A program made the translations under genes and the position numbers. Source: Methanobacteriota archaeon (GTDB lineage Archaea; Thermoplasmatota; SW-10-69-26; JACQPN01). Taken from it: a stretch of 64,000 bases of DNA. Location of the stretch: the NCBI GenBank assembly GCA_016207515.1, contig JACQPN010000002.1:12350-76349 (forward strand), in the 5' to 3' direction. Shown here one piece after another: positions 1 through 64,000 of the stretch. A model generated the notes under the pieces. It was not told the DNA's origin. It worked only from the letters and a program-made list of their open reading frames with translations, and did not search any database. Numbering within the stretch: the first letter of the stretch is position 1; each line of letters opens with the position of its first letter.

Positions 1-2
1 GG

Positions 3-791
3 TCAGCGCATCCCCTTGACGGTCCACGCCCGCGCGATGAGCGGAATTGTTCCGTCGGCTCTCGTGGGGAGCCGGTCGCGGATAAGTTCGCGGAGCTTCC
101 CGCGTCGCACCTCGTCTAGTCCCATGCAATAGCCGGGCGCAGGCGCCTGGCCTCCGAGAAAAGGCTTCCAGTAATCGTCGAAGTCCCGGAATACCGTGGG
201 TTGGTCGACGTGCGACGTCACGACGCCAAGCAGCCCAGCGCCTTCGAAGACGCTACGCAAGGCGCCGGGTTCGCAGATGGGGAATCGCACAGCCTCGTCG
301 AGCGTCCTTGCGTCCGCGTCGAGGTCGCAGGCGGCGTCCCAGAAATACCGCATGAGTTCCATCTTCCCCGCGTAGTCCCAGACGTAGGCCGCGACGGTGC
401 CGCCGGGCTTCACCACGCGCCGCATCTCGGAAACCGCCTTTCCTGGATCTGGGACGAAGTTCAACACGAGTCCAGAAACCGCGCCGTCCCACGAACCGTC
501 GGCGGGAAGGGCCCGCGCATCGCCGACTTTGAACTCGGCCCGCTGCTCGCCAGAGCCGAGGTGTCGCGTTGCGTGCTCCACATAGGCCTTCGAAGTGTCG
601 ATGCCGAGGACTTTCTCCGCGCCCGCTCTCAGGAGGGCTTCCGAGAGAGCTCCGGTGCCGCAACCTACGTCCATTACACGCCCACGACCCACGCCGGCCC
701 AGCCCAGGAATCTTGGCGCAAGGAGCCTGCTCCAGCGTCCGACGTACGGCTCGTAAGAATCGCCGCTCGTCCAGGGATCGGTCAAGTGCAC
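3..791 (-). CDS. class I SAM-dependent methyltransferase
   Basis: ORF 3..956 (minus) carries the Gly-rich SAM-binding motif VMDVGCGTG; stop TGA at 3-5; start placed at in-frame GTG (791) because the longer ORF would overlap spt5 by ~110 nt. Confidence 0.75.
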   Translation of the reverse strand: MHLTDPWTSGDSYEPYVGRWSRLLAPRFLGWAGVGRGRVMDVGCGTGALSEALLRAGAEKVLGIDTSKAYVEHATRHLGSGEQRAEFKVGDARALPADGSWDGAVSGLVLNFVPDPGKAVSEMRRVVKPGGTVAAYVWDYAGKMELMRYFWDAACDLDADARTLDEAVRFPICEPGALRSVFEGAGLLGVVTSHVDQPTVFRDFDDYWKPFLGGQAPAPGYCMGLDEVRRGKLRELIRDRLPTRADGTIPLIARAWTVKGMR

Positions 792-846
792 GGGCCGAAA
801 ACGTGAATCGGACGGATAAGCGTGATGGCGGCCGGTGGAACCCGCG

Positions 847-1341
847 CTACTTCGCTTCCTTCTTTTGCAAAACGCGCACGTTGTCCCCGCGCACCGTGAC
901 CGGGATAGGCACCATCGCTTCGAATAGCTCGACGGTGATCTCTTCCTTCCCTTCATCGATGCGCTGTACTCGCGCCTTCTCGCCCTTGAACGGCCCTTGG
1001 ACGAGTTCCACGATGTCGCCTTCCGCGATACCGGCGACCGACGGCTTCGGGGTGAGGAAATGCTCGATCTCCGTGAGCTTCGTCGCTCCTTCGATGAGGC
1101 CTCGGGCGTGCGGGACGCCTTTGATCATCTTCTCGAACCCCTCGCGGTCGTTGCATTCGACGAGGATGTAACCGCGTAGTTCTGCGGGAGCGAGGACCGC
1201 GAGGACAGGTATCCCTTGTTTGGTTGCTTTCGTCACGACCATCTGCGCGACCATCTTCTCCTGGTTGATGGTGGTCTTCAAAGCGTAGATGCCGGCTTGT
1301 TCGGCGGCGACGGTTGGGGAATCCTCGGGCATGTGAAGCAC
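847..1341 (-). CDS. spt5: transcription elongation factor Spt5 (NusG homolog, NGN + KOW domains)
   Basis: 164-aa protein with NGN-like N-terminus (GIYALKTT...ILVEC) and KOW motif ([18 protein letters not shown]). Confidence 0.88.
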
Positions 1342-1434
1342 CTAAGAAGGGATGAAGCGCGGTAGGAGGGATTTTGTATTTATAGGTTCGGGGCGCGTGG
1401 CAACGTCTTAAGCGCCCGCAACCATGGGCGGGTC

Positions 1435-2343
1435 ATGGCCCGCGGCATCGATTCGATCGCAATGGCGAATCTTGAGCAGCACGTTTCCACCGGATTGCCG
1501 ATGGTGAGGAGCGTCCTGGTCTCGTGCGGCGGTTCGCTCACGTATGAGAAGTACTTCGGCCATGGAAGGGCCGACGAACGCGTGAACGTCTGGAGCTGTA
1601 CCAAGAGCTTCGTCTCGATGCTCGTCGGGATCTTGATCAAGGACGGCGCCTTTCCGGCACTTTCAGATCCCGTGGCCAAGATCCTTCCGGATGTTGCCAA
1701 GAAGTCCCACAAGTCGTTTCGCGCGATCACTGTGCGCGACGTGCTTACCATGAGGATGGGTTACGACCTCGAGTTCGGCGACTACGACGTTCTCGGTACC
1801 ATCGGTTCACCGCCCACGACCGCTCCCGGGACCGCGTTTTGCTACAACGACGTCGGCCCGCACATCATCAGCATGATGATCTCCGAGGTCACGGGGAAGA
1901 CCGCCAGCGAATTCGCCGATGAGACGATATTCAAGGAATCGGGGATCGTCGATCCGCCGTGGACTCGCGCGCGCGACGGTCATAGCATCGGCGGCTATGG
2001 GCTTCTCCTCACGCCGCGCGAGATGTTGGGGTTCGGCGGGTTCGCCCTCGCGCGGGGACGCGCGAACGGGAAACAACTCGTCGACGACGCGTTCTTCGAG
2101 GAATCCATCTCGCCGCAAAGCGATGGCGGTTTTCCGGGCGGGAACAGATATGGTTACTTCTGGTGGGTGAGCGACCGTGGAGGGACGCGCACACACTACG
2201 CGTTAGGCTTCGGGGGCCAACTCATCTGTGTCGCACCCGAGAAACAACTCGTGGCCGTCGTCACGTGCACGGACGATTTGGGTGCGGACATCGGTCCAGT
2301 CCAGGACATCTATTTCGACCGCATCCTTCCCGCATGTGAATGA
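1435..2343 (+). CDS. serine hydrolase, beta-lactamase/penicillin-binding-protein-like family
   Basis: 302 aa; S-x-x-K active-site motif (SCTKSF) near N-terminus; TATA-like ttgtatttatagg ~50 nt upstream. Confidence 0.8.
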   Translation: MARGIDSIAMANLEQHVSTGLPMVRSVLVSCGGSLTYEKYFGHGRADERVNVWSCTKSFVSMLVGILIKDGAFPALSDPVAKILPDVAKKSHKSFRAITVRDVLTMRMGYDLEFGDYDVLGTIGSPPTTAPGTAFCYNDVGPHIISMMISEVTGKTASEFADETIFKESGIVDPPWTRARDGHSIGGYGLLLTPREMLGFGGFALARGRANGKQLVDDAFFEESISPQSDGGFPGGNRYGYFWWVSDRGGTRTHYALGFGGQLICVAPEKQLVAVVTCTDDLGADIGPVQDIYFDRILPACE

Positions 2344-2416
2344 CCCCTTCGCGGCACGCCCTGTTGGAATTTGCGGCCGCCGCCCATATATACGCGCGAT
2401 GCCCGTTCCCGGCCGC

Positions 2417-2866
2417 ATGGACCGCACGCGCGTCGGATTCGCCATCGTCGGAGTCGCGCCGCTCCTCTGGGTCGCCGTGAACGTGATGCGAGGCGCTTTC
2501 GAGACGCGTCTCATGCTGGCGCTCCTCATCGGCGCGGTCGGTGCCTTCGTTGCGGCTTGGCGCCATCCCGAGAGACCGACCGTGGCCGCCGCGGGCCTTG
2601 GCGCCGTGGCGCTTAGCATCCTCCTCTTCTACGATCGGGGGATTTTCCTGACCGGCATCGCCTCCGTCGCTGGAGGTCTAGTGGCCGTCGGCGCCGCCGT
2701 GACGGCGGTCGGGCTAGCGCGCTCCACGCGTAGGTTACGACTTGGCGGCGCCGTCGTGGCCGCGTTCGGCGCCCTCGTGTGGATTGCGACGGACGACCTC
2801 GCGTGGCAGCCTGGTAACGTCGCGGCGGCCATAGGATGGATCGTGGTGGCGGCTGAAGCGCGATGA
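2417..2866 (+). CDS. hypothetical integral membrane protein (4 predicted TM helices)
   Basis: Hydrophobic ORF in frame of 2228..2866; TATA-like catatatac at 2385-2393 sits ~28 nt upstream of ATG 2417, suggesting a leaderless start (ATG 2399 also possible). Confidence 0.5.
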   Translation: MDRTRVGFAIVGVAPLLWVAVNVMRGAFETRLMLALLIGAVGAFVAAWRHPERPTVAAAGLGAVALSILLFYDRGIFLTGIASVAGGLVAVGAAVTAVGLARSTRRLRLGGAVVAAFGALVWIATDDLAWQPGNVAAAIGWIVVAAEAR

Positions 2867-2978
2867 GCTTTTTCCAAGGCGATCCGCACCCGGGCCGTTC
2901 GACGAGTGCGCAGTGCAGCAGTTTCGTCAACGTCTTCCCAGAAACCCTTATTACTCCTGCCGCCTCCTGTAGACCGAG

Positions 2979-3221
2979 ATGAAGCGCCGTTTCACGGTCG
3001 TGATTGAAAAAGATCCGGGCGGCGGCTATGTGGCCTCCGTCGCGGAACTTCCTGGTTGCCATACCCAGGGCGACACGCTCAAAGAACTCCGCGCCAACGT
3101 GAAAGAGGCGATAGAATTGTATCTTGAGAACGAGGACCTCGATGCGAAATTCCCCGAATTCGTGGGGATCGAGCGCGTCGCCGTAGCCGGCATCGACCGG
3201 CGAGGACGAAGCGCACGCTAG
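2979..3221 (+). CDS. HicB-like antitoxin / UPF0150 family protein
   Basis: 80 aa; FTVVIEKDPGGGYVASVAELPGCHTQGDTLKEL...EAIELYLE matches the HicB/UPF0150 RNase H-like fold signature. Confidence 0.7.
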   Translation: MKRRFTVVIEKDPGGGYVASVAELPGCHTQGDTLKELRANVKEAIELYLENEDLDAKFPEFVGIERVAVAGIDRRGRSAR

Positions 3222-3454
3222 TGCGCGTCGAGGTCACGGTGTGAGTGGGTTACGACCTCTACCGGCTCGTAGGGTTCTCCGAGTTCTTTCGGCCCTCGGC
3301 TTCGTCGAAATTGGTCCGCCGGCAGCCACATCAACTTGAGGCCGCCCTGCGGCCGGATGGTAGTGGTAGCGCCGTAAACGCGACCGACGTCAAGGGTTGA
3401 TCCAGGTCTCCCAATGGTCATCCGTATCTGTTCACCGGCGTTCCGGTAACTAGA

Positions 3455-5107
3455 TCACGGACACTTCACAAATGGGAAAAGTTCTCTCGACGAAGCAGGC
3501 ATGCCGGGTTCGCCACATGCATCGTTTGAGGCCTCGCTAAGGCCCACCACGTTTCTAGCCCTTACATGGTGGTAGAATACGTTATCTGGCGTAAATGTAA
3601 GATCAAAGGAAATGGCTCCGGCGTTGCTATTGGTTGCTATCAGGCTCGTGTTGTACGTTGTTATGGAAGGCCCAACGCTCCCGATGAGGATCTCATTTCC
3701 GTCACCTCCGATTCGATAAATCCGGTAGCCCAGGAGACCCACGCCTCCCGTGGCATTTGGGGCCGCCCAGGATAGGGTGATTTGAGAAATGCTTGTCGAC
3801 GCCAAGGCTGGCCCTTGTCCAAATGCGACGGGCGTTGCCGTCAAGTTCCATGGTTCTGAGGGCCGAACTGGTGCGACACCGTGGACCGTGGTTCCTGGCC
3901 CTGTCCCCTCCAAAGTGACCGCTCGCACCTCATAGTAATTCGACTCGCCATCGCCCAAATCCTTGTCGCGGTAGGACAACGTGGTGCCGATATCCGCGAG
4001 AAGCGTCATCGCGTCCGGCGAGGAGCCTCGAAAGATGTGGTAGCCGGTGATTGCATGATTGTGACGGAGGGGCTCCTGCCAGGAGAGACTGACTTCCCCT
4101 CGACCAGAGCCTGTTTTCGCAGACAGATTTCCCACGGGATCCAAAGCCTGGTTTGCGGGATCGTACACAACGATATCCCTCAGGCGTTGGTACGCGTCGT
4201 TCCCACCAATTACATATGCGACGCCGTCGCCCCAAACCGCGCTCGTTAGGTCCACGGCGCGTGGCAAACGATCATTCGTCAAGCTGACGAGTCCGGTACT
4301 TGGATCGAACCGCAACACGTCCCACAAATGTGACCCTGTGCCATTCCCTCCGAAAACCAATGCCTCCGTTCCCGTCCACACGCCGCTAATGTGCCGGCGA
4401 CCAGAGGGAAGGTGGCTCGACAAACGTTCAACAGCGCCACTCGATGGTTCGAACCTGATGATTGTTGCCACGGGCCCAATCGCGTCTTGGCCGCCAAGCA
4501 TGTACGCGTATTGACCGTCCCAAACCGTTGCTCCGAAATCGTTCCCCTCGGGCAAGGTTGACGAGAGTGTGACGACCGTGCTGGTATCCGGGTCGTACCT
4601 CAGTATCGTAGGTTGCGGAACTCCGCCAACGTGGCCACCTAGGAGGTAGATGTATTGCCCATCCCAAAAAGCGCCCGCGCCGTAGGTCCGATTAGGAAGG
4701 CGAATGGGCACGAGAGTCAGAGAATCGGTCACTGGGTCGTACTGGAATATCTCGTCAAGAGGTCGGCCAAGCGTGGGCCCGTAGCCGCCAAGCACGAAGA
4801 TTTTTGAACCAGCGGTCACCACTGCAGGATACTCTATGCTGAATGGCAAATTGGTGGCCGTTGCACTCAAGCACCCGGGCGGCTCGAAATACCATATTCG
4901 CTGCATGATGCCACCGAAAACGTACGCGCGGCCGTCGAACCAAGCGGCCCCCGTTGCATCGTTCGGTAGCGGTAATTGGCATTCAGACAGAACCGTCGAG
5001 TCCGCTTTGCCGGTGGGCACAATCGCAAACGCGGCCTGGGCCACGACTATTACGACTATCCAAGTCGCTTGACGCATCCGTTTGGATTTCAAAGACGCCC
5101 CCTTCAC
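3455..5107 (-). CDS. secreted Kelch-repeat beta-propeller protein with two fibronectin type III-like domains
   Basis: 550 aa; N-terminal signal-like hydrophobic segment; repeated Kelch-like blades (..VFGG.., ..LLGG.., ..MLGG.., ..VIGG..) followed by two FN3-like segments. Confidence 0.78.
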   Translation of the reverse strand: MKGASLKSKRMRQATWIVVIVVAQAAFAIVPTGKADSTVLSECQLPLPNDATGAAWFDGRAYVFGGIMQRIWYFEPPGCLSATATNLPFSIEYPAVVTAGSKIFVLGGYGPTLGRPLDEIFQYDPVTDSLTLVPIRLPNRTYGAGAFWDGQYIYLLGGHVGGVPQPTILRYDPDTSTVVTLSSTLPEGNDFGATVWDGQYAYMLGGQDAIGPVATIIRFEPSSGAVERLSSHLPSGRRHISGVWTGTEALVFGGNGTGSHLWDVLRFDPSTGLVSLTNDRLPRAVDLTSAVWGDGVAYVIGGNDAYQRLRDIVVYDPANQALDPVGNLSAKTGSGRGEVSLSWQEPLRHNHAITGYHIFRGSSPDAMTLLADIGTTLSYRDKDLGDGESNYYEVRAVTLEGTGPGTTVHGVAPVRPSEPWNLTATPVAFGQGPALASTSISQITLSWAAPNATGGVGLLGYRIYRIGGDGNEILIGSVGPSITTYNTSLIATNSNAGAISFDLTFTPDNVFYHHVRARNVVGLSEASNDACGEPGMPASSRELFPFVKCP

Positions 5108-5265
5108 AGCCCCAGAAGGAGTCGGCGAGTAGGTAGATAAGCATTATGGCCCGGAATGGACGTCCATCGGACGCCTTACTATAGGCTTTCCGTGCGCGAC
5201 GTTCTCAGGGGAAGGCGCGTTCCGGTGCGGAACCGTCTTTGCCTAGGAGCTTCGTAAATCGTCTG

Positions 5266-6423
5266 ATGCCCCGCGTCGCCGTCGTCGGAGCCGGCCATTC
5301 AGTTTTCGGCGACCGTAACCTTACTCTCCGCCAGCTTTTCCACGAGGCCTTCACCGAACTCGCCTCCAATGTCGATCGCAACTTCGACGCGCGAGACATC
5401 GAGGAGGCATACATCGGTTCCCTCGGGTTCGGCGGCGGCCAACTGGGAAACCTCGGCCCCTTCGTCACCGAGACCTCCGTGTCGCCTTCTATTCCCTGTC
5501 GCCGCGTCGAGAACGCGTGTGCCTCCTCGGGCTATGCGTTTCGCGATGCCGTCCTTGCGGTGAAGTCCGGGGAACGCGACCTCGTCCTCGCGGGAGGTAT
5601 CGAACGGATGAACGACCTCTCGCCGATCCACAAGCGTTTCTGGCTCGGGGTCTCCGGCGACACCGAATGGGAACGCACGGCAGGCCTCACGTTCGCCGGA
5701 GTCTACGCGTTGATGGCCGAGCGCCACATGATCGAGTACGGGACGACACGGGAAGCGCTCGCGGCCGTCGCCGTGAAGAACCACGCGAACGGCGCCAGAA
5801 ACCCGAAAGCGCAGTTCAGGAAGGAGATAACGATGGAGAAAGCGCTCCAATCGGCGGAGGTCGCCTCGCCGCTCCATCTTTTCGACTGTTGCTCCACGAC
5901 GGACGGGGCGACCGCCGTCCTCGTCGCATCCGAGGAAGTGGCGCGCGAATTGACGGACACGCCCATTTGGGTCACGGGTTCCGGAGCGAGTTCGGATCAT
6001 CTGGCGCTCATGTCGCGTAAGTCCTTGACACGTCTCGACGCGACGGCCCGCGCAGCTCGAGACGCGTTCGCGCAGGCGGGGCACACGGAAAGCGATGTGG
6101 ACGTGGCCGAGGTCCATGACTGCTTCACAATCGCGGAAGTGATGGCCGTCGAGGACCTTGGCTTCGTCGCCAAAGGCGAAGGCGGGCGCTTCGCCCTCGA
6201 AGGCCGGGGAAGAATAGGCGGCCGGCCGACGATCAATCCAGGTGGCGGCCTCAAGGCGAAGGGCCATCCGCTCGGCGCGACCGGCACCGGCCAGGTGTAC
6301 GAGGTGTGGAAGCAGCTACGGGGCCAAGCGGGAGAACGGCAGGTGGAGAATGCCGAGGTCGGTCTTACGCACAACGTCGGCGGCTCCGGCGCGAGCGCCG
6401 CGGTCCATGTCCTGGAGCGCTGA
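5266..6423 (+). CDS. thiolase (acetyl-CoA C-acetyltransferase, archaeal type)
   Basis: N-terminal MPRVAVVGAGHSVFG, active-site Cys context (ENACASSG), C-terminal GHPLGATG and NVGGSGAS motifs typical of the thiolase fold. Confidence 0.9.
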   Translation: MPRVAVVGAGHSVFGDRNLTLRQLFHEAFTELASNVDRNFDARDIEEAYIGSLGFGGGQLGNLGPFVTETSVSPSIPCRRVENACASSGYAFRDAVLAVKSGERDLVLAGGIERMNDLSPIHKRFWLGVSGDTEWERTAGLTFAGVYALMAERHMIEYGTTREALAAVAVKNHANGARNPKAQFRKEITMEKALQSAEVASPLHLFDCCSTTDGATAVLVASEEVARELTDTPIWVTGSGASSDHLALMSRKSLTRLDATARAARDAFAQAGHTESDVDVAEVHDCFTIAEVMAVEDLGFVAKGEGGRFALEGRGRIGGRPTINPGGGLKAKGHPLGATGTGQVYEVWKQLRGQAGERQVENAEVGLTHNVGGSGASAAVHVLER

Positions 6424-6425
6424 AG

Positions 6426-7613
6426 ATGGCGGGGGTCGCGTCGTTCGGCATCGCGTATCCTTCCTTCGAGGTACACGTAGATGAGAAGAGGCGCGGCAAG
6501 ACGCGACGGTCCGCCTTGCGGCGGCTCGTGACCGCGTTCGACGAAGACGAGAACACGCTCGCCGTCGACGCGGTCCGCGCGGTGCTGGCCCACACGCGGC
6601 TCTCACCGCGCGAAATGGCCTGCGTGTTCGTGGCATCGACCGCTCGCAAGCCGCGCCCGAGCGCCTTCGGCGAAGCGTTCTCGGAGACCACCGTCCTCGA
6701 TGTCCTCGAACTCACCGGCGTTCCCGTCGTGAGGTTTCCGGACACGCCAATCGGCGCGGCCAAGACGCTGCTTGCGGCGGCGACTCGATCTGGGGACGAA
6801 GACAGACCGATGCTCGTCTTGGCGACCCATGACGCGTCTCGATCGCTTTCCGGCGGCGCTTTGGCGGCCGCGGCCATAGTCACACGGACGGGAACCTGCG
6901 ATCTTTCCCTGCCGACCGGTTTCAAGGGGAGATCGGTCTCTCGCGCACTCGGCGTGGTCGACATGGGGGCAGCGGGCTTCATCGCCGAACTCATGGATGC
7001 TGTCGCCGCGGTCCGAAGCGATCGGTTCACGCTCGCCCCTTCAGGCTCTAAGCGTCCCGTCTTGGGGGTCGGACGGGCCGCAGATGTGCCGGGTGCTTTC
7101 CGCTTCGAGCCCAAGACGACGCCGATCCCGCAGGAGTCCTTCGACCGGTTGCGGGCAATAGGTGTGGAGACCGGGCACATCCACGACAAACCCATGGGGG
7201 CTTTCGTGTCTCAGGCCACGTGGCTTGCCGGCTCCCGGGCCCGCTACCATTTGGAAGGCGCGGTGTGCGGTTCATGCAAGGCCGTGAACTTCCCGCCCAA
7301 CGAGACTTGCAACGAGTGCGGCGCCGGACAGATGGTGACGCTTCGCCTTTCGGGGCGCGGCACGACATACTCGCTCACGAGGATCGGCCGGGGCGGGGCG
7401 CCCGCCGAGTTCGCGATGCAGGAGGCGCTTTCCGGGCCGTATTGGGTGGCGATCGTGGAACTCGACGAAGGGCCGAAGGTCGTTTCACAACTTGCCTGCG
7501 GGTTTGGCGGCGAGCCCACGGTGGGGACAAGAGTCCAGGCGGCTTTCAGGCGCATCTACAAGCAGGACGGGTCTTCGCGATATGGCCTCAAGTTCGTGCC
7601 AAGCGTGCCTTGA
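6426..7613 (+). CDS. DUF35-type Zn-ribbon/OB-fold protein with a long condensing-enzyme-like N-terminal extension
   Basis: ATG 3 nt after thiolase stop; C-terminal CGSC...(FPP)...CNEC zinc ribbon followed by OB-fold-like segment; N-terminal ~260 aa resembles a thiolase-fold enzyme but no catalytic Cys is evident. Confidence 0.75.
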   Translation: MAGVASFGIAYPSFEVHVDEKRRGKTRRSALRRLVTAFDEDENTLAVDAVRAVLAHTRLSPREMACVFVASTARKPRPSAFGEAFSETTVLDVLELTGVPVVRFPDTPIGAAKTLLAAATRSGDEDRPMLVLATHDASRSLSGGALAAAAIVTRTGTCDLSLPTGFKGRSVSRALGVVDMGAAGFIAELMDAVAAVRSDRFTLAPSGSKRPVLGVGRAADVPGAFRFEPKTTPIPQESFDRLRAIGVETGHIHDKPMGAFVSQATWLAGSRARYHLEGAVCGSCKAVNFPPNETCNECGAGQMVTLRLSGRGTTYSLTRIGRGGAPAEFAMQEALSGPYWVAIVELDEGPKVVSQLACGFGGEPTVGTRVQAAFRRIYKQDGSSRYGLKFVPSVP

Positions 7614-7899
7614 GCGTTTTGTGCGTCAGGCCCATTGGTCCGACCAGGTCTAAAGCAGACGTTTTGAGAAAGGTCTTTCCACCGCGCGCCCCCTCGGCGC
7701 CTCCGTGGCGCAATGGCTATGGGCGGCCCTTCTCGTTTTCTTGATGGTCGCGCGGCCGGCTGGCCGGGCCCGAAAAGCGCGCGTACCGCCACGCAAGACG
7801 GTGAAGACCAAGCCGAGAAGGGCGAAGCGCGCCGCGTCCTCCCTCGTCCGGGGCGGGCATCGTGTCGTGGGCCCTAGGCGTGCCGGTGTCGCCCCACCG

Positions 7900-8403
7900 A
7901 TGAGCACCGACGACGATAGAGGGACGTCGGCGAAGCGCGGAACGCCACCAAGCGTCGAACGCAAGAATGCGGTGGACGAGGCGAAGCGGATCCGTGTGCC
8001 CGGACACCAGGCGGGCGAGGATGCCGCGGGTGAGCCGAGGCGGATCCGCGTGCCAGAAGCGATCCTTCGCAAGATGTACGTGGAGGGAAGCCTCGCGAAC
8101 GCCAGGCAATCCGTCGTCTTCAGTCTACGGAACCAGTTCTCGACGGCAACGATCGTTTCGTTCCCGCAGCTCTTGATCGATGGCGCGAGAGTCGCCGTTG
8201 CACGACTCTGCGTGAAGGTCGCGGCCAAATCGACGCTCGCGAAATCCGTCCGCGACTCGCAGCCGTTCGTCTTCGCCAAGAACGATGAGGCTGTCTTCTT
8301 GGTCGATACAAAGCGCCTCGCGGCGGGCGTACACTCCGTACAATTGACGGCGGACACGCGTGAGTGGGGGCGGCTTGTCGTGGAGTTCGAAGCGAGTATT
8401 TGA
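7900..8403 (+). CDS. hypothetical protein
   Basis: ORF 7705..8403; more protein-like than the overlapping antisense ORF 7650..8357 (Ser/Thr/Arg-rich); start uncertain (ATG 7900 chosen); contains an internal direct repeat (RIRVPGHQ / RIRVPEA). Confidence 0.4.
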   Translation: MSTDDDRGTSAKRGTPPSVERKNAVDEAKRIRVPGHQAGEDAAGEPRRIRVPEAILRKMYVEGSLANARQSVVFSLRNQFSTATIVSFPQLLIDGARVAVARLCVKVAAKSTLAKSVRDSQPFVFAKNDEAVFLVDTKRLAAGVHSVQLTADTREWGRLVVEFEASI

Positions 8404-8559
8404 CGGTCTGCGGCTGGCGACCGATAAGGGAGGGCGGATCCGAGGATGGCCGGGTTTACCAGTGCTTTTTCCTGAGCCCGCGCCCTCGAAGCGGTTTTCG
8501 TAGTAAGTAGACAATGCTCAAGACTCCCGGGATGCAGACAGGTACACGCGAGGGTTGCC

Positions 8560-8769
8560 TTGTATCCGCCACCACGGTGCGCCGTCTGCCGAAGGCCGAT
8601 CCTGGAGGGTAGAAGAACCGATTATTTCGGGGTAGGGACACCGCCGCCAAACGCGCGGCACGTCCACGTTCCCGACCAACACCCCCTCGCGCTCCTCCTT
8701 TGCCACGGTTGCGCTTCATTGGCTCGTTCGAGGGTAGAAACGGGACCGTCGTCGTTCGGCCTGGCGTGA
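8560..8769 (+). CDS. small zinc-ribbon protein (CxxC...CxxC), paralog 1
   Basis: 69 aa, TTG start; CAVC...CHGC; shares CxxCxxP[IV]LxGxxxDYF N-terminus with the ORF at 8979. Confidence 0.45.
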   Translation: MYPPPRCAVCRRPILEGRRTDYFGVGTPPPNARHVHVPDQHPLALLLCHGCASLARSRVETGPSSFGLA

Positions 8770-8978
8770 TCACGGGCTCCGTTTTGCCTCGCGTGATGAA
8801 GCCCCGGACTCATGGTTTCGGCGGCGCGCAATCGTACTAGGGGCCGATCCGGCGCATTCACACGCGGGTCGGCATCAGGGCGGCTCGCCCGCGAACACGG
8901 TGGCGACCTTTTCTTAAACATACCGGCAAACGTTAATCACCGCCCCTAGACGACCATCACCCGTCAGAAGGGCGAAGC

Positions 8979-9221
8979 GTGTCAGCGTCCCCAACGTGTC
9001 GAGAGTGCGGCAAGCCAGTGCTTGGCGGAAAGCACGCGGACTACTTCAGTCCCCCAGAGAACACGGGGTGGCTTGGAGAAGCGGAGACCACCGTCGATCA
9101 CGACCGGCGGATCCTGTTGGCCACCGACACTACGAAGCCGGATCCGAGGCTTTGCTTCGATTGCAAGGCCTTGCGGGAGCGTGCTCGCATCGCCGACTTG
9201 GGACGCTTGGCCCGTTCGTAG
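8979..9221 (+). CDS. small zinc-ribbon protein (CxxC...CxxC), paralog 2
   Basis: 80 aa, GTG start; CRECGKPVLGGKHADYF ... CFDC; paralogous to the ORF at 8560. Confidence 0.5.
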   Translation: MSASPTCRECGKPVLGGKHADYFSPPENTGWLGEAETTVDHDRRILLATDTTKPDPRLCFDCKALRERARIADLGRLARS

Positions 9222-9445
9222 ACGGCATCCCACACGGGCGGTTTGTGACCCTTCGCCCCTTCGTTCGATCATTGCTTTGTCGGCGGTCGCCGGCATCCGG
9301 CGCGCGCTGGCGCTCACCGTTTCCTGCCCGTCGACGCGGGCGAGAGGTCCGGCGGCATCGCGACGCGTCGTCTTGTCTTTAGCTTGGCAGCGGGCGCGCC
9401 GGCGCTATGTTCATTAACGATTAGCCGCTTGGCGAAGCGACGCCC

Positions 9446-10765
9446 ATGATCGACCTTTCGAAGCGCCGCTACTCGCTCGCGATAAGTCCCGCCGACGACG
9501 GCAAGGAGGCCGTGGTCGCCGGTTGGATCCACGAGTCGCGCGACCTCGGCGGCATCGCGTTCATCATCCTGCGCGACCGGGAGGGGACGCTCCAGGTCGT
9601 GCTTCCGAAGAAAAAGATCGAGAAGCAGCTGCTCGACCAACTGTTGGGCATCAACCGCGAATCGGTGATCGCGATCCGCGGGAGCGTGAAAGCCTCGCCT
9701 CAAGCGCGTAACGGTTATGAGATATTCCCGCTCGAAGTAGAGGTGCTTTCCCGGGCGGCGGCCCCACTGCCTCTTCCCGTGGCGGACAAGGTGCATGCCG
9801 AGATCGACACGCGTCTCGACAACCGGTACATGGACCTCAGAAAGCCCGAGGTCGCGGCGATCTTCCACGTTCGTAGCGCGATGCTCCGGTCGGCCCATGC
9901 GTTCTTCGCCGAACGCGGTTTCACGGAGATCCATACGCCGAAGATGATCTCCGCCGCTTCCGAGGGCGGGACCGATCTTTTCCCCGTCGCCTATTTCGAG
10001 AAACAGGCGTTCCTTGCCCAATCGCCGCAACTCTACAAGCAGATGATGATGGCGACGGGCCTCGACCGGGTCTACGAGATCGCGTGGTACTTCCGCGCGG
10101 AGGAGCACAACACGCGTCGCCACCTCAACGAATCGACCGCCATCGACGTGGAGATGGCCTACGTCTCTAGCGAAGAGGACGTGATGGGCCTTCTGGAACG
10201 GCTTATCCAACGGATCTGGACGGACATCACGAAGAACGAGACAGCGGCGCTCGCGGCCGTCGGGGCGAAGCCCGTGGTGCCAACGTTGCCGTTCCCGCGC
10301 GTCACCTACGACGAGGCCATTCGACTCGTCAACGAGGCGGGGTTGAAGCTCGAATGGGGCGAGGACCTCGGCACCGAGGGCGAGAAGAAGCTCGGCGATC
10401 TCATGCTCGCGAAGGGGCACGAGTTCTACTTCATAAAGCATTACCCGGCAGCGGCGAAACCTTTCTACGCCTACGTGGAGGACGGGTCGCAGCTGTCTCG
10501 TTCGTTCGACCTCGACCACAAGGGACTCGAAGTCACGAGTGGGGCCCAACGGCAGCACGATTCCGACAAACTCGTGAAGCGATTGGAGGAGAAGGGCCTG
10601 AATCCGAAGGATTTCGAGGCGTACTTGTCCGCATTCCGTTACGGCATGCCGCCGCACGGCGGGTTCGGGTTGGGGATCGAACGTCTGGTGATGGAACTTC
10701 TTGGGGTCGAGAACGTGCGGGAAGCGATACTGTTCCCGCGCGACAGGCAGAGATTGACCCCATAA
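9446..10765 (+). CDS. aspS: aspartate--tRNA ligase (archaeal/eukaryotic type)
   Basis: 439 aa; N-terminal OB anticodon-binding domain, class II motifs (FRAEE, GMPPHGGFGLGIERL). Confidence 0.95.
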   Translation: MIDLSKRRYSLAISPADDGKEAVVAGWIHESRDLGGIAFIILRDREGTLQVVLPKKKIEKQLLDQLLGINRESVIAIRGSVKASPQARNGYEIFPLEVEVLSRAAAPLPLPVADKVHAEIDTRLDNRYMDLRKPEVAAIFHVRSAMLRSAHAFFAERGFTEIHTPKMISAASEGGTDLFPVAYFEKQAFLAQSPQLYKQMMMATGLDRVYEIAWYFRAEEHNTRRHLNESTAIDVEMAYVSSEEDVMGLLERLIQRIWTDITKNETAALAAVGAKPVVPTLPFPRVTYDEAIRLVNEAGLKLEWGEDLGTEGEKKLGDLMLAKGHEFYFIKHYPAAAKPFYAYVEDGSQLSRSFDLDHKGLEVTSGAQRQHDSDKLVKRLEEKGLNPKDFEAYLSAFRYGMPPHGGFGLGIERLVMELLGVENVREAILFPRDRQRLTP

Positions 10766-10954
10766 GGGAGTTTTCGGCGTCGAATCCTGGCTTGAACGAC
10801 CCTCCATGATGAGAATCGACCACGTCTTGCGGGCGCCACCACGTTGGTCGCCTTCTGGGGGGCCCACGGGGCCTCAAGCGGCGGCTTTTTGTATTTGAGG
10901 GTTTCCCTAAACGCTCTTACGCGACGGGTTGCGAGATATGGTCGGTTGCCGCCA

Positions 10955-11485
10955 ATGCCGATCCAAAGGGATGCTACGCCTGTCGCAAGCACATTGTCGC
11001 CGCCGCAGCGGGAACTTCGGGCACGCGGGACGCTAGGTGAAGAGTTGCCTCTCGACTACTTCCGACTCTTTTCGGATAGCCTGGTCACGGACCTTCACAC
11101 TTTGGAGGACGATGCCGTCATCGAGGACCATCTGTTCACCGCGGGCAAACGCGCCGGCGACGTGTTCTCGCGCGTGGTCTCCAAGAACACCATCCACCTT
11201 CCGAAGAAACTGGCCGTCCTTTCCGAGGCCCTATACGATTTCAAGGTGGGGATAGCGAGTTTCAGGATCCAACCTGGCTACATCCGCTTTACGATAACGG
11301 AGTGCGTACACTGCGCTGGCGCGAAACCTTCTGGCCGGGCTTTGTGCCGTTTCGAGGCGGGCATCGTCGCCGGGGCGTTGGAGAGTTTCGTCGAGCGTGA
11401 GATCGACGGTGCTTCCGTCACCGAGACCAAGTGCTGGGGGCTCGGGGACGACCGGTGCGAGTTCACGGTCGCGATGCCTGTGTGA
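10955..11485 (+). CDS. V4R domain-containing protein
   Basis: C-terminal Cys-containing V4R-like segment (CVHCAGAK...CRFEAGIVAGALES...TETKCWGLGDDRCEF); start uncertain. Confidence 0.65.
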   Translation: MPIQRDATPVASTLSPPQRELRARGTLGEELPLDYFRLFSDSLVTDLHTLEDDAVIEDHLFTAGKRAGDVFSRVVSKNTIHLPKKLAVLSEALYDFKVGIASFRIQPGYIRFTITECVHCAGAKPSGRALCRFEAGIVAGALESFVEREIDGASVTETKCWGLGDDRCEFTVAMPV

Positions 11486-11814
11486 GTTTGCCGCGGACCG
11501 TGACACGCGTTGAGTTCCCCTGCCGTGCCAGGGCCGCCACGTCCGTTCCTTCTCGTCGAGGGTCCGGGTCCGCGATGTGAGCGGGGCGCCATGCGGTTTC
11601 TCGGCCGATTCTCCGTTTTTGTGGAACGCCTTTTGACAGACCTGAACCGGTCCTAATCACGGTTGAGGCTCTAAGAAACCGTCTGTCGGGAAACCGGCTT
11701 CCGACCGGCGGCGTGCCGAAAAAAGCGCCCGTATCTCGAATAGGGTCTGAGGAAATTGTATAAATAATCCAAAATCAACGGACCAGCACCGCACGACGCG
11801 GTGGAGGCTGAAAC

Positions 11815-12042
11815 ATGCGACCAAAACACAACCGATTGGAATCCGTCTTGGAGGCAAGCGAGGCACGGTTCGAATCGGGCGAACACCTGGAGGCGCCCGA
11901 AGCGCCGAAAGAGGCAGCGAACGTGGAACACAGGATCCGGTCCGTCGACTCGATCGCCCGCACGATGAGCATCATCAACAGGCACCCGATGCACGTGAAG
12001 GGTGGGTTCGCGGAAGGCACAGACGCCTGGAACAACGCGTAA
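11815..12042 (+). CDS. hypothetical small hydrophilic protein
   Basis: 75 aa; ATG ~50 nt downstream of TATA-like gtataaataatcc (11758-11770); its last codons lie inside the first copy of the tandem repeat. Confidence 0.35.
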   Translation: MRPKHNRLESVLEASEARFESGEHLEAPEAPKEAANVEHRIRSVDSIARTMSIINRHPMHVKGGFAEGTDAWNNA

Positions 12043-12264
12043 GGGGGACCGAGGGCCCGGGAGGGCACGAGGTCGCCCACTTTGGATGCACCCTTTGGCC
12101 CTGGCGCAAACAACTGTTTGCGCGGGGCCGCGCGCACGCCCGGCGTGCGCCGCGGTAAAGGGTGCTGGAGCAACGCGTAGGGGGGACCGAGGGCCCGGGA
12201 GGGCACGAGGTCGCCCACTTTGGATGCACCCTTTTGTAAAGGGTGCTGGAGCAACGCGTGGCGC
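12027..12264 (+). repeat. tandem direct repeat (two full ~70-bp copies plus a partial third) with GC-rich hairpins
   Basis: ctgga(a/g)caacgcgt(a)gggggaccgagggcccgggagggcacgaggtcgcccactttggatgcaccctt at ~12027 and ~12165, partial copy at 12245; palindromes gcgcaaaca-ac-tgtttgcgc and gcgcacg-cccgg-cgtgcgc between copies. Confidence 0.8.
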
Positions 12265-12585
12265 GAAAAAATCCCTGCGAAAACCAACGTCCGAGGCGAA
12301 GAAGGAGAGGCAAACGGGGGCGGGGCATTCTTTCCGCATCAGTGGAACGGGTCGCCCCGCGCGTCCGGCCGCCGGGCATGCACCGGATGCCGGGGCGCAC
12401 GGGGGTTTTCCATGGAGGCAGCGCAATCTTTTGAACGGCCCCGGGCAAATGCCAATGACGATGTTTCCAAACGTGCGCTAAAGCAGGGTTTAATACCCGT
12501 GGAGTCTCCATTATACGCCGCGGGAGCGGAGGACAACGGGAAGCCTTACGTTTTTCCGACCGCGCGGACATGAGGAAATGACTCG

Positions 12586-14109
12586 ATGGATGGGCTGAAG
12601 CTCGTCGTTAGGCTTTTCGACATCGACCTCGGCAAGTACCAGGTGATCCTCCACGAGAAGGACGCCGAGGAGCTCGGCATCCACTCGCAGGACCGCGTGA
12701 AGATATCGCGCTCCGACGAGACGATCACCGCGATAGTCGACACGACCGATTCCTTCATCGAACGCGGGCAGGTCGGGGTCTTTTTCGAGGTCCAGCAAAG
12801 GCTCGAACTGACGGAAGGCAACACGCTCAAGGTCGTCCCCGCCGACAAACCGGCGAGTGTCGCTTACATCAGGAAGAAGATGGAGGGGAAGGACCTCTCG
12901 CGCGAAGAGATAGACACGCTCATCCGCGATGTGGTCGACGGCAGCCTAACAGACATCGAACTCGCGGCCTACGTCACGAGCATCCAGATCCGTGACATGA
13001 ACCTGCGGGAGGTCGAGGACCTCACGAACGCGATGGTGAAGTACGGCGAGGTGATCGATTTCGAGGGCGCCGAGATCTTCGACAAGCACTCTATAGGTGG
13101 CGTGCCGGGGAACAAGATCTCGCTGCTCGTCGTCCCCATTGTGGCGGCGGCGGGGCTGCTCATCCCGAAGACCTCGTCGAGGGCGGTGACGGGTGCGGCG
13201 GGAACGGCCGACATCATGGAACTCTTTTGCAACGTGCGCCTCTCGGCCGAGGAGATCAAACGCATCACGCTCGAAGTCGGAGGTGTCCTCTCATGGGGCG
13301 GTGGCGTGAACCTCGCCCCTGCGGACGACATCATCATACGCGTCGAGCATCCCCTTTCGCTCGATCCCCGCTCGCAGCTCCTTGCGAGTGTCATGGCGAA
13401 GAAGAAGGCGGTCGGGGCGCGTAACGTCGTCATCGACCTTCCGATGGGCGAGGGCACGAAGATCGTCCAACAGGACGAGGCCCGTAAGATCGCCCGCGAC
13501 TTCATCGACCTCGGCGAGAGGCTTGGGATGAAGGTGGAATGCGCGATAACGTACGGTGGGCAACCGGTGGGAAAGGCCATCGGCCCTGCGCTCGAGGCGA
13601 ACGAGGCGTTGCTCGCGCTCAACAACGGCGACGCGCCGCAATCGCTCGTCGAGAAATCCGTCGGCATCGCCGGGATGCTCCTGGAGATGGGCGGCGTCAC
13701 GGCGCGCGGCAAGGGCCGCAGACTCGCCCAAGAGATCCTTGAAAGCGGGAAGGCGCTGCAGAAGTTCGACGAGATAGTCATAGCGCAGGGTGGCATGAAA
13801 CCGAAGGAGCAGGAGATCGGCCGTCACTCGGCCTCGATCCTCGCTCCAAACGGCGGTTACCTCACGGGCGTTGCGAACCGCCGGCTCGTCCACATCGCGA
13901 GGCTCGCCGGCGCCCCAAAAGACGGTGGCGCGGGCGTCGTCCTTCATAAGAAGCGCGGTGACAAGGTGGACACGGAGGAGCCGCTTCTGACGATCTATTC
14001 GAGTTCGGAGTACAACCTCAAGACGGCGCTCGCGGAGGCGAAGCGGGGCGTGCCGGTCACGATCGAAGGCATGGTTCTCCAACGCGTGCCGGACTTCCAG
14101 GAGTTTTGA
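12586..14109 (+). CDS. AMP phosphorylase (archaeal thymidine phosphorylase-family enzyme with N-terminal extension)
   Basis: 507 aa; nucleoside phosphorylase family II motifs (DKHSIGGVPGNKISL, SSRAVTGAAGTAD) plus the ~80-aa N-terminal domain typical of archaeal AMPpase. Confidence 0.88.
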   Translation: MDGLKLVVRLFDIDLGKYQVILHEKDAEELGIHSQDRVKISRSDETITAIVDTTDSFIERGQVGVFFEVQQRLELTEGNTLKVVPADKPASVAYIRKKMEGKDLSREEIDTLIRDVVDGSLTDIELAAYVTSIQIRDMNLREVEDLTNAMVKYGEVIDFEGAEIFDKHSIGGVPGNKISLLVVPIVAAAGLLIPKTSSRAVTGAAGTADIMELFCNVRLSAEEIKRITLEVGGVLSWGGGVNLAPADDIIIRVEHPLSLDPRSQLLASVMAKKKAVGARNVVIDLPMGEGTKIVQQDEARKIARDFIDLGERLGMKVECAITYGGQPVGKAIGPALEANEALLALNNGDAPQSLVEKSVGIAGMLLEMGGVTARGKGRRLAQEILESGKALQKFDEIVIAQGGMKPKEQEIGRHSASILAPNGGYLTGVANRRLVHIARLAGAPKDGGAGVVLHKKRGDKVDTEEPLLTIYSSSEYNLKTALAEAKRGVPVTIEGMVLQRVPDFQEF

Positions 14110-14151
14110 CCCAAGGCCGGGTGTCGCCGATCTAGTAGGCGCGCCTTGGCT

Positions 14152-15432
14152 TCACGCCGGCAGCCGCGCGTAGAATTCGATGATGACGAGCGCGGCGACG
14201 CCGACGGCCGCGGCGGCCGCTATGGGCAAGGCGACGCGCTCGGCCACTTTCTTGTTGGCGGAGCGGACGATTATGAACTTGTTCACGGTGCTCAACGTCA
14301 TCGCGGCCACGGCCGTGAGGGCGGCGACTTTGAGGGGGATCGTGCCGCTCGCGTAAAGGAGCGTAACGGATGCGACGACGGCGGCCGCGTGGATGAAGCC
14401 GCCGAGCGCGGTCGCGTAGACGCCGGATTCGCCCCGTCCCGAGGCGAAGAACGCAAAGCCCGCGAGAAGCGCGAAGAGGGCGCCGAACTTCACGGCCGGC
14501 CAGATGGCGAACGGGTTCTTGAGGGCGATAGTGGCCGCGTCGTCGACGTCGCGGTCATGTTTCAAGAACGACGCTCCTACACAGATGCACGCCATCGCCG
14601 CCGCCGGGATGAGCAGCACCTGCGCGAGGCGGAGACTCGGGTCGACGAAGGCGGCTATGGCTAGGTTGCGCCCAAACATCGCGGCCGTCGCAAGAAGTGT
14701 CCCTGCCGCCGCGTGGGCGACCAGGGAAGGGTTCGCGGCGGCTATCTGGCCGAGGGATGCGGCGGTGGCCTCGGAGTTGACGAGACCGCCGAGTAGGCCC
14801 GCGGCGACGATCCCGCGGCGCGCCCCGATCTGGCGCATACCGATGAACGATGCGAAGGAGAAGGCGGAGACGAAGACGACGATGAGGATTATCGTGCGCA
14901 GGTTCCAGATGCCCCACGGGTCCAGGGGGCCGTCGGGCGAGAGCGGGTAGAGGATGAAGGCGATGGTCACGAATTGGAGCGCGGCGCTTATCTCGTCGTC
15001 GGAGAGGTGGTGCGCTATGAGGTGGAGCCGGCGCTTCGTGAGAAGCAGCCCGGTCGTCATCACGGCTATTATCGTTCCTTCGAGGAGGAATCCGTAGCCG
15101 ACCATTACGCCGACGAGGTAGATCACAAAGATCGACATCGGGGTCGTGAAGCCGGTCTCGCCGAGGAGGTGGCGCACCACGAACATGCTGATGGCGAATA
15201 TGCCGGCCATCGCGAGCCCGAACGCGACGACGAGCCCCGTGTCGGAGGCGATGGCGAGTTGTTGCGTGAGTAGCCCCGCGACGGCGATGAGGGGGAAGGT
15301 GCGCACCCCCGCTATGACGAGCTTCTTGTCCGTGCGGTGCTCGCGTTCGAGCCCCACGAGAAGGCCTGCGCCGACGACGACGGCGAGCTTCACGAGGAAC
15401 TCGAAACTGACTTGAAACTCCAGGCCGGCCAC
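14152..15432 (-). CDS. MgtC/SapB family membrane protein with DUF4010-like C-terminal domain
   Basis: 426 aa, ~10 TM helices; N-terminal LVGLEREHR motif typical of MgtC. Confidence 0.8.
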   Translation of the reverse strand: MAGLEFQVSFEFLVKLAVVVGAGLLVGLEREHRTDKKLVIAGVRTFPLIAVAGLLTQQLAIASDTGLVVAFGLAMAGIFAISMFVVRHLLGETGFTTPMSIFVIYLVGVMVGYGFLLEGTIIAVMTTGLLLTKRRLHLIAHHLSDDEISAALQFVTIAFILYPLSPDGPLDPWGIWNLRTIILIVVFVSAFSFASFIGMRQIGARRGIVAAGLLGGLVNSEATAASLGQIAAANPSLVAHAAAGTLLATAAMFGRNLAIAAFVDPSLRLAQVLLIPAAAMACICVGASFLKHDRDVDDAATIALKNPFAIWPAVKFGALFALLAGFAFFASGRGESGVYATALGGFIHAAAVVASVTLLYASGTIPLKVAALTAVAAMTLSTVNKFIIVRSANKKVAERVALPIAAAAAVGVAALVIIEFYARLPA

Positions 15433-15686
15433 TTTGTCCTCGTCTCTCGAAGGTGGGCCCGTGGCTTAAAATGCGAGAGTCCGAGCACGCAAGATCGCGC
15501 GGTCTCGCCCGTTCTCCGTGGACGGTCTTCTTGCTTAGGCGCCGCACGCCGGTCCATGTGTCCGGACTTCCCGCGGCATGGAGGGTTCCTCGGCCCTTGC
15601 GAGTCCTTGCGGCCACCGGGCCTCCCCGCGTGGGCAGTAGCCTATATTACCCATTACCACATCTTCGCGCCGTCGGAGTGATGTGA

Positions 15687-15905
15687 CTGGCGAAACAGCC
15701 GGGGGAGAACTGCAAGAAGTGCGGGCATTGGGGCTCGTCGCCCGAGTTCGGTTTCGATGACCGGACAGGCTATTGCAACGCCCACGAGAAGCTCACCAGC
15801 GCCGATTACTGGTGCGACCTATTCATCTCAAAAGAGAAGTACCAGAAGCAGCAGGATGAGCTCTACGAGCAGATCGAGTCGGAAAGCGGGGAGTTCGAGG
15901 AATAG
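15687..15905 (+). CDS. putative small zinc-binding protein, no canonical start codon in frame
   Basis: Protein-like frame ...ENCKKCGHWGSSPEFGFDDRTGYCNAHEKLTSADYWCDLFISKEKYQKQQDELYEQIESESGEFEE*; the only nearby ATG (15681) is immediately followed in frame by TGA; not in the ORF track for that reason. Confidence 0.3.
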   Translation: MAKQPGENCKKCGHWGSSPEFGFDDRTGYCNAHEKLTSADYWCDLFISKEKYQKQQDELYEQIESESGEFEE

Positions 15906-15968
15906 TCGCGCTAGTACGTACTTATAGGTATATGCGCCCTTGATTCGATTCCGCTCCACTCGGTAGCA

Positions 15969-15977
15969 TTTTTATAC
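15969..15977 (+). promoter_or_regulatory. TATA-box-like element upstream of small membrane ORF
   Basis: tttttatac ~25 nt upstream of ATG 15999, consistent with a leaderless archaeal transcript. Confidence 0.4.
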
Positions 15978-15998
15978 ACCTCCGGCATCTTCCGGCCG

Positions 15999-16181
15999 AT
16001 GCGTTTCTCCATCTGGACGGCCGTGAGCCTCCTCCTGGTCGTCTTCGCCGTGGTCTTCTACGCGTACATGTACAGCATCACCGGCCGCTGGTTCGAGCAG
16101 GGTGTCTACGCGGTGACGGTGATCCCCCTGGGCTTTGGCCTCGCTGGCCTGTATCTCACGACGCGCGGGAACCCGCAGTAG
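15999..16181 (+). CDS. small membrane protein (2 TM)
   Basis: 60 aa, two hydrophobic helices; TATA-like box ~25 nt upstream. Confidence 0.5.
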   Translation: MRFSIWTAVSLLLVVFAVVFYAYMYSITGRWFEQGVYAVTVIPLGFGLAGLYLTTRGNPQ

Positions 16182-16416
16182 CCGTGCACCGGTCACGGGC
16201 CGCGTAGCGCTGCACTTCCGGCGCGATGGGCTTTTTCCCGGAACATCACGCTCTGCCCGCCAGACCGCTTCGTTCCATGCTGCCAAACCCGATCGGGCTG
16301 GCCGGGTCACCCTTTTCCCAGGGGGACGTCGCGTGCAGGTATGGGCCTTCTCGCCGTCTGATGGCATCGCGAATCCAGGCGTCGGGGTAATCTAGCGGGA
16401 GTGCGATCCACGTCCC

Positions 16417-17865
16417 GTGCCCACCGAGTGGACGGAGAAATACCGCCCAAAGACCCTTGCCGACGTGGCGGCCAACGCAAAAGCGCTCGCCGATATGAAG
16501 GCGTGGGCGGATAGCTGGGAAGCGGGCGTACCGGAGAAGCGCGCTCTCCTTCTTTCAGGCGACCCCGGGATAGGAAAGACCTCGGCCGCCCATGCGCTCG
16601 CCCACGACATGGGGTGGGGAGTGATCGAGTTGAACGCGTCCGATTCGCGTAACGAAGAGGCGATCCGGCGAGTCGCGGGCGCGGGTTCGAAGCACCGCGG
16701 GTTCGGTGCCGACGGTAGCTTCGTGAAGGACACGAACGCCGGCCGCACCCTCGTCATCCTCGACGAGGCGGACAACGTCTTCGGCCGCGAGGACCGGGGC
16801 GGCGTGAAGGCGATCGCGGAGACCATCCGCGAGACGGCGCAACCCATGATACTCATCTGCAACGACCAGTACGAGTTGCAGCGACGCGGCGCCTCCCTCG
16901 TCAACCAATGCAAGGTCGTGAAGTTCAGCCACGTGATGAAGAACGCGATCCCTCCAGTGCTTCGGAACATCCTGAAGGCCGAGGGGATGACGGCGGAACC
17001 GGAGGCGCTCATCAACATCGCGGAGCGTAGCGGCGGCGACCTTCGAAGCGCCATAAACGACCTTCAGGCGTTGACGGCGGGAAAGACCGAGTTGAAGGCC
17101 GCCGACGTCGAAGCAATCGGCTTCAGGGACGCCCGCGCATCCATCTTCGACGCCGTGCGCGAGATATTCAAGTCCGAGAAGATCGACTCCGTGCGCACGG
17201 TGCTTTTCGACCTCGACGAAACGCCCGACATGCTACTCCTCTGGCTCGACGAGAACCTTCCATTGGAATACAAGGACCCGGCGGATCTGGTCGAAGGCCT
17301 CGCGTGGCTCTCCCGCGCCGACACGTTCCTCGGGAGAACGGTGCGGACCGGGAACTACGGCCTGTGGCAGTACGCGAAGGAGACAGCGGCGTTCGGGGTC
17401 ACCGTCGCCAAACGCCGGCGCTACCCCGGCTTCACGCCCTACCGGTTCCCGACCTACCTCAAGAAGATGTCCACCGCCAGGGCGATACGGGAGACGAGAA
17501 AGTCCGCTTCGCGCAAAGTAGGCGAGGCGCTCCACGTGGGCCGGCGCGTCGCCCGAAACGACGTGTTCCCGTTCCTACGCACACTCTTCACGAATGTCCC
17601 GACGCTCGGGGGCAAGTTCGTCCACGACTTCGACGTGGAGGACCACGAGTTGGCGCTCATCATGGGGTCGGGCGTCGATTCGAACGAAGTGAAGGCGGTG
17701 CTTGAGGAAGCGAAGAAGATCAAAGCGCTTCCAACGGCGAAAGGAGCGCCTACGCCGGAGCCCGAACCCGTGGAAGAGCCCGAACCGGCCGAGGAAGCAC
17801 CCCCACAAGAAGAGGAGCCGGAAAAACCCGCCCCGAAGAGGCAGAAGAAACTCATGGAATTCTAG
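16417..17865 (+). CDS. rfcL: replication factor C large subunit
   Basis: 482 aa; AAA+ Walker A (GDPGIGKTS), Walker B (ILDEAD), acidic C-terminal tail ending KRQKKLMEF (PIP-box-like). Confidence 0.92.
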   Translation: MPTEWTEKYRPKTLADVAANAKALADMKAWADSWEAGVPEKRALLLSGDPGIGKTSAAHALAHDMGWGVIELNASDSRNEEAIRRVAGAGSKHRGFGADGSFVKDTNAGRTLVILDEADNVFGREDRGGVKAIAETIRETAQPMILICNDQYELQRRGASLVNQCKVVKFSHVMKNAIPPVLRNILKAEGMTAEPEALINIAERSGGDLRSAINDLQALTAGKTELKAADVEAIGFRDARASIFDAVREIFKSEKIDSVRTVLFDLDETPDMLLLWLDENLPLEYKDPADLVEGLAWLSRADTFLGRTVRTGNYGLWQYAKETAAFGVTVAKRRRYPGFTPYRFPTYLKKMSTARAIRETRKSASRKVGEALHVGRRVARNDVFPFLRTLFTNVPTLGGKFVHDFDVEDHELALIMGSGVDSNEVKAVLEEAKKIKALPTAKGAPTPEPEPVEEPEPAEEAPPQEEEPEKPAPKRQKKLMEF

Positions 17866-17921
17866 GTGCGCAACGCAAACGCTCTTCAACCACCGCTAGG
17901 CTATAGGAGGTTCGAGAACAC

Positions 17922-18107
17922 ATGGACAAACCCCAAGACCAGAGGGAGTACGTGATCTACACGTGCTACCCGATAGAAGAGTGCGGCTTCTCCGTGAGAA
18001 GCCACAACGAGGAGGAAGTGGTGGACATGGCGGTCATCCACGCCGAGAAAGGGCATAAGATGCGAGTCTCCAGGGCGGGCGTCAAAGGATTGATCAAGAA
18101 AGGGTAG
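17922..18107 (+). CDS. DUF1059-like small metal-binding protein, copy 1
   Basis: 61 aa; C..P...CGF.V.SH.EEEV......HAEKGH pattern. Confidence 0.65.
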   Translation: MDKPQDQREYVIYTCYPIEECGFSVRSHNEEEVVDMAVIHAEKGHKMRVSRAGVKGLIKKG

Positions 18108-18157
18108 GCGCCAGAGGATTCGAAGGCTTTTTTTGGGGCGAACGCTTGGGCCCACGC

Positions 18158-18340
18158 ATGGACGAGCCTACGCCAAAGAAATTCCACGTCTTCGTTTGCT
18201 TCCCGATCACCGATTGCGGCTTCACGGTGAAAAGCCACGACGAGGACGAAGTCATCGAGACGTACCTCCACCACGCCGAGAAGGTGCATGGAAAGAAGGC
18301 GTCGAAGGCGATGGCCAAGGGAATGATCAAGGTGGAGTGA
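18158..18340 (+). CDS. DUF1059-like small metal-binding protein, copy 2
   Basis: Paralog of 17922..18107 (FHVFVCFPITDCGFTVKSHDEDEVIETYLHHAEKVHG); ATG 18158 chosen (TTG 18146 possible). Confidence 0.65.
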   Translation: MDEPTPKKFHVFVCFPITDCGFTVKSHDEDEVIETYLHHAEKVHGKKASKAMAKGMIKVE

Positions 18341-18439
18341 GGCGGGCGGCGTTCGCCCCAAACGGGCGAAGACTTATCCGTCCGCGGCTAGCAGTCCTCT
18401 TTGCCGAGCCGCATGTTACAAATACGTCATACGACAAAT

Positions 18440-18760
18440 ATGTCTCATTCAATGTCTCGCCTGAAAGAGCCTCCCGCGTTGCCGAAGACGATCCGTGGGC
18501 CAGCCCCCACCCTGACGACACTACACGCGATCGAGATCATTCTCCGCAAGGCCGACAGTCGCGGGGAGGGTCCTTTGCCTTTGGCCGAGATAAAGCGACG
18601 GATGAAGGCCAAGAGCGTCAGGCATTCGACGATCCGCACGTGCGTGGACGAACTCCAGCGGCTGGGTCTCGTGCTGTACGCTCCACGAAGAGGCGTCATG
18701 TGGACCTACAACCCTGACCCCGCCTTCTGGGCGAAGAAAGGTTTCATCGAACTCCGGTGA
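18440..18760 (+). CDS. winged-helix DNA-binding protein, candidate antitoxin/regulator
   Basis: ORF 18401..18760; wHTH-like core (LAEIKRRM...HSTIRTCVDELQRLGLV); stop overlaps the next start (GTGA). Confidence 0.5.
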   Translation: MSHSMSRLKEPPALPKTIRGPAPTLTTLHAIEIILRKADSRGEGPLPLAEIKRRMKAKSVRHSTIRTCVDELQRLGLVLYAPRRGVMWTYNPDPAFWAKKGFIELR

Positions 18761-19080
18761 GCGTGCCGGGCGTGGCCGCGCGAATCGTCCGAGTCACGGT
18801 GGACTTGCGCATGATGCGTCGCGCCGGAGGACCGCAAGCGAGGGCGCTCAGGCGGCTCAAGCCGCGACTTGAGGCCACTCCATATCTTGGCGAGAGAATC
18901 CGTGACGACTTGATCCCGTCGAGATTCCGACACATGCGGCACGTCCACAGGCTTGCCTTACCGCAAGGGTGGCGGGCACTCTATTCTGTCTCAACGCAAG
19001 AAGGAAGGTCAGAGGTCGCCATTTTCTGGATCGGGTCCCACCCGGAATACGATCGTCTCCTCGGCTACAAACGAAGTTGA
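18757..19080 (+). CDS. RelE/ParE-superfamily toxin-like protein
   Basis: 107 aa; C-terminal GWRALYSVSTQEGRSEVAIFWIGSHPEYDRL follows the RelE/ParE pattern; translationally coupled to the upstream wHTH gene. Confidence 0.5.
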   Translation: MSVPGVAARIVRVTVDLRMMRRAGGPQARALRRLKPRLEATPYLGERIRDDLIPSRFRHMRHVHRLALPQGWRALYSVSTQEGRSEVAIFWIGSHPEYDRLLGYKRS

Positions 19081-19136
19081 ATGTTCGGAACCTGCCGACG
19101 CCATGTTCCAGGTCAGGTCGAAGCTACTGGCGGATC

Positions 19137-20240
19137 CTACCGCCTCGTCACTATCGTCAGTATGTCCTCGTCGTTCAACTCGTGGTCGAGTCCCACCGTC
19201 TGCTCCGCGAACTTGGCGCTCGTTCCCGTGACTATCGCGTAGCGGAACTTGCGCCGCCATTCGCGGTGTATCATGTCGCAGACGGTTCCGACGTCGCTAC
19301 CCGACTTCAGCACAAGCGCGTCCTTGAAGTCCGGTTCCTTTCCCGGCGGCTTCATGAAGACGCGTATGAAGCGGAGTTTGGCGTAGATGGCCTCTCTCAG
19401 TTCGTCGAGGCCGGTGCCTTTGGAGGCTGAGACCGGGACGGTGTGCCAGCCATGCCACTTCTTCTTCAGCGAGTTGAGTTCGCTCGCCGTTATTGCGTCC
19501 ACCTTGTTTATGGCGATGAACGACGGGACGTAGATGCGGTTGCCGCTCACGTAGTCGATGAGCTGCTCCACCGTCGCATCCTGACGGACGATGACATCGG
19601 CGTTGATCATGCCGAACTCCGACATGACGTCGCGCACAAGTTCCTCATTGAGGTGCGATAGTTTCACGGTGGCGTTGAGGCCGATGCCACCTTGTTTCTT
19701 GTGGACGATGCGGATGTTCGGGGGCTTCTCGTTCAATCGGATCCCTGCGTCGCGCAGTTCTTCGATGAGGACTTCCATGTTGTCTGGGCGCAAGGCATCC
19801 ATGATGAGCATGACGAGGTCGCAGTTTCGGACGACCGCGAGGACCTCGCGGCCGCGGCCCTTGCCGCGGGAAGCCCCTTTGATGAGTCCGGGTAGGTCGA
19901 GGACCTGGATCTTCGCTCCGCGGTACTCAAGTAGGCCCGGGATCACGTCGAGTGTCGTGAATTCATAGGCGGCCACCTCGGAATCCGCGTTCGTGAGTCG
20001 GTTGAGCACGGTGGATTTGCCCACACTTGGGAAACCGACGAGGGAAACGGTCGCGTGCCCGCTCTTCTTGACCGCATAGCCGCCGCCGCCTCCGCCGCCT
20101 TGGGACGCCCGGCGCACCTGCTCGTCGCGCATCGCGGAAAGTTTTGCCTTCAGCTTCCCGATGTGGTGGCTGGTCGCCTTGTTGTACTTGGTCTTGGAGA
20201 TCTCCTCCTCGACCGCCTTGATGTCGTCGTCGATTGTCAT
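19137..20240 (-). CDS. developmentally regulated GTP-binding protein (DRG/Obg-family GTPase with TGS domain)
   Basis: 367 aa; G1 GFPSVGKST, G3 DLPG, glycine-rich loop, C-terminal TGS-like domain. Confidence 0.92.
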   Translation of the reverse strand: MTIDDDIKAVEEEISKTKYNKATSHHIGKLKAKLSAMRDEQVRRASQGGGGGGGYAVKKSGHATVSLVGFPSVGKSTVLNRLTNADSEVAAYEFTTLDVIPGLLEYRGAKIQVLDLPGLIKGASRGKGRGREVLAVVRNCDLVMLIMDALRPDNMEVLIEELRDAGIRLNEKPPNIRIVHKKQGGIGLNATVKLSHLNEELVRDVMSEFGMINADVIVRQDATVEQLIDYVSGNRIYVPSFIAINKVDAITASELNSLKKKWHGWHTVPVSASKGTGLDELREAIYAKLRFIRVFMKPPGKEPDFKDALVLKSGSDVGTVCDMIHREWRRKFRYAIVTGTSAKFAEQTVGLDHELNDEDILTIVTRR

Positions 20241-20559
20241 CTGGTTCTGGGCACGCTGTTAAGGGCAGGTTTGCTAAATAAGAATCGAACGAAGGCCCGG
20301 TGTTTCGCGTCGCATGGGCGAAGGGAAGGGGGCGAGTCGTCACCCGTCGTCGGCCGGCGGCGGCCATGGGCAGAGGCCTTGAACGGACCCCATGTCCAGG
20401 CAGTCGGCGGGCCGTCTTGTCATCGGGACGGCGGGAAATCCTTCTCCCGACCTGTGACCTGTGAACGTTCCAATCTTCTCCGGTTGATTGTTCGCGACAA
20501 TGTATAAATAACCTGAAACCCAATAGTTGTAGTAATAATCAATTGAAAGGTTGATACTT

Positions 20560-20796
20560 ATGGACAATGGGCCGGGCACTTCAGTACCTTCGGACGACGC
20601 GGAACCCCTGAAGGAAGTCAAAGTCAAGATTCCGCTCGAATACCACGTGAAACTACACTCGATGAAGGTGCTCACGGGTCAACAGATCAGTGACACGATA
20701 ACCGACGCGCTGAGATCCTATTTCTTGAAACGCGACGGGCCGCAGAAACTTGAGCACGCGGAGCCGTCGGAGCTGCTTGACGGCGTCACTGGGTAA
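20560..20796 (+). CDS. small hypothetical protein, possible ribbon-helix-helix regulator
   Basis: ORF 20551..20796; TATA-like tgtataaataacc at ~20500; beta-strand then helix pattern (VKVKIPLEYHVKLHSMKVLTGQQISDTITDALRSYF). Confidence 0.4.
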   Translation: MDNGPGTSVPSDDAEPLKEVKVKIPLEYHVKLHSMKVLTGQQISDTITDALRSYFLKRDGPQKLEHAEPSELLDGVTG

Positions 20797-20868
20797 GCGG
20801 TACAAGTCTTCCGGTCATTCCGTCGCGGACTCCGTTTTTTCGCCCGTTATTCTCGTAGCTTCCGCGCC

Positions 20869-21885
20869 CTAGGGAGGCCCGGACTCCGGCCAAGGCGCCG
20901 AGCGGAACAGGCTCGTCTTCTGGACGCACAGATTCGCCTTGTCCCCTCCCGTCTGGTTCGCCCCGAAGTGGTGGTTCCAGAAGTTCATGCGCCCGTCGAG
21001 GGTCCGCGAACAGAAGGTGCTCTCCCCGAAGACCCCGTACTCGGCGTTCTTCACGAGGTTGTTCGTGTTCACCCTCACGCCGTCGGAGAAGAGCTCCGCC
21101 CGCACGCCGATGCGGTTCATGTAGAACGTGTTGTTGATCACGCTCGCGTTCGTCGCCCCCGAGTCGAGGAACGCTCCGATGTCGCTTCCCGACACGTTGT
21201 TGCGGTAGATGACGCTAGAGCCCGCCGATGCGAGGTGGATGCCCCATGTCCGGCTTCCGTTGATGCGGTTGGCCTCGATGACTATCGATGCGGGCGGCGG
21301 GAAACCCCCCACGCGGACACCGGTCGCATAACCGCTGATGTTGTTGCCGGAGACGATGAACGTCCCGGGCGTGCTCACGATGTCGATCCCGCGCAGGTCG
21401 ACGGTGCAGCCGGGGCACACGAACGCGTTATCGTTGATAGTGACGTTCGTCGCGTTCGCGTAGACGAGGAGCCCCTGTGTCATCGCGTTGTTGCCGACGA
21501 TCCGGTTCTCTTGGACGACGAAATGCTCGCGGGTCCCGTAGAATTGGATGGCCGCGGCGAACCGGCATCCCGTGGCCGGCGTGTCGAGCGGGTAACCGTC
21601 CGTTATCGTCCACAACGCGACGATGTACGGCAGATCCTCTGTGCCGTCACCGGCAACGATGCCGTACTTCTCCAAGCGTTCGAGCGGCGTCTTCGAGGAG
21701 AGGTCTTCGTACACGCAAATGGGCGCATGCGTCGAGATCGTCACGCCGAGGGGCGCCGCCTCCGCGTGGGGACCCGCGCCCCCGACGAGTAGTATCGTCA
21801 CAATGCCGAGAAGCGTCGGAACGGCCGTCTCTCGCACGCGATACGCATGCGTCGCGGACGGTTCAACGTTCGCGCGGCAGAGCAT
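20869..21885 (-). CDS. secreted right-handed parallel beta-helix repeat protein (NosD/pectin-lyase-fold like)
   Basis: 338 aa; N-terminal signal-like segment; repeated N-x-[IV]-x-G-N/N-N-x-x-G motifs typical of beta-helix repeats. Confidence 0.78.
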   Translation of the reverse strand: MLCRANVEPSATHAYRVRETAVPTLLGIVTILLVGGAGPHAEAAPLGVTISTHAPICVYEDLSSKTPLERLEKYGIVAGDGTEDLPYIVALWTITDGYPLDTPATGCRFAAAIQFYGTREHFVVQENRIVGNNAMTQGLLVYANATNVTINDNAFVCPGCTVDLRGIDIVSTPGTFIVSGNNISGYATGVRVGGFPPPASIVIEANRINGSRTWGIHLASAGSSVIYRNNVSGSDIGAFLDSGATNASVINNTFYMNRIGVRAELFSDGVRVNTNNLVKNAEYGVFGESTFCSRTLDGRMNFWNHHFGANQTGGDKANLCVQKTSLFRSAPWPESGPP

Positions 21886-22002
21886 ATCCTCTCTCTAAAG
21901 GAACGGCGTCCGTCGTACCAAGGGACAGCAGACGCGCCCGGTCCAGTACGGTAGCCGGGTCCTATGGAACACCGGCGCCTATCGAACGCCCAGGCCGCTT
22001 TC

Positions 22003-25000
22003 TCACGTCATGTCGTAGTGCGTAGTGCCGGCGCCTTCCGGCGAAACGTAGAACGCCTTGACCACGTTCTGCCCTGCTTGCGGCCGCAGGGGAAGCGTCG
22101 GTGGACTGAGGTTGCTTCCCACTATCCACCCGTTGAGCGAGATCAAGTGCCACCCGGGCAAGTACAGGCCTGCGCCGGCACCGGTATCCACGTCAAAGCC
22201 CACCGTGAACGTCGCGCGGCCGCCAGCGTCGGTCGTAAGGTCGAGTTTCAAGTCGGTGCGGGCCGTGAGCGGTGGCATGCCCGTCTCGACCACCGGGACG
22301 GTCCTGACGGCCCCAGTATAGGATACGTCGAACACGAGCGCCTCGCCTTCGACGGGCACTCCGTCGATGAAGACGACGCTCACGTTGCCCGTGACGGGCT
22401 TCGTGGGGTCGTTGAAACTGTCCGAGCGTCCCTCATCGTACGTCTCGAAGGGCGGCACCGGGACGATGCCGACCGTCGACGCCACGACGCCGACCTCCGC
22501 GTCCTGATCGAGGATTATCGTGTACGTCTTCTGCAAAGCGATCCGCAAGGGGTCCACTTCGACGGAGCGCGTCGCGAGGCCCATTTGGTAGCGCGCGACG
22601 ACGAACGTGCCGCCGGGGTTTATCGTGAGCCTTACTTCCAGCATGTCGTTGGCGCCCCACTCCCCGATGCCGAACGAGGCGTTCGCCCAACCGTCCGCCG
22701 TCACTGCGATCTCCGAATCGCCCGTCGAAAGCGTCGCTCCGGTCGAAAGGTCAACGTAGGCGAGCGCATACACGCTCGAGGTGAGGTTGAACGGCCTATC
22801 GCCGGGCGAGTGCACGAGGCGAAGCTCCACATCAAAGTTCGTCCCGCCGTAGACGCGGATCGTCTTTGAAACGGTCGAGGTCGCCCCACCCGTATCCGTG
22901 ACCCGGAGGCTCACCACGTAACTCGCCGACAGGGTGTAGGCGTGGCTCGGGCTCTGAGCCGTAGAGTTCGACCCGTCGCCGAAGTCCCACAGGTACTGGA
23001 GCGGCAGGTTCTCGGGGTCCGTCGAGGCGTCGATGAACTGGACGGCGACGTTCTCCACGGGTTGGACCGTCGCTACCGTGAAGTCGGCGGTCGGGAGCCC
23101 GTTGGCGACCGATACCGCGTGGACGATGACCGTCGAACCGCCGTCGTTGTCCGTGGCGGTCAGCGTGACATTGTAGGTGCCGATCGCGGAGAACGAGTAG
23201 TTGACGTCCGGCCCCGACGCGGTCCCGTTCGCGTCCCCGAAGTCCCAATCGAGGGTCACGACACTTCCATCGACGTCGAGTGCGGTCGAGTGGAACTCGA
23301 CCACCTGGGCCGCGATGGGAGAACCGGGGTTGAAGTTGAAATCCGCGCTCGGCGGCGCGTTGACCCGTATCGTCGTGTTCGTCGTCGACGAGCCGCCCGA
23401 ATTGTCGGTGACCGACAAGGTGACCGTGAACTGGCCGGCCGACGCAAACGAGTGGTTGACGATCGCGCCGCTGTCCGTCGTCGGCGTGTCGCTGAAGGCC
23501 CAAAGGCGCGCGACGATGCTGCCGTCCGGATCGGTGGAGGTGTCGGTGAAGAAGACCGTCTCGCCGATCTGCGGCACAGTCGGCCCGTACGTGAAGCTCG
23601 CGACCGGTAGCCGGTTTCGCACCGTGATGCTCGCGGAGGCGGAGGCGGACGCGCCCAGGTCGTCGGTCACCGTGAGGGTCACGACGTACACGCCCGGGTT
23701 CACGTAGGCGTGCGTGGTGTTGCGGATCGTGGAGTTGCTGGCGTCCCCGAAGTTCCAAAACCACGATACGATGGTCCCGTCGGGGTCAGAGCCCGTCGCG
23801 TTCATGTAGACGGTCTCGAAGGTGAGGACGTTGGCGGAGTTCGCCGTCCATTGCGCCGACGGCGGCCTGTTCACGGCGACTATCTTCGTCACGGAGCCCG
23901 TCGCACCGTCGTCATCGGTGACCGTGAGTGTGACCGAGTAGGCTCCCGAGCCGGGAAACGTATGGGACGGGTTCGCGTCGGTGCTTGTCGGGAGCGTGTC
24001 ACCGAAGTTCCAGAGATAAGAGACTACGACGCCGTCCGGATCCGAGGCTAGCTCCGTGAAGTTGACAGGTTCGCCGCGCCTTGCGACCGCGGGCGACCAT
24101 GAGAAGTCCGACACGGGGCCCCGGTTGAGGACCTGCAAGTTCACAAGGGCCGTGTTCGAGTAGCCGTCATCGTCGGTCACGGTGAGGCTGACGGTGTAGT
24201 TGCCGGAGTTCGCGTACGAATGCGTGGGGTTCGATGCGGCGGAGCCGTTCCCGTCGCCGAAGTCCCAAAGGAGCGACACGATGACGCCGTCTGCGTCCGT
24301 GGACGTGTCGTTGAACTGGATCGTCTGGCTAGTGAAGGGCACTGTGGGCGTGCGGGTGAAGCTTGCAAGCGGTGCCTGGTTGCCGACGTACATGCGCGTC
24401 TGCGTCGTGTTCGTTGCGCCATCGTCGTCGGTCACCGTGACGCTCACCGTGTAGTTGCCGTCGTCTGCGAACGAGTGGATCGGGGCTTGTACGGCGGACG
24501 TGTTCCCGTCGCCGAAATCCCAGAACCGGGTGACGATCGTCCCATCCATGTCGGTGGACGTATCGGAGAATTGGACCGGGCTCAGGTCGACTGGGAACGG
24601 AGGCGTGAAGGCAAACGACGCGACTGGAGCCCGGTTCAGGATAGTGATGTTCAGGGTCGTGGAATTGGAGAGAAGCGTGTTGTCCGTGTCGGTGAGGGTG
24701 ACTGTGTAGACGCCGTCGTCGACGTACTGGTGTTTGACCGTTATTCCGAGGGTCCCGCTGAGGTCCGTGTGCGTCGCGTGAACGATGGTGACCGGCTCGT
24801 TGTAGGCTGGGTCGTTGGCGCCGGGGTTCTGGAGATTGGCGTTGAGGTGCCCGTCGCCGAAATCGAAGCGGGAAAGGACGATGACGCCGTCGTCGGTGGA
24901 AAGGTCCGTGAACCTGATGTTGGTGAAAGTGTAGACGCCGAAGAACGGGGAGGCCTGGAGGAGCATCGTGGGCGGAGGGAATGATACGCATGTCTGCGGG

Positions 25001-26154
25001 TCGTTCTCGTCCACACAAAGGGGGCCTCCGAGGAGCGTCTGGTTGTGGCCAGCACCGGCACCCTGGGGGGAAACGATCTGGCGCGCGTATCCGTCGAGTG
25101 AGAGCCGCGCTTCGCGGGGGCCCACCTTGAAATAGGTCAGGACGCCGACGAAATCGGACACCGCGAATACGTTGTCCACTTTTCCCCACGATTCATACCA
25201 AACGCTGAGGTCGAAGTTGTTCTCGTCGAAGCTGATCGTGACGTTTCCGGTGGTCTCATTGTTGAACTGTCGCGTTTCCTGCGTCGTCGGCGTGAACTGG
25301 ATAAGCCCGATGGGCTGGTCCATGTAAGTGTAAGAATCGAGCGGCTTGCCATCCACTACGACCGCCGAGACGGGGATGTTCTTCGTGACATCGCCGCCGA
25401 TTGTCCTCTCTGTCTGGAGCCTCGCGAACCCGCCGGGGTTGAGTTCCACACCCGTCACTTTCTGGCTGTCGACGATGACGAAGGCGATCTTCGTGGTCTC
25501 CTCGTCCAAAGCACCCTTCGCGTCGGCCAACGAGTCGAGCGACTGCTTCGCATGTGCCTTGTTGTTCGTCGAGACTTGCTTCAGGTCCGACTCCGCGAAC
25601 ATCGCACTGTGCATGGTCCCGTCGAGATGGAGTTCCGCGCGCGTGGTGCCCGCGTTCGAGACACCATACTTGCCTTCGAAGTGGCGTAGCGTGATCACGT
25701 CCATCGGCGTGAGTTTCAGTTCGCGGTCCCCGACGAAGAGGCGCGCGTTGTCGCCGCTTTTGGTCCCGACCTTGAAGATCAGTTTATCGACTTTGCCCGT
25801 CCCCCAGAAATCGGATTCGATCTTCGCGCCGTTCAATTCCGCGAAAAGCACGGAGACGCCGCCATACGCGTCTCCGCCTGGACCTTGCGCCGTGTAGACG
25901 CGAAGGTCCGTCGGGACGCTCGAGACGTCGATCCCTGTCTCGCCGCCGGCGAACTGCGAGTAGGTGGCGGTGAACTGGGAAAAGAGCAGGCTGCCGATGA
26001 CGACCATGATGGCCAAAAGTTGCTTTATCAGCAAACTGGCCGCCTCCGCCCGTTCCCTCTTTCCAATCCTGCCCGCTCCTTCGACCTGCCGCTTAAGAGT
26101 GCCATGGGGACGGTCGATAGATAACCGGTTCTGCGTCACTCCAGTTGGGAACAA
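22003..26154 (-). CDS. giant cell-surface protein with ~8 tandem PKD domains
   Basis: 1383-aa ORF; ~8 repeats of the PKD signature W[DN]FGDG...H.[YF]...G; N-terminal hydrophobic signal-like segment (true start probably near 26007). Confidence 0.85.
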   Translation of the reverse strand: MFPTGVTQNRLSIDRPHGTLKRQVEGAGRIGKRERAEAASLLIKQLLAIMVVIGSLLFSQFTATYSQFAGGETGIDVSSVPTDLRVYTAQGPGGDAYGGVSVLFAELNGAKIESDFWGTGKVDKLIFKVGTKSGDNARLFVGDRELKLTPMDVITLRHFEGKYGVSNAGTTRAELHLDGTMHSAMFAESDLKQVSTNNKAHAKQSLDSLADAKGALDEETTKIAFVIVDSQKVTGVELNPGGFARLQTERTIGGDVTKNIPVSAVVVDGKPLDSYTYMDQPIGLIQFTPTTQETRQFNNETTGNVTISFDENNFDLSVWYESWGKVDNVFAVSDFVGVLTYFKVGPREARLSLDGYARQIVSPQGAGAGHNQTLLGGPLCVDENDPQTCVSFPPPTMLLQASPFFGVYTFTNIRFTDLSTDDGVIVLSRFDFGDGHLNANLQNPGANDPAYNEPVTIVHATHTDLSGTLGITVKHQYVDDGVYTVTLTDTDNTLLSNSTTLNITILNRAPVASFAFTPPFPVDLSPVQFSDTSTDMDGTIVTRFWDFGDGNTSAVQAPIHSFADDGNYTVSVTVTDDDGATNTTQTRMYVGNQAPLASFTRTPTVPFTSQTIQFNDTSTDADGVIVSLLWDFGDGNGSAASNPTHSYANSGNYTVSLTVTDDDGYSNTALVNLQVLNRGPVSDFSWSPAVARRGEPVNFTELASDPDGVVVSYLWNFGDTLPTSTDANPSHTFPGSGAYSVTLTVTDDDGATGSVTKIVAVNRPPSAQWTANSANVLTFETVYMNATGSDPDGTIVSWFWNFGDASNSTIRNTTHAYVNPGVYVVTLTVTDDLGASASASASITVRNRLPVASFTYGPTVPQIGETVFFTDTSTDPDGSIVARLWAFSDTPTTDSGAIVNHSFASAGQFTVTLSVTDNSGGSSTTNTTIRVNAPPSADFNFNPGSPIAAQVVEFHSTALDVDGSVVTLDWDFGDANGTASGPDVNYSFSAIGTYNVTLTATDNDGGSTVIVHAVSVANGLPTADFTVATVQPVENVAVQFIDASTDPENLPLQYLWDFGDGSNSTAQSPSHAYTLSASYVVSLRVTDTGGATSTVSKTIRVYGGTNFDVELRLVHSPGDRPFNLTSSVYALAYVDLSTGATLSTGDSEIAVTADGWANASFGIGEWGANDMLEVRLTINPGGTFVVARYQMGLATRSVEVDPLRIALQKTYTIILDQDAEVGVVASTVGIVPVPPFETYDEGRSDSFNDPTKPVTGNVSVVFIDGVPVEGEALVFDVSYTGAVRTVPVVETGMPPLTARTDLKLDLTTDAGGRATFTVGFDVDTGAGAGLYLPGWHLISLNGWIVGSNLSPPTLPLRPQAGQNVVKAFYVSPEGAGTTHYDMT

Positions 26155-26274
26155 GCGAGCGTCCCTGGCCGGTCCGGCCGGGCGCGGGGAACACCCGGGA
26201 CGCGGGCTTGGGTTAATACGTACCGACGAGACGTTGGCGCATCACGCGTGGGATGCGCGGCCGAGCCCCCATTG

Positions 26275-27021
26275 CTACGGTCGCATCTTCTTGGCCGCCG
26301 AAGTCTGGCGCACCCTTTCGTAGAGAAGGACGGCAGCCGCGTTCGAAACGTTCAGGGATCCGACGTGGCCGCTCATCGGGATGTAGACGGTGAGATCGCA
26401 GAGTTCCTCCGAAAGCCGTCCCATGCCGCTGCCTTCGCTTCCGAGAACCAGCGCGAGGGGCCCGGTAAGGCGCTCTTCGAAGTAGGGTCTCTTCCCGTGG
26501 ACGGCCACACCCGCGATCCAGACTTCGTGGCGTTTCAGTTGGCGTAACGCGGTCGGCACGGATGATGTTGTAGATACAAGTACGTACTCGGTGGCGCCGG
26601 CGCTCGATTTCACGACCGTGGGCGTAAGCCCCGCGGCGCCGCGTTCGGGGATGATCACCCCGTGGGCGCCCGCGCCCTCGGCGCTTCGGATGACGGCGCC
26701 GAGGTTGTGGGGGTCTTCGACACCGTCGAGGACGACGATGAGCGGGTCCTCGCCGCGTTGCTTTGCCCGCGCAAGGATGTCCTCGATGGAGACGGTGCCT
26801 CGCGGCTCGCAGTAGGCGAGGACCCCTTGGTGGACGCCGCCGAACTCCTCATCCAGTTTGCGGCGGCTCGCGGGTATGACGTCTATTCCCCGCTCTGCGG
26901 CGAGGCCGAGGATCTCCTCGCTTCCCCGAGTCTCGCGAGCGAGCAGTATCCGTCGGATGGAGCGGCCACTTTTCAACGCCTCCTTCACCGGGTTCACGCC
27001 CGCCACGATCTCGAGGGACAT
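26275..27021 (-). CDS. SpoU/TrmH-family RNA 2'-O-methyltransferase (RlmB-like)
   Basis: 248 aa; SPOUT motifs (VVLDGVEDPHNLGAVIRSAEGAG, LVLGSEGSGM, SLNVSNAAAVLLYE). Confidence 0.9.
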   Translation of the reverse strand: MSLEIVAGVNPVKEALKSGRSIRRILLARETRGSEEILGLAAERGIDVIPASRRKLDEEFGGVHQGVLAYCEPRGTVSIEDILARAKQRGEDPLIVVLDGVEDPHNLGAVIRSAEGAGAHGVIIPERGAAGLTPTVVKSSAGATEYVLVSTTSSVPTALRQLKRHEVWIAGVAVHGKRPYFEERLTGPLALVLGSEGSGMGRLSEELCDLTVYIPMSGHVGSLNVSNAAAVLLYERVRQTSAAKKMRP

Positions 27022-27144
27022 GCTTTCGTCGCATGTCGGTCGGGCGGAAAAAGACGCCCGTCGGACGATGTTGCGGCAAAGCGTCGCGCTGGCATTCTAA
27101 AATAACATTTGCTACAAACGTGGCATCTCTTCGAATCTGCCGAA

Positions 27145-27158
27145 AACAATATATTGTT
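27145..27158 (+). promoter_or_regulatory. perfect 14-bp palindrome overlapping the putative TATA region of the PadR gene
   Basis: aacaatatattgtt ~27 nt upstream of ATG 27185; second inverted repeat accttg-N5-caaggt spans the start codon. Confidence 0.45.
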
Positions 27159-27184
27159 CGTCGGTATACCTTGCTATCCAAGGT

Positions 27185-27598
27185 ATGGCCGATCTGACTG
27201 CTAACGCGGAGCCCGCCGGCTCCGCTAAGCGCCGCGGCGTCTCCGACTCCACGAGCGCCGACCTCGAGCGCTGGATGCGCGAACTAAGGAAAGGCTCGAC
27301 GAGGCTTGCCCTCCTCGCGGTCCTCTCCGAGAAGGAGACGTACGGGTACGGGATACTCACAGAGCTTCGCAAGAAAGGAGCCGTCGCGTGGGGCTCCACC
27401 GAAGCCACCGTCTATCCGCTGCTGCACGACCTCGAGTCCGCGGGTTTTCTGTCCAGCCGCTGGGTCGCCACCGACACCGGCGTCCCGCCGAGGAAGTACT
27501 ACAAACTCACCGCGACCGGAGTGGAGCTTCTCCAAGCACTACGAGGCGCCTGGAGACAGTACAAGGACGAGATGGACACCCTAGTGGGAGGCCCTTAG
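27185..27598 (+). CDS. PadR-family transcriptional regulator
   Basis: 137 aa; wHTH with LALLAVLSEKETYGYGILTEL...GSTEATVYPLLHDLESAGFL...RKYYKLTATG. Confidence 0.9.
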   Translation: MADLTANAEPAGSAKRRGVSDSTSADLERWMRELRKGSTRLALLAVLSEKETYGYGILTELRKKGAVAWGSTEATVYPLLHDLESAGFLSSRWVATDTGVPPRKYYKLTATGVELLQALRGAWRQYKDEMDTLVGGP

Positions 27599-28324
27599 AT
27601 GGAAATAGACCAAGCCGCAAAGAGACTGCTCGAGGACTACGCCGACTCCGTCGCGAGGCGCTCTGGGCTACCTGACCGCGAGCGATTGGACGCAAGACTC
27701 GAACTCTACTCGCACCTCTTCGACGTCGCCTCCACGCGTGTCTCGGCCGAAGGCGGCTCGATAATAACGCAAGACCACGCTAGACTCGCGATCCACTCGT
27801 TAGGGACCCCGGATGAAGTGGACGCCGCCTTCTTCGCCCCGAAACGGGCGAAACTCGAAAGGGCCCCGTTCACGCCCCGCGCGATCGCGTACCTCATCGA
27901 CTTCGTCATCGTCGCCATCGCGACCGGACTCGTCGTCCGACCGCTCGTGAGCATCATCCTCGACCCCGTAGGTTACTCGTGCTCGATCGACCCCTTCCAG
28001 TTCCGCTGCAGCGCCGGTACGCCGATCCTCGGGGCGTTCCGGGGCGCCGACGAGCTCTTCGGCATACTCTACTTCGCGCTCATCTTCGCGGCCTTCGAGG
28101 CGACCCGGGGACAGACGCCCGGAAAGATCGTCATGCAACTGCGCACCGCAACGGAGCACGGCGGCCCCGTTGGCTGGAAGGCGGCGTTCATCAGGAACTT
28201 CACGAAAGGGTTCCCGCCGCTCGTCCTCGCGGACACGCTCCTCGGTCACTTCGCGTTCGGTGACAAGAAGGAGCGCGTCTCCGACAGGTACGCCGGGACC
28301 GTCGTCGTAAGGGAGGTGCGGTGA
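27599..28324 (+). CDS. RDD-family membrane protein with N-terminal soluble domain (PadR-associated)
   Basis: ATG directly follows PadR stop; C-terminal TM region with RxD...D pattern (RAIAYLIDFVIV...RNFTKGF...DRYAGTVV). Confidence 0.7.
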   Translation: MEIDQAAKRLLEDYADSVARRSGLPDRERLDARLELYSHLFDVASTRVSAEGGSIITQDHARLAIHSLGTPDEVDAAFFAPKRAKLERAPFTPRAIAYLIDFVIVAIATGLVVRPLVSIILDPVGYSCSIDPFQFRCSAGTPILGAFRGADELFGILYFALIFAAFEATRGQTPGKIVMQLRTATEHGGPVGWKAAFIRNFTKGFPPLVLADTLLGHFAFGDKKERVSDRYAGTVVVREVR

Positions 28325-28448
28325 TGACGCGCGGAATTGTCACCGACATGGCGTTGGCCATTTTTCTCTCGGGATGCGTGGGACCGGCGCCGCCACAAGA
28401 CGGCGCGGCAAGCGGCCGAGGCGGACCCGAAGCCCGCGCGGCAATGCC

Positions 28449-28799
28449 ATGACGGCGCGAAACCGTTCTCGCATCGTCGCCGGTGCTTTGCTCGTCTTTC
28501 TCATCGCCGGTTTCGCCGGGCTCTACTACGCTGACCTCGCGATGGAGCGTTGGCGGCCTTGGCAAAACGATCGGGACTCCGAACACGTCCCGCCGGGGTG
28601 GACGTGGCCGGTGCTCATTGGCCTTGGCCTCGTTCTCGGCTTGGCCGTGGTCCTCATCATGGGAATCGTCGCCTTGGTGATGGTGCTTGCGTTCTTTTCT
28701 CCGTTTCTTCTCCTAATCGGCGTCGTTTGGCTCCTCACCCGGGATGGGCGGCGTCAGCCGCGGCCCGCGGATCATGGCTGGAGCAGCAAGCTGCCGTAG
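28449..28799 (+). CDS. hypothetical membrane protein (3 TM)
   Basis: ORF 28374..28799; start placed at ATG 28449 before the first hydrophobic helix. Confidence 0.45.
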   Translation: MTARNRSRIVAGALLVFLIAGFAGLYYADLAMERWRPWQNDRDSEHVPPGWTWPVLIGLGLVLGLAVVLIMGIVALVMVLAFFSPFLLLIGVVWLLTRDGRRQPRPADHGWSSKLP

Positions 28800-28892
28800 G
28801 ACCTTGCGAAGAAGGATGCCGCGCGTTCGGCGAGAACAGGGCCTTGGATCACGGTTCTCTAATCGGACCGCCCCAGGAGGAAATCGCGCCTT

Positions 28893-30878
28893 CTACTTCC
28901 CACCGTTCTTGTCCACACTCGGGCCCCCGAGCGATAGCCCGCCCGTCTGCCTGACGTACATGATCTTCGAAAGGCGCGCGGTGCCGCCTGCCGAGCCGTC
29001 CACGTATGCCATGTGGATGAGGCCGTCCTTGTCGGCCTGTATCTGGAAGAAGTCGAGGAGGTTACGTGCGTTTCCGCACGCACTCCCGCGCATGCAGACA
29101 GGCCCGTACTGGATGAGTTCGGGGCTTGCCGCGGATTCGACCCACGTCGCGTCGTCGTCCAACCCGTTCTCGGTGATCGCGAGAATCGTGTACCACTCGC
29201 CGAGCACTTTCTCCGGGTGTCCGACGAAGGCCGTACCATAGAAGGAGAGCGCGACCTTGCCGGCAGCCCCAGCGGTGAGCCACGGGAGAAGGTAGGTCCC
29301 CGGGTTGTTGTTCACTTTCTGCGGCGGCGACCACGTGGCGCCCTTGTCCGACGAGTGGGATATCCAGATGCTCAGGCCGCCGTTCGAATCCGTCTCGTCG
29401 CTCCACGCCGTGTAGACGTTACCGCCCGCGTCGGCCGTTACGACGGTGAAGATGTGGCAGGGGAAGCAAAACGACGTGTTCGTCTCGCCGTTACGCTTCG
29501 CGACGTTATGCCACACGAACGTCTTTCCCATGTCCGTCGACGTCGCAACCCCGGGGCCGTCGTCGTTGCATCCTGCAAGATAGAGCGTGCCGTCGGGGGC
29601 CCGTGCCAGATTGCCTCTGAAACAATCGTCTTCGGGGATGATGGTCCGGCCGGAGAACGTCTTTCCCCCGTCGAAAGAGTGTGTCACCGTCGCTCCGTCG
29701 CGTCCGTTGAAGCCGAGCCACACGTGGTCCGCCCCGTCGACGACGAGCCATTGGCGATCCGCCGAGTAGGGCGCTCCGATCGGGAGGCCGGGCGCGGCGA
29801 CTGGCAGCGCGGGCGGGGAAACGGGGTAGAACGAGGCCGGGTTCGGCTGCGCCGGGTACTGCGCTCCACCGGGGTTCGTGAACCAAGTCTTTCCGCCGTC
29901 GTGGCTTGAGGAAACGGTCTCGCCGCTTCCCCCTTGCTGGTCAGAGAAATAGATGGTGTCCTCGCCGGTGACCGCTACGTCGGAGTCGCCGCCGCCAACC
30001 GTGTATATGCTACCGGGATCGGAGAGCGCGCCCATCTGGTCGCTTCGGACATCGTGGTGGATCTTGATCCGCGTGAAACTCATGCCGCCATCCATCGACT
30101 GCCACAACGATTCTTGGGGACCCGTGGGCGCGGCGACGTAGATCGTGCCCTTGGGGCTCACCGCGATCGAAGGCTCGCCGGTGCGTTTTTCGGCATCGAC
30201 AAGGACCGGCGTCCCGAATTGGAGAGGCGCCTGTGTCCCGACCGGGACGGGAGAGCCCAAGATGGGCAGGGTGACGTTTCGTAGCGTGAGGCGCGCGGCG
30301 AAATCCACGGGGACGGCGTCGCCGATCCGTGAGATGGCGCTCACGCGGAGGCGCCAGTCACGCACTTCGGAACGATCCCCGTAAAGTGTCGCCCAGCATT
30401 CGCCGGCCCGTGCATTCCGGCCGATCGACGGCGCGCCGCACCAGGTCGTCCCGGACTCGTTGAGGACCCGGAAGCCTAGCGTCGCGGCACCGTCCATCCA
30501 CGTGAGGTTTCCTTGGACGATGGTCACGTCCGGGGGAAGGGTGAAGTCGAGGTCGACGTAGTTCAACGGGTCATCCGGTAGCCTTGGTTTCGAAACGCTC
30601 GAAGGGATCGGGACGGGAAGCGGGACCGGGGTCGGCCCAGTGTCCGGCCGCCAGATCGCGGCCGGTGGCGTCACCTTGCCGCTCCAGACGAGTACGACGG
30701 AGTCGCCGACGACCGAGATCTGTGCCCCGACGGCCTCGACGACGGGGGCGAGGTTCACGGGTAGCGACGTGTCCGTGGGCGTCATGGAACTTGTCGGCGA
30801 GACGCAGCCCGCGAGGCTCACGCCAAGAAGCGGCAAAACGATCGCAAGCGTGGACAGTCCCCGGACGTTCTTCCCCAT
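28893..30878 (-). CDS. secreted lipoprotein with BNR/Asp-box repeats (sialidase-like beta-propeller)
   Basis: Signal peptide plus lipobox (LAGC); four Asp-boxes (SHDGGKTW, SFDGGKTF, STDMGKTF, SSDKGATW); start at ATG 30878. Confidence 0.8.
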   Translation of the reverse strand: MGKNVRGLSTLAIVLPLLGVSLAGCVSPTSSMTPTDTSLPVNLAPVVEAVGAQISVVGDSVVLVWSGKVTPPAAIWRPDTGPTPVPLPVPIPSSVSKPRLPDDPLNYVDLDFTLPPDVTIVQGNLTWMDGAATLGFRVLNESGTTWCGAPSIGRNARAGECWATLYGDRSEVRDWRLRVSAISRIGDAVPVDFAARLTLRNVTLPILGSPVPVGTQAPLQFGTPVLVDAEKRTGEPSIAVSPKGTIYVAAPTGPQESLWQSMDGGMSFTRIKIHHDVRSDQMGALSDPGSIYTVGGGDSDVAVTGEDTIYFSDQQGGSGETVSSSHDGGKTWFTNPGGAQYPAQPNPASFYPVSPPALPVAAPGLPIGAPYSADRQWLVVDGADHVWLGFNGRDGATVTHSFDGGKTFSGRTIIPEDDCFRGNLARAPDGTLYLAGCNDDGPGVATSTDMGKTFVWHNVAKRNGETNTSFCFPCHIFTVVTADAGGNVYTAWSDETDSNGGLSIWISHSSDKGATWSPPQKVNNNPGTYLLPWLTAGAAGKVALSFYGTAFVGHPEKVLGEWYTILAITENGLDDDATWVESAASPELIQYGPVCMRGSACGNARNLLDFFQIQADKDGLIHMAYVDGSAGGTARLSKIMYVRQTGGLSLGGPSVDKNGGK

Positions 30879-31040
30879 GGTACGCCTCTTCAAGAGAAGA
30901 GCCGTTGGAGCCTTATCATTGTTCATGTATGAGGGTTGGTCAATCGAAGGCAAGAAAGGGCCTGGGCGCAGAGAATCCGTTGCTGTGACGTGATCCTCTG
31001 GCAATCGGGGCGTGCTCTACCCGACGATCTCCGGCCTTCT

Positions 31041-32495
31041 TCAAAAGAGCGTCTTTTGCAACCTGTGCTTCTCCCCAGGTATCTCCACGGGGTACTCGCC
31101 CGTGAGACATCCGAGGCACAAGTCGCCATTGTCCATGCCGATGGACCTTACGAGACCTTCGACCGAAAGGTAGGCAAGCGAGTCGGCTCCGATGAACGCC
31201 GCTATCTCTTTTTCGCTCCTCGACGCGGCGATGAGTTGTTCGCGGGTCGGCATGTCGACGCCGAGATAGCAAGGCGACTTTATCGGAGGCGAGCCGATCC
31301 TAAGATGCACTTCCTTCGCACCCGCCTCACGTAAGAGCGTGACGATGCGTCGCGTCGTCGTGCCGCGCACGATCGAATCATCGACGAGCACGACGCGTTT
31401 TCCTTTGATGACAGAAGGCACGGGGTTGAGCTTCAACTTCACGCCGATGTCGCGCGCCTGCTGTTCCGGCATGATGAAGGTGCGGTGGATGTAACGGTTC
31501 TTCATCAGGCCCTCCATGAACGGGATGCCGCTCTTGCGGGCGAACCCCAGCGCGTGCGTGCGGCCGGAGTCCGGGACGGGAACGACCACGTCGGCCCGTG
31601 CCGGGGCCTCCTCTGCGAGGATCTCGCCCAAGCGGATGCGCACGTCGTGGACGTTCTTCCCGTCCATGACGCTGTCCGCGCGGGCGAAGTAGACGAACTC
31701 GAACTGGCAATGGGCCGTCGATTCGGCGGCTGTCCCGGGAAACGCCTTCAACCCCTCCTCCGAGATCTCCACGATCTCGCCCGGTTCCATGTCCCGCAGG
31801 AACTTCGCGGAGACAACGTCGAGTGCGACACTCTCGGAAGCTGCGACGAATCCGCCATCGGGAAGCTCCCCGATGCAAAGCGGCCGTATCGCGTGAGGGT
31901 CGCGCACCGCATAGACGCGGTCCTTGAACAGGATGATGAACGAGTAAGCACCCGAGAGCCGCTTCATGACGCTTCGGATCGCCCGAACGACGTTCCCCGT
32001 CTCCGACAATTCGTTCGCGATCATGCGGACCGCGACCTCCGAGTCGCTCGAAGTCTGGAACGCCCAACCTTTGGCTTTCAGTTCCTCGCGCAGTTTTTTC
32101 GAATTCGCGATGTCGCCGTTGTGGCCGAGCGCCAGTTCCCCGTGCGAGGTCGTGACCGTGAACGGTTGCGCGTTCTCCAACGCCGATGCCCCCGTGGTCG
32201 AATAACGGACGTGGCCGATCCCTACGTTCCCGTCGAGCGTTTGGAGCACTTCCGGAGTGAAGACGTTCTCGACGAGGCCCATCCCGCGGAAGGTCTGCGT
32301 GCGCCCGGGTCGTACGCCGGGCCCGCCGTTGGTCCTCTCCTCGCCGGCGGAGGACCCGTTGTGCACCGCGATGCCCGACGATTCCTGGCCACGGTGCTGA
32401 AGAGACCGTAGACCATAGAAGATGAGGAGCGAAACGGAGCCCGACTTCGAAGCGATTCCGAAGATGCCGCACTTGTCCTTGGCTTCGCCTGGCAC
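31041..32495 (-). CDS. purF: amidophosphoribosyltransferase
   Basis: 484 aa; N-terminal CGIFGI glutaminase nucleophile after a short propeptide, PRTase motif VVLVDDSIVRGTT. Confidence 0.92.
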   Translation of the reverse strand: MPGEAKDKCGIFGIASKSGSVSLLIFYGLRSLQHRGQESSGIAVHNGSSAGEERTNGGPGVRPGRTQTFRGMGLVENVFTPEVLQTLDGNVGIGHVRYSTTGASALENAQPFTVTTSHGELALGHNGDIANSKKLREELKAKGWAFQTSSDSEVAVRMIANELSETGNVVRAIRSVMKRLSGAYSFIILFKDRVYAVRDPHAIRPLCIGELPDGGFVAASESVALDVVSAKFLRDMEPGEIVEISEEGLKAFPGTAAESTAHCQFEFVYFARADSVMDGKNVHDVRIRLGEILAEEAPARADVVVPVPDSGRTHALGFARKSGIPFMEGLMKNRYIHRTFIMPEQQARDIGVKLKLNPVPSVIKGKRVVLVDDSIVRGTTTRRIVTLLREAGAKEVHLRIGSPPIKSPCYLGVDMPTREQLIAASRSEKEIAAFIGADSLAYLSVEGLVRSIGMDNGDLCLGCLTGEYPVEIPGEKHRLQKTLF

Positions 32496-32645
32496 TGGGT
32501 CCCATTATTCTGAAGGACGCCGCCTTTATACGGGTTTCGTAGGCGGGTCGCGGGTCGTGGGACCGACGCCCTCGAAGGCGGCCTGAGAAGCGCTGCCGGA
32601 CGCCTTTTCCGGGGGAAGGGTTCAAGTATCCACAGGGATACAGGC

Positions 32646-33494
32646 GTGAACCAAATGACCGACCGCGTTCTCTTCGCCGTAGCGGCAATGGCCATCGTCC
32701 TTTCGGGCACCGTGAGCGCCGGCACCGAAAAGGCGCCCGAGCTCGTGGACGCTGCCATGGACACGGCCCGGCCCGACGAATCGCAATCCACGGACATCAT
32801 CGCGGGCTGGATCGAGAAGGAGGAAGAGGCGTCGTTCACGACCGTCATCAAGGTCCAGACGCTCGACTTGAACCTCGCGGCTGTGACCGGTTTCTCATTC
32901 GCGTTCAAGTACCGCGGCCTCGACTACGCGACGTCGGCCTTCCTCATCCCGGGCTCGCCCCCCGACTTCTCCTACGGTCACTGGGACGAGGATGCGGGCT
33001 TCACCTACGATTCGAACGCGACCACAGGCACGGTCACCGCCGGGTCCCCCGGCTACGTACGCGTCGTGTTCAAGAAGGACCACTTCACGTCGGAGCCCCA
33101 CGGCAACGCCGCTGCGGTCGCCTACAAGGACCCGCCGACCATCGAGAAGATCGCGGTGACGACGATCGACGGCAAGGCCTTCACGCCTCTCATCCTGCTC
33201 TTCCTCGTGAACGTCGACCCCTTTAGCGTCGCGCCGGCCCTTAGCTCGCCTCCGCCGGCGCTTTACAATTCAGACTCCGCCACCGCCACGAAGAACTACG
33301 TGATGACGCTCGGGGTCCCCGACGCGCCCGTCGTCGAGCCCTTGCTGGCCATCGAGCCGTTGAACGCGTCTGGCCATACCGAGCCGCTCTCCGATGATGC
33401 GACGGCGCCGCCGGTCGCCAATACGCCGGGCCCAGAGGCCTGGATGCTCGCGGCGGCGCTATCGGCGGCCATTGTCATAAGGCGTCGCCGGTAG
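32646..33494 (+). CDS. secreted protein with C-terminal membrane anchor (PGF-CTERM-like sorting signal)
   Basis: N-terminal signal peptide; C-terminus TPGPEAWMLAAALSAAIVIRRRR (Pro-Gly motif, hydrophobic helix, Arg cluster). Confidence 0.6.
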   Translation: MNQMTDRVLFAVAAMAIVLSGTVSAGTEKAPELVDAAMDTARPDESQSTDIIAGWIEKEEEASFTTVIKVQTLDLNLAAVTGFSFAFKYRGLDYATSAFLIPGSPPDFSYGHWDEDAGFTYDSNATTGTVTAGSPGYVRVVFKKDHFTSEPHGNAAAVAYKDPPTIEKIAVTTIDGKAFTPLILLFLVNVDPFSVAPALSSPPPALYNSDSATATKNYVMTLGVPDAPVVEPLLAIEPLNASGHTEPLSDDATAPPVANTPGPEAWMLAAALSAAIVIRRRR

Positions 33495-33581
33495 AGCAGG
33501 CCGTCGTCCTTTCCTCGGCGGCCCCGCGCTCACTTTCGAACATCCCCCCTTAGCCTTAAGACGGGCCTTTAGGTTCCCATC

Positions 33582-34061
33582 TTGATGGCCATGGCCCTCA
33601 AGAAACCCGTCGGTGTGAACGTGATGCTTGGAGTCGAGAACGTCGAGAAGACCGCGCACTTCTGGGAAGAGAACTTCGGGGCGAAGATCCGCGACCAGAT
33701 GAAGGCCCCAGATGGGACCTGGGTCCACGCGGGAACGAAGTTCGGCGAGTCCTACATCATGTGGGCCACGATCTCGCAGCCCGGAAGCATGAAGAAGGAG
33801 GACTGGCAGGCGTGGTCGGCAAAGCCTCGTTACAACGGCGTCAACGTCTACGTGAACGTGAAGAACGTGACGAAAGTCTGGGAGACGGCGAAGGCGAATG
33901 GAGCAGAGATCCGCGAACCCCTCACGGACCAGTTCTGGGGAGATCGGAACTTCACGTGCGTCGACAACAACGGCATCCTGGTGACCTTTGCCGAGAAGGT
34001 GAAGAACGTGACCGCGAAGCAGATGGCGAAGGCGCTCAAGGAATCGGGCCGCCCGCAGTAA
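33582..34061 (+). CDS. VOC-family (glyoxalase/bleomycin-resistance fold) protein
   Basis: 159 aa; beta-alpha-beta-beta-beta module pattern, conserved H/E metal-ligand positions. Confidence 0.7.
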   Translation: MMAMALKKPVGVNVMLGVENVEKTAHFWEENFGAKIRDQMKAPDGTWVHAGTKFGESYIMWATISQPGSMKKEDWQAWSAKPRYNGVNVYVNVKNVTKVWETAKANGAEIREPLTDQFWGDRNFTCVDNNGILVTFAEKVKNVTAKQMAKALKESGRPQ

Positions 34062-34209
34062 GCGTTTGGTAATACTGGTCCAACCCTCCGCTCATGGCGT
34101 AATCGCGGGACATCGTCGATTGCGCCCTGAGGCCGGCGGTGAGCGTCCGCGCGCCGCATGTCTTCGCACGGCTGGTTCTGCAGGTTCTCGAGGCCCGGTG
34201 TCGTCTGGT

Positions 34210-34635
34210 TCATGCCTGTTTCTTGCGACCCTTGGTCGGACTGAACGAGATGACCTTGATGCCGAGCTTTCTTGCGGCCTGCAACTGCCTGTCATCAGCG
34301 GAGACAAGGGTTCCTCCGGTGGAGACGGCTGCCTCTAGGTACTCCGCGTCGTAGTACGTCACGCCGGTGGCGGCATCCCAGACGCGATCGTCGTCGGTGT
34401 TCAACGGAATCAGGTCGATTCCGAGGAAGACGGCGCGGTGAAGCTCCTTGGCCTCGGCGACCTTCAGGTCGCGACACTCTTTCTGTATGACCCGTCCGAG
34501 CTCGCTGTATGCGATGTGTGGAGCTTGAAGCGCCATGCCTTTCGCCGAGGTTTCGCTAAGCCAGGCCCGAAACTCCTCCGATCCCGCCTCATCGAGGAAC
34601 GATTTTGCCAAAGCGCTGGCATCCAAGACGAACAT
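34210..34635 (-). CDS. vapC: PIN-domain toxin VapC
   Basis: ORF 34210..34707; start MFVLDASALAKSFLDE (PIN acidic residues D5, E/D ~40, D ~100). Confidence 0.8.
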   Translation of the reverse strand: MFVLDASALAKSFLDEAGSEEFRAWLSETSAKGMALQAPHIAYSELGRVIQKECRDLKVAEAKELHRAVFLGIDLIPLNTDDDRVWDAATGVTYYDAEYLEAAVSTGGTLVSADDRQLQAARKLGIKVISFSPTKGRKKQA

Positions 34636-34636
34636 C

Positions 34637-34846
34637 CTAGTGCTCCTCGCGAGCTTCCCGTACGACGTCAGCCACGGGACGACTTGCGGGCCGCCGGTAC
34701 TTCGCAAGGGTGGCGTTGCGACGATCGATTCGGAGTCTTTCTGCGAGCTTCGTGAGGTCCTCCTTCACGGTCTCGGCGATCTTGACTCCCGCCTCGTCGA
34801 GCTCGTGCTGTAGCGCATCTGGAATACGCACGCTGATTACACCCAT
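34637..34846 (-). CDS. vapB: ribbon-helix-helix antitoxin VapB (CopG-like)
   Basis: 69 aa, MGVISVRIPDALQHELDE...; stop 1 nt from vapC start. Confidence 0.75.
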   Translation of the reverse strand: MGVISVRIPDALQHELDEAGVKIAETVKEDLTKLAERLRIDRRNATLAKYRRPASRPVADVVREAREEH

Positions 34847-35005
34847 GTGTTTACATGGTTGTAAGACAAGATAAAGTTTACTGCTGGTTCTTACGGCCCA
34901 GGAGGGAAGTTGGTTGCACGGCGTGGGCGCCTTCGCGACCGACGTGCGAACCCGCCGACACCGCCGGTTAGTTATTTATACTTCGTCAGCGCACGTATAC
35001 ATTGT

Positions 35006-35209
35006 ATGCCAGAAGACACGATGCTTCGCGTCCCAGTGGCGGTTCGCGAGCGCCTGCGACGCTACGGCGTGAAGGGCCAGACGTACGCCAACATCCTGAC
35101 GAACCTGATGGACGAGTTTGACCATCGAGAGTTCGTGAAGGAACAAATCGCTTTGTTGGATGAGGCGATCGAGGAGAAGCCGCGCCTAGTTAACCTTCGA
35201 GACCTCTGA
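35006..35209 (+). CDS. antitoxin (RelB/ParD-like) of RelE module
   Basis: ORF 34910..35209, start placed at ATG 35006 (MPEDTMLRVPVAVRERLRRYG...); stop overlaps the toxin start (ATGA). Confidence 0.6.
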   Translation: MPEDTMLRVPVAVRERLRRYGVKGQTYANILTNLMDEFDHREFVKEQIALLDEAIEEKPRLVNLRDL

Positions 35210-35475
35210 TGCCTTACCGGGTGATCCTCGGGCGGCGCGCCGAAAAGAACCTTCGCGCGCTACGTGCCGATGAACGGGCGCGAGTCAAGGACGCTCTCCT
35301 CGTGCTGGAGGAAGACCCGATCCACCCCAGGCCCGGGGCGGACATCAAGCGGCTCAAGGGCACAAGACGCCTCTACCGCGTGCGCGTAGGCCCGTGGAGA
35401 GCCATCTATGGCATTCACGATGGCGACGTAATTATCACGGACTTCTTCAGGAAGAAGCGCGGATACGACATCTGA
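35209..35475 (+). CDS. relE: RelE/ParE-family toxin
   Basis: 88 aa; YRVRVGPWRAIYGIHDGDVIITDFFRKKRGY matches the RelE core. Confidence 0.8.
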   Translation: MPYRVILGRRAEKNLRALRADERARVKDALLVLEEDPIHPRPGADIKRLKGTRRLYRVRVGPWRAIYGIHDGDVIITDFFRKKRGYDI

Positions 35476-35617
35476 TCTGTCCATGCAGACGATGCAGATC
35501 GTCTTGGGGCGGACGGCCGCGCACCCTTGAACGCGAGACGGTTTCCAGCGTCGAAAACCCGATCTGCAGCGAGAGAATCCGCAAGTTCTATCGTCCGTCT
35601 CGGGGTAAGCGGGAAAC

Positions 35618-36847
35618 ATGGATCGTTCCAGCGGCCGCGTCCAAGTCGGCCTCGCGTTCCTCATCGTGTTCGTCGCGGGCTGCCTCGGCCCGCCGCCGAC
35701 GGGCGATGACGACGACGATGGACGGGACGAAGACCCTTCAACGGACCGACCGGGCGTGGGCGACAACGACGCTTCCGAGCATTTTGCGTCCGATGATGAC
35801 GGGTCTAACGAGGAGGGCGGCGACGACGACCCCGACGCCGCGTTCGAACGCGTCGAATGGAACCGCCGCATCAATGCGTCGTTTGCTCCGGTCGACTGCC
35901 CGAGGCCGCCCCGGCGCGAGTACAATGACACGTACTACAAGGGCCCGCTCATCGACACGCACATGCACATCCCGCACCTTCCCGATTCCCCGATCGGCGA
36001 GCCCGTGCCCGACGAGAAGATGCACCCCATCGCCGGTGTCAACGTCCGCATGGGCGAGATCGCGTGCCTCCTCAAGTGGGAGGGGACCAAGAGCGCCGTA
36101 TCGTTCTTCCCGGTATTCCCTCACATCGACTGGCAATCCCTCGAAGTCGTGAACCGGACGATGTCGCTCTATCCCGACCTCTTCATCCCGTTCATCATGG
36201 CGCCAGCCGCGAACGACGACCCACCGACCGTTGACGAGGGGCCACTTCGCGGAATGCTTGAGGTACATCCAGGGCTCTTCCGCGGCTATGGGGAAATCGG
36301 TCTCTACTCCCGCTCCGAAGGCGGACGCGACTTGAGGCCGGACGACCCCATCCTCAAACGCGTCTATCTCGTCCTCCGCGAACACAAGCTCGTCGCCTAC
36401 CTCCATCCCGGCGACGGCCACGCAGCCTCACTCGACGCGGTCCTCACGGAGAACCCGGACCTCAACCTCATCGTCCACGGAGACCAGATCGCGCCCGCTA
36501 TCGGCGCGTTGATGGACGCACACGACAACGTGTTCTTCACCGCGAACGACCTCTACGGCGACCAGTACCTGCTTCACCAGCGCGAGAACGCGACGACGTT
36601 CCTCGAAAAGACGAAGGACTTCGGCCCAATGCTTAGAAAGGATTGGGACGACTGGAAAGCGATCATCGAAGCGCATCCCGACCAGTTCATGTGGGGCACG
36701 GATCGGGGCGGCGTCGCGGTGTGGACGTACGACCACGCGGTCGGCGACCGGCTCTCGGATTACGGGCGCGCTTTCATCGGAGGACTCGATCCGGCCGTGC
36801 AGGAGAGGTTCGCTTTCAAGAACGCCGAGAGGCTGTTTTCGCGGTAG
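35618..36847 (+). CDS. secreted lipoprotein, amidohydrolase-superfamily (TIM-barrel metal-dependent hydrolase) domain
   Basis: Signal peptide plus lipobox (FVAGC), acidic low-complexity linker, then metal-binding His motifs (DTHMHIPH, HPGDGH, IVHGDQ). Confidence 0.7.
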   Translation: MDRSSGRVQVGLAFLIVFVAGCLGPPPTGDDDDDGRDEDPSTDRPGVGDNDASEHFASDDDGSNEEGGDDDPDAAFERVEWNRRINASFAPVDCPRPPRREYNDTYYKGPLIDTHMHIPHLPDSPIGEPVPDEKMHPIAGVNVRMGEIACLLKWEGTKSAVSFFPVFPHIDWQSLEVVNRTMSLYPDLFIPFIMAPAANDDPPTVDEGPLRGMLEVHPGLFRGYGEIGLYSRSEGGRDLRPDDPILKRVYLVLREHKLVAYLHPGDGHAASLDAVLTENPDLNLIVHGDQIAPAIGALMDAHDNVFFTANDLYGDQYLLHQRENATTFLEKTKDFGPMLRKDWDDWKAIIEAHPDQFMWGTDRGGVAVWTYDHAVGDRLSDYGRAFIGGLDPAVQERFAFKNAERLFSR

Positions 36848-37038
36848 CCGTGCGACGAGCCGCCGCGGGTCTTGGGGCGCCGAGCGCCAACCCTCTTGGC
36901 GACGCATGCCCGAGGGCAAACGAATGGACGCGCTTCAACGCCTGTGCTATAAATACCTCTCCGTGCATCGAAACGAGTGACGTCCAACTCGCCGCCTGAC
37001 AACCGGTGCGGGGCGACGCATCGTGCCAAGCGGAGTAG

Positions 37039-38187
37039 TTGAATTTGGACCTCGCCTGGAACCCGCTCGGCGCCATCGGCATCGTGGTGGGCGTCCTCGC
37101 TTGCGCCATGGCGGCGCTCGTGTGGAAGGCGCGGGCCGACCGGGCCCAAAACCGCTGGCTCGCGGCCTACCTCTTCGGCAACGGCTTGTACTTCGTCGCC
37201 TACAACGGCCTCCGACTCTTCGCGACCGATCCCCGTGACGCCTACGCGCTCATGGCCTCAGGTTGGTCGGTGAATCTGCTGTCCGTCGGAGGATACTTTG
37301 CCTTCCTCTCTACGTTGGATTCCCCTCTCGTCTCTTGGATGCGAAGGTACCGGATCGTGTGGGCCGTGATGGGCGGCTCTGCCCTGGTCGCGGCATATGT
37401 CGTCGTCCAGCCGGGTGCTTGGTTCCCGGGCGTGCAGCCACTCGGTGGTTTTTCGGGATGGGGCGCAGTCTCCTCCCCGCTTAGAAACCTCGTCCTCCTG
37501 GTCCTCACGGGCCTCTTTATCTTTTCCGCAGCGCCGGCGATCGACGCTTGGCGCCGAGCGAAGACGCCGCTCCTACGTCGCCAAGGTTGGATCTTTGGCG
37601 CCACGTTCGCGACGACATCGCTCGGTTGGGCGGCCTTCATAATATGGTACCTGGCCTCGGGAACGGGCACATTCACGCCGTTTGTCGTGGTCGTCAATTT
37701 CCTGTGGCAGGCCCTGCTTTCGCTTGCCCTCTCCCTTGGCCTTGCGTACGGGATCCTGAAGACCCAACTTTTCGACGTCGACATCAAGCTCAAGTGGACG
37801 TTGCGAAGCGGCACGCTCGCGGGCGCCTTCTTGGGCGTTTTCTTCGTGGCAAGCGAGGCAGCGCAATCGGTACTCTCCGCACAACTCGGTCCCATTGTCG
37901 GGCTCGTCGCAACGGGTGCTCTCGTGTTCGCGTTGGCACCGCTCCAGCGCGCCGCGGACAGGATCGCGGACAAGGCCATGCCGCGCGTTTCGGACGACGC
38001 CGAGTACAGGACGGTGAGAAAGCGCGAGGTGTACGCCGCGGCCGTCGAGAGTGCTCTCGAAGAGGGCGACATACGCCCGAAGGAGCGCGGGATGCTCGCG
38101 ACACTTGCGGACCAGCTTGGGCTAGGTCCGAAGGAGATGCACGAGATCGAGGTTGAGGCGCGTTCGGAAAGAGCGCGGGTGGCGTAG
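37039..38187 (+). CDS. array member A: polytopic membrane protein (~9 TM) with conserved C-terminal module
   Basis: 382 aa, TTG start; seven N-terminal TM helices, then conserved TM hairpin (FFVASEAAQ...ALVFALAPL) and cytoplasmic helical tail. Confidence 0.75.
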   Translation: MNLDLAWNPLGAIGIVVGVLACAMAALVWKARADRAQNRWLAAYLFGNGLYFVAYNGLRLFATDPRDAYALMASGWSVNLLSVGGYFAFLSTLDSPLVSWMRRYRIVWAVMGGSALVAAYVVVQPGAWFPGVQPLGGFSGWGAVSSPLRNLVLLVLTGLFIFSAAPAIDAWRRAKTPLLRRQGWIFGATFATTSLGWAAFIIWYLASGTGTFTPFVVVVNFLWQALLSLALSLGLAYGILKTQLFDVDIKLKWTLRSGTLAGAFLGVFFVASEAAQSVLSAQLGPIVGLVATGALVFALAPLQRAADRIADKAMPRVSDDAEYRTVRKREVYAAAVESALEEGDIRPKERGMLATLADQLGLGPKEMHEIEVEARSERARVA

Positions 38188-38316
38188 ATGCCCCTCTCGC
38201 CGGGTTTCCTCGTCACGCAGGCGACTACCCTCCTTCTCGTCGTGCTGGGCGCGTTCGTCCTGACCGTGCGACCGCGCACGCGTGCGCCGGCTTTCCCGGT
38301 CACGGAGGCGGCCTGA
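38188..38316 (+). CDS. array fragment B1: 42-aa ORF carrying only the family N-terminal TM motif
   Basis: ATG immediately after A stop; LLLVVLGAFVLTVRPRTRAP matches the N-terminal LG...L[RK]PRT motif of C-G; likely gene remnant or split gene. Confidence 0.35.
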   Translation: MPLSPGFLVTQATTLLLVVLGAFVLTVRPRTRAPAFPVTEAA

Positions 38317-38832
38317 GTGCACTTGCTCGACGCCGTGGGGCTCACCGACTCCGTTTCGGTGCTAGTGTTCACTCTCCTGGGCCTTTGGGTCCTTTCGCTT
38401 CGCTGGCGTTCGGCCACGAACATCACGTTCGCCGTCTGCGCGATCGCTTTCTCGGCGGGCATAGTCCCGGTCAATCTTTTCACCGCCCGGACTCACTTGG
38501 ATCCCCCCATATCCGCCGCCGCGGACGTCGTCGCGAAGCGCGCCGTCTCGATCACGCGCGACGGCGATCCCGTCCCGTGCCCCATCCCGACGCTGCCTTG
38601 CGACGCAGCGCCGCGCGGCGCGCCGATCCTGCCCGACGACACCCGATACTCGCTCGTCATCGGCGACTACGTCGCGCTCGGCGGCGACGGATACGACAGG
38701 CTCCCCGACCTCGGTGCGAGCGGCGCGCTCGAAGCGGACGTGCTCATTGAGCACCTCGAGCGCCTCGGCACGGTCGAGCCGCGCGTCGACGGCCGCGTGT
38801 GGCACGTCGCGCGACTTCAGGGGGTGCCCTGA
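38317..38832 (+). pseudogene. array fragment B2: family-like N-terminal TM segment fused in frame to a 5'-nucleotidase C-terminal-domain-like tail
   Basis: GTG after B1 stop; N-terminal TM (LVFTLLGLWVLSLRWRS), C-terminal YSLVIGDYVALGGDGYDRL...VDGRVWHV resembles the 5'-nucleotidase C-terminal domain; no conserved family C-terminal module. Confidence 0.35.
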
Positions 38833-40073
38833 TGCACTTGCTGGGCGAGGCCTGGTTCTCGTGGGTCTCCTTCGTGGTCGCCGATGTGATCCTCGTTGCG
38901 CTCGGCATTCTCGTGCTCCGGCTCAAGCCGCGGACGCCGGCGAGCTGGGCTCTTGGCGTCTTCGCGACCGCCTGGGGAGCCAACTTCATCGTGGCGCTCG
39001 CGCCGTTCTTCTTCGACATCGACCTTTCGAGGCCAGGGTATCTGGAGGGTCAAACCCTTCTTCGCGTCGTCCTGAGAGCCATCTCCGCCGGCGGCCTCGT
39101 GGCGATGATGCTGACCTTCCCGCGGGCCCTGCCGCGAGCCGAGCGCCGCGCCCTCGTCGGGCCCGCGATCTTTGGCGCGGTCTGGGCGTTTGTGCTCATC
39201 GCCCCGCGATGGGCGATCCCACCGTGGGCGCTCCTCGACGTGGGAACCGCGATTGTCGGGTACGGGTTCGTCTGGGCGTACCTGCTGCTTCTCACGTCCC
39301 GGTGGCGGCGCGCGACCGACGCGGGCGAACGGCACCAGATCGTGCTCACGTTCGTGGCGCTCGCGCTGGGCGTCAGTTTCCAAGCGGGACAATACGCGGG
39401 AGGCGCGAGCCAGCTCGCTTCGTCAGGCGTCCTGACGTTCGTGACCCAGCTTGCCCCACCCGTCTGGCTTGCGGTCGTCTGGCTCCGGGGGGCCCACGGG
39501 GCGCAAGCGCGCGTCGAGCGGAATCTCGCCATCCTCCCGCTCGCGCTCGCGTTCGTGGGATTCCTCGTGGGGAGGAGGAGCCCCTACGATCCCTCGGGCC
39601 TCCTCGCCCTTGGCACCGTCGCGATCCTCACCTATGCGATCGTGCGTCACCAAGTCCTCGGCATCGACGTCAAGCTCCGCTTCGCCATCAGCAAGTCCAC
39701 GGTCGCGGCCGTGTTCATCGCGGTTTTCTTCGTCGCGAGCGAAGCGGCGCAGCAGTTCTTCGGCGAAGCGTTCCAATCCAATTACGTGGGCATCCTGGCG
39801 GCGGGTGCTCTCGTGTTCGCGATCGCGCCGTTGTCGCGCCTCGCGGACCGGATCGCGGAGAAGGCGGTGCCGGTTCCCACGGCACCTCCGGAGCCCACGG
39901 GGCTACCTTTTCGCGAAAAGCTCTACCGGGATGCAGCGCGCTACGCGCTCCGAGACGGCACGATGACACGCATCGAGGAGTTGCATCTTGCCCAGCTTGC
40001 CGCCGAGCTCGGGCTGCGCGCGGATCGGGCGGTCGAACTGCGCCATGAGATCGAGGAGGAGATGAGGGCGTGA
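38832..40073 (+). CDS. array member C: polytopic membrane protein with conserved C-terminal module
   Basis: ATG overlapping B2 stop (ATGA); module ISKSTVAAVFIAVFFVASEAAQQFFGEAFQSNYVGILAAGALVFAIAPLSRLADRIAEKAVP plus tail YRDAARYALRDGTMTRIEELHLAQLAAELGL. Confidence 0.8.
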   Translation: MHLLGEAWFSWVSFVVADVILVALGILVLRLKPRTPASWALGVFATAWGANFIVALAPFFFDIDLSRPGYLEGQTLLRVVLRAISAGGLVAMMLTFPRALPRAERRALVGPAIFGAVWAFVLIAPRWAIPPWALLDVGTAIVGYGFVWAYLLLLTSRWRRATDAGERHQIVLTFVALALGVSFQAGQYAGGASQLASSGVLTFVTQLAPPVWLAVVWLRGAHGAQARVERNLAILPLALAFVGFLVGRRSPYDPSGLLALGTVAILTYAIVRHQVLGIDVKLRFAISKSTVAAVFIAVFFVASEAAQQFFGEAFQSNYVGILAAGALVFAIAPLSRLADRIAEKAVPVPTAPPEPTGLPFREKLYRDAARYALRDGTMTRIEELHLAQLAAELGLRADRAVELRHEIEEEMRA

Positions 40074-41356
40074 TCGTTTTCCACACGGAGTGGGACGCGA
40101 TCGTGAACGCGATTACGGCCGCGATCCTCGCGGGGTTCGGAGCCTGGATCTGGGCGCTTCGGCCGCGGACCCGACTCACCCGTATGCTCGCGCTCTTTGC
40201 CGTCGCGCACGGCGTTCTCTACACGTACATCAACTTGGTCGAGGTCCTCCCTGTGGGAGGCCCCGCTTGGATCGCGGATACGCTCCTCCGGGGCGCGCTC
40301 TTCGGGGCCGCCGCGTGGGGTCTGCTCGCGATGGGACGCGAAGTCCTGCGGCCTCTCGGCCCCGGGAGCGATCGTCTCTGGAAGGTCGCCGTCGCGACCG
40401 TCGGGATTCTCGCGGTCGTAATCACGGGCCCGGTGCTTTTTGGCCTCCCCGATTCCTCCCCTCTCGCCTGGGTCGCGATCGCCGCCGAGCTTTTCGGCCT
40501 CGCAACGTTCATTCTCGGATTCACCGCCCTTCCGGTCGTGTTTGTGTGGCTCTACCGGCAGCCCCTCGGGGAGGACGTTGAGCGGACGAGGCGCAACGCC
40601 ATCGTGATGAGCAACGCGCTCGTCCTCTGGCCGGCGCTCTATGGGATTGAGGCCGCGATCGGGGGCGGTATCGGCGGATACCTAGTTCTCATCGGTGTGG
40701 TCGCGCTCGGGCTCCTCTGGCTGGCCAACATCGGAGTCGATCCCCGGACAGCCCGCGAGGCTCGCGACGCGGCGCTTCTCGCCTTCGCCCTGCTCCTCAT
40801 CGGAACCGTCGACAGACTGATCCTCTCCGACGCGCTCGGCTACTCTCGCGCAGAGGGCCCGTTCTATGGAATCGCGCGCCTCCTGACGGTCGTCGCGCTC
40901 TCCTACGCCGTCCTGAAGCACTCCGTGCTCGGCTTCGACGTGAACCTACGCTTTGCAATCAGCAAGTCCACCATCGCCGCCGTCTTCGTCGCCGTCTTCT
41001 TCGTCGCGAGCGAAGCGGCGCAGCAGTTCTTCGGTGAAGCGTTCCAGTCGAGCTACGTGGGCATCCTGACGGCGGGTGCGCTCGTGTTCGCGATCGCGCC
41101 GTTGTCGCGGCTTGCGGACAGGATCGCTGAGAAGGCGGTGCCGATCGCGGAGGGCCGTCCCGCCGCCACGACGGCGAAGGAGGAAGCGTACAAACGCGCG
41201 TTGCGCATCGCGCTGCGGGACCGCAAGCTCACGCGCGAGGAGGACATCCACGTGCACGAGCTCGCGGAGCACCTCGGCATCGGCGCAGGCCGAGCGATGG
41301 CATTGCGTGTAGAGATTGAACGCGAATTGGCCGCATCGACCGGAGGCGGGACTTGA
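40070..41356 (+). CDS. array member D: polytopic membrane protein with conserved C-terminal module
   Basis: GTG overlapping C stop (GTGA); C-terminal module nearly identical to C and E2 at protein and DNA level. Confidence 0.8.
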   Translation: MIVFHTEWDAIVNAITAAILAGFGAWIWALRPRTRLTRMLALFAVAHGVLYTYINLVEVLPVGGPAWIADTLLRGALFGAAAWGLLAMGREVLRPLGPGSDRLWKVAVATVGILAVVITGPVLFGLPDSSPLAWVAIAAELFGLATFILGFTALPVVFVWLYRQPLGEDVERTRRNAIVMSNALVLWPALYGIEAAIGGGIGGYLVLIGVVALGLLWLANIGVDPRTAREARDAALLAFALLLIGTVDRLILSDALGYSRAEGPFYGIARLLTVVALSYAVLKHSVLGFDVNLRFAISKSTIAAVFVAVFFVASEAAQQFFGEAFQSSYVGILTAGALVFAIAPLSRLADRIAEKAVPIAEGRPAATTAKEEAYKRALRIALRDRKLTREEDIHVHELAEHLGIGAGRAMALRVEIERELAASTGGGT

Positions 41357-41595
41357 CGATTCCGCTCGGCCGGATCCTCAACCTCGCCGGGAGCTCGGTG
41401 ATTGTGCTGCTCGGGCTCGCCGTCGCATTCCTTGGCCGAGGACGAGGTCCAGACCTTGGAGTGACTCGGTTCTCCATCGGCATCGGCGGGCTCGCTCTCG
41501 CGAAGCGCCACATGCGCGACCTTGTGGCCACCTGGGCGGGAGAGGACGCAACTGGTCGCGAAGCGGCGCCCGACTTGGAGGCGCGGTCCCCGTGA
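41353..41595 (+). CDS. array fragment E1: 80-aa ORF with family N-terminal TM motif
   Basis: TTG overlapping D stop; LAGSSVIVLLGLAVAFLGRGRG matches the family N-terminus; ends at TGA overlapping the GTG of E2. Confidence 0.4.
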   Translation: MTIPLGRILNLAGSSVIVLLGLAVAFLGRGRGPDLGVTRFSIGIGGLALAKRHMRDLVATWAGEDATGREAAPDLEARSP

Positions 41596-42932
41596 ATCTG
41601 CTCTCCGGGGCCCTCGTGCCCGCCTACGCCGGGACCCTCACAAACCTGCTCCTCGCTGCGGCTCTCCTCAGGTGGGGCCCAAGGCGGGGGGCATCGGTCT
41701 GGTTCGTCGCTTTCCTGGTCGCGGACGGCGTTGGCCTGGCGCTCAACGCAATCGAGAACCACGTCTTCCAGACCTTCGACGCCACCACGTCGAGCGCGTC
41801 AGAGATCGAAGCGACACGGGCGCTACTCACGGGGCTCGATGTCGCCGTGGGCGTTCTGCTCGTCTCTGCCCTGTTCCTGATCGTTTTCGCAACGATCGAA
41901 TTCTTGGGGCGCGCCCCGCGATGGCTGGCACCGGCGGTCCTCGCGACCGCGAGCACGGCGGCGCTCTGGGGGATTCTCGACCCTCCCGCAGGATACTTCC
42001 TCCGCGAGGGCCGCCTCATACACGTCGTCGACTCCTCCTATTTCTTCCTCACAACGCTTCCTGCCTTCGCAAGCCAAGGCGTCGCGCTTCTCGTGCTCGC
42101 GCGGCGACCAGCCGGCGATCCCAGCTCACCCACGCGCCGCTCTCACCTCCTCCTTGGCATCGGTCTCCTCGTGTATCCTCTTCATCGTGGCGCCTATCTT
42201 GTGGTGGACTACTTCCTCGACCCGCTGTCTGTAGCGCGAGTAACTGCCTCCAATCGGTTCGTCCTGCTCGGCGAGCTGGCGACCGCCGTGTTCCTCCTCT
42301 TCGCCGCCTACCTTGCCATCATGCGGCTTGCACGCACACATCCCGAGCACGCGGGCCTCGTTCTCGCGGCCGGCGTGGGCCTCGGCTCCGGGATACTGCG
42401 TGCCCTGACGGATGCGCTCCCGTCCTACTTCTATTTCGGCGTCGCGAACCTCGTGCTGCCGCTCGTCGCTACGTACGCGCTGCTCCGGCACAACCTGTTC
42501 GGTCTCGATTTCAGGGTTCGGTGGGCGATCTCGAAGTCCACGATCGCGGCGGTCTTCATCGCCGTCTTCTTTGTGGCGAGCGAGGCGGCGCAGCAGTTCT
42601 TCGGCGAAGCGTTCCAATCCAATTACGTTGGCATCCTGGCGGCGGGTGCTCTTGTGTTCGCGATCGCACCGTTGTCGCGGCTTGCGGACCGGCTCGCTGA
42701 GAAGGCGGTGCCGGTGGCCGCCGGAACCGGGCCCGTCGAGGCGAGCGCGTCCGACACGCGCGGAGCCGACGCGTACCGACACGCGGTGCGCTTGGCGCTT
42801 CGCGACCGGCGCCTCACGCCCGGTGAAGAGGTCGCTTTGGCGCACGTCGCGCAGGGTCTCGGACTCACGCCTGTTGAGGCCATTCGGCTCCGCCACGAGG
42901 TCGAGGCGGAGACCGGGAAGGAGGTGCGCTAA
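41592..42932 (+). CDS. array member E2: polytopic membrane protein with conserved C-terminal module
   Basis: In-frame part of ORF 41316..42932 starting at GTG 41592; C-terminal module identical over long stretches to C and D. Confidence 0.75.
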   Translation: MNLLSGALVPAYAGTLTNLLLAAALLRWGPRRGASVWFVAFLVADGVGLALNAIENHVFQTFDATTSSASEIEATRALLTGLDVAVGVLLVSALFLIVFATIEFLGRAPRWLAPAVLATASTAALWGILDPPAGYFLREGRLIHVVDSSYFFLTTLPAFASQGVALLVLARRPAGDPSSPTRRSHLLLGIGLLVYPLHRGAYLVVDYFLDPLSVARVTASNRFVLLGELATAVFLLFAAYLAIMRLARTHPEHAGLVLAAGVGLGSGILRALTDALPSYFYFGVANLVLPLVATYALLRHNLFGLDFRVRWAISKSTIAAVFIAVFFVASEAAQQFFGEAFQSNYVGILAAGALVFAIAPLSRLADRLAEKAVPVAAGTGPVEASASDTRGADAYRHAVRLALRDRRLTPGEEVALAHVAQGLGLTPVEAIRLRHEVEAETGKEVR

Positions 42933-42990
42933 ACTGGCTCTCGACGCGCGGTTCGTAATCACCGCAGGAAGCGGCGCGCTATGGGGCCTC

Positions 42991-44166
42991 ATGGGTGTCG
43001 TGATCCTCGCACTCGGCAGGAGCCGACGGGAGAACGTGGCGCTGGGGGCCCTCGCCCTATCGTTTGGTGCGATGTTCGTGTCGAACAACCTCGCCTTCGA
43101 GCCCGGAGCTGACGCGCTCCCAGTCATGTGGGGCTCGGCCCTCTTGGCCGTTGTCGCCGGTCTCGCCGCCCTCGCCGTGGCATGGACGACAGAGGGCCTC
43201 CCACGCGCGCCGGTCGTCGTCGCGGGAGCCGTCGGGGCCGCTTGGCAGCTCCTCGTGCCGATGGGACCCGTGTACGCGGCGGTGAACGCGGCGCGCTTCC
43301 CGCAGCCCGTGGCGGCGGCGTTCTTCACGAACGTCGCGTCTCCGCTTTTCGTCATCGCGTTGGCGCTCCTCATCGGGCTCCTTGCCGCCTTCGCCCTCGC
43401 CCCGAGGAGACTCGCGATGGGTGATCCGCGCCGTCCGCCGCGAAGGCTTCTGATGTACGCGTTCGGCCTCTACCTCGCGTACTCGATGGGCGCCAACGTG
43501 GTCGCGTACGACTTGAGCGGCTATGTCGTACTCTTCCCACTCGTCGTCGCACTTGCGGTGGCGCTGCTCGTCGCTGGCGCCGCGCCGGGCGGGCTGCCCG
43601 AACGTGACGGGGCGCTCGTCATCCTCGCGGCGGGCCTCGCCGGCGCGATCTCCGAGACCTGGGGAGGGGCGACCACGTCGGGCCTTGGCGTCGGCATCCT
43701 CCGCATCGTCGGCGTTGCGGTCCTTGCGTACTCCGTGTTCCGCTACGACCTCCTCGGCGTGCCGCTCCCGCGTATCGCCGAACACCGCGGCAGCCTTGCG
43801 ATGGCCTCGCTGGCCTCGCTCTTCATCGTCGCGCAGATCGCGGAGAACTACCTCAGCGCGGAGTACGGCCTCTTGATGGGTGGCGTGGTGGCGGGCGCGC
43901 TCCTCTTCGCCGCGAACCCCATACAACGGGCGATGGAGAGGACGACCGCTCCGGTCGGGCCCCATCGTGCTCCGGCGACGGTCGAGCGCCGCGAGGAGAG
44001 CGAGCGTGCCTACAGGGTGGCGTTACGCCGCTTCCTCGTTGACGGGGATATCAGCGCGGAGGAGGAGATCGCCTTGGCCCACCTTGCGGATGAGGCGGGC
44101 GTGACGGTGCGGCGAACAATCGAACTCCGCCACGAGGTCGAGCGCGAGTTGGGGAGGCGGGGCTGA
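42991..44166 (+). CDS. array member F: polytopic membrane protein with conserved C-terminal module (start uncertain)
   Basis: First in-frame ATG after E2 stop is 42991; homology to G begins at CTG 42934 (LALDARFVITAGSGALWGL vs VLDLSAASLVRAGSGVLFL), so the start may be non-canonical or lost. Confidence 0.7.
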   Translation: MGVVILALGRSRRENVALGALALSFGAMFVSNNLAFEPGADALPVMWGSALLAVVAGLAALAVAWTTEGLPRAPVVVAGAVGAAWQLLVPMGPVYAAVNAARFPQPVAAAFFTNVASPLFVIALALLIGLLAAFALAPRRLAMGDPRRPPRRLLMYAFGLYLAYSMGANVVAYDLSGYVVLFPLVVALAVALLVAGAAPGGLPERDGALVILAAGLAGAISETWGGATTSGLGVGILRIVGVAVLAYSVFRYDLLGVPLPRIAEHRGSLAMASLASLFIVAQIAENYLSAEYGLLMGGVVAGALLFAANPIQRAMERTTAPVGPHRAPATVERREESERAYRVALRRFLVDGDISAEEEIALAHLADEAGVTVRRTIELRHEVERELGRRG

Positions 44167-45417
44167 TTGGTTCTCGACCTCAGCGCGGCTTCGCTCGTTC
44201 GCGCGGGAAGCGGTGTACTGTTTCTCCTTGTCGGGCTCGCGATGATCGGCCTCGGTCGTCGGAAGCGCGAGAACCTGGCCGTCGGTGTGGCGGCAGTCGC
44301 GTTCGGCCTTGCTTTCGTCGTCAACAACATCGATCCGTCAGGCTCGGTCGTCGCGCAGATCGTGCTTGCCCTGGTTTGCGCCGCCGCGCTCGCCGTGCCG
44401 GTGGCTTCCTCGAAAAGGGCCGCCGCGTTCACGGCATTTGTCGCGCTGTCGCTTGTCGGACTCCTCGCGCTATCGACGCCAGCCCAAGTCGTCGGCTTCG
44501 CGGGAGTTCCCATCCCACCTGAGGCTTGGACGGGTTATTACCAGTCCCTCTTCGGCTACCTCCCAATGGTGGCGGCGGTCCTTGGGTACGCTCTGATGCA
44601 GGCGCTGCGATGCAGTAGCGAGTCGGACGAGTGCAGCGCCCGGGCATCAGCGCTTCTTGTCGCCGGGTGGGGGATCTATCCTGCCTTCCTCACGGGCGGA
44701 CAGGTTGCCATCGTTGCGACGCTTCGGTTCGGGCTGACGCCTCCCGGGCTCGCGACCACGGGCGTCCTTGCCCTCGCCGTCGCGGTCATCGTGGCGATGC
44801 TCCTCTACTCGACGCGCCGCACGAAGAGAGCCCGTAATGTCGCGTGGCTTCTCCTGGCATGCGAACTGGCCGGGATGGTGGATCAGGGCTTGGGCGGGAC
44901 CTATGTCACTCCATGGGTCGGTGTCGCGCGCTCGATTGGTGCGGTGATGATTGCGGTGGCGGTCTTTCGCGAGGCGGCACTAGGTTTTGAACTCGGTCTT
45001 CCGACGATCCGCCGCGGAACGACGGCGACGGTGGTTCTCGCGGGCTTCTTCATCGTCGCCCAGATCGCGCAGAACTTCTTGAGTGATGAGTACGGGCTGG
45101 TGATGGGGGGCGTGGTCGCGGGAGCGCTGCTTTTCGCGGCGAACCCCATCCAGCGCGCGATCGAGAGGGACTGGGCCGACCGTGCGCAAGCCACCACATC
45201 AGCGGCGTTTCCCATGGCAAGGGGGGCGCCGGCCGCCGCGACGGCGAGCAAGGAGGAGGCGTACCGCAACGCGCTGCGTATCGCGCTACGTGACCGCGTC
45301 CTCACGGAAGACGAGGAAGTCCAACTCGCGCATCTTTCCGACGAATTGGGCCTCACGCATAGGCGGGCAAGAGAGATCCGAAACGAGGTGCAGCGCGAGG
45401 CCGGGGCGCGGGAGTAA
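44167..45417 (+). CDS. array member G: polytopic membrane protein with conserved C-terminal module
   Basis: TTG right after F stop; C-terminal module FFIVAQIAQNFLSDEYGLVMGGVVAGALLFAANPIQRAIER plus tail EEAYRNALRIALRDRVLTEDEEVQLAHLSDELGL. Confidence 0.8.
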   Translation: MVLDLSAASLVRAGSGVLFLLVGLAMIGLGRRKRENLAVGVAAVAFGLAFVVNNIDPSGSVVAQIVLALVCAAALAVPVASSKRAAAFTAFVALSLVGLLALSTPAQVVGFAGVPIPPEAWTGYYQSLFGYLPMVAAVLGYALMQALRCSSESDECSARASALLVAGWGIYPAFLTGGQVAIVATLRFGLTPPGLATTGVLALAVAVIVAMLLYSTRRTKRARNVAWLLLACELAGMVDQGLGGTYVTPWVGVARSIGAVMIAVAVFREAALGFELGLPTIRRGTTATVVLAGFFIVAQIAQNFLSDEYGLVMGGVVAGALLFAANPIQRAIERDWADRAQATTSAAFPMARGAPAAATASKEEAYRNALRIALRDRVLTEDEEVQLAHLSDELGLTHRRAREIRNEVQREAGARE

Positions 45418-45680
45418 CGACGTCCAATGCAAGGCACGTCCTCGGGGCCCCCTCTGGTCGGTCCTTTACCGCGCGGGAGGACAGGGGTCCCAACTCGCGT
45501 TGACCCTGCCATTACCGAAGACGTGTAACAGGTACGAATTGAACGGTACACCGTGCGGTGCGTGCGAACGGAACGGTCCCTCTAGCCGAGATTGCGACGC
45601 CTCACGCGAACGGCCGCGGCGAATCGCGCCCTCGTTATTTTCATATAGAAGAACCATTCTATAACGCTTCCGTGACGTAG

Positions 45681-46232
45681 ATGCCCACCAATCTTCCGGA
45701 CGACTGGCGAAAGAGGCGCAAGGAAGGCGACAAGGACCCCTTCTTCGAGATGTTCGGCGACATGGACGCTGAATTCGAGCGCATGCGCGTCTACATGAAC
45801 AAGATGATGGAGGACGCGATGAAATCGCCCGGAATGAAGCTGGGCGAGCCGTACGTCTACGGTTTCAGCCTCAAAGTAGGCCCCGACGGAAAGCCGCGCA
45901 TCCAGGAGTTCGGGAACACGAAGCCCTTGGCGACGGCACCGGAGGAGGCGGGCCGCGAACCGCTCACCGACGTCATCGAGGACGAAAAGACCGTCTCGGC
46001 CACGTTCGAGATCCCCGGCGTCGAAAAAGACGAGATCCAACTCCACGTCACGGAGGACAAGTTGACGATACGCGTGAACACGCCCAAGCGGAAGTACCAC
46101 AAGGAAGCGGACCTACCGGCGCGAGTGAAGCCCGAGACGACGGAGGCGACGTACAACAACGGAGTCCTCGACGTAGTGATCCAAAAGGCGGCGGAGAAGG
46201 CGCCGGCGGGAAAACGCGTGCAGATTAAGTGA
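45681..46232 (+). CDS. small heat shock protein (Hsp20/alpha-crystallin family)
   Basis: 183 aa; alpha-crystallin domain (TVSATFEIPGVEKDEIQLHVTEDKLTIRVN ... ATYNNGVLDVVIQK); TATA-like elements 20-40 nt upstream. Confidence 0.9.
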   Translation: MPTNLPDDWRKRRKEGDKDPFFEMFGDMDAEFERMRVYMNKMMEDAMKSPGMKLGEPYVYGFSLKVGPDGKPRIQEFGNTKPLATAPEEAGREPLTDVIEDEKTVSATFEIPGVEKDEIQLHVTEDKLTIRVNTPKRKYHKEADLPARVKPETTEATYNNGVLDVVIQKAAEKAPAGKRVQIK

Positions 46233-46293
46233 ATCACGCGCGTGGCCATTGTCGGTCAGAAGGTCGGTTTCTGTCCCCGACTCCTGTGTCGCC

Positions 46294-47175
46294 TTACTTG
46301 ATTTCGGCTGGCCTCAGGCTGTAGCATCGCCCCGGTCCCATGTCGTAGTGCACGAGTTGCGCCGCGCCGCCGCTTTCCCCAAGTATCGACCCGGACTCGA
46401 CCTGGTAGTTCGCAAACGCGGATAGGCCGATGAAGGGGGCCAGCGTGAGATCGAGCGCACCGGTGACGGCGCGCTTGGAAACGGTGAAGAGTCGGTACGA
46501 GACCTCCTCTCCCCCAGTGCTGTTCGCAACAGGGCCGCGGAAAGAGAACGTGAGGTCGCCGAAAGCCGCCCTTGCATCGATGGACTCGACGCCGGGCGCA
46601 GTTACCGAGGCTTGGGAGGTCGTTGTGACCTTGTCGACGGATAGATTTCGCGCGGCGTAGGCCTTGACGAGGTCGGCCGAGGCCACACCGTGGCGCAGGA
46701 ACACGCGGTAATTATTGATTTCGGGGACGCGGTACGAATCGGGTGGATCCGCGTAGACATAGACGAGCGATTCCTGGTGGTTCTTGATCTCTCCATCGGG
46801 GGTGAGCGCCCGCGAACACCGGGTGACGACGAGTGCGCCCTGGGCCGTCCCCGGCGCTCCGCCCGCGAAGGGGACTGGCTCGAAGCCGGGCGGGAGGAAC
46901 GCGGCGACGCGTTCGGCCTGGAAGGCGACGGCCGCCACCAGGAGCGTGCACCCTTCTCCAGTCATGTTCCAAACGACGGCTGGAGCGAGGCTAGCGTTGC
47001 CGTCCTCCATCTCGTCACCAGCGGTCGGCGTCCCCGGGTCTGTCGAAGTGTCGCCCGCCGTGCCATCGCCGCCGGGAGTTCCGTCACCGCGCGGGGATTC
47101 GGGCTCACCCAAGCATCCGGCGAATGGCGCCAGGAGCATGATCGTGCTGATAAAGAGACTGAAGACCCGGTCCAT
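46294..47175 (-). CDS. secreted lipoprotein, hypothetical
   Basis: ORF 46294..47199; signal peptide plus lipobox (LLAPFAGC), Gly/Thr/Asp-rich linker. Confidence 0.6.
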   Translation of the reverse strand: MDRVFSLFISTIMLLAPFAGCLGEPESPRGDGTPGGDGTAGDTSTDPGTPTAGDEMEDGNASLAPAVVWNMTGEGCTLLVAAVAFQAERVAAFLPPGFEPVPFAGGAPGTAQGALVVTRCSRALTPDGEIKNHQESLVYVYADPPDSYRVPEINNYRVFLRHGVASADLVKAYAARNLSVDKVTTTSQASVTAPGVESIDARAAFGDLTFSFRGPVANSTGGEEVSYRLFTVSKRAVTGALDLTLAPFIGLSAFANYQVESGSILGESGGAAQLVHYDMGPGRCYSLRPAEIK

Positions 47176-47244
47176 TTCTTGGTTTCCCTTGTGCCTCACG
47201 AAGACCGCCGAATCTTATCTCGTTTATGGCAAGCGAGTATCGGG

Positions 47245-48621
47245 TCAGGCCGTCGTCAACCGCGCGCCCGTGATGACGTGGCCATTCCCGTGTCTGGCGT
47301 TCCACACGGCAAAAGCGCCTTGACCTTCGGCAAGTGCCACGAGCCCCATGTAGTCGCCCGTCGTTCGAGTCGTGCCTTCGTGCGCGTCGAGCGTGATGCG
47401 CTCCGACATGTTGCCATTCGCCGCGATGGCTACGGCCCGAAGGGTGGCGCTTAGTGTGGTCCCTTCGCCCATCGGGAACCAGTAGGTGACGATTGCGCTC
47501 CCGTCGCGCGTGGCCGCGAGAGCGGGCGATGTCCGGGCGGCGGCCTGCGTCGACTCGATTTCGATGGCTACGCTCCATGTTCGCCCGCCGTCGTCCGACC
47601 AGCGCAGCGTCACGATCTGCGGCACGTCGGGCTGTCCGTTCGTTTCGCCCGTCATCGGGTAGGCCATGTAGATTCGCTCGCCGGTCGGCCCCGGCCCGAT
47701 GGTCTTTGCGAGGACCGGGAATTTCGTCGTGCTGTCGATCGACGTGTTCGTCGTCCATGATGCGCCCCTGTCCGTGGAGACGGCTAAATGGATCTTAGCA
47801 TCGTCCGTCTCTCGGTACGAAACGACGCATGATCCGTCGTCGAGCACGAGCGGGAACGCCCCGGAGGAGACGCCCCGGTAGATTTCGCTCGGCGGCGACC
47901 ATGTCCGGCCGCCGTCTGTGGAACTCGCCGCATAGGTCTGCGTACAACCCTCGAAGCAAGCGGACGTCCGTTGCTCGTTGCGGTTCCACGCCATGAGGAC
48001 GGTACCGTCCGCGCCCGAGGCTAGCCATTGTTTGTCGAATTCGATGCGGCCTGCACCGTAGGCGGGCGAAACCGCGTCCGAGCCTTGCTGCAGGATGCTC
48101 GCCTCGGGGAAGCTTTGACCACCGTCCGAAGAGCGCCAAAGCGCGATCGAGGCTGCGGTCGAGGCGATGCCCCGCCCGTCCACGGATTCAAAATTGAAAA
48201 CGAGGGCGGTGTACAGGACGGTCCCATCGGCTAGGATGAGGACGGCCGGATCGTCCGCGTGGTCGTATGCGACGAGAGGATGGGTCGGCGGTGCGTCGCG
48301 TCCCATGGGAAGCCGCATCGTCGCCCAAGTGGCGCCACCGTCCTTGCTCACGTGCGCGAGCGGCCACGAGTACGGCTTGCCTTGCGCGTCGAACCCCTGG
48401 TCCATGCTGGCAGCGACGATCGTTTTCCCGTCCCGGGGGTCGGCCGCGACCGCGGGTTCCCAACGCGTGCCCTTGTCGATGACGACGGCGCACGGCGAGG
48501 GGCAGGAGAGGACAGGGCGGTGGTCTGGTTCCGGCTGCTGTTTCCGTGTTTGCTCGGCGCATCCGCTCACGACGACCAGTATGAGGACCACGAGTGTGAT
48601 CGGGGCACGCGGGCTCTGCAT
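47245..48621 (-). CDS. secreted lipoprotein with BNR/Asp-box repeats (sialidase-like beta-propeller), paralog of 28893..30878
   Basis: ORF 47245..48804; start ATG 48621 before signal/lipobox (VVVSGC); Asp-boxes SKDGGATW, SSDGGQSF, STDGGRTW, STDRGASW, SDDGGRTW. Confidence 0.8.
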   Translation of the reverse strand: MQSPRAPITLVVLILVVVSGCAEQTRKQQPEPDHRPVLSCPSPCAVVIDKGTRWEPAVAADPRDGKTIVAASMDQGFDAQGKPYSWPLAHVSKDGGATWATMRLPMGRDAPPTHPLVAYDHADDPAVLILADGTVLYTALVFNFESVDGRGIASTAASIALWRSSDGGQSFPEASILQQGSDAVSPAYGAGRIEFDKQWLASGADGTVLMAWNRNEQRTSACFEGCTQTYAASSTDGGRTWSPPSEIYRGVSSGAFPLVLDDGSCVVSYRETDDAKIHLAVSTDRGASWTTNTSIDSTTKFPVLAKTIGPGPTGERIYMAYPMTGETNGQPDVPQIVTLRWSDDGGRTWSVAIEIESTQAAARTSPALAATRDGSAIVTYWFPMGEGTTLSATLRAVAIAANGNMSERITLDAHEGTTRTTGDYMGLVALAEGQGAFAVWNARHGNGHVITGARLTTA

Positions 48622-48925
48622 CAATCCGGGGAGGCGTAGACAGCCCCCCTCCTTATCGGTTCCGCCAACGACGGTCACAACAGGCCCGCCGGGATAGGGG
48701 CCACCGACGATTGCCACCCTCTTCCACGAGCCGGTCGCGCGGGGCGAGCGCGAGACGCGACGAAGGTCACCCGCCCCGAGACCTCTCGACCTCGTTCCCA
48801 GCACCGCAGTGGTCGACAGCTCACAAGCGCTTCCTCTCGATTGCCCGGCTTCGCCTCGCAGCGTGTGAACTCCGGCGGTAGCGCTTTAACGGATTGTTCT
48901 ACTACTGAGCTCAAGGATCCGGGGG

Positions 48926-49282
48926 ATGGTCGTGACCGAACATCGAATCTTCTCCATGCCGTTTGCGCAAGTGTATCCGCTTTACATCCAGAAGGCCGAA
49001 CGCAAGGGACGCACGAAAGCGGAAGTCGACGAGATCATCGGCTGGCTTACGGGCTACACGTCGAAGGGCCTTCAGCGACAGCTTGACGCCCAAGCGGACT
49101 TCCGGACATTCTTCGCGGAAGCGCCGAAGATGAATCCGAACGCGTCCCGGATCAAGGGCGTGGTCTGTGGCGTGCGCGTCGAGATGATCAAAGATCCTCT
49201 TATGCGAAAGATCCGATGCCTGGACAAACTGGTCGACGAACTCGCCCGCGGCAAGGCCATGGACAAGATCCTGCGAAAGTAG
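48926..49282 (+). CDS. DUF2200-family protein
   Basis: 118 aa; [37 protein letters not shown] matches the DUF2200 signature. Confidence 0.7.
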
Positions 49283-49589
49283 TTCGAGGCGTCCACGGGT
49301 TGCCGGTAGATGCGACGGGGCTTCGGCCGGTCTCTTGGCGGAGTAGTGCATTTCCACGCGGTCGGGCACGAGGTTTCGGTAAACCTGCCCGCCATTCGAG
49401 TGCCCCGCTCGCGCGTCCCGGCTCGCCATCCAAGGTGCGTGCGGTCAGTCGCCAAGCACTCGAGCGGCATGCGCAAGCAAGGCAAGACCACCAAACGCTT
49501 AAATAGAAGAGCTGCTTTACTGCGCCTTACTCGCGAGGCTTCCTATCTTAGGAAACCCCGCGTACCAAGAAGAATTTGGTGATTCAAAC

Positions 49590-51218
49590 ATGATGGCAGG
49601 AGGACAGCAGGTAATTATCCTAAAGGAAGGCACCCGCCGCGATCGCGGAAAGGGCGCACAGTCGAACAACATCCTCGCAGCTAAGGCTGTTGCAGAAGCG
49701 GTCCGCTCGACACTTGGGCCCAAGGGCATGGACAAGATGCTCGTCGATTCGATGGGCGACGTCGTCATCACGAACGACGGAGCGACGATCCTCAAAGAGA
49801 TCGACGTCGAGCACCCCACGGCGAAGATGATCGTGGAGGTCTCAAAGACCCAGGACGAGCAGTGCGGCGACGGCACGACCACAGCGGTCGTCCTCGCTGG
49901 TGAACTCCTCAAGCAGGCAGAAGACCTCATCGAGGACGTCCACCCGACGCTCATCACGGCCGGCTACAGGCTCGCAGCCGACAAGGCCATCAAGGTCTTG
50001 AACGACATCGCGAAGCCCGTGACGCTCTCCGACACCGCCACCCTAGTGCGCATCGCCCGCACCTCGATGGCGTCGAAGTCGACGAGCACCTACTCCGAGC
50101 ACCTCTCGACGATCGTCGTTGACGCGGTCACCGCGGTCGCAGAGAAGACCGGCAGCGAATGGAAGGTCGACAAGGACAACATCAAGATCGAGAAGAAACA
50201 CGGTGGCTCCATCGAAGACACCGAGCTCATCGAGGGCATAGTCCTCGACAAGGAGAGGGCCAACAGCAGGATGCCCTCGACCGTCGCGAGCCCGAAGATC
50301 GCCCTCATAAACGCCGCCCTCGAGATCAAGAAGACCGAGGTCGACGCGAAGATCGAGATAACGGACCCGAACCAGCTCCAGGCGTTCCTCGACGAGGAAG
50401 AGCACACCATCAAGAAGCTCGTCGACTCCGTCGTCGCGAGCAAGGCCAACGTCGTCTTCTGCCAGAAAGGTATAGACGACCTGGCGCTTCATTACCTCGC
50501 GAAGGCCGGCATCTACGCCGTCAAGTCCGTCAGCGAGAAGGACATGAAGAAGCTCGCAAGAGCGACTGGCGCGAAGATCGTCAACAACCTCAAGGACCTC
50601 ACCTCGAAGGACCTCGGCACCGCCGGGAACGTCGAGGAAAGGAAGATCGCCGATGAGGAGATGACCTTCGTGACGGGCTGCAAGGGTGCGAAGGCCGTGA
50701 CCATCCTGGTCCGCGGCGGCACCGAGCACGTCATCGACGAAGTCGAGAGGAACCTCGACGACGCCATCGGTGTCGTGCGCTCGGCCGTCGAGGACGGAAA
50801 GATCGTCGCCGGTGCAGGTGCCCCGGAGATCGAGGTCGCCCTCGCGCTTCGGAAGTACGCAAGCTCGGTCGGGGGCCGCGAACAGCTCGCCATCGAGCGC
50901 TTCGCATCCGCACTCGAGATAATCCCGAGGACACTCGCGGAGAACGCCGGTCTTGACGCGATAAACGCGCTCGTGGACCTTCGTCAGGCCCACGAGAAGA
51001 AGCAGACCTACGCCGGTCTCGATTTAGACACGGGCAAGGTCGTCGACGCGTGGAAGGCCAACATCCTTGAGCCTCTCCGTGTCAAGACCCAGGCCATCCA
51101 GTCCGCAACCGAGGTCGCGACGATGATCCTAAGGATCGACGACGTGATCGCGGCCAAGGCGTTCACCCCCCCGCCCCCGGGCGCGGGCGGCGAACACGGC
51201 GGGATGGGCGATTACTGA
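49590..51218 (+). CDS. ths: thermosome subunit (group II chaperonin)
   Basis: 542 aa; [34 protein letters not shown]-terminal GGM-like tail. Confidence 0.95.
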
Positions 51219-51822
51219 GCATCGACCCAGGTTCCAAAACCAGGCGGGTTCCGGATGAGGGGCCCGCCATTATTCTTTTTTCTCCCATGATTGATGCCTG
51301 TGAGTGCCCTGAGTGTAGGTCGTGCGGGGGGCGCCCTGAAATAGCCCTGACGTCAATTCATTGTGATTCGCATTCAGAGCCGTTCGTCCGCTTTTCAGGT
51401 CAAGTCCTTCACTTTTGCAAGCCGTGCTTTGCGAATCATCTGACGGCCGTGCAATCACGCTCGTCGATTTGTTGTGCCAACGATTTGGTGCACCTCTCGT
51501 CGCACCGATTCGTCAACGCGAGCGGCGTTGAATATTTTCTCCGCTGACGCTGGTCCGTCTTCGAAAACGTGGCGGAACCCGCTGAAGGATTCGGGTTTTC
51601 CACCTTGGTGGTATGGGAACCTGGGGTGCGGAGTATCGGCATAGAATAGTAACAAGCACGAGGCCCGATCCGTCGCCGTTATTATGTGAAGGTCACCGGC
51701 ATTTCCAGAGCCGAAGGACGGCCATGACGTTTCAAGGGGTGAGGGGTGCAAACGATTTGGTGCCAAAAGGCGCCGTTACAAGCCTTTATGGCTCCCGTCC
51801 AGGTTCAGGTCTCGGTGACCGA

Positions 51823-52149
51823 ATGAACCACTACGTTTTGCTAATGACGCTCGTTGTAGTATGCGCTGGATTTTTGTCGGGGTGCGTGAGCCCAATCAGG
51901 GCTGGTGACCAATTGCCGCTTGGCGGAGGAATGAGTGCCGCGACAATTCCGCAGCCAAATTGTGGCGGCGCTCGATTTGCGGTTGTGGAAACCTTCGAGT
52001 TGGATCATCCAGGGTATCCAATTGAGAGTGTTAACAGTACGCTCAATGGAATGGCCGACAGGGGCTTCGTCCTGATAGCGATGACCGAGGTCGCGGGGGG
52101 GGATGGCTCAGGTCACCATTACTCCATGGTTTTCCAGTGTGCAAGATAG
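51823..52149 (+). CDS. hypothetical small lipoprotein
   Basis: In frame of ORF 51613..52149; MNHYVLLMTLVVVCAGFLSGC signal/lipobox; lies in lower-G+C segment. Confidence 0.35.
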   Translation: MNHYVLLMTLVVVCAGFLSGCVSPIRAGDQLPLGGGMSAATIPQPNCGGARFAVVETFELDHPGYPIESVNSTLNGMADRGFVLIAMTEVAGGDGSGHHYSMVFQCAR

Positions 52150-52300
52150 GCTGCGAGGAACGGCATCTTGCAAGGCCCCAACGGCAACTGGGGTCCTCCA
52201 GCGACACCTTAGCCCCACCGACGCCGTCCAACTCGTCTACCAACTCTACGGCCTCACGGAAGATGAAATCAAGGTCGTAGAGGCCGCCTCATCGCGATGA
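52103..52300 (+). pseudogene. remnant: 3' end of a restriction-modification-type DNA methyltransferase gene
   Basis: C-terminal peptide ...PTDAVQLVYQLYGLTEDEIKVVEAA* resembles the conserved C-terminus (LVYELYGLTEEEI.IVE) of N6-adenine MTases of type IIG RM / BREX PglX type; no upstream catalytic domain present. Confidence 0.4.
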
Positions 52301-52801
52301 GCGGTTCCTGATCGGCGCCCCGCCCACCGTGTACCGTTCGGCATCTCTCGTCTTCGTGACCTTCTTGAGGGTGAACTTCCCGAGGTTGGGAGTGTACGCC
52401 ATCCTGAAGCTCACGTCGAAGAGATGAAACAAGGGTTCTCGACCGATCAACGGGAGCGATGGAAAGCCGGGTTGGTTCAATGGGATTTGGAAGGGCGCTT
52501 CGAATGACTCGCGTCGCCCCGTTTGTTCGAGGGTCACGGTGAGGCGTGCGACACCTATTTCGAAGCTGTTCGCGACCGACATGGCCCGATCGACGGGTAG
52601 TTTTTCCACGTCAATGCCGAGGAGGCCCTCCGCCATTTCTCGGGGGATCATGGAAAAATCCGCTCCCGAATCAAGGAGGAGGTCGGTGAGGAACCTACGA
52701 TTGCCAAGCGCGAGGCGGCATGCCATGACCGGTCTCTGAATGACTCCACCTCGGCCGATGGGGTACGCCTTGAAGGCGTACGAAAAATTCACATCGGCCA
52801 A
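52289..52801 (-). CDS. retropepsin-like aspartic protease (clan AA)
   Basis: 170 aa; DSGAD catalytic motif (LLLDSGADFSMIP). Confidence 0.7.
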   Translation of the reverse strand: MADVNFSYAFKAYPIGRGGVIQRPVMACRLALGNRRFLTDLLLDSGADFSMIPREMAEGLLGIDVEKLPVDRAMSVANSFEIGVARLTVTLEQTGRRESFEAPFQIPLNQPGFPSLPLIGREPLFHLFDVSFRMAYTPNLGKFTLKKVTKTRDAERYTVGGAPIRNRSSR

Positions 52802-52804
52802 AGG

Positions 52805-53014
52805 TTACACCGTGATGTAGCCTTCAGGGACCATCACGACGTAGGGTTCCTTGCCTGGCGCTTTTTCTTGAGTCGCCCGAATGACGTCCTGGAGACTCTT
52901 GTCGACGGCGATAATCTCCTGGTCGACTACGGACACCCACTTTCCAACGAATTGACGGAGGTTCTGTTTCGCGAACCATTCGCTGTTCTTTTCGAGGGAA
53001 CTCTCGTCTTCCAT
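52805..53014 (-). CDS. small DUF5678-like protein paired with the retropepsin-like protease
   Basis: 69 aa; FVGKWVSVVDQEIIAVDKSLQDVI; directly upstream of and co-oriented with the protease. Confidence 0.5.
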   Translation of the reverse strand: MEDESSLEKNSEWFAKQNLRQFVGKWVSVVDQEIIAVDKSLQDVIRATQEKAPGKEPYVVMVPEGYITV

Positions 53015-53188
53015 CGGTGCGTCTCCTGGTGGTGCCCATGGCGGCGACCGTTATATAAGTCTGTTCCCGGAGCCGTTAAACGTTTCCGCGAAGCGCCTTC
53101 CGGGGGCGTCGCGTGCAAGAGAAGGAAAAAAATCGGCGGGTCCGCACGGGAACCCGCCACCAAACTTTTTCTGGCGCCCTTTTCGGTC

Positions 53189-53485
53189 TTAGACGCCGCC
53201 CCGTTTCGTGGTCGTGCGCGCTTCGATGAAGTCGCCGACCCAGACGCCGGCGATGAACAGTATCGTGAGGATCACGATGCTGACTATCGTTCCAGCGACG
53301 TCGTTCGCGAAACCTAGCGGGCTCGTGGAGGTCGTGTAACCGAGCACCGCGAACAGGACGCCGACGACGGCCCCGATGAGGAGGCCCATCTTCAGCATGT
53401 TCGTCTTGTTCTGCGTTCCCGGTGTCCACCAACCGTAGATGAGGCCGCCTAAGAATATCAGGAGGCCCCATGGGAGGTCTGCCAT
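53189..53485 (-). CDS. small membrane protein (3 TM)
   Basis: 98 aa, three hydrophobic helices. Confidence 0.5.
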   Translation of the reverse strand: MADLPWGLLIFLGGLIYGWWTPGTQNKTNMLKMGLLIGAVVGVLFAVLGYTTSTSPLGFANDVAGTIVSIVILTILFIAGVWVGDFIEARTTTKRGGV

Positions 53486-53709
53486 CAGATCACCACAGGC
53501 CGTTCGGCTCCCATGTGTAATAACGTTGGCCCTCCATACGGCGAAAGGCTGCAGCCCCTCCCGGCTTGATGCCGTTCACGATGACTTCAATCCGGTGATG
53601 CGACGGTCGGCCTTCGTCGATTGTCGTGTTCGGTTTCTTTGTAACGAGTGGTTGGATGCCTCGTCGCCCCTGTCTCCGTCGCGTTCTCCCTCGATGGCCA
53701 GGCAGGCCG

Positions 53710-54537
53710 TCACGACGAAAACGCGACGCCCGTTCCTTCGAACGCCTCCCTGAGTTTTTCCGCCATCTTGCGATACGTGGAACCATCCGTGACGAGCGCC
53801 GCCGTATTCTCGAACTTCGTGCCCCGCGTGCGCGCCGTGAGGACGGGAACCACATTCGGGAGATAATTCCAACCCGAGAAGCAGACCCGCCTCACGCCGG
53901 CCTCCACCATCGCATGTGCAATGTCCGTCTCATCCAACCCGCCGGTCAGCGGATAGGCCGGCATCAGGTTCGCGTAAGTCTCGACACCTGCGTCGGCAAG
54001 GAAGCGAAGCGCCTTGAGTCGCCCCTCGATCGGCGGGGCCCGGGGCTCGATCACGGCGCGTGCCTCGTCGTCAAGTGTCGGCACGCTGAGCCCGACCGCG
54101 ATGTCCGAGAACCTCCGGAAGAGATCGGTGTCGCGACGTACGAGAGGGCTACGTGTGAGTACGCGGAGGGGCCAGTGGTTGCGAAGGAGGATTTCGAGGC
54201 AGCGCCGTGTCATGCGCGCTTCGCTTTCAATCGGCTGGTAGGGGTCCGTCGCGGACGATAGGAAGACCTGGTCCTTGTCGAGCGTCTTGAGTTCTCGCGC
54301 AAGGACGGTCGGCAGGTTGCGTTTCACCACGACGTAGGAACCCCATTTCGGTCGCTCGAGGTGTGCCACGTCCGGCACGTAGCAGTAAGTGCACGCGTGA
54401 GAGCACCCCAGGTACGGGTTCAACGCCCAATGGTCGTACGGGTGGGGCATCCGGTTGAGGGCGCGCTTCACTTCCACCTCGCGCACCTCCGTCGAGCCGA
54501 ATTCGGCCGGCGTGACGAGTTCGTCCCGCGCCATCAT
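53710..54537 (-). CDS. radical SAM domain protein (spore-photoproduct-lyase/DNA-photolyase-like family)
   Basis: ORF 53710..54651; CxxxCxxC cluster (CSHACTYC); start uncertain (ATG 54537 chosen). Confidence 0.75.
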   Translation of the reverse strand: MMARDELVTPAEFGSTEVREVEVKRALNRMPHPYDHWALNPYLGCSHACTYCYVPDVAHLERPKWGSYVVVKRNLPTVLARELKTLDKDQVFLSSATDPYQPIESEARMTRRCLEILLRNHWPLRVLTRSPLVRRDTDLFRRFSDIAVGLSVPTLDDEARAVIEPRAPPIEGRLKALRFLADAGVETYANLMPAYPLTGGLDETDIAHAMVEAGVRRVCFSGWNYLPNVVPVLTARTRGTKFENTAALVTDGSTYRKMAEKLREAFEGTGVAFSS

Positions 54538-54998
54538 GGCCTGGCAGAACGCCTCGATGGAAGTCTGGGAAGGCCGATGGGCGCGTCCGAGCACGCTGTG
54601 AAGGGAATCATCCACTACGCGAAGTCCAGCGGAGGCGGGCACACGGGACACGAAGTCACTGGGGAAGAAGTGTCCACGCTTGGGGTGCCCGAAGCTGCAT
54701 CAAAGGGGGCAGGAGGGCGGCGGCCGTTTGGCGAACTGGGCCGCCGCCCATCCGTTCAAAGTTACGCTGTTGCCGATCCCCCCGAGGAGGTTTTCTGAAT
54801 CTTCGCCACGGCAGATGTGACCAAGGCACGCCCCGTCGGATGAAGAGGCGAAGCGCGTGGACCTGCTGCCGCAGGGGAAAGGCTACCTTTCAAGAGCGCG
54901 CCACCCACGCCGAAGGGCGCCCCTGATGCCTTCTGAGGCCCAGCAAAGGTTAATAAGGGGTTCAGGATTAACCGGGCATGCCCGCCGCGGTGCTCCTT

Positions 54999-55304
54999 AT
55001 GGCCGAGTCCACACCATCTCAAAGTGATTTCACGCGGTTCGAGAAGGCGCGCGTCATTGGTGCCCGTGCACTACAGATCGCGCTCGGCGCTCCGACGCTG
55101 CTTGATACGACCGACTTTGACCCCGTCAGACTCTCGCACATGGAATTCAACGAGGGCATCATCCCGATAACGGTCGTCCGCCAGCCGCGCGTCAGCAAGT
55201 TCCGGCGGCCGGTGCGGGTCGCCCGCACGGGGATCGCGGCCGACCTCGACCTCGTCGAGGAAGATGAGCCGGCGCAGGATTGGCCCGAGGCCGGGGAACA
55301 TTAG
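54999..55304 (+). CDS. rpoK: DNA-directed RNA polymerase subunit K (Rpo6/omega homolog)
   Basis: FEKARVIGARALQIALGAP core motif; acidic C-terminal extension. Confidence 0.8.
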   Translation: MAESTPSQSDFTRFEKARVIGARALQIALGAPTLLDTTDFDPVRLSHMEFNEGIIPITVVRQPRVSKFRRPVRVARTGIAADLDLVEEDEPAQDWPEAGEH

Positions 55305-55461
55305 AGAGGCGGCGCCAAGGGCGATTCGGGACCACGGTGACCATTCCCGACAGGAATTCCCTGTTGAACAAGCGCCGCGAGTGAAAGTCGACCCCGTCCC
55401 GTTTTCAAGGCCCATGTTTTCCGCAAGGCACATATCCAGCTAAAGCGGCTAGCGCGTCCCG

Positions 55462-55827
55462 ATGCGTCTGAACCTGAAGCCGTACAGGATCTACGTCTCG
55501 GGGTTCATGGCGATCGTCGGCTCGCCGGTCCTTATCATCGGTTTTCCCGCGTATTTCTGGTTCGTCGACAAGAGCCCCGATCCCCAGAACCTTAAGCTCT
55601 TCTTCGGGGGCATCGGGCTCATGGTGGGCGTCCTCGTCCTTGTCATGTACGGCCCGAACTTCCACGCCCTTTGGAGGAAACGGCTGCGTTTCCGGGAGTT
55701 GACCTCGGGCGCCAAGAAATCTGATTTCCTGCGTAACATCCAGGAGTTGGACGAGATCGCAAGGACCTTGGGCGGGAGTTACCCCAGGCGTTTGCGTGAG
55801 ATGCGCGAGGGCCAGAAGAGGAAATAG
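55462..55827 (+). CDS. small membrane protein (2 TM) with basic C-terminal tail
   Basis: 121 aa, two hydrophobic helices. Confidence 0.5.
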   Translation: MRLNLKPYRIYVSGFMAIVGSPVLIIGFPAYFWFVDKSPDPQNLKLFFGGIGLMVGVLVLVMYGPNFHALWRKRLRFRELTSGAKKSDFLRNIQELDEIARTLGGSYPRRLREMREGQKRK

Positions 55828-55861
55828 GTCAACGGACAAGCGAGCGGTTGGTTGGTTCGAG

Positions 55862-55955
55862 TGGCCGGGTGTTCGGTGCGGGTGCGCGGTGTTCGGTTCG
55901 AGTGAGGGGCGCTTCGGTTCGAGCGAGCGGACGTTCGGCGCGAACCAGCGCGAAT
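55862..55955 (+). repeat. five degenerate ~14-nt direct repeats with ~20-bp periodicity upstream of mcm
   Basis: ggttcgagtg / gttcggtgcgggtg / gttcggttcgagtg / cttcggttcgagcg / gttcggcgcgaac. Confidence 0.5.
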
Positions 55956-56143
55956 CCGCCGAAACTATCGGCGACCCCCGAATCCAAGGCCTAAATGGCG
56001 CGTTGCCACATCAATAGTGCAACGCGTCCTGACACCCCATGGTTTCCACTCCAATAACGGGTAACGACTTTCTCCTTACGGAGTGAGCCGGCCACAAGTT
56101 TGCGTTGCTCGTGCAGGTTCATCAGGAAGCGCACCCTACTCCC

Positions 56144-58306
56144 ATGCCCCGACGACGAAACGAGGAGGTGACCGATACGCCCGAAGCGAGGACCCAATTC
56201 AGTGAATCGCAGCTCACGCAAAGCTGGGAACGCTTCCTGCGAAAGTACGCCAAAGCGCTCATCAACGAAGCGGTCCAGGAATACCCGCAGAAAAGGAGCA
56301 TCACCGTCCGCTTCCTCGACATCGACCGTCACGACCACGAACTCGCCGAGTACCTGATAAAACACCCCTACCACGCCATCCGAGCGGCCGAGGCGGCGCT
56401 CAAGGCGATGGACGCGCCGTGGCTCACAGAAGAGCGGCCCAGCCTCCGTTTCCGCTTCGAAGGCCTCCCCGACAGTTACAAGATAGGCATCCGGAGCCTC
56501 AGGGCGGAGGACCTCGGGAAAGTAGTGGCGCTCGAAGGCATCATCAAGAGAACGACGGAGGTCAGGCCGAGGCTCGAAGACGCGATCTTCGAATGCCTTC
56601 GATGCAAGGCCAACATCAAGGTGTCGCAAGACGAGCATCTGACCTTCAAGGAGCCTTACGAGTGCTTCGAGGAACAAGGCGGGTGCGGCAGGTCGCCCGG
56701 CTTCAAGCTCATACAGGAGTCGTCACGTTTCATCGACCAGCAGCGCATCGAAGTGCAAGAGGGCTTCGACAAGCTGCGAGGCGGCGACCAGCCCCAGAAG
56801 ATAAACGTCTATTGCGAAGAGGATCTCGTGGGCCGCTTCTCGCCCGGCGACAGGGTCGTGGCCAACGGCATCTTGAGAAGCAGCCAACGGAAAGTCGGCG
56901 GAGCGAAGTCCACCGTGTTCGACCTCCACGTCGAAGGCATCAGCATCGAGCGCTCCCGCGAGGAGTACGAGGACGTGAAGATCTCCCCCGAGGACGAGGT
57001 GGCGATCGAACGGTTGGCCCAGGACCCGGAGCTTTACACCAAGATGATCGACAGCATGGCCCCCTCCATCTACGGCATGAGAGAAGAGAAGGAGGCGCTC
57101 GTCTTGCAACTGTACGGCGGGGTCGCGAAGAAACTGCCCGACGGGAACCGTTTGAGGGGCGACATCCACATCCTTCTTGTAGGCGACCCCGGTGTCGCAA
57201 AGTCGCAGCTTCTCCGGTACGCCTCGTCGCTTGCGCCGCGTGGCATCTACACGTCCGGAAAATCAAGCAGTGCGGCAGGGCTCACCGCGGCGGCGGTGCG
57301 CGACGAACAGGACGGGCGATGGGCGCTTGAGGCCGGGGCGCTGGTGCTTGCCGACGGCGGCATAGCGTGCATCGACGAGATGGACAAGATGGAGGAGACC
57401 GACACTTCCTCGATGCACGAGGCCATGGAGCAGCAGACGATCAGTGTCGCCAAGGCCGGGATAACCGCGCAGCTCCAATCGCGGTGTTCCATCCTCGGGG
57501 CGGCAAACCCCAAGCTCGGGCGCTTCGACCCGTTCAAGAACATCGCGGAACAGATCGACATGGATCCTCCGCTTCTTTCGAGGTTCGATGTCATCTTCCC
57601 GCTCACGGACAAGCCCGAACCGAAACGCGACACGGCGCTCGCAGCGCACGTCTTGTCGACGCACCGCGCCGGTGAGATAGTGGAGTACAGGAAGGGAAAG
57701 CCCGAAGGTGCCTACAGCGAAGCGGACGAGGAGCGTGCATTGTTAAGGGCAAAACCGCCGATCGAACGCGGTTTCCTTAGGAAATACGTCGCCCACGCGA
57801 AGAAAAGTTGTTTTCCGGTCATGCAGGAGGAGGCGCTCGAACGGATCCGTGACTACTACGTGAACCTCCGTCGCCAAGCGGGTGCGGAGGCCGGCGAGCG
57901 CGGCCCCGTGCCGATGACGCCTCGCCAGCTGGAGGCCATCGTGCGTCTTGCCGAATCCTCGGCGCGCGTGCGTCTTTCAAACGAGGTCCGGATCCAGGAC
58001 GTGGACAGGGCCATCGGTATCGTAGAGTATTATCTGCGCAAGGTCTCCGGCGGGACCGGTGTGATGGACATCGACGTCATAGCGACCGGTATCAGCCACG
58101 ACCAGCGGGAACGCATCAACATCGTGACAGAGATCATCCGTAGCCTCGAAGTCGGGCGAGACGGTGCTCCCTTCACGGAAGTGATCGCCGAGGCGGAAAG
58201 GCGTGGGATCCCCGTGGACAAGGCGCGAGAGACCGTTCTTCGGCTCAAGGAGCAGGGACGCATCTACGAGCCAAGAAGCGACCACTTCAGGCTAACGCAC
58301 GGTTGA
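56144..58306 (+). CDS. mcm: MCM replicative helicase
   Basis: N-terminal Zn-finger (CLRC...C...C), Walker A (GDPGVAKSQ), Walker B (CIDEMDKM), arginine finger region, C-terminal wH. Confidence 0.95.
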   Translation: MPRRRNEEVTDTPEARTQFSESQLTQSWERFLRKYAKALINEAVQEYPQKRSITVRFLDIDRHDHELAEYLIKHPYHAIRAAEAALKAMDAPWLTEERPSLRFRFEGLPDSYKIGIRSLRAEDLGKVVALEGIIKRTTEVRPRLEDAIFECLRCKANIKVSQDEHLTFKEPYECFEEQGGCGRSPGFKLIQESSRFIDQQRIEVQEGFDKLRGGDQPQKINVYCEEDLVGRFSPGDRVVANGILRSSQRKVGGAKSTVFDLHVEGISIERSREEYEDVKISPEDEVAIERLAQDPELYTKMIDSMAPSIYGMREEKEALVLQLYGGVAKKLPDGNRLRGDIHILLVGDPGVAKSQLLRYASSLAPRGIYTSGKSSSAAGLTAAAVRDEQDGRWALEAGALVLADGGIACIDEMDKMEETDTSSMHEAMEQQTISVAKAGITAQLQSRCSILGAANPKLGRFDPFKNIAEQIDMDPPLLSRFDVIFPLTDKPEPKRDTALAAHVLSTHRAGEIVEYRKGKPEGAYSEADEERALLRAKPPIERGFLRKYVAHAKKSCFPVMQEEALERIRDYYVNLRRQAGAEAGERGPVPMTPRQLEAIVRLAESSARVRLSNEVRIQDVDRAIGIVEYYLRKVSGGTGVMDIDVIATGISHDQRERINIVTEIIRSLEVGRDGAPFTEVIAEAERRGIPVDKARETVLRLKEQGRIYEPRSDHFRLTHG

Positions 58307-58399
58307 TGCGCCTCTGGCGCTTGGCGCGAAGCCATCTTCTACTGGCTCAACCTATAAATACAACGACGGCTAACCGGGCTCGCTCAGGTTCGTGATAGA

Positions 58400-58804
58400 T
58401 TGTCTTACGTTGATCTCTTGAAGCGCGGGCGAAGCCAGGTGCCGGACAAGGTGAAAGGCGACATTCGGTTCGAGATGCCGAAGGCGGAGACGCTCGATGA
58501 AGGGAAGGCAACGGTGATCTCCAACTTCAAGCAGATCTGCGATTCGCTCCGGCGTGACCCGGACCACGTCTTGAAGTGGCTTCAACGCGAGTTGGGCGCA
58601 CCGTGCGTGAATTCAGGAGGCCGCGCGATCATCCAAAGGAAGCTCGGTCGCAACGCCGTGAACGAGAAGATGGAGGAGTACTTGCGCGAGTACGTTCTCT
58701 GCAACGAGTGCGGAAAACCCGACACGCATTTCGAGAAGGACCACCGCGTCCATATCCTCCGCTGCGAGGCGTGCGGCGGGCACCGCCCCTTGAAATCGGG
58801 GTAG
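58400..58804 (+). CDS. translation initiation factor 2 subunit beta (aIF2-beta)
   Basis: 134 aa, TTG start; C-terminal C2-C2 zinc ribbon (CNECGKPDT...CEACGG). Confidence 0.85.
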   Translation: MSYVDLLKRGRSQVPDKVKGDIRFEMPKAETLDEGKATVISNFKQICDSLRRDPDHVLKWLQRELGAPCVNSGGRAIIQRKLGRNAVNEKMEEYLREYVLCNECGKPDTHFEKDHRVHILRCEACGGHRPLKSG

Positions 58805-58807
58805 CGG

Positions 58808-59104
58808 ATGTTCCGGGCAAAGGTCTACAAGCAAGGCAACGAAGTGCTCGTCGCCGCCTCGGACGACGACATCGTCGGGAAAGTCTTTCGCGAAGGGCGG
58901 CTCCACATCAAGGTGAGCGCCGAGTTCTACGGCACCGAGACCGTCGAGGCGGATTTCCTCCTAGGCCAACTTCAGGCGTGCACGATCGCGAACCTCGTCG
59001 GAAGACGGGTCGTCGGGTTGGCGCTCGAATACGGTTTCATCGATGCCGCGAACGTCATCTACATCGACGGCGTGCCCCATGCCCAGATGGCAGTGATGAG
59101 GTGA
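58808..59104 (+). CDS. DUF424-family protein
   Basis: 98 aa; KVYKQGNEVLVAASDDDIVGKVFREG ... IANLVGRRVVGLALEYGFIDAANVIYIDGVPHAQ. Confidence 0.7.
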   Translation: MFRAKVYKQGNEVLVAASDDDIVGKVFREGRLHIKVSAEFYGTETVEADFLLGQLQACTIANLVGRRVVGLALEYGFIDAANVIYIDGVPHAQMAVMR

Positions 59105-59108
59105 CTCG

Positions 59109-60137
59109 ATGTTCTGCGTGAAGTGCGGGAAGGAGGCGGAACTCTTCGACGCGCTCTGCGCGTCCTGCTTCATCGATGAACAGGACCTTCTCAAGGTCCC
59201 CGACCACGTGGACCTCGAGATATGCGCGCACTGCCACAGCAGGAAACGCGGATCCCGTTGGCTCGAGCCGAAAGGCGAGCTCAACCCCGCCCTTGAAGGC
59301 GCGGTGAAGGATTCGTTGACGCTGCACGCCGATGCCAAGTCGACGCTGCGCTTCCACGTGAAGGAGGAGGACCCCCGTAATTTCCTCTTCACAATCCGTG
59401 TCGAAGGCACCCTCCGGGGGATACCGTTCGCCCGGTCCGCGACGACGAAGGGCCGGCTCAAGTACGGCACGTGCACGAGCTGCAGCCGACGCTTCGGCGG
59501 TTACTATGAGGCGATCGTGCAGCTTCGCCGCGAGGACAACCCGTTGACGAGACCCGAGATGGAGACGCTCGTCGACCAAGCGTCCACCGTCGTCGAGCGC
59601 CTACGCGAGGAGGGCGACCCGAACGCGTTCATCCTGAAAAGCGAGGAAGAGCACGGCGGCCTCAACCTCTACATGGGGACCACGAACGCGGGCCGGATAG
59701 TCTCGAAAGCCATCCAGGCGCGTTACAAGGCGCGTCTAACCGAATCGCCCGAACTCGTGGGCCGTCGCGAAGGCCGCGACCTCTATCGTGTGACCTTCGG
59801 CGTGAAACTGCCCGCTTGGGGGGTCGGCAGCGTCCTTGTCATCGACGACAATGTCCTTCTTGTGCGTGGGTTGACCGTGAGGTCCGCCCGTATGCTGAAC
59901 CTCGACACCGGCGAACAGATATCGATGGACCGGTCGAAACTCGGCCGCGTGCATCTACTTGACCGATCCGCGACGAAGGAAGCGGTCGTCGTCTCCGAGA
60001 GCGAACGTGAGTTCCAGGTCCTCGATCCCGACTCGATGCGGACCGTCGATCTCAAGAAACCCCCCGGGTTCCCCAGGGGCCGCAAGACCGTGAAGGTCGT
60101 CCGCCTCGAAGAGCGGCTCCTGCTTCTTCCGGAATGA
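59109..60137 (+). CDS. NMD3-family protein (archaeal homolog of the 60S export adaptor)
   Basis: 342 aa; N-terminal Cys clusters (CVKCG...CASC, CAHCHS, CTSCSRRFGGYYEAIVQLR). Confidence 0.85.
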   Translation: MFCVKCGKEAELFDALCASCFIDEQDLLKVPDHVDLEICAHCHSRKRGSRWLEPKGELNPALEGAVKDSLTLHADAKSTLRFHVKEEDPRNFLFTIRVEGTLRGIPFARSATTKGRLKYGTCTSCSRRFGGYYEAIVQLRREDNPLTRPEMETLVDQASTVVERLREEGDPNAFILKSEEEHGGLNLYMGTTNAGRIVSKAIQARYKARLTESPELVGRREGRDLYRVTFGVKLPAWGVGSVLVIDDNVLLVRGLTVRSARMLNLDTGEQISMDRSKLGRVHLLDRSATKEAVVVSESEREFQVLDPDSMRTVDLKKPPGFPRGRKTVKVVRLEERLLLLPE

Positions 60138-60195
60138 AGGCCGCCCATGGATCCCCAAGGCAAAAGCTAAACGAGGCGTCCCGGATTCCCGCCCG

Positions 60196-60810
60196 ATGGA
60201 AAAAGCGGACGTCCTCGTGGCCCTCGTCGGCGTCATCGTCTTGGCGGCGGCAGGCGCCGGGATAGCCTTCTTCCAGGTCGTGCCCCAGCCCACGGAATTC
60301 CGCATAACCTGGGCATCGTCGCAGGTCGCCTTCGCTCCCCAATCTGGCACCTCTACCGGCGAGACGCCGGCACAATTCACTTTCAACGTGAACGCGACGA
60401 ACGTCACGAGGATCGATTTTACCGTGAGCGTCACTGGAGCGGGCCCACGCACCGCCGACGACACGGTGAGCGTCGAGGTGACGGGCCCGATGAACCGGAG
60501 GTTCACGACCACGGCGCAACTCACCGGGCAACAGACGTCGACGGTCGAGCTCCGGCTTGACGGCGAGTTACGCGCCCCGCCGTCGACGACGGGGCCGGTG
60601 TACTCGTTCACTCAAGGCGACGCCGAGCGCCAGGTCTTCGCGTCCTTCTCGGACACGAACGCCACCGGCGCATGGACCGTCCGCGTCACGGCGACGACCA
60701 CGGCGGCCGTCCCGAATTTCCACACGGAAGGCCACTCGATCGCGGTCTCCGGCGCGCTCATGAGGTTCGACGCGACGGTCACAAGCGCGGGCCCGACGAG
60801 GACCCGGTGA
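60196..60810 (+). CDS. hypothetical secreted/membrane-anchored protein (Thr-rich)
   Basis: 204 aa; N-terminal TM/signal segment (LVALVGVIVLAAAGAGIAFF), Thr/Val-rich beta-type body. Confidence 0.5.
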   Translation: MEKADVLVALVGVIVLAAAGAGIAFFQVVPQPTEFRITWASSQVAFAPQSGTSTGETPAQFTFNVNATNVTRIDFTVSVTGAGPRTADDTVSVEVTGPMNRRFTTTAQLTGQQTSTVELRLDGELRAPPSTTGPVYSFTQGDAERQVFASFSDTNATGAWTVRVTATTTAAVPNFHTEGHSIAVSGALMRFDATVTSAGPTRTR

Positions 60811-60877
60811 TGCGTCGCCCGGTTCGCTGCGCTGACCCGCCGTGACCTTCAAGTAGCCGCCCACGTCTTCGTCGCCG

Positions 60878-61978
60878 TTGAACGCGACGGCCCCGGAGTT
60901 CCATAATCTCAGGGAGGTGGAGGCCCTCGCACGGTCCATGCTCTCGCAGACCGCGTACGATTACGTCATCGGTGGAAGCGGCGACGAAAGGAGCGTGCGC
61001 GAGAACGAGGCCGGTTACGCGCGGTTGAGGCTCGTCCATCGGGTCCTACGGGACGTTTCCCGCCGCGATTGTTCGACCCGGGTCCTCGGCCAGCGCATCT
61101 CACTGCCCGCGATGGTCGCCCCCACGGCCTTCCACAAGTTGATGCATGCTGAAGGCGAGGAGGCAAGTGCTCGCGGGGCGGCGGCCGCCGGAACCGTTTT
61201 CATCGCCAGCACTCTTTCGAACACATCGCTTGAGGCCATTGCGTCCGCCGCGGCGGGGCCCAAATGGTTCCAACTCTACGTCTACCGTGATAAAAAACTG
61301 ACAGAGTCGCTCGTCTCGCGCGCTGCGTCCTCCGGGTACAAGGCGCTGGTGCTCACGGTGGACACGCCGACGTGGGGAAGAAGAGAGCGGGACCTGCGAA
61401 ACCGCTTCACGCTTCCACAGGGCCTGCAGCTTGCGAACTTCACCGGAATCCCCGCTGGACGTCTCTCGGCCGCCAAGGAGGGAAAGAGCGGTCTCGCCGC
61501 GTACCTTGACGAGCAGAGGAAACCGGACCTCACATGGGCGGACGTCGAGTGGCTTAAGGACGTATCGGGGCTCCCGATCGTCCTCAAGGGCATCGTGCAT
61601 CCCGACGACGCGAAGGCGGCGGTCGAACATGGAGCGGCCGCGATCATCGTCTCCAACCACGGTGGGCGCCAACTCGACGCCGGGGTGGCCACGATCGACC
61701 TGCTCCCCGGGGTCGTCGCCGCCGTCGATGGGAGGTGCGAGGTCTACGTCGATGGCGGCGTGAGGCGGGGCACGGACGTGTTGATCGCGCTAGCACTCGG
61801 CGCAGATGCGGTGCTCATCGGGCGACCGATCCTTTGGAGCCTCGCGATCGCCGGCGAGGCGGGCGTCGAGCGCGCGTTGAGGCTTCTACGCGACGAGTTC
61901 GACTCGGCGATGGCGCTTGCGGGATTCAAGTCGCCAGACGAGGTCACGAAGGATGCGGTCCGCGCTTCGCCGCTCTGA
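60878..61978 (+). CDS. FMN-dependent alpha-hydroxy acid dehydrogenase/oxidase (lactate/glycolate oxidase family)
   Basis: 366 aa, TTG start; motifs AYDY, LTVDTPTWGRRERDLRN, IVSNHGGRQLD, C-terminal TIM-barrel FMN-binding region. Confidence 0.85.
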   Translation: MNATAPEFHNLREVEALARSMLSQTAYDYVIGGSGDERSVRENEAGYARLRLVHRVLRDVSRRDCSTRVLGQRISLPAMVAPTAFHKLMHAEGEEASARGAAAAGTVFIASTLSNTSLEAIASAAAGPKWFQLYVYRDKKLTESLVSRAASSGYKALVLTVDTPTWGRRERDLRNRFTLPQGLQLANFTGIPAGRLSAAKEGKSGLAAYLDEQRKPDLTWADVEWLKDVSGLPIVLKGIVHPDDAKAAVEHGAAAIIVSNHGGRQLDAGVATIDLLPGVVAAVDGRCEVYVDGGVRRGTDVLIALALGADAVLIGRPILWSLAIAGEAGVERALRLLRDEFDSAMALAGFKSPDEVTKDAVRASPL

Positions 61979-61989
61979 CGAGGCCTACG

Positions 61990-62880
61990 TCAGAGTTCAA
62001 CGGAGATCCGGTAGACCTTTTCCGGGTTTTCCTTGTGTATTTTCCAGAGTGCGTCGGTCGCGAAGATCCCCTTTTCGACGAGTTCATTAGAGCGGCGCGG
62101 CACGGTCTTCGGTCCCAATACCGCGCCCGTCGCGGTCCCAGGAAGGATCTTTCCATCTTCCATCCGCGGTTCGTCCGTGTAATCCGTCTCCATCATGAAG
62201 CGCGTCCCCTGGCGGGCCGCTTCTTCCGCCTGTCCCTTCCCCACGATGACGCTTGGGAAAAGGCCGTGGTTCAGCTTCTCGTCGACGATCGCGGGCGAGT
62301 AATGTTTCACCATCCGCTCCACCGGGAATCCGACTTCCCTTCCGATGCGGGCAAGATCTGCGAAGACTTCGGGCGTCGCCGACTCGGTGTGAAGTATCGG
62401 CGCCACGCCAAGGTCGCGGCACAGTTCCAATTCGAGACGCATGAGGTCGTTGCTTACCCGCCCGACATCCTCGCTCACGGGGTAGTGAGGGCGCCCCGCC
62501 TCCCCCATCGCGACCGCCTTCCCTTCGCGGACGAGCTCGGCGGCGCGGCGTATGGCGGCCTCCATCACGATGCGTGACTCCTCAAGGCTCATCCCCGTCT
62601 TCATCATCTCGGTGAGTTCCGCCGGATGTGGGCAGAGTGCTACGAAGACGGTCACGCCCTCGACGCTTCGGGCGATCTCCGCGAGGCGAAGTGTGACATC
62701 GAGCGCCTCGTGTTGCTTTTCGACGGTGTTTGCGACCGTGCGCCCGTAGGGTTTGTGAACGAGCATCATGTGCGTCCCCCCGGCGCGGACGAACTCTTTC
62801 ACGGCCTCCGCTTTCCGACCGTCGGGGTCAAGGTGGAAGTGGTTGTCGAAGACGGGGTAGGCCGGCCGGGGCGGACGCAT
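61990..62880 (-). CDS. TatD-family metal-dependent hydrolase
   Basis: ORF 61990..62916; FDNHFHLDP N-terminal metal-binding motif; start placed at ATG 62880. Confidence 0.7.
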   Translation of the reverse strand: MRPPRPAYPVFDNHFHLDPDGRKAEAVKEFVRAGGTHMMLVHKPYGRTVANTVEKQHEALDVTLRLAEIARSVEGVTVFVALCPHPAELTEMMKTGMSLEESRIVMEAAIRRAAELVREGKAVAMGEAGRPHYPVSEDVGRVSNDLMRLELELCRDLGVAPILHTESATPEVFADLARIGREVGFPVERMVKHYSPAIVDEKLNHGLFPSVIVGKGQAEEAARQGTRFMMETDYTDEPRMEDGKILPGTATGAVLGPKTVPRRSNELVEKGIFATDALWKIHKENPEKVYRISVEL

Positions 62881-63189
62881 TGCCCAGCAACCGCCGAACG
62901 GGATTAAACGTTGCATGAATCATTGTTCGGTTTTTCCCCACCAGGACCGGTGGTTTTACGTTCCTAATTTCGATGCATGCGTAGTCGGTTAAGCCCATGT
63001 CTCCCTTATGAACTCACTCCTGTGGGGCGCGCATTGCACCTGGAGGCCTCCGGCGAGCGCGATCGCTTCAAGGCCGCACAATGTGCCGGCGCCTCCTGAG
63101 AAAGCCGGCGGTTCACAACGTTTGACGCAAATCCTCCTTATAAGCAAGGTTTCCTTAACCGACAACGGATGAATTTCGATGGGGTGTTC

Positions 63190-64000
63190 ATGAGGGCCGT
63201 CCCGGCTTGTCTCGTGGTCCTTGGGGTCACGCTAGGCGGTTGCGTCCAGAGTATTGACGGATCCCGAGACACGGTAGTTTTTCCGTGGTGGGTGGCCCCG
63301 GCCAATGTGACGATCGAACTTCGGATGTCAGACCATTTCGTTCCGTACGGAGGAGACCTGACGACCACGGTCGTGGTCACTAACCACGGTCCCGGGGCAG
63401 TTGAATACCCATGGAGTTGCGGCGGCGCACCGTTCCTGTGGTTCGAGGTCATGAATGGTTCCCGCGTGATCGATGGAGAAGACCTGGTTGCATGTACCGT
63501 CCCGGCAAAGTCGCCCCTACGGGTTCTTGCACCGGGAGCATCCGCAGAACATACGCGGCGGTTCGAGGGCCGCTGGTTTGGGGCGGTGCCCGAAAACCTT
63601 GCGCCCGGGGGTGAATATCGCGTCGTGGGAAGGTTCGGCTACTGGCCCGTTCTGACTTACGATCCGAATGTCGCGGCCACGGTACGTGAGGCGAACTCGA
63701 CCTTCGTGTGGGAGGGATGGAATGCAACGAAGCACACTCCGCAATTCCGGTTCTGGCTTGATTCCAACGAGACCGAGTTCTTCCCAGGCACGTCGGTTGC
63801 GATTGTGGCGCATCTTCAGAACACTTGGGACAAGGCCATTCTCGTGAATACGGCCTGCGATAATCCGTGGGTCGTCTTCAAACTCCACCGTGGAATCGTT
63901 CAATTGGGTGCAATGGAGTCTGGTCTAAGATGCCTCGCTCGGACTCCGGTCGTCGTTGAACCGGGGGCCTTTCTCGAACATTCATTTAGTTGGAACGGGA
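63190..64000 (+). CDS. secreted lipoprotein with two repeated beta-sandwich-like domains (3' partial, runs off window)
   Basis: Not in ORF track (no stop inside window); hand translation from ATG 63190 gives MRAVPACLVVLGVTLGGC... open to position 64000; internal repeat V.VTNHG...YPWSCGG / IVAHLQN...NTACDNPW. Confidence 0.6.
   Translation, partial: MRAVPACLVVLGVTLGGCVQSIDGSRDTVVFPWWVAPANVTIELRMSDHFVPYGGDLTTTVVVTNHGPGAVEYPWSCGGAPFLWFEVMNGSRVIDGEDLVACTVPAKSPLRVLAPGASAEHTRRFEGRWFGAVPENLAPGGEYRVVGRFGYWPVLTYDPNVAATVREANSTFVWEGWNATKHTPQFRFWLDSNETEFFPGTSVAIVAHLQNTWDKAILVNTACDNPWVVFKLHRGIVQLGAMESGLRCLARTPVVVEPGAFLEHSFSWNG

Follow-up and report, generated by a model that had tools for sequence, protein, structure and literature searches.

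A classic case of concerted evolution in prokaryotes is that of tufA and tufB, and mosaic families known to exchange short tracts include the opa genes of Neisseria, the mycobacterial PE/PPE genes and tandem archaellin genes. Wang and Chen (2018; PMC6053082) defined and surveyed the concerted evolution that gene conversion brings about among paralogues in prokaryotes. The array of membrane protein genes described here resembles the cases in that survey in that paralogues of one genome resemble one another more than they resemble their orthologues in other genomes, and the mechanism inferred, homologous non-reciprocal recombination between repeats in one replicon, is the same. It differs in that only a sub-segment of approximately 110 nt is homogenised while both flanks are fully diverged, in that the product is a non-essential, lineage-expanded and uncharacterised membrane protein and not that of a core pathway gene, and in that the signal is about as old as the split from the nearest relatives and not long-lasting. 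With the opa, PE/PPE and archaellin families it shares the use of tandem or multi-copy surface or membrane genes, in which a conserved segment gives homology and the variable domains differ; the segment exchanged here, however, is the conserved one and not the variable one. Programmed cassette variation of the pilE/pilS or vlsE type and a diversity-generating retroelement were considered and rejected, all six genes being full-length ORFs and the conserved segment being the one exchanged. The window array gave no evidence of silent cassettes, of phase-variable repeats or of variation that is programmed or of high frequency, and no recombinase, integrase or reverse transcriptase is present within about 10 kb of it.

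The window is the whole 64,000-nt stretch analysed, from a contig of an uncultured Thermoplasmatota archaeon. Its array consists of six tandem genes, B to G, all on the forward strand. Each is a full-length ORF that has its own start, with stop and start codons overlapping by 4 nt. The three that concern us most are C, D and E. Paralogue C extends from 38832 to 40073 (NCBI start, with a GTG at 38799 as an alternative) and is 100% identical to P0001; D occupies 40070 to 41356; and E, the "E2" of the first-pass annotation, begins with GTG and runs from 41592 to 42932. Each contains a conserved block, at 39687-39872 (C), 40958-41143 (D) and 42528-42713 (E). The block of C was delimited as 62 codons on the basis of identity, codon alignment and structure helices. 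The sequence comparisons below indicate that the identity of the three blocks is probably the product of family-wide conservation together with short-tract gene conversion of the last ~110 bases.

The proteins are built of three modules: a variable N-terminal 7TM-like domain, a two-helix hairpin that corresponds to the block, and a variable TerB/Tic110-like tail. The N-terminal module is a fast-evolving helical bundle with a 7TM-receptor-like fold and two further helices; its seven-helix up-down bundle can be superposed on known 7TM receptors. The closest known counterparts are prokaryotic sensor domains of the 7TM receptor type, namely 7TMR-DISM (PF07695) and HisKA_7TM (PF16927), and the GPCR/rhodopsin 7TM fold. 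No 7TM or sensor family appeared among the Pfam and NCBIfam matches at E<=1, which were scattered, sub-threshold and to unrelated families, and Foldseek against the PDB returned nothing at E<=0.001. Two transmembrane helices, joined by a short loop and followed by a juxtamembrane helix, make up the block (structure helices 288-313 and 317-345). No other part of the family alignment is as conserved. The last ~55 residues match, at the profile level, the Tic110 repeat of PDB 4BM5 (E=4e-8) and TerB of PDB 2OU3 (E=0.0075). At E<=0.01, PF05099 matches the C-terminal module in 14 of 56 cases across the family (best 2e-6). All six window proteins stay below its gathering score, the highest value being that of E, at 19.4 bits against a cutoff of 24.4. 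The tail is thus TerB/Tic110-like but no certified member of PF05099. It differs from TerB and Tic110-type repeats in having just one helical unit, attached to a membrane domain of 11 helices. This large, unnamed family, with ~4,500 representatives at 50% identity, is covered by neither a Pfam nor an NCBIfam model. In the Thermoplasmatota it has expanded strongly and forms tandem arrays, and in several bacterial phyla it is single-copy. A literature search brought up no relevant description of a 7TM+TerB family. The locus draws attention to a large unmodelled family in which a conserved hairpin lies between a 7TM-like domain and a TerB-like tail. Membership of a defence system was considered and set aside, the only matches being weak ones to PADLOC PDC-S48 (E 1e-6 to 1e-2) confined to the TerB-like tail, as was an RNA-level role for the block, with no Rfam match in 30-52 kb and an RNA fold z-score of +0.35.

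Over 186 gapless nucleotides the blocks are 90.3% (C/D), 90.3% (C/E) and 88.2% (D/E) identical, as the first-pass annotation had noticed, while the remainder of these genes, N-domains and tails alike, is only 43-53% identical. A repeat search recovered the same repeat family, extended to 273 nt (39627-39899; 82% and 78%). The perfect runs of over 40 nt that had been reported exist for C/E only (44 nt); C/D share at most 38 nt and D/E 21 nt. Exact copies of the 44-mer are present at two positions, 39744 and 42585, which makes it a match of C and E only; such a run is unremarkable within a 186-nt segment at 90% identity. A sliding window on the codon alignment gave identities of 0.18-0.64 upstream, 0.85-0.97 in the block and 0.29-0.69 downstream, which bears out the earlier observation that the N-terminal parts are strongly diverged and that divergence is not uniform along the genes. 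The description of the repeat as a C-terminal module has to be amended: the block is internal, and the ~65 codons that follow it are diverged like the N-terminal domain (37-44% amino acid identity, pS 0.63-0.74).

Orthologues in other genomes provided the principal control. Orthology was set independently, from the flanking sequence, and over the segment similarity is higher between paralogues than between orthologues. The N-domain of C has an orthologue at L001:1242-2501 (78-79% amino acid identity, nt 0.82, dS 0.50; 78% for L001:2097), that of E at L007:1082 (72% over 367 residues, nt 0.84, dS 0.45), and that of D is closest to L024:6631, where the amino acid identity of only 50% must be kept in mind in all comparisons involving D. 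In contrast, the nearest neighbours of the C, D and E blocks are one another (94-97% amino acid identity, versus 74-82% for the blocks of their orthologues). Informative sites in quartets of two paralogues and their orthologues divide in the same manner: for C/E the N-domain has 273 sites of orthologue type versus 2 of paralogue type and the block 5 versus 16; for C/D the figures are 160 versus 6 and 2 versus 10, and for D/E 200 versus 8 and 4 versus 14. All sequences compared are from MAGs or metagenome contigs.

The block itself is made up of two layers. Its first 26 codons (~78 nt, ~40% of the block) are as similar to other genomes (0.88 to orthologues, 0.86 to other foreign genes) as they are within the window (0.87), and encode ISKSTxAAVFIAVFFVASEAAQQFFG, which is nearly constant family-wide; purifying selection across the family and GC3 bias account for this similarity, and no conversion is needed. 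Codons 27-62 behave differently, with identities of 0.90-0.94 within the window versus 0.66-0.71 to their own orthologues; in C they are 0.91-0.94 identical to D and E and 0.71 to the orthologue. The highest window-foreign value for these codons is 0.79, in 87 pairs involving 29 foreign blocks. Nine codons occur in C, D and E alike and in none of the three orthologues. Two of these are rare and synonymous, namely GGT for Gly and TTG for Leu; the other seven are nonsynonymous and cluster in the loop, second helix and juxtamembrane helix, and the tract carries the window-specific motif EAFQS[NS]Y...PLSRLADRIAEKAVP. A degenerate pattern of this motif gave no matches in JGI metagenomes, and a D protein query found no relatives there.

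Where all six genes encode one and the same amino acid, the codon is also identical in 50 of 60 comparisons within the window versus 103 of 180 window-foreign comparisons (p=1.5e-4) for codons 27-62; for codons 1-26 the corresponding values (46 of 66 and 138 of 198) do not differ. Homogenisation thus affects synonymous sites, that is, the DNA and not the protein alone, although the purely synonymous evidence consists of ~20 codons and the compared pairs are not independent. A naive codon null of 47%, derived from the codon usage of the six genes, was discarded as too low, given a block GC3 of 0.82-0.98 and foreign pairs at 0.62-0.83. Non-orthologous blocks of different genomes reach 0.83-0.87 nucleotide identity and 0.62-0.83 same-codon fraction because the block is GC3-rich (0.8-0.98) and the protein conserved, and the codon-level excess is smaller than the naive null suggests. 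That null was replaced by orthologue-controlled tests, namely the quartets, the window-specific codons, the codon split and maximum chi-square. The last of these placed breakpoints inside the block in six of six triplets (permutation p<=0.0005), at 39743-39766 in C, 40981-41005 in D and 42533-42587 in E. The inferred conversion tract in C is 39765-39872 (block codons 27-62), its 3′ end being the block/linker boundary; the parts probably converted extend from ~41005 or 41036 to 41143 in D and from ~42536-42587 to 42713 in E.

Could the pattern have arisen with no exchange of DNA, through extreme purifying selection on the hairpin and strong GC3 codon bias? The conservation of the block in the family alignment, the equal similarity of codons 1-26 to foreign genomes and to paralogues, and between-genome block pairs with unrelated N-domains at up to 0.86 nucleotide identity are what would be expected. 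But codons 27-62 are left unexplained, as are the nine genome-specific codons with their synonymous rare members, the same-codon fractions of 0.83 versus 0.57 at invariant residues and the significant breakpoints, and for the 3′ tract this explanation is largely refuted and improbable overall. Parallel substitution is a comparably improbable account, though slightly the weaker; here the hairpins would co-adapt to a common partner or to one another in hetero-oligomers, without DNA transfer. The clustering of the seven nonsynonymous window-specific codons would suit it, as would the genome-specific loop motifs found elsewhere, ERSGSQYLGIV in JBQTJL and AGFAGSELLGVF in CAZDGP. Convergence at the protein level is not expected, however, to produce common synonymous rare codons or the excess measured on synonymous differences alone, and identical multi-codon runs of up to 44 nt indicate copying. 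Co-adaptation could nevertheless be a reason for keeping converted tracts.

The first-pass annotation had also put forward that the constant module was duplicated recently while the variable part diversified; in the whole-gene form of this idea, C, D and E would be recent duplicates whose N-domains diversified quickly by positive selection. The genes are indeed adjacent, of one architecture and highly similar in the block. Synonymous sites are saturated, however, in the N-domains and tails of these paralogues (pS 0.58-0.74, N-domains 0.58-0.64), compared with 0.28-0.33 in the block, and saturation of synonymous sites is no effect of positive selection. Since C and E each have their own N-domain orthologue elsewhere at dS 0.45-0.50, the duplications are older than those splits, that is, they predate the separation from related genomes. 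Recent whole-gene duplication is refuted by the orthologue and dS data, and we give it next to no credence. Hardly more probable is an assembly artefact, by repeat collapse or strain chimerism: the contig is indeed a metagenome-assembled one, present once in the collection, and small k-mers might be misled by the exact 38-44-nt runs. On the other side, the three blocks differ pairwise at 18-22 positions and have unique flanks, C and E are colinear across the N-domain/block junction with independent assemblies of other samples (L001, 82.6% over 1336 nt; L007), and the same mosaic occurs in several unrelated MAGs. Assembly collapse, of which the first-pass annotation had warned, looks unlikely.

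Gene conversion is accordingly the reading we favour for C, D and E, as had been proposed: each has its own N-domain orthologue, while the 3′ two thirds of the block group by genome. Its scope is narrower than had been supposed, covering codons 27-62 and leaving out codons 1-26. The last ~108 nt, encoding the outer loop, second helix and juxtamembrane helix, were probably homogenised among the adjacent genes by short-tract gene conversion, a non-reciprocal form of homologous recombination, after the lineage split from relatives L001 and CAYVGY. The alternation of C=E, D=E and C=D sub-patches makes it probable that conversion happened more than once. We surmise that the 5′ part, kept permanently near-constant by purifying selection in the whole family and containing exact runs of 21-44 nt, supplies homology for strand invasion, that the heteroduplex extends 3′ up to the unalignable linker, and that converted copies are compatible with, and perhaps even favoured by, the purifying selection acting on the hairpin. 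As read from the sequence pattern this appears to be a clean but ordinary case. Its value is that of a well-controlled example, from an archaeon, of short-tract conversion at the sub-genic level, and of an illustration of how far a near-identical repeat in a GC-rich genome can reflect a conserved protein and codon bias.

The same mosaic is found in other Thermoplasmatota MAGs, with block nucleotide identities of 0.83-0.92 (the L028, L005, L017 and L019/L045 pairs; L008:1068/L002:1453; L002:1453/L002:2754); the N-domains of the L028, L005, L017 and L019/L045 pairs are 31-43% identical in amino acids. With a MAG carrying 28 copies left out of the count, the best match lies within the same MAG for the blocks of 12 of 48 genes versus the N-domains of 3 of 48. 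Orthologous N-domains are also joined to non-orthologous tails: between C and its orthologue dS rises from 0.50 in the N-domain to 1.94 in the tail, between E and its orthologue from 0.45 to 1.28, and homology between the window and L001 ends exactly at the 3′ end of the block. The reverse is seen in L001:2097 and L006:3909, whose tails are 71-81% identical and N-domains only 39%. Close relatives differ in array order as well. One possible though tentative interpretation is that the hairpin block, besides being a passive conversion target, acts as a built-in recombination joint through which paralogues, and also different genomes, exchange their sensor-like N-domains and TerB-like tails. If true, this would be a simple way to diversify membrane sensors in uncultured archaea.

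The suggestion that such repeats recombine within the array fits several features of the locus. The order of the array is not the same in the window and in its close relative L001, and the window contains a truncated 5′-nucleotidase remnant and an orphan N-terminal fragment, E1 (41353-41595, forward strand). This 80-codon ORF lies in another frame, resembles the first transmembrane helices of family members, and overlaps the stop of D and the start of E by 4 nt each; it is missing from the orthologous L007 locus and is likely what is left of a lost paralogue, or else a small ORF. These observations support a recombinationally dynamic array, and care is needed in annotation and assembly with gene order and chimeric gene models in arrays of this kind.

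The remaining genes lie outside the homogenised trio. Paralogues F (42991-44166, start uncertain, ATG 42991 or TTG 42874) and G (44167-45417) carry G-type blocks at 43780-43941 and 45007-45168, and had been viewed as a second subgroup with its own shared block. Their blocks are 73% identical, which is no more than the 0.61-0.77 between F or G and foreign blocks of the same subtype, and F is closer to that of L024:5282 (0.77) than to G. Conversion between them was rejected, with no within-genome excess (same-codon 55% vs 42%, p=0.12). Paralogue B (37039-38187), located by tblastn of paralogues, is a family member with a 61-codon B-type block at 37801-37983, the nearest neighbours of which are foreign. 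A run of 19-20 nt (GGT GCT CTC GTG TTC GCG) that it has in common with C is at most a tentative sign of micro-conversion between the two, since the GGT is also present in several foreign B-type blocks.

Six paralogous genes (B to G), all on the plus strand, lie between 37.0 and 45.4 kb of the window, which has a GC content of 63% and belongs to a 337,851 bp contig of a Thermoplasmatota ("Euryarchaeota archaeon") metagenome-assembled genome (MAG). These are B (37039-38187), C (38832-40073; its protein is identical to NCBI HY556_00770), D (40070-41356), E (41592-42932), F (about 42991-44166) and G (44167-45417); no seventh copy was found elsewhere in the window. Because stop and start codons overlap by 4 nt at C/D, D/E1 and E1/E, where E1 is a small intervening ORF, and G starts at the base directly after the F stop, C to G appear to form a single operon. 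The start of F is ambiguous: ATG 42991 would truncate the first predicted transmembrane helix, and the alternative TTG 42874 gives a 58-nt overlap with the end of E. The array is flanked by genes of an ordinary chromosome: upstream purF, a glyoxalase, toxin-antitoxin genes shortly before the array, namely a PIN-domain protein (34210-34707, minus strand) and a ParE toxin (35209-35475) with a small partner ORF upstream of it (34910-35209), and an amidohydrolase; downstream HSP20, a BNR protein, a thermosome, a radical-SAM protein and MCM. Neither a recombinase nor a reverse transcriptase lies within about 10 kb.

The array proteins have no model in Pfam or NCBIfam. Searching with a profile built from 69 homologues yields 4,561 representatives at 50% identity (1,547 with E≤1e-30), and they therefore constitute a large unnamed family. 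The AlphaFold prediction for C (pLDDT 87.5) shows eleven long helices and, after them at the C-terminus, three short ones; helices 288-313 and 317-345 form a conserved hairpin segment of 62 codons, here called the block, between a variable 7TM-like N-domain and a variable tail. From the positive-inside rule we infer an N-out/C-in topology, in which the loop EAFQSN would be outside and the tail cytoplasmic. The tail is a single TerB/Tic110-like unit, its profile matching PDB 4BM5 (E=4e-8) and PDB 2OU3 (E=0.0075); PF05099 is matched by 14 of 56 C-terminal modules of the family, the window proteins falling under the Pfam cutoff. All six tails also match weakly (E 1e-6 to 1e-2; e.g. 45175-45414) the PADLOC candidate defence family PDC-S48. 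These matches span only ~60 residues in mid-profile and probably reflect the common TerB-like unit, not a defence role.

Many Thermoplasmatota MAGs contain tandem arrays of the family. Gemmatimonadota carry single-copy homologues of the same architecture, and the C-terminal module has matches in Gammaproteobacteria, Myxococcota, Spirochaetales and Actinomycetes. Each bacterial locus holds one block within the fetched stretch; the family is therefore present in both domains, with arrays only in the sampled archaea. The bacterial loci (L046, L049, L050, L053, L060-L064) derive from Gemmatimonadota/Longimicrobiales, a gammaproteobacterium, Woeseiaceae, Myxococcota and Actinomycetes; the full architecture is seen in L062 (9353-10441), the others being matched by the C-terminal module only. 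The Thermoplasmatota MAG JBQTJL (isolate SAR81) has at least 28 family copies on many short contigs (L002-L004, L008, L017-L019, L032, L034, L037-L039, L045, L048, L055, L056), representing either an extreme expansion, repeats that fragment the assembly, or a mixed-strain bin.

The near-identical segments reported in C, D and E by the first-pass annotation are real: the blocks (39687-39872, 40958-41143 and 42528-42713) are 88.2-90.3% identical across 186 nt, and one 44-mer is exact in C (39744) and E (42585). Divergence along the paralogues is not uniform, and the block stands out in identity, pS and dN. In a codon alignment of the three genes, nucleotide identity is about 0.2-0.6 over the N-terminal 330 codons, 0.85-0.97 in the block and 0.3-0.7 beyond it, so that the high identity is an island at the block alone and does not extend to a homogenised C-terminal module, as had been proposed. 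By the Nei-Gojobori method the block has pS 0.28-0.33 and dN 0.03-0.05, and all parts outside it pS 0.56-0.74 and dN 0.4-1.3. At identical residues C, D and E agree in codon at 74-78% of positions within the block and at 34-48% elsewhere. No other part of the family is as conserved as the block, whose GC3 is 0.82-0.98, and blocks from different genomes, attached to unrelated N-domains, reach 0.80-0.87 nucleotide identity and 0.62-0.83 same-codon use; since these also score high, the simple codon test is insufficient and orthologues were adopted as controls.

These controls are genes on foreign contigs, designated by locus and position. The N-domain of C matches L001:2097 (78% aa, nt 0.82, dS 0.50), that of E matches L007:1082 (72% aa by BLAST over 367 residues, nt 0.84, dS 0.45), and that of D matches L024:6631 (50% aa). 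The N-domains of C, D and E are mutually 25-34% identical with synonymous sites saturated, yet each has its own foreign orthologue; the duplications are thus old, and the recent duplication of a constant module that had been offered as one explanation is rejected. The nearest neighbours of each block are nevertheless those of the other two window genes (94-97% aa), as against 74-82% for the blocks of the orthologues. Informative sites were counted in quartets of a paralogue pair and both orthologues. For C/E, the N-domain gave 273 orthologue to 2 paralogue to 0, the block 5 to 16 to 1, and the tail a star (10:6:10); the C/D and D/E quartets show the same pattern.

The codon table divides the block in two. 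Codons 1-26 (39687-39764 in C) follow orthology or are invariant; identity over this part is 0.87 among the window genes, 0.88 to the orthologues and 0.86 to other foreign genes. In the second part, codons 27-62 (39765-39872; the EAFQS[NS]Y...PLSRLADRIAEKAVP tract), nine codons are common to C, D and E and present in none of the three orthologues, seven nonsynonymous and two synonymous and rare (GGT, TTG); identity here is 0.90-0.94 within the window against 0.66-0.71 for foreign genes (maximum 0.79 in 87 pairs). When only residues invariant in all six genes are considered, the same codon is used in 50/60 cases within the window versus 103/180 between window and foreign genes in codons 27-62 (p=1.5e-4), and in 46/66 versus 138/198 in codons 1-26. 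Maximum chi-square breakpoints fall at 39743-39766 in C, 40981-41005 in D and 42533-42587 in E (permutation p≤0.0005 each), to the right of which 84-94% of informative sites are of paralogue type. The gene conversion invoked in the first-pass annotation is supported at the 3' end of the blocks, over ~110 nt, and family-wide constraint explains the 5' ~80 nt; an assembly artefact is an unlikely source of the similarity. Sub-patches alternate within the tract (C=E at CAA TCC AAT and GCT; D=E at CGG CTT and GCT), which suggests more than one conversion event. The 7-11 differences per 108 nt date the events later than the divergence from L001/L007, though not to very recent times. This is a case of concerted evolution, an already known phenomenon (PMC6053082); what is new is the setting, an uncharacterised archaeal membrane-protein family.

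The conserved-block island is also found in other MAGs: L028:3334/4529 (block 0.92 nt, N-domains 43% aa), L005:9159/10622 (0.87, 39%), L017:8080/10568 (0.85, 40%) and L019/L045 (0.90, 31%). Leaving out the MAG with 28 copies, the best match lies in the same MAG for 12/48 genes by block versus 3/48 by N-domain. In the MAG CAYVGY the D and E orthologues are on separate contigs and un-homogenised (0.77), which fits a role for adjacency in homogenisation. F and G had been taken for a second subgroup with a shared block of its own. Their blocks show no within-genome excess and represent an old subtype common to other genomes, and conversion between the two is not supported.

Homology to the close relative L001 is confined to ~38530-39872 of the window. 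It starts within a 5'-nucleotidase gene, of which the window has only a truncated form, and stops precisely at the 3' boundary of the block. The abrupt onset marks a rearrangement breakpoint adjoining gene B. A C-terminal remnant of the nucleotidase is present at 38538-38832 (+), within ORF 38317-38832, and in L001 the gene is complete (PF02872, E=1e-32) and immediately precedes the C orthologue. Gene order in L001 (5'-nucleotidase, C orthologue, B-like gene, G-like gene) is unlike that of the window. Orthologous N-domains are paired with non-orthologous tails (C 39873-40070, D 41144-41353, E 42714-42929; L001 counterpart 2283-2498), with tail dS of 1.3-1.9; the tails of C and L001:2097 share 45% of their amino acids (dS 1.94). 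The L001:2097 tail resembles not that of C but that of L006:3909 (71-81% identical; N-domains 39%), which suggests tail swapping at the block. The block may also serve as a joint for module shuffling, a reading that we judge less likely than not. E1 (41353-41595, +), an 80-codon ORF in a different frame, resembles the first transmembrane helices of the family (best match L014, 38% over 56 aa, E=5e-4) and is missing from the orthologous locus in L007. It probably represents the orphaned N-terminal part of a paralogue that was deleted, a small membrane ORF being a possible alternative. Taken together, the truncated 5'-nucleotidase, the L001 gene order, the non-orthologous tails and E1 suggest that the array has undergone crossovers and deletions.

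What the first reader, a model, noticed from the sequence alone, without database searches (positions are those of the whole stretch)
51240..52300. Lower-G+C islet carrying the 3' remnant of a restriction-modification/BREX-type methyltransferase gene
The ~1 kb after the thermosome gene is visibly less GC-rich than its surroundings and lacks long convincing ORFs. It ends in a short frame whose C-terminus (..LVYQLYGLTEDEIKVVEAA*) matches the conserved C-terminal tail of N6-adenine methyltransferases of type IIG RM / BREX PglX type, with no catalytic domain upstream. A 13-nt direct repeat (aacgatttggtgc) occurs at ~51480 and ~51751. This looks like the scar of a decayed defence or mobile element.
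Basis: partly seen in the sequence, partly recalled or inferred. Interest (0 to 1): 0.5.

Follow-up and report, generated by a model that had tools for sequence, protein, structure and literature searches.

The report
Leftover tail of a dead methyltransferase gene
About 70 to 180 bases at the right edge of a 1.07 kb gene-free spacer are the broken-off 3' end of a restriction-modification DNA methyltransferase gene, an ordinary piece of genomic debris in an uncultured Thermoplasmatota-like archaeon.

Summary
Window 51240-52300 is 55.9% G+C against 63.0% overall, the lowest window of that length in the 64 kb. It has no ORF with a native coding signal and none with homologues. The frame ending at 52300 carries the conserved C-terminal tail of Eco57I-family (type IIG / type II gamma) N6-adenine methyltransferases. 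A profile built from five intact archaeal enzymes hits only this frame in the whole window (E = 5e-7), at profile positions 830-851 of 852. PADLOC type IIG models match it at their last residues. BREX PglX models do not. No catalytic, specificity or nuclease domain is detectable anywhere in the window.

Two relatives (thermosome 77-78% identical) have the thermosome gene followed within 8-14 nt by rpoK. Here 3.76 kb lies between them, so the islet sits in a lineage-specific insert.

The low G+C matches other non-coding spacers and does not prove foreign origin. The 13-nt direct repeat is real but near chance (nominal P about 0.01). No transposase, integrase, tRNA or second copy was found.

The same family shows frameshifted pseudogenes and one tail-only remnant in other archaeal loci I fetched. 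Verdict: an ordinary, non-functional pseudogene fragment of low interest.

The parts
52229..52300 (+). Core of the methyltransferase remnant: the conserved tail (Q)LVYQLYGLTEDEIKVVEAASS, then R and the native-position stop codon TGA at 52298-52300.
   Evidence: A profile of five intact archaeal Eco57I-family enzymes aligns positions 830-851 of 852 to 52229-52294, E = 5e-7. It is the only significant hit in the six-frame window. tblastx of the whole islet against 88 loci hits only this stretch, always at methyltransferase gene ends. Intact comparators end the same way, e.g. L076 ...VVEEAVSR*.
52124..52228 (+). Possible upstream extension of the remnant: a diverged helical linker, with a 2-codon gap relative to intact enzymes at the conserved 'TDxxID' position.
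   Evidence: The PADLOC model aligns from 52196. The L026 fragment aligns from 52166, 44% identity over 45 aa. The Halolamina 1413-aa 'N-6 DNA methylase' aligns from 52124, 38% over 55 aa. The 2-residue gap shows in alignment A1. This part is weak on its own; significance comes mostly from the core.
51287..52123 (.). Stretch with no recognisable gene. It holds the mechanical ORFs cys86 (51287-51547 +) and orf178 (51613-52149 +, with an internal ATG at 51823 giving a lipoprotein-like 108 aa).
   Evidence: GC3 is 0.51-0.59 against 0.76-0.85 in native genes (lipo108's third position is the 0.578 column of that output, because its frame there was one base off). Codon log-odds are -0.25, -0.16 and -0.07 bit per codon against +0.58 to +1.0 for native genes. 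orf178 matches only itself in 5.8 billion clusters and in an exhaustive HMMER search; the single other hit is a spurious repeat-protein match. The ten longest six-frame segments and the listed ORFs have no Pfam, PADLOC or NCBIfam hit. No Rfam family reaches its gathering score. An open frame of 187 codons is not unusual for shuffled islet DNA, P = 0.14.
51219..51286 (+). Thermosome 3' flank: a G+C-rich hairpin at 51243-51268 followed by a T-rich run, which looks like a terminator.
   Evidence: Terminator-like site; sequence. cys86's ATG follows the T-run directly, leaving no room for a promoter.
51474..51491 (+). Direct repeat copy 1 (GTGCCAACGATTTGGTGC).
   Evidence: Nominal P = 0.012 for a 13-nt exact repeat in a region of this size. 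Treated as probably chance.
51746..51763 (+). Direct repeat copy 2 (GTGCAAACGATTTGGTGC).
52289..52300 (.). Perfect 12-nt palindrome TCATCGCGATGA. Read on either strand it encodes Ser-Ser-Arg-stop, so the remnant frame (+) and the convergent protease gene (-) end in the same 12 bases.
   Evidence: Read directly from the sequence and ORF list.
52289..52801 (-). Neighbour gene: a retropepsin-like aspartyl protease (170 aa from a TTG start; called as 145 aa in a public assembly). It converges on the remnant and overlaps it by 12 nt.
   Evidence: Pfam Asp_protease_2, E = 2.8e-5. GC3 0.71 and codon log-odds +0.39, so it is coding but less native-like. Called as a gene in L084.
52805..53014 (-). Neighbour gene: a DUF5678 protein (69 aa), upstream partner of the protease. 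It has a TATA-like TTATATAA at 53051-53058 and an AGGAG before the ATG.
   Evidence: Pfam DUF5678, E = 1.6e-12. Promoter-like elements read from the sequence. GC3 0.69.
51219..54977 (.). Lineage-specific interval between the thermosome gene and rpoK. It contains the islet, the protease/DUF5678 pair, a 98-aa membrane protein, a radical-SAM gene and a 73-aa ORF.
   Evidence: L089 (thermosome 77% identical) and L090 (78%) have HSP20-thermosome-rpoK with gaps of 8 and 14 nt. Downstream order (MCM, DUF424, NMD3, TatD) is shared between the window and L089.

Best explanation
The feature is a dead end of a gene, not a working element. An Eco57I-family N6-adenine DNA methyltransferase gene, either a type IIG restriction-modification fusion or a stand-alone type II enzyme of the same family, once lay in the variable spacer between the thermosome gene and rpoK. 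It most probably arrived there by horizontal transfer. Deletion then removed its nuclease, catalytic and specificity parts.

What survives is the last 22 to about 59 codons plus the original stop codon (52124/52229-52300). This sits at the right edge of a 1.07 kb stretch that no longer encodes anything recognisable. The remnant has no detectable function. Its last 12 bases are kept at least partly because they also supply the final three codons and stop of the convergent aspartyl-protease gene.

Shown: homology of the tail, absence of every other domain, absence of a coding signal, and the 'empty' thermosome-rpoK junction in relatives. Inferred: that the gene was once intact at this site, and that it came by horizontal transfer.
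For: **Tail homology**
- PADLOC REase_MTase_IIG models match at their last residues, best E = 1.3e-4.
- A profile of five intact archaeal enzymes matches at positions 830-851 of 852, E = 5e-7, with the next-best segment of the window at E = 6.
- tblastn and tblastx hits all fall at methyltransferase C-termini.
- Haloarchaeal plasmid hits lie under genes annotated 'N-6 DNA methylase', 'Eco57I restriction-modification methylase domain' and 'TaqI-like C-terminal specificity domain'.
- The stop codon sits at the native distance, as in L076 ...VVEEAVSR*.
- The intact comparators are Eco57I + TaqI_C proteins.

**No other part of the gene**
-.

**No coding signal or homologues in 51287-52123**
-.

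**Lineage-specific insert**
-.

**The process is seen elsewhere**
- In 1.38 Mb of fetched archaeal loci the family appears intact (L057, L067, L076), as frameshifted full-length pseudogenes (L045, L026), and as a tail-only remnant of the last 50 codons (L010).

**The sequence is not an assembly artefact**
- Two Logan assemblies are 100% identical across the junction, L084 and L085.
Against: - Only 22 residues are strongly matched, and the motif is a short, very widespread consensus.
- The closest relatives available have thermosomes only 74-79% identical, and none carries a methyltransferase at this position. An intact ancestor at this site is therefore inferred, not seen.
- The core motif is almost perfectly consensus-like. 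That fits poorly with long neutral decay and could mean a recent deletion, import as a fragment, or some constraint.
- Tail GC3 (0.67) resembles the neighbouring protease/DUF5678 pair (0.69-0.71) more than the ORF-free stretch (0.51-0.59). This fits co-import with that pair.
Confidence: 0.6

Rival explanations
1. The fragment was imported already truncated. A roughly 0.9 kb piece of foreign DNA carried the DUF5678/aspartyl-protease pair together with the 3' end of the methyltransferase gene that converged on it in the donor. No intact restriction-modification system ever existed at this site.
For: GC3 of the tail (0.67), protease (0.71) and DUF5678 (0.69) are similar. They sit between native genes (0.76-0.85) and the ORF-free stretch (0.51-0.59). 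The tail and the protease gene overlap by a shared 12-nt palindrome, so they form one contiguous block. The consensus-like state of the core motif argues against long decay in place.
Against: No homologue of the protease gene was found next to an Eco57I-family gene. The protease has no relatives in JGI metagenomes, in plasmids, or in the first 80 fetched loci, so the donor arrangement is unobserved. This reading also leaves the remaining 0.85 kb of ORF-free DNA unexplained.
Confidence: 0.25
2. The islet is coding after all. orf178, or its internal 108-aa version with a signal peptide and lipobox (..FLSGC), is a young lineage-specific lipoprotein gene. Alternatively the 65-aa tail frame is expressed as a small protein.
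For: Public gene callers call orf178 as a gene. The 108-aa version starts with a hydrophobic h-region followed by LSGC, and a GGTGA lies 5-9 nt before its ATG at 51823 (read).
Against: The only match beyond itself in 5.8 billion clusters and 1.84 billion representatives is one weak, spurious hit to a repeat protein. Codon log-odds are negative (-0.16, and -0.07 for the 108-aa version) and GC3 is 0.58 against 0.76-0.85. The ORF length is not unusual for shuffled DNA, P = 0.14.
Confidence: 0.1
3. The resemblance is a chance or convergent match of a short peptide in non-coding DNA. Nothing methyltransferase-derived is present.
For: Only about 22 residues score strongly. The E-value against the 5.8-billion-sequence database is 0.15-4.5. 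Pfam, NCBIfam and PDB searches return nothing real.
Against: Sixteen consecutive residues (VYQLYGLTEDEIKVVE) are identical to real C-termini. Every independent hit sits at the very end of a methyltransferase, with the stop codon at the matching distance. The profile hit is 7 orders of magnitude better than the next segment of the window.
Confidence: 0.04

Closest known systems
Eco57I-family gamma-class N6-adenine DNA methyltransferases with a TaqI_C specificity domain (Pfam PF07669 + PF12950): type IIG restriction-modification fusions and stand-alone type II enzymes
   Same: The last 22 residues and the stop position match the family's conserved C-terminal tail that follows the TaqI_C domain.
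   Different: Everything that makes the enzyme work is missing: the SAM-binding and NPPY catalytic motifs, the TaqI_C specificity domain, and any nuclease domain. It is a fragment, not a member with activity.
Tail-only and frameshifted pseudogenes of the same family in other archaea (L010 1121-972; L045 3257-5549; L026 19284-16936)
   Same: They show the same kind of decay product. L010 keeps only the last 50 codons with no further similarity upstream, as the window does. L045 is a frameshifted copy at the position where sister Methanoregula genomes have the intact gene, and its tail is its best-conserved DNA segment.
   Different: They come from unrelated lineages and sites. For the window, no sister genome with an intact copy at the same site is available.
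BREX PglX methyltransferase
   Same: PglX has the same broad N6-adenine methyltransferase catalytic fold. PglX models match the catalytic core of the intact comparators.
   Different: No PglX model matches the tail even at E <= 10. Solved structures in the PDB give no real match to a profile of the tail. No PglZ, BrxC or BrxL gene appears among the neighbouring gene calls.

Membership tests
Eco57I-family / type IIG restriction-modification methyltransferase (as a functional gene) | Conserved C-terminal tail (..VYxLYGLTxxEIxxVE..) immediately before the stop codon | tested here: met
   PADLOC models hit at their last residues. The five-enzyme profile hits at positions 830-851 of 852, E = 5e-7. 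Searches agree.
Eco57I-family / type IIG restriction-modification methyltransferase (as a functional gene) | SAM-binding and NPPY-type catalytic methyltransferase domain (Pfam Eco57I / N6_Mtase) | tested here: not met
   No hit in any of the six frames of the islet or the window with full-length queries, a family profile, Pfam or PADLOC.
Eco57I-family / type IIG restriction-modification methyltransferase (as a functional gene) | TaqI_C target-recognition domain upstream of the tail | tested here: not met
   No TaqI_C hit for orf178 or any six-frame segment tested. No profile alignment upstream of position 830.
Eco57I-family / type IIG restriction-modification methyltransferase (as a functional gene) | N-terminal endonuclease domain (type IIG fusions only) | tested here: not met
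   No PADLOC or Pfam hit in the six-frame segments tested. Whether the lost gene was a fusion or a stand-alone methyltransferase cannot be told, because both kinds of PADLOC model (REase_MTase_IIG and MTase_II) reach this tail in intact relatives.
BREX (PglX-type methyltransferase) | Match to PglX models and presence of BREX partner genes (PglZ, BrxC, BrxL) nearby | tested here: not met
   No PglX hit on the tail at E <= 10. PglX models cover only the catalytic core of intact relatives. Precomputed Pfam calls for window 42.6-49.8 kb and 52.3-64 kb show no BREX genes.
Mobile element (IS, MITE or integrative island) | Transposase or integrase, terminal inverted repeats with a target-site duplication, tRNA target, or multiple copies | tested here: not met
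   No tRNA in the window. No transposase or integrase hit in the six-frame segments tested. No second copy of the islet DNA in the window or the fetched loci. The 13-nt direct repeat has no inverted repeats inside it and a nominal P of about 0.01.
Lineage-specific genomic islet (insertion relative to relatives) | Flanking genes adjacent in related genomes | tested here: met
   Thermosome and rpoK are 8 nt apart in L089 and 14 nt apart in L090, against 3,759 nt in the window, with shared downstream gene order in L089. The relatives are distant (77-78% thermosome identity), so timing is unknown.
Lineage-specific genomic islet (insertion relative to relatives) | Composition that can only be explained by foreign origin | tested here: inconclusive
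   The islet is the lowest-G+C kb of the window, but it lies within the range of other presumptive non-coding spacers. The protease/DUF5678 pair has intermediate GC3.

The most novel reading that the evidence does not exclude
The tail is not mere debris. One possibility is that the widely conserved DNA encoding the tail motif serves as a homologous-recombination anchor, through which restriction-modification or specificity cassettes are swapped in and out of this thermosome-rpoK hotspot. The other is that the adjacent ORF-free kilobase has given rise to a new lineage-specific lipoprotein gene (51823-52149). The near-perfect consensus state of the core motif, the recurrence of tail-only fragments in other archaea (L010), and a unitig break 6 nt past the tail's stop codon in one public assembly (L085 ends at 52335, L081 starts at 52306) do not exclude population-level turnover at this junction.
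Probability: 0.05. Interest if true: 0.4.

Novelty: new member of a known kind. Interest (0 to 1): 0.12.

Why it matters
It matters little beyond annotation. It marks the thermosome-rpoK junction of this uncultured Thermoplasmatota-like lineage as a site where foreign DNA has been gained and lost. It also gives one more example that Eco57I-family restriction-modification genes are short-lived in archaeal genomes and tend to leave their conserved 3' tail behind. For annotators, orf178 (called as a gene in public assemblies) and the 65-aa tail frame should not be taken as proteins without further evidence.

Tried and rejected
- **Replication origin** (an MCM gene is nearby, and there are inverted and direct repeats). 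There is no GC-skew turn and no AT-rich unwinding element in the islet. The ten lowest-G+C 60-mers of the window all lie elsewhere.
- **Structured non-coding RNA.** No Rfam family reaches its gathering score in the window. Only sub-threshold noise appears in the islet.
- **MITE or IS.** The 17-nt inverted repeat 51226-51242 / 51609-51625 (15 of 17) and the 13-nt direct repeat are about what chance gives. There are no other copies.
- **The two terminator-like hairpins as element ends.** The hairpins at 51243-51268 (+) and 53159-53134 (-) share GGCGGGTTCC. That 10-mer occurs only there in the window. By my own estimate (no tool run), about 3 exact 10-nt inverted matches are expected by chance in a 2.5 kb region, and the repeat finder lists several such matches of 11-13 nt. 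Treated as coincidence between G+C-rich stems.
- **Weak tblastn hits of methyltransferase catalytic regions to 51706-51954** (E = 8-21). The two queries give mutually inconsistent registers, and the unfiltered profile search finds nothing there. Noise.
- **The P0009 match to orf178** (E = 5.7e-4). P0009 is a repetitive SLH/NHL surface protein, and the pairwise alignment is only 12 of 32 identical. Spurious.
- **Searches for close relatives.** JGI metagenome scans with the protease and the radical-SAM protein found nothing. The GTDB species-representative scan with the thermosome gave at best 65% identity. Exact look-ups of several window proteins failed.
- **Literature.** Searches for the motif, for DUF5678 and for the run accession gave nothing useful.

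Full report
**Source and setting**

The window comes from an uncultured archaeon. Its thermosome (49590-51218, +) matches, at 100% identity over 541 aa, an NCBI protein named 'MAG... [Euryarchaeota archaeon]' on a 337,851-bp contig. The next relatives are Thermoplasmatota MAGs at 74-79% identity. GTDB species representatives reach only 65%. Logan assemblies of SRR12113385 and SRR12113390 reproduce window 42599-64000 at 100% identity. One contig, L084, runs uninterrupted from 49733 to 53270, so the islet is not an assembly artefact.

**Composition**

- Overall G+C is 63.0%. The stretch 51240-52300 is 55.9%, the lowest 1061-nt window of the 64 kb.
- G+C stays lowish (56-59%) to about 53100.
- Native genes have GC3 of 0.76-0.85 with strong codon periodicity. 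Inside 51287-52149 the three codon positions are nearly flat (GC3 0.51-0.59). The lipo108 row of that call was computed one base out of frame; its true third position is the 0.578 column.
- A codon-usage log-odds model trained on 15 neighbouring genes gives these values:

| Feature | Log-odds (bit per codon) |
|---|---|
| Native genes | +0.58 to +1.0 |
| DUF5678 gene | +0.63 |
| Aspartyl-protease gene | +0.39 |
| Tail frame | +0.08 |
| 108-aa lipoprotein-like version | -0.07 |
| orf178 | -0.16 |
| cys86 | -0.25 |

- Other presumptive non-coding spacers in the window range from 0.50 to 0.73 G+C, several near 0.56. Low G+C here is what non-coding DNA looks like in this genome. It does not by itself prove foreign origin.
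- What is unusual is the length. At 1,070 bp (51219-52288), this is the longest stretch in the interior of the window that holds no ORF with a native coding signal.

**ORFs in the islet**

- orf178 (51613-52149) is called as a gene in public assemblies. It matches only itself among 5.8 billion clusters. In an exhaustive HMMER search of 1.84 billion representatives, the one other hit is a repetitive SLH surface protein with a 12-of-32 local match, which I regard as spurious.
- The listed ORFs and the ten longest six-frame segments of 51200-52320 hit nothing in Pfam or PADLOC except the tail frame. The listed ORFs also hit nothing in NCBIfam.
- The longest stop-free run (187 codons) is not unusual for shuffled islet DNA, P = 0.14.
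- cys86 starts right after the thermosome terminator's T-run, with no room for a promoter.
- The internal 108-aa version of orf178 has a signal-peptide and lipobox look (..FLSGC) and a GGTGA before its ATG. I keep it as a low-probability rival.

**The tail**

- The frame 52103-52300 ends ...LSPTDAVQLVYQLYGLTEDEIKVVEAASSR*.
- PADLOC's type IIG REase-MTase models match it at positions 1032-1065 of 1066, 1227-1245 of 1247 and 1124-1147 of 1148, best E = 1.3e-4. No PglX or other model hits it.
- Intact 795-aa archaeal proteins that happened to lie in fetched loci (L076, L057; also L067) are Eco57I + TaqI_C enzymes ending ...IDSLVYGLYGLSADEIAVVEEAVSR*.
- A profile built from five full-length archaeal enzymes was run without filters against every stop-to-stop segment of the window. 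It hits only this frame (E = 5e-7, positions 830-851 of 852, window 52229-52294). The next segment scores E = 6.
- tblastx of the whole islet against 1.38 Mb of loci hits only 52229-52300, always at methyltransferase gene ends.
- tblastn against plasmids finds haloarchaeal genes annotated 'N-6 DNA methylase', 'Eco57I restriction-modification methylase domain-containing protein' and 'TaqI-like C-terminal specificity domain-containing protein', again at their last codons.
- Weaker alignments extend the similarity back to 52196, 52166 or 52124. They show a two-codon gap at a conserved position.
- Nothing else of the gene is detectable in the islet or anywhere in the window.
- PDB sequences gave no real match, so no solved structure shares this tail.

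**The repeat and other small features**

- The 13-mer is exact at 51479 and 51751, and 17 of 18 over the longer match. Under a first-order Markov model the chance of such a repeat in a region this size is about 0.012. About 60 such regions fit in the window, so this is not compelling.
- No inverted repeats lie inside the direct repeats. The islet DNA has no second copy and the window has no tRNA.
- The remnant's last 12 bases, TCATCGCGATGA, are a perfect palindrome. They also encode the last three codons and stop of the convergent aspartyl-protease gene (52289-52801, -). That gene, with DUF5678 (52805-53014, -), forms a two-gene unit with its own TATA-like box and ribosome-binding site.

**Synteny**

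- L089 (thermosome 77% identical) reads HSP20-thermosome-rpoK-Lon-MCM-DUF424-NMD3-x-TatD-..-TBP, with 8 nt between the thermosome gene and rpoK.
- L090 (78%) reads HSP20-thermosome-rpoK with 14 nt between them.
- The window keeps the same order. It has 3.36 kb between HSP20 and the thermosome gene, and 3.76 kb (51219-54977) between the thermosome gene and rpoK.
- The other two relatives (L086/L088 at 79%, L091 at 74%) have different genes downstream and no methyltransferase.
- The islet therefore lies in a lineage-specific, evidently plastic interval. No available relative is close enough to show an intact system at this site.

**How common this is**

In the fetched archaeal loci, 1.38 Mb chosen for their thermosome genes apart from two, the same family occurs in three states:

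- intact: L057, L067 and L076;
- frameshifted full-length pseudogenes: L045, at the position where the sister genomes have the intact gene, and L026;
- a tail-only remnant of the last 50 codons: L010.

Decay of these genes, down to nothing but the tail, is routine.

**Conclusion**

The feature is a non-functional 3' fragment of an Eco57I-family (type IIG / type II) N6-adenine methyltransferase gene. It sits at the edge of a 1.07 kb ORF-free spacer, inside a 3.76 kb lineage-specific insert.

I put 0.6 on decay in place after horizontal acquisition, and 0.25 on import as an already truncated fragment together with the protease/DUF5678 pair, whose GC3 it shares. I put about 0.1 on part of the islet being a real orphan gene, and about 0.04 on chance resemblance. 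BREX is not supported, and no mobile-element hallmark was found. This is an ordinary finding of low interest.

Noticed in passing
window 46233-49589: A second lineage-specific insert. HSP20 and the thermosome gene are adjacent in L086, L088, L089, L090 and L091. Here they are separated by 3.36 kb carrying a 293-aa ORF (-), a BNR/sialidase-like 477-519-aa gene (-) and a DUF2200 gene (+).
   Followed up: partly
window 52306-52335 (L085 end / L081 start): In the Logan assembly of SRR12113385 two unitigs overlap by 30 nt just 6 nt past the tail's stop codon. In SRR12113390 the junction is contiguous. This implies a graph branch there, either a strain variant or a shared k-mer. It could mean population heterogeneity at the junction.
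   Followed up: partly
window 52289-52300: A perfect 12-nt palindrome, TCATCGCGATGA, gives both convergent frames (the methyltransferase remnant on + and the aspartyl protease on -) the same ending, Ser-Ser-Arg-stop.
   Followed up: yes
window 51243-51268 (+) and 53134-53159 (-): Two terminator-like hairpins, each followed by a T-run, bracket the low-G+C 1.9 kb. They share the 10-mer GGCGGGTTCC, which has no other exact copy in the window. Judged coincidental, because 10-nt inverted matches are expected by chance in 2.5 kb.
   Followed up: partly
window 52289-53058 (-): A DUF5678 (69 aa) plus retropepsin-like aspartyl protease (145-170 aa) two-gene unit with its own TATA-like box. GC3 is intermediate (0.69-0.71). 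There is no PADLOC hit and no close relatives in JGI metagenomes or plasmids. Its function is unknown. It could be a small toxin-antitoxin-like or accessory module.
   Followed up: partly
L045 3257-5549; L026 16936-19284; L010 972-1121: Other decaying Eco57I-family methyltransferase genes. L045 (Methanoregulaceae) is frameshifted at the site where L057, L067 and L076 have intact orthologues. L026 (Methanotrichaceae) is fragmented. L010 (Halobacteria MAG) keeps only the last 50 codons.
   Followed up: yes
L023, L024, L030, L042: Homologues of the window's radical-SAM gene (53710-54651, -) lie near the thermosome gene in Methanomassiliicoccales and Thermoplasmata loci. They are upstream of it on the same strand, directly adjacent in L023 and L042. 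In the window the gene is downstream and convergent, which suggests a local rearrangement.
   Followed up: no
window 39758-39874 and 42599-42715; 42991-44166 and 44242-45417: A 117-nt segment is repeated at 94% identity about 2.8 kb apart. Two tandem 391-aa ORFs of the same size, with no Pfam hit, match the same L089 segment and look like paralogues. This lies in the highest-G+C part of the window (66-70%).
   Followed up: no
window 51226-51242 and 51609-51625: A 17-nt inverted repeat (15 of 17) brackets the cys86 ORF. It is roughly what chance gives for a region of this size.
   Followed up: partly

Follow-up and report, generated by a model that had tools for sequence, protein, structure and literature searches.

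Few enzymes in virology have been studied as thoroughly as the retropepsins; to our knowledge, their prokaryotic relatives are almost uncharacterized and the archaeal ones wholly so. The window, by which we mean the whole stretch of 64,000 nucleotides analyzed here, carries a candidate enzyme of this kind directly behind a small co-oriented gene, which raises the question of whether the two genes form a unit and what the small protein would do to the protease. A sequence-only reading of the window had pointed out a 170-aa protein with a DSGAD motif and, ahead of it, a 69-aa ORF with a FVGKWV..VD pattern, said to be reminiscent of small proteins found next to such proteases in archaea. The present data solidly support a conserved functional unit of a retropepsin and a partner of the Pfam family DUF5678, and we infer a mechanism in which the partner gates the enzyme.

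The gene pair and its setting in the window

Both ORFs were found on the minus strand at the coordinates given by the sequence-only reading, the smaller one upstream of the protease gene and in the same orientation (Table 1). DSGAD corresponds to residues 44-48 of the 170-aa protein, and the pattern of the partner reads FVGKWVSVVD at residues 22-31. The junction of the two genes is TAA-CCT-TTG with both ORFs in one frame, and its tightness suggests translational coupling of partner and protease. The TTG start is backed by the conserved N-terminus MADVNFSY and recurs in close relatives, one of which (L006) has the same stop-CCN-TTG junction. These results bear on the annotation, since GenBank labels both genes 'hypothetical protein'. 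The exact NCBI protein match for the partner is MBI4392329.1, and the GenBank protease (MBI4392328.1 / HY556_00825) is a protein of 145 aa that begins at an internal ATG, 25 codons late, and drops 25 residues kept in the homologues.

Table 1 Positions of the cassette, its putative signals and its neighbors in the window
Feature	Position	Strand	Details
Thermosome gene	49590-51218		archaeal neighbor
Restriction-methylase remnant ORF (putative)	52103-52300	+	convergent overlap with the 3' end of the cassette
Retropepsin-like aspartic protease gene	52289..52801	-	ORF, TTG start, 170 aa, pI 9.83 (basic)
Spacer CCT	52802..52804	-	3 nt, between partner TAA stop and protease TTG start
DUF5678 partner gene	52805..53014	-	ORF, ATG start, 69 aa, pI 4.64 (acidic); GenBank MBI4392329.1 / HY556_00830
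Shine-Dalgarno-like GGAG	53023-53026	-	8 nt before partner ATG; read from sequence
TATA-box-like element TTATATAA	53051..53058	-	archaeal type, ~40 nt upstream of partner ATG; read from sequence
Terminator-like hairpin	53124..53159	-	G+C-rich, 10 pairs, then ATTTTTTT; terminator scan
Membrane protein gene	53189-53485	-	98 aa; upstream neighbor of the cassette
Rpb6-type RNA polymerase subunit gene	54978-55304		archaeal neighbor
MCM gene	56105-58306		archaeal neighbor

The window is archaeal, as seen from its thermosome, Rpb6-type RNA polymerase subunit and MCM genes. Upstream of the partner gene, TTATATAA together with GGAG likely represents the cassette's own promoter and expression signals, both elements being read from the sequence. 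The hairpin with its T-run is a predicted terminator that ends the upstream membrane-protein gene, and it is the putative upstream boundary of the cassette transcription unit. At the other end, the last 32 residues of the convergent ORF could be aligned with the C-terminal 34 positions of a model for Type IIG restriction methylases (E 1.3e-4), and this ORF is a predicted remnant of a restriction-methylase gene of roughly 1,000 aa.

The pair therefore lies between a restriction-modification gene remnant and a small membrane protein, as had been proposed. The further suggestion that it belongs to the same acquired segment is plausible. In its favor, the pair is poorer in G+C than the window (56.7% against 63.0%), its GC3 of 0.69-0.71 falls below the 0.78-0.85 of neighboring core genes (thermosome, MCM, radical-SAM), the restriction-methylase remnant is adjacent, and the cassette has unrelated flanks elsewhere. 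Against it, no insertion boundaries were found, the low-G+C stretch being surrounded by just short, weak repeats, and the window contains no tRNA gene and no Rfam family. Because neither these nor a convincing flanking repeat were found, the evidence for an acquired segment is that of composition and context. From this it is plausible that the cassette was horizontally acquired in the archaeon.

A retropepsin-like protease and its DUF5678 partner

The profile searches that had been proposed for both ORFs passed the Pfam thresholds. For the 170-aa protein the pass was marginal (Asp_protease_2, PF13650; 25.1 bits against a gathering cut-off of 24.3), and the clan AA models gag-asp_proteas and RVP matched below their cut-offs. 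NCBIfam gave no call for either protein of the pair. When PDB sequences were searched with a profile of the window protease and its ten closest relatives, almost solely retropepsins were retrieved (HTLV-1, RSV/AMV, EIAV and FIV proteases, Rickettsia APRc, and Ddi1), with E-values that were marginal for single matches (best 0.014). In this search, LLLDSGADFSM was aligned with LLDTGADMTVI of HTLV-1 protease and LLDSGADITII of RSV/AMV protease. An AlphaFold model of the protease was built with the alignment of its relatives (pLDDT 85.5, pTM 0.77). The top 10 Foldseek matches of this model in the PDB were all retropepsins (APRc, FIV, RSV, EIAV; E 9e-5 to 1.6e-3), followed further down by pepsin-type lobes and Ddi1 (4rgh, 5yq8, 7d66). 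Thus, the DSG motif, on which the sequence-only reading had staked its assignment, aligned with the retropepsin catalytic site, and the fold agreed.

In an alignment of 63 members, D44, G46 and R121 were invariant, and S45, A47, D48 and G120 were at least 90% conserved, which indicates that the catalytic motif and a Gly-Arg signature are under selection. The latter belongs to a second signature, L118-I-G120-R121-E-P, of which G120 and R121 were invariant in the 20 closest relatives. Judging from the order of elements in the AlphaFold model, its LIGR probably occupies the position of the retroviral IIGRN, and we take it to be equivalent to IIGRN of HIV-1 protease. By its sequence and its model, the 170-aa protein is a retropepsin-type aspartic protease with an intact predicted active site.

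The window protease gave no match at E<1 to TIGR03698 (clan_AA_DTGF) or TIGR02281 (clan_AA_DTGA), and distant members of the family scored 18-28 bits against these models, for which the curated cut-offs are ~57 bits. The family thus forms a subfamily of its own among prokaryotic clan AA peptidases. COG3577/COG5550, TIGR02281 and TIGR03698 (AF_0612 type) comprise small (~120-140 aa) retropepsin-like proteins that stand alone in bacteria and archaea, and the DUF5678 partner sets the window subfamily apart from the TIGR02281 and TIGR03698 types. The single-domain clan AA peptidases of COG3577/COG5550 have been catalogued, and little is known of them (PMC2642776). When 1.84 billion representative proteins were searched exhaustively with a profile, 2,742 clusters (50% identity) passed E<=1e-3, while E<=1e-10 left 281 and E<=1e-30 left 18; the wider protease family is sizeable and the window's own subfamily is small.

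Among known enzymes, APRc of Rickettsia conorii (RC1339, 'ApRick'; 5c9f, 5c9d) was the best structural match of the protease model (Foldseek E 9e-5, TM to target 0.64-0.72), although the identity was just 15-17%. Both are single-lobe prokaryotic clan AA enzymes with a D-[ST]-G-A active site. The Rickettsia enzyme is anchored in a membrane and works at the cell surface, whereas the window protease has no membrane or signal segment and carries extra N- and C-terminal strands. A DUF5678 companion is a feature of the window protease and not a described feature of APRc. Characterized prokaryotic examples are few: APRc, an active retropepsin-like enzyme (PMC4140852), and secreted retropepsin-like enzymes of Pseudomonas (PMC11957051). 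The small retropepsin 'Asp_prot' found at some CRISPR loci of Sulfolobales (PMC3973734) has ~100 aa and is a different protein in a different context from the window protease.

The 69-aa partner matched Pfam DUF5678 (PF18929) over profile positions 3-48 of 49 with 47.5 bits against a cut-off of 23.2 (E 1.6e-12). The small archaeal proteins mentioned in the sequence-only reading can now be given this family name. The AlphaFold model of the partner (pLDDT 85.4) has the order helix-helix-strand-strand-helix-strand and ends in a conserved, flexible C-terminal tail, VPEGxxTV, in which P63 is invariant and the model confidence is lower over the last residues. It superposed on predicted Pandoravirus DUF5678 structures with a TM of 0.72 in a viral structure library, where some phage entries contain DUF5678 proteins as well. 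No fold or sequence relative of the partner was found in the PDB, no DNA-binding fold or domain was detected by Pfam or by PDB fold and sequence searches, and DUF5678 gave no significant beta-grasp or ubiquitin-like match. Matches to SNaCT7 (weak, Pfam) and Gar1 (NCBIfam) were dismissed as noise.

A word-indexed search with the partner returned itself and already known partners only. Reverse linkage was sampled by a metagenome scan seeded with a 4-sequence DUF5678 alignment, which gave three loci: an intact pair, a pair with a frameshifted protease (L043) and a solo DUF5678 (L042). Since DUF5678 also occurs in the Pandoravirus and phage entries and alone at L042, the domain is not exclusively a protease accessory.

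Linkage, fusion and co-divergence of the two parts

We compared the neighborhoods of the protease genes in other genomes. The close set comprised ten matches, one of which (P0001) is the window's own protein, and genomic context was recovered for 7 of the 9 homologues from other sources. DUF5678 was located directly upstream and on the same strand in all 7 of these metagenomic loci (L001-L007). It was called as a gene in five (L001-L004, L007), was present as a frameshifted copy in L005, and was represented in L006, at the contig edge, by its last 17 codons alone. The other neighbors differed among the close loci and included ribosomal proteins S27e and S24e, an agmatine-deiminase-type cluster and a ParB-like gene.

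A wider set came from GTDB species-representative genomes, in which a 20-sequence protease alignment detected 34 loci and an 11-sequence alignment none. A local HMM search found DUF5678 in 31 of the 34, and at two others (L028, L041) a small, divergent look-alike ORF with the DUF5678 pattern lies directly upstream of the protease. Counting both kinds, DUF5678 is directly upstream of the protease or fused to it in 33 of the 34 loci. The exception (L030) is an N-terminally truncated protease remnant next to chlN; intact copies in two other Nostocales cyanobacteria also adjoin chlN. The partner was upstream even in a distant relative with ~25% identity to the window protease (P0050) and in a still more distant one (P0121), where its gene had previously been uncalled. 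The neighborhood analysis proposed in the sequence-only reading thus revealed the pair to be linked elsewhere as well, and the DUF5678-protease partnership holds in essentially every comparable locus. In public data, the clade so delimited amounts to some 280 to 2,700 clusters of proteins (50% identity); at nearly every locus examined the partner accompanies it, and the orphan family DUF5678 thereby gains a first functional context.

The two parts occur either as separate genes or as one. The split form was found in Thermoplasmata-type MAGs, Micrarchaeota, Nanohaloarchaeota, Saccharibacteria, Chloroflexota and Acidobacteriota, with intergenic gaps of -32 to +24 nt at the 23 split loci with an assignable protease start. 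The fused form is one ORF of ~200 aa at 19 bacterial loci, 17 of which belong to filamentous or other cyanobacteria or to giant sulfur bacteria (Thiomargarita, Parabeggiatoa, Marithrix); the remaining two are labeled just Gammaproteobacteria and Pseudomonadota. Another fused protein (P0096) has an added N-terminal membrane helix. The fused and split forms are colinear, and no extra linker intervenes in the former: the DUF5678 tail, ...VP[EG]...I.[VP], runs directly into the first strand of the protease, V[NR][FL]..., and the join is the exact site of the archaeal stop and start. Because of this coincidence, DUF5678 can be regarded as an N-terminal domain of the protease that is encoded here as a subunit of its own. 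Such a natural split/fused pair offers a way to study how an N-terminal flanking domain controls retropepsin dimerization.

An all-against-all comparison of flanking ORFs yielded no third conserved gene. The flanks were unrelated between loci and consisted mostly of housekeeping genes. The distances of the two parts were strongly correlated (Mantel r 0.83 for 40 loci and 0.76 for the 21 split pairs only), and none of 2000 permutations reached the observed value in either case. On this evidence, the two parts travel together through inheritance and transfer, with no swapping of partners. It was shown that the cassette is autonomous, lies in unrelated genomic contexts and moves between genomes as a unit, and one MAG carries two copies of it (L016, L027). 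PADLOC and PHROGs gave no match for either protein, and no relatives were found in IMG/VR, among PLSDB plasmids or in GenBank phages. The latter results lend no support to an origin from plasmids or viruses.

Each part belongs to an existing Pfam family and is thus of a known kind. Full-text searches turned up DUF5678 in one incidental mention only, and in the literature searched no paper connected retropepsin-like proteases with antitoxins or with DUF5678. The obligate split-or-fused partnership and its cassette-like behavior appear to be undescribed.

Possible roles of the DUF5678 partner

On balance, we lean toward the view that the locus is one self-contained operon for a two-part cytoplasmic protease, in which DUF5678 is a regulatory, probably inhibitory subunit that gates the retropepsin. 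The retropepsin would work as a homodimer to which each chain contributes D44 of DSGAD, as in other retropepsins. From the shared mRNA the partner would be made first, and the protease would then be translated from the weak TTG start 3 nt past the partner stop. DUF5678 would dock on the N-terminal beta-strands of the protease and gate dimerization or access to the active site, holding the enzyme in a latent state that would end with release or degradation of the partner. The dimer interface of retropepsins is formed by their N-terminal strand, and retroviral proteases are restrained at low activity before processing by the sequence that flanks their N-terminus; a gate on dimerization or active-site access is therefore the most likely action of DUF5678. 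Physical binding of the two proteins is presumed in this scheme, and the inhibitory direction is suggested by analogy with these enzymes. The contrast between the acidic partner (pI 4.64) and the basic protease (pI 9.83), the partner-first order and the weak coupled start are hints that fit a partner in excess over a potentially dangerous enzyme. However, a DUF5678 that activates or targets the protease, or serves as its substrate, would be just as compatible with fusion and linkage. That DUF5678 binds and gates the protease is a concrete hypothesis that is cheap to examine.

A stronger version of inhibition, which we consider unlikely but deserving of attention, is a toxin-antitoxin (TA) or abortive-infection-type module, in which the retropepsin would be a toxin that cleaves essential proteins and DUF5678 a labile antitoxin. 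Loss of DUF5678 through stress, infection or loss of the cassette would then unleash the protease. Like type II TA modules, the cassette consists of two small, adjacent, co-directional and coupled genes, of which the first encodes an acidic partner and the second, starting from a weak TTG, a basic effector; the two abut closely or overlap. It also resembles them in its patchy phyletic spread as an autonomous unit in unrelated contexts with no third conserved gene, and in the co-divergence of its two parts. The presence of two copies in one MAG and the enrichment of the family in filamentous cyanobacteria and giant sulfur bacteria agree with such a module. So does the decay of the cassette, which is consistent with the effector being lost first (the frameshifted protease of L043, the solo DUF5678 of L042 and the protease remnant of L030), although these are very few cases. 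In contrast to type II systems, neither protein matched a known toxin or antitoxin family or a PADLOC defense/TA model, no DNA-binding antitoxin fold was detected in the partner, and no copies turned up in the searches of plasmids, phages and IMG/VR contigs. The surroundings of many loci are housekeeping genes and not defense islands, and the fused form, unusual for classical type II systems, is common here. No known TA toxin that is a retropepsin was found in the literature. If the protease is toxic and the partner protective, the pair would add a new effector chemistry to TA and defense biology.

A broader proposal can be made tentatively, namely that the cassette represents a new mobile two-component class composed of a latent retropepsin and a DUF5678 inhibitor or sensor, similar to TA or abortive-infection systems and existing also as a fused, self-inhibited zymogen. 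The class would be split in archaea, candidate-phyla-radiation bacteria (CPR) and Chloroflexota, and would take the fused zymogen form in filamentous cyanobacteria and giant sulfur bacteria.

It is rather improbable that DUF5678 is instead an adaptor that recruits substrates, in the style of the ubiquitin-like domain of Ddi1, or a substrate or precursor of the protease, in the style of pro-sigma-E and SpoIIGA. Ddi1 is a eukaryotic protein with a ubiquitin-like domain, a retroviral-protease-like domain and further domains, and SpoIIGA processes pro-sigma-E, both being products of one operon. Linkage, fusion and co-divergence fit these roles equally well. As in Ddi1, a small non-catalytic N-terminal domain precedes the retropepsin domain in the fused forms, so that DUF5678 takes the position of the ubiquitin-like domain; Ddi1 protease domains were among the fold matches, and the flexible partner tail VPEGxxTV could sit in the substrate cleft. 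However, DUF5678 showed no significant match to beta-grasp or ubiquitin-like folds, which speaks against an adaptor. As for a precursor, DUF5678 has neither a DNA-binding or sigma-like region nor a variable core peptide, and the split partner already ends at the junction, where processing would be unneeded.

The retroviral proteases (HTLV-1, RSV/AMV, FIV, EIAV, HIV-1; MEROPS A2) share the DSGAD/DTGAD motif and the fold with the window protease, and the fused bacterial forms resemble Gag-Pro in that another domain precedes the protease. Unlike retroviruses, the cassette has no reverse transcriptase, integrase or long terminal repeats, and the partner is unrelated to Gag; nor does it behave as a retroelement Gag-Pro, there being no third conserved gene and no constant relation between the ORF frames. 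A Gag-Pro-like expression, in which the in-frame TAA is sometimes read through in the gammaretroviral manner to give a self-processing DUF5678-protease fusion, is very improbable: the one frame and the separation by a stop plus one codon in the window and L006, as well as the natural fusions in bacteria, would fit it, but programmed readthrough was rejected, since the relative frame of the two ORFs varies between loci (they are out of frame in L001-L004 and L007, and most gaps or overlaps at the other split loci are not divisible by 3), and both a start codon and an N-terminus proper to the protease are conserved. The two in-frame cases agree with the one-in-three expectation by chance.

Start of the protease gene and a distant gene pair

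The retropepsin-like protease of the window is annotated in GenBank (MBI4392328.1, HY556_00825) as a protein of 145 aa that begins at an internal ATG. This call leaves out the conserved N-terminus that is read from the TTG start (MADVNFSY...; window 52727-52801, minus strand). Several homologues (P0001, the window's own entry, as well as P0007 and P0009) were likewise shortened by metagenome gene callers. At two distant loci, L048 and L049, the DUF5678 gene is overlapped by the protease start as annotated, and the opening peptides of the two ORFs are near-identical (MTITLKYSK in the DUF5678 ORF versus MAITLKYSK in the protease). The DUF5678-protease junction at these loci may have undergone a local duplication.

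Surroundings of the cassette in the window

A short ORF runs convergently into the protease gene and overlaps its 3' end; the final 32 residues of this ORF (...LSPTDAVQLVYQLYGLTEDEIKVVE...) align to the extreme C-terminal 34 positions of Type IIG restriction-methylase models from PADLOC (E 1.3e-4). The ORF is a leftover of a gene of ~1,000 aa. A stretch of ~600 nt (51219-51820) carries an 18-nt direct repeat (94% identical, at 51474 and 51746) and a 17-nt inverted repeat (88% complementary, at 51226 and 51609); it gave no match to Rfam and no tRNA. The adjacent 108-aa ORF, which matched no Pfam family, shares one low-G+C stretch with the cassette. The top G+C of the window (0.66-0.70) is found at 38001-45000, where the AT skew is strongly negative (-0.19 to -0.28) except in the 41001-42000 bin (-0.09).

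Features of the window and cassette loci of other genomes (each in its own coordinates)
Feature	Location	Strand	Description
Type IIG restriction-methylase-like ORF	window 52103-52300, mainly 52196-52291	+	short; PADLOC model match
Stretch of ~600 nt	window 51219-51820		no convincing gene; between thermosome gene and small lipoprotein-like ORF
108-aa ORF	window 51823-52149	+	signal-peptide and lipobox-like N-terminus (MNHYVLLMTLVVVCAGFLSGC...)
L048, L049	2131-2571 and 2501-2992 (same in both)		distant DUF5678-protease pair; DUF5678 ORF uncalled
L005	1226-2076		decayed; DUF5678 and protease both frameshifted
L043	2474-3163		decayed; DUF5678 intact, protease frameshifted
L030	1883-2257		decayed; protease N-terminally truncated, syntenic site
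L042	304-495		decayed; DUF5678 solo
L019	4677-4868		decayed; DUF5678 fragment, 1.4 kb from full fused copy

Multiple copies and viral counterparts

Besides the decayed cassettes, two separate fused DUF5678-protease copies (L016 and L027) were found in one MAG of Candidatus Parabeggiatoa sp. nov. 3 (QNEL01), which indicates that giant sulfur bacteria carry multiple copies of the cassette per genome. The AlphaFold model of the window DUF5678 superposes on predicted proteins of giant viruses and phages in BFVD, namely those of Pandoravirus (A0A2U7UD66, A0A2U7UG46, S4VV29) and Siphoviridae (A0A8S5LJB2), with TM to the query of at most 0.74. The DUF5678 fold is thus present in viruses too.
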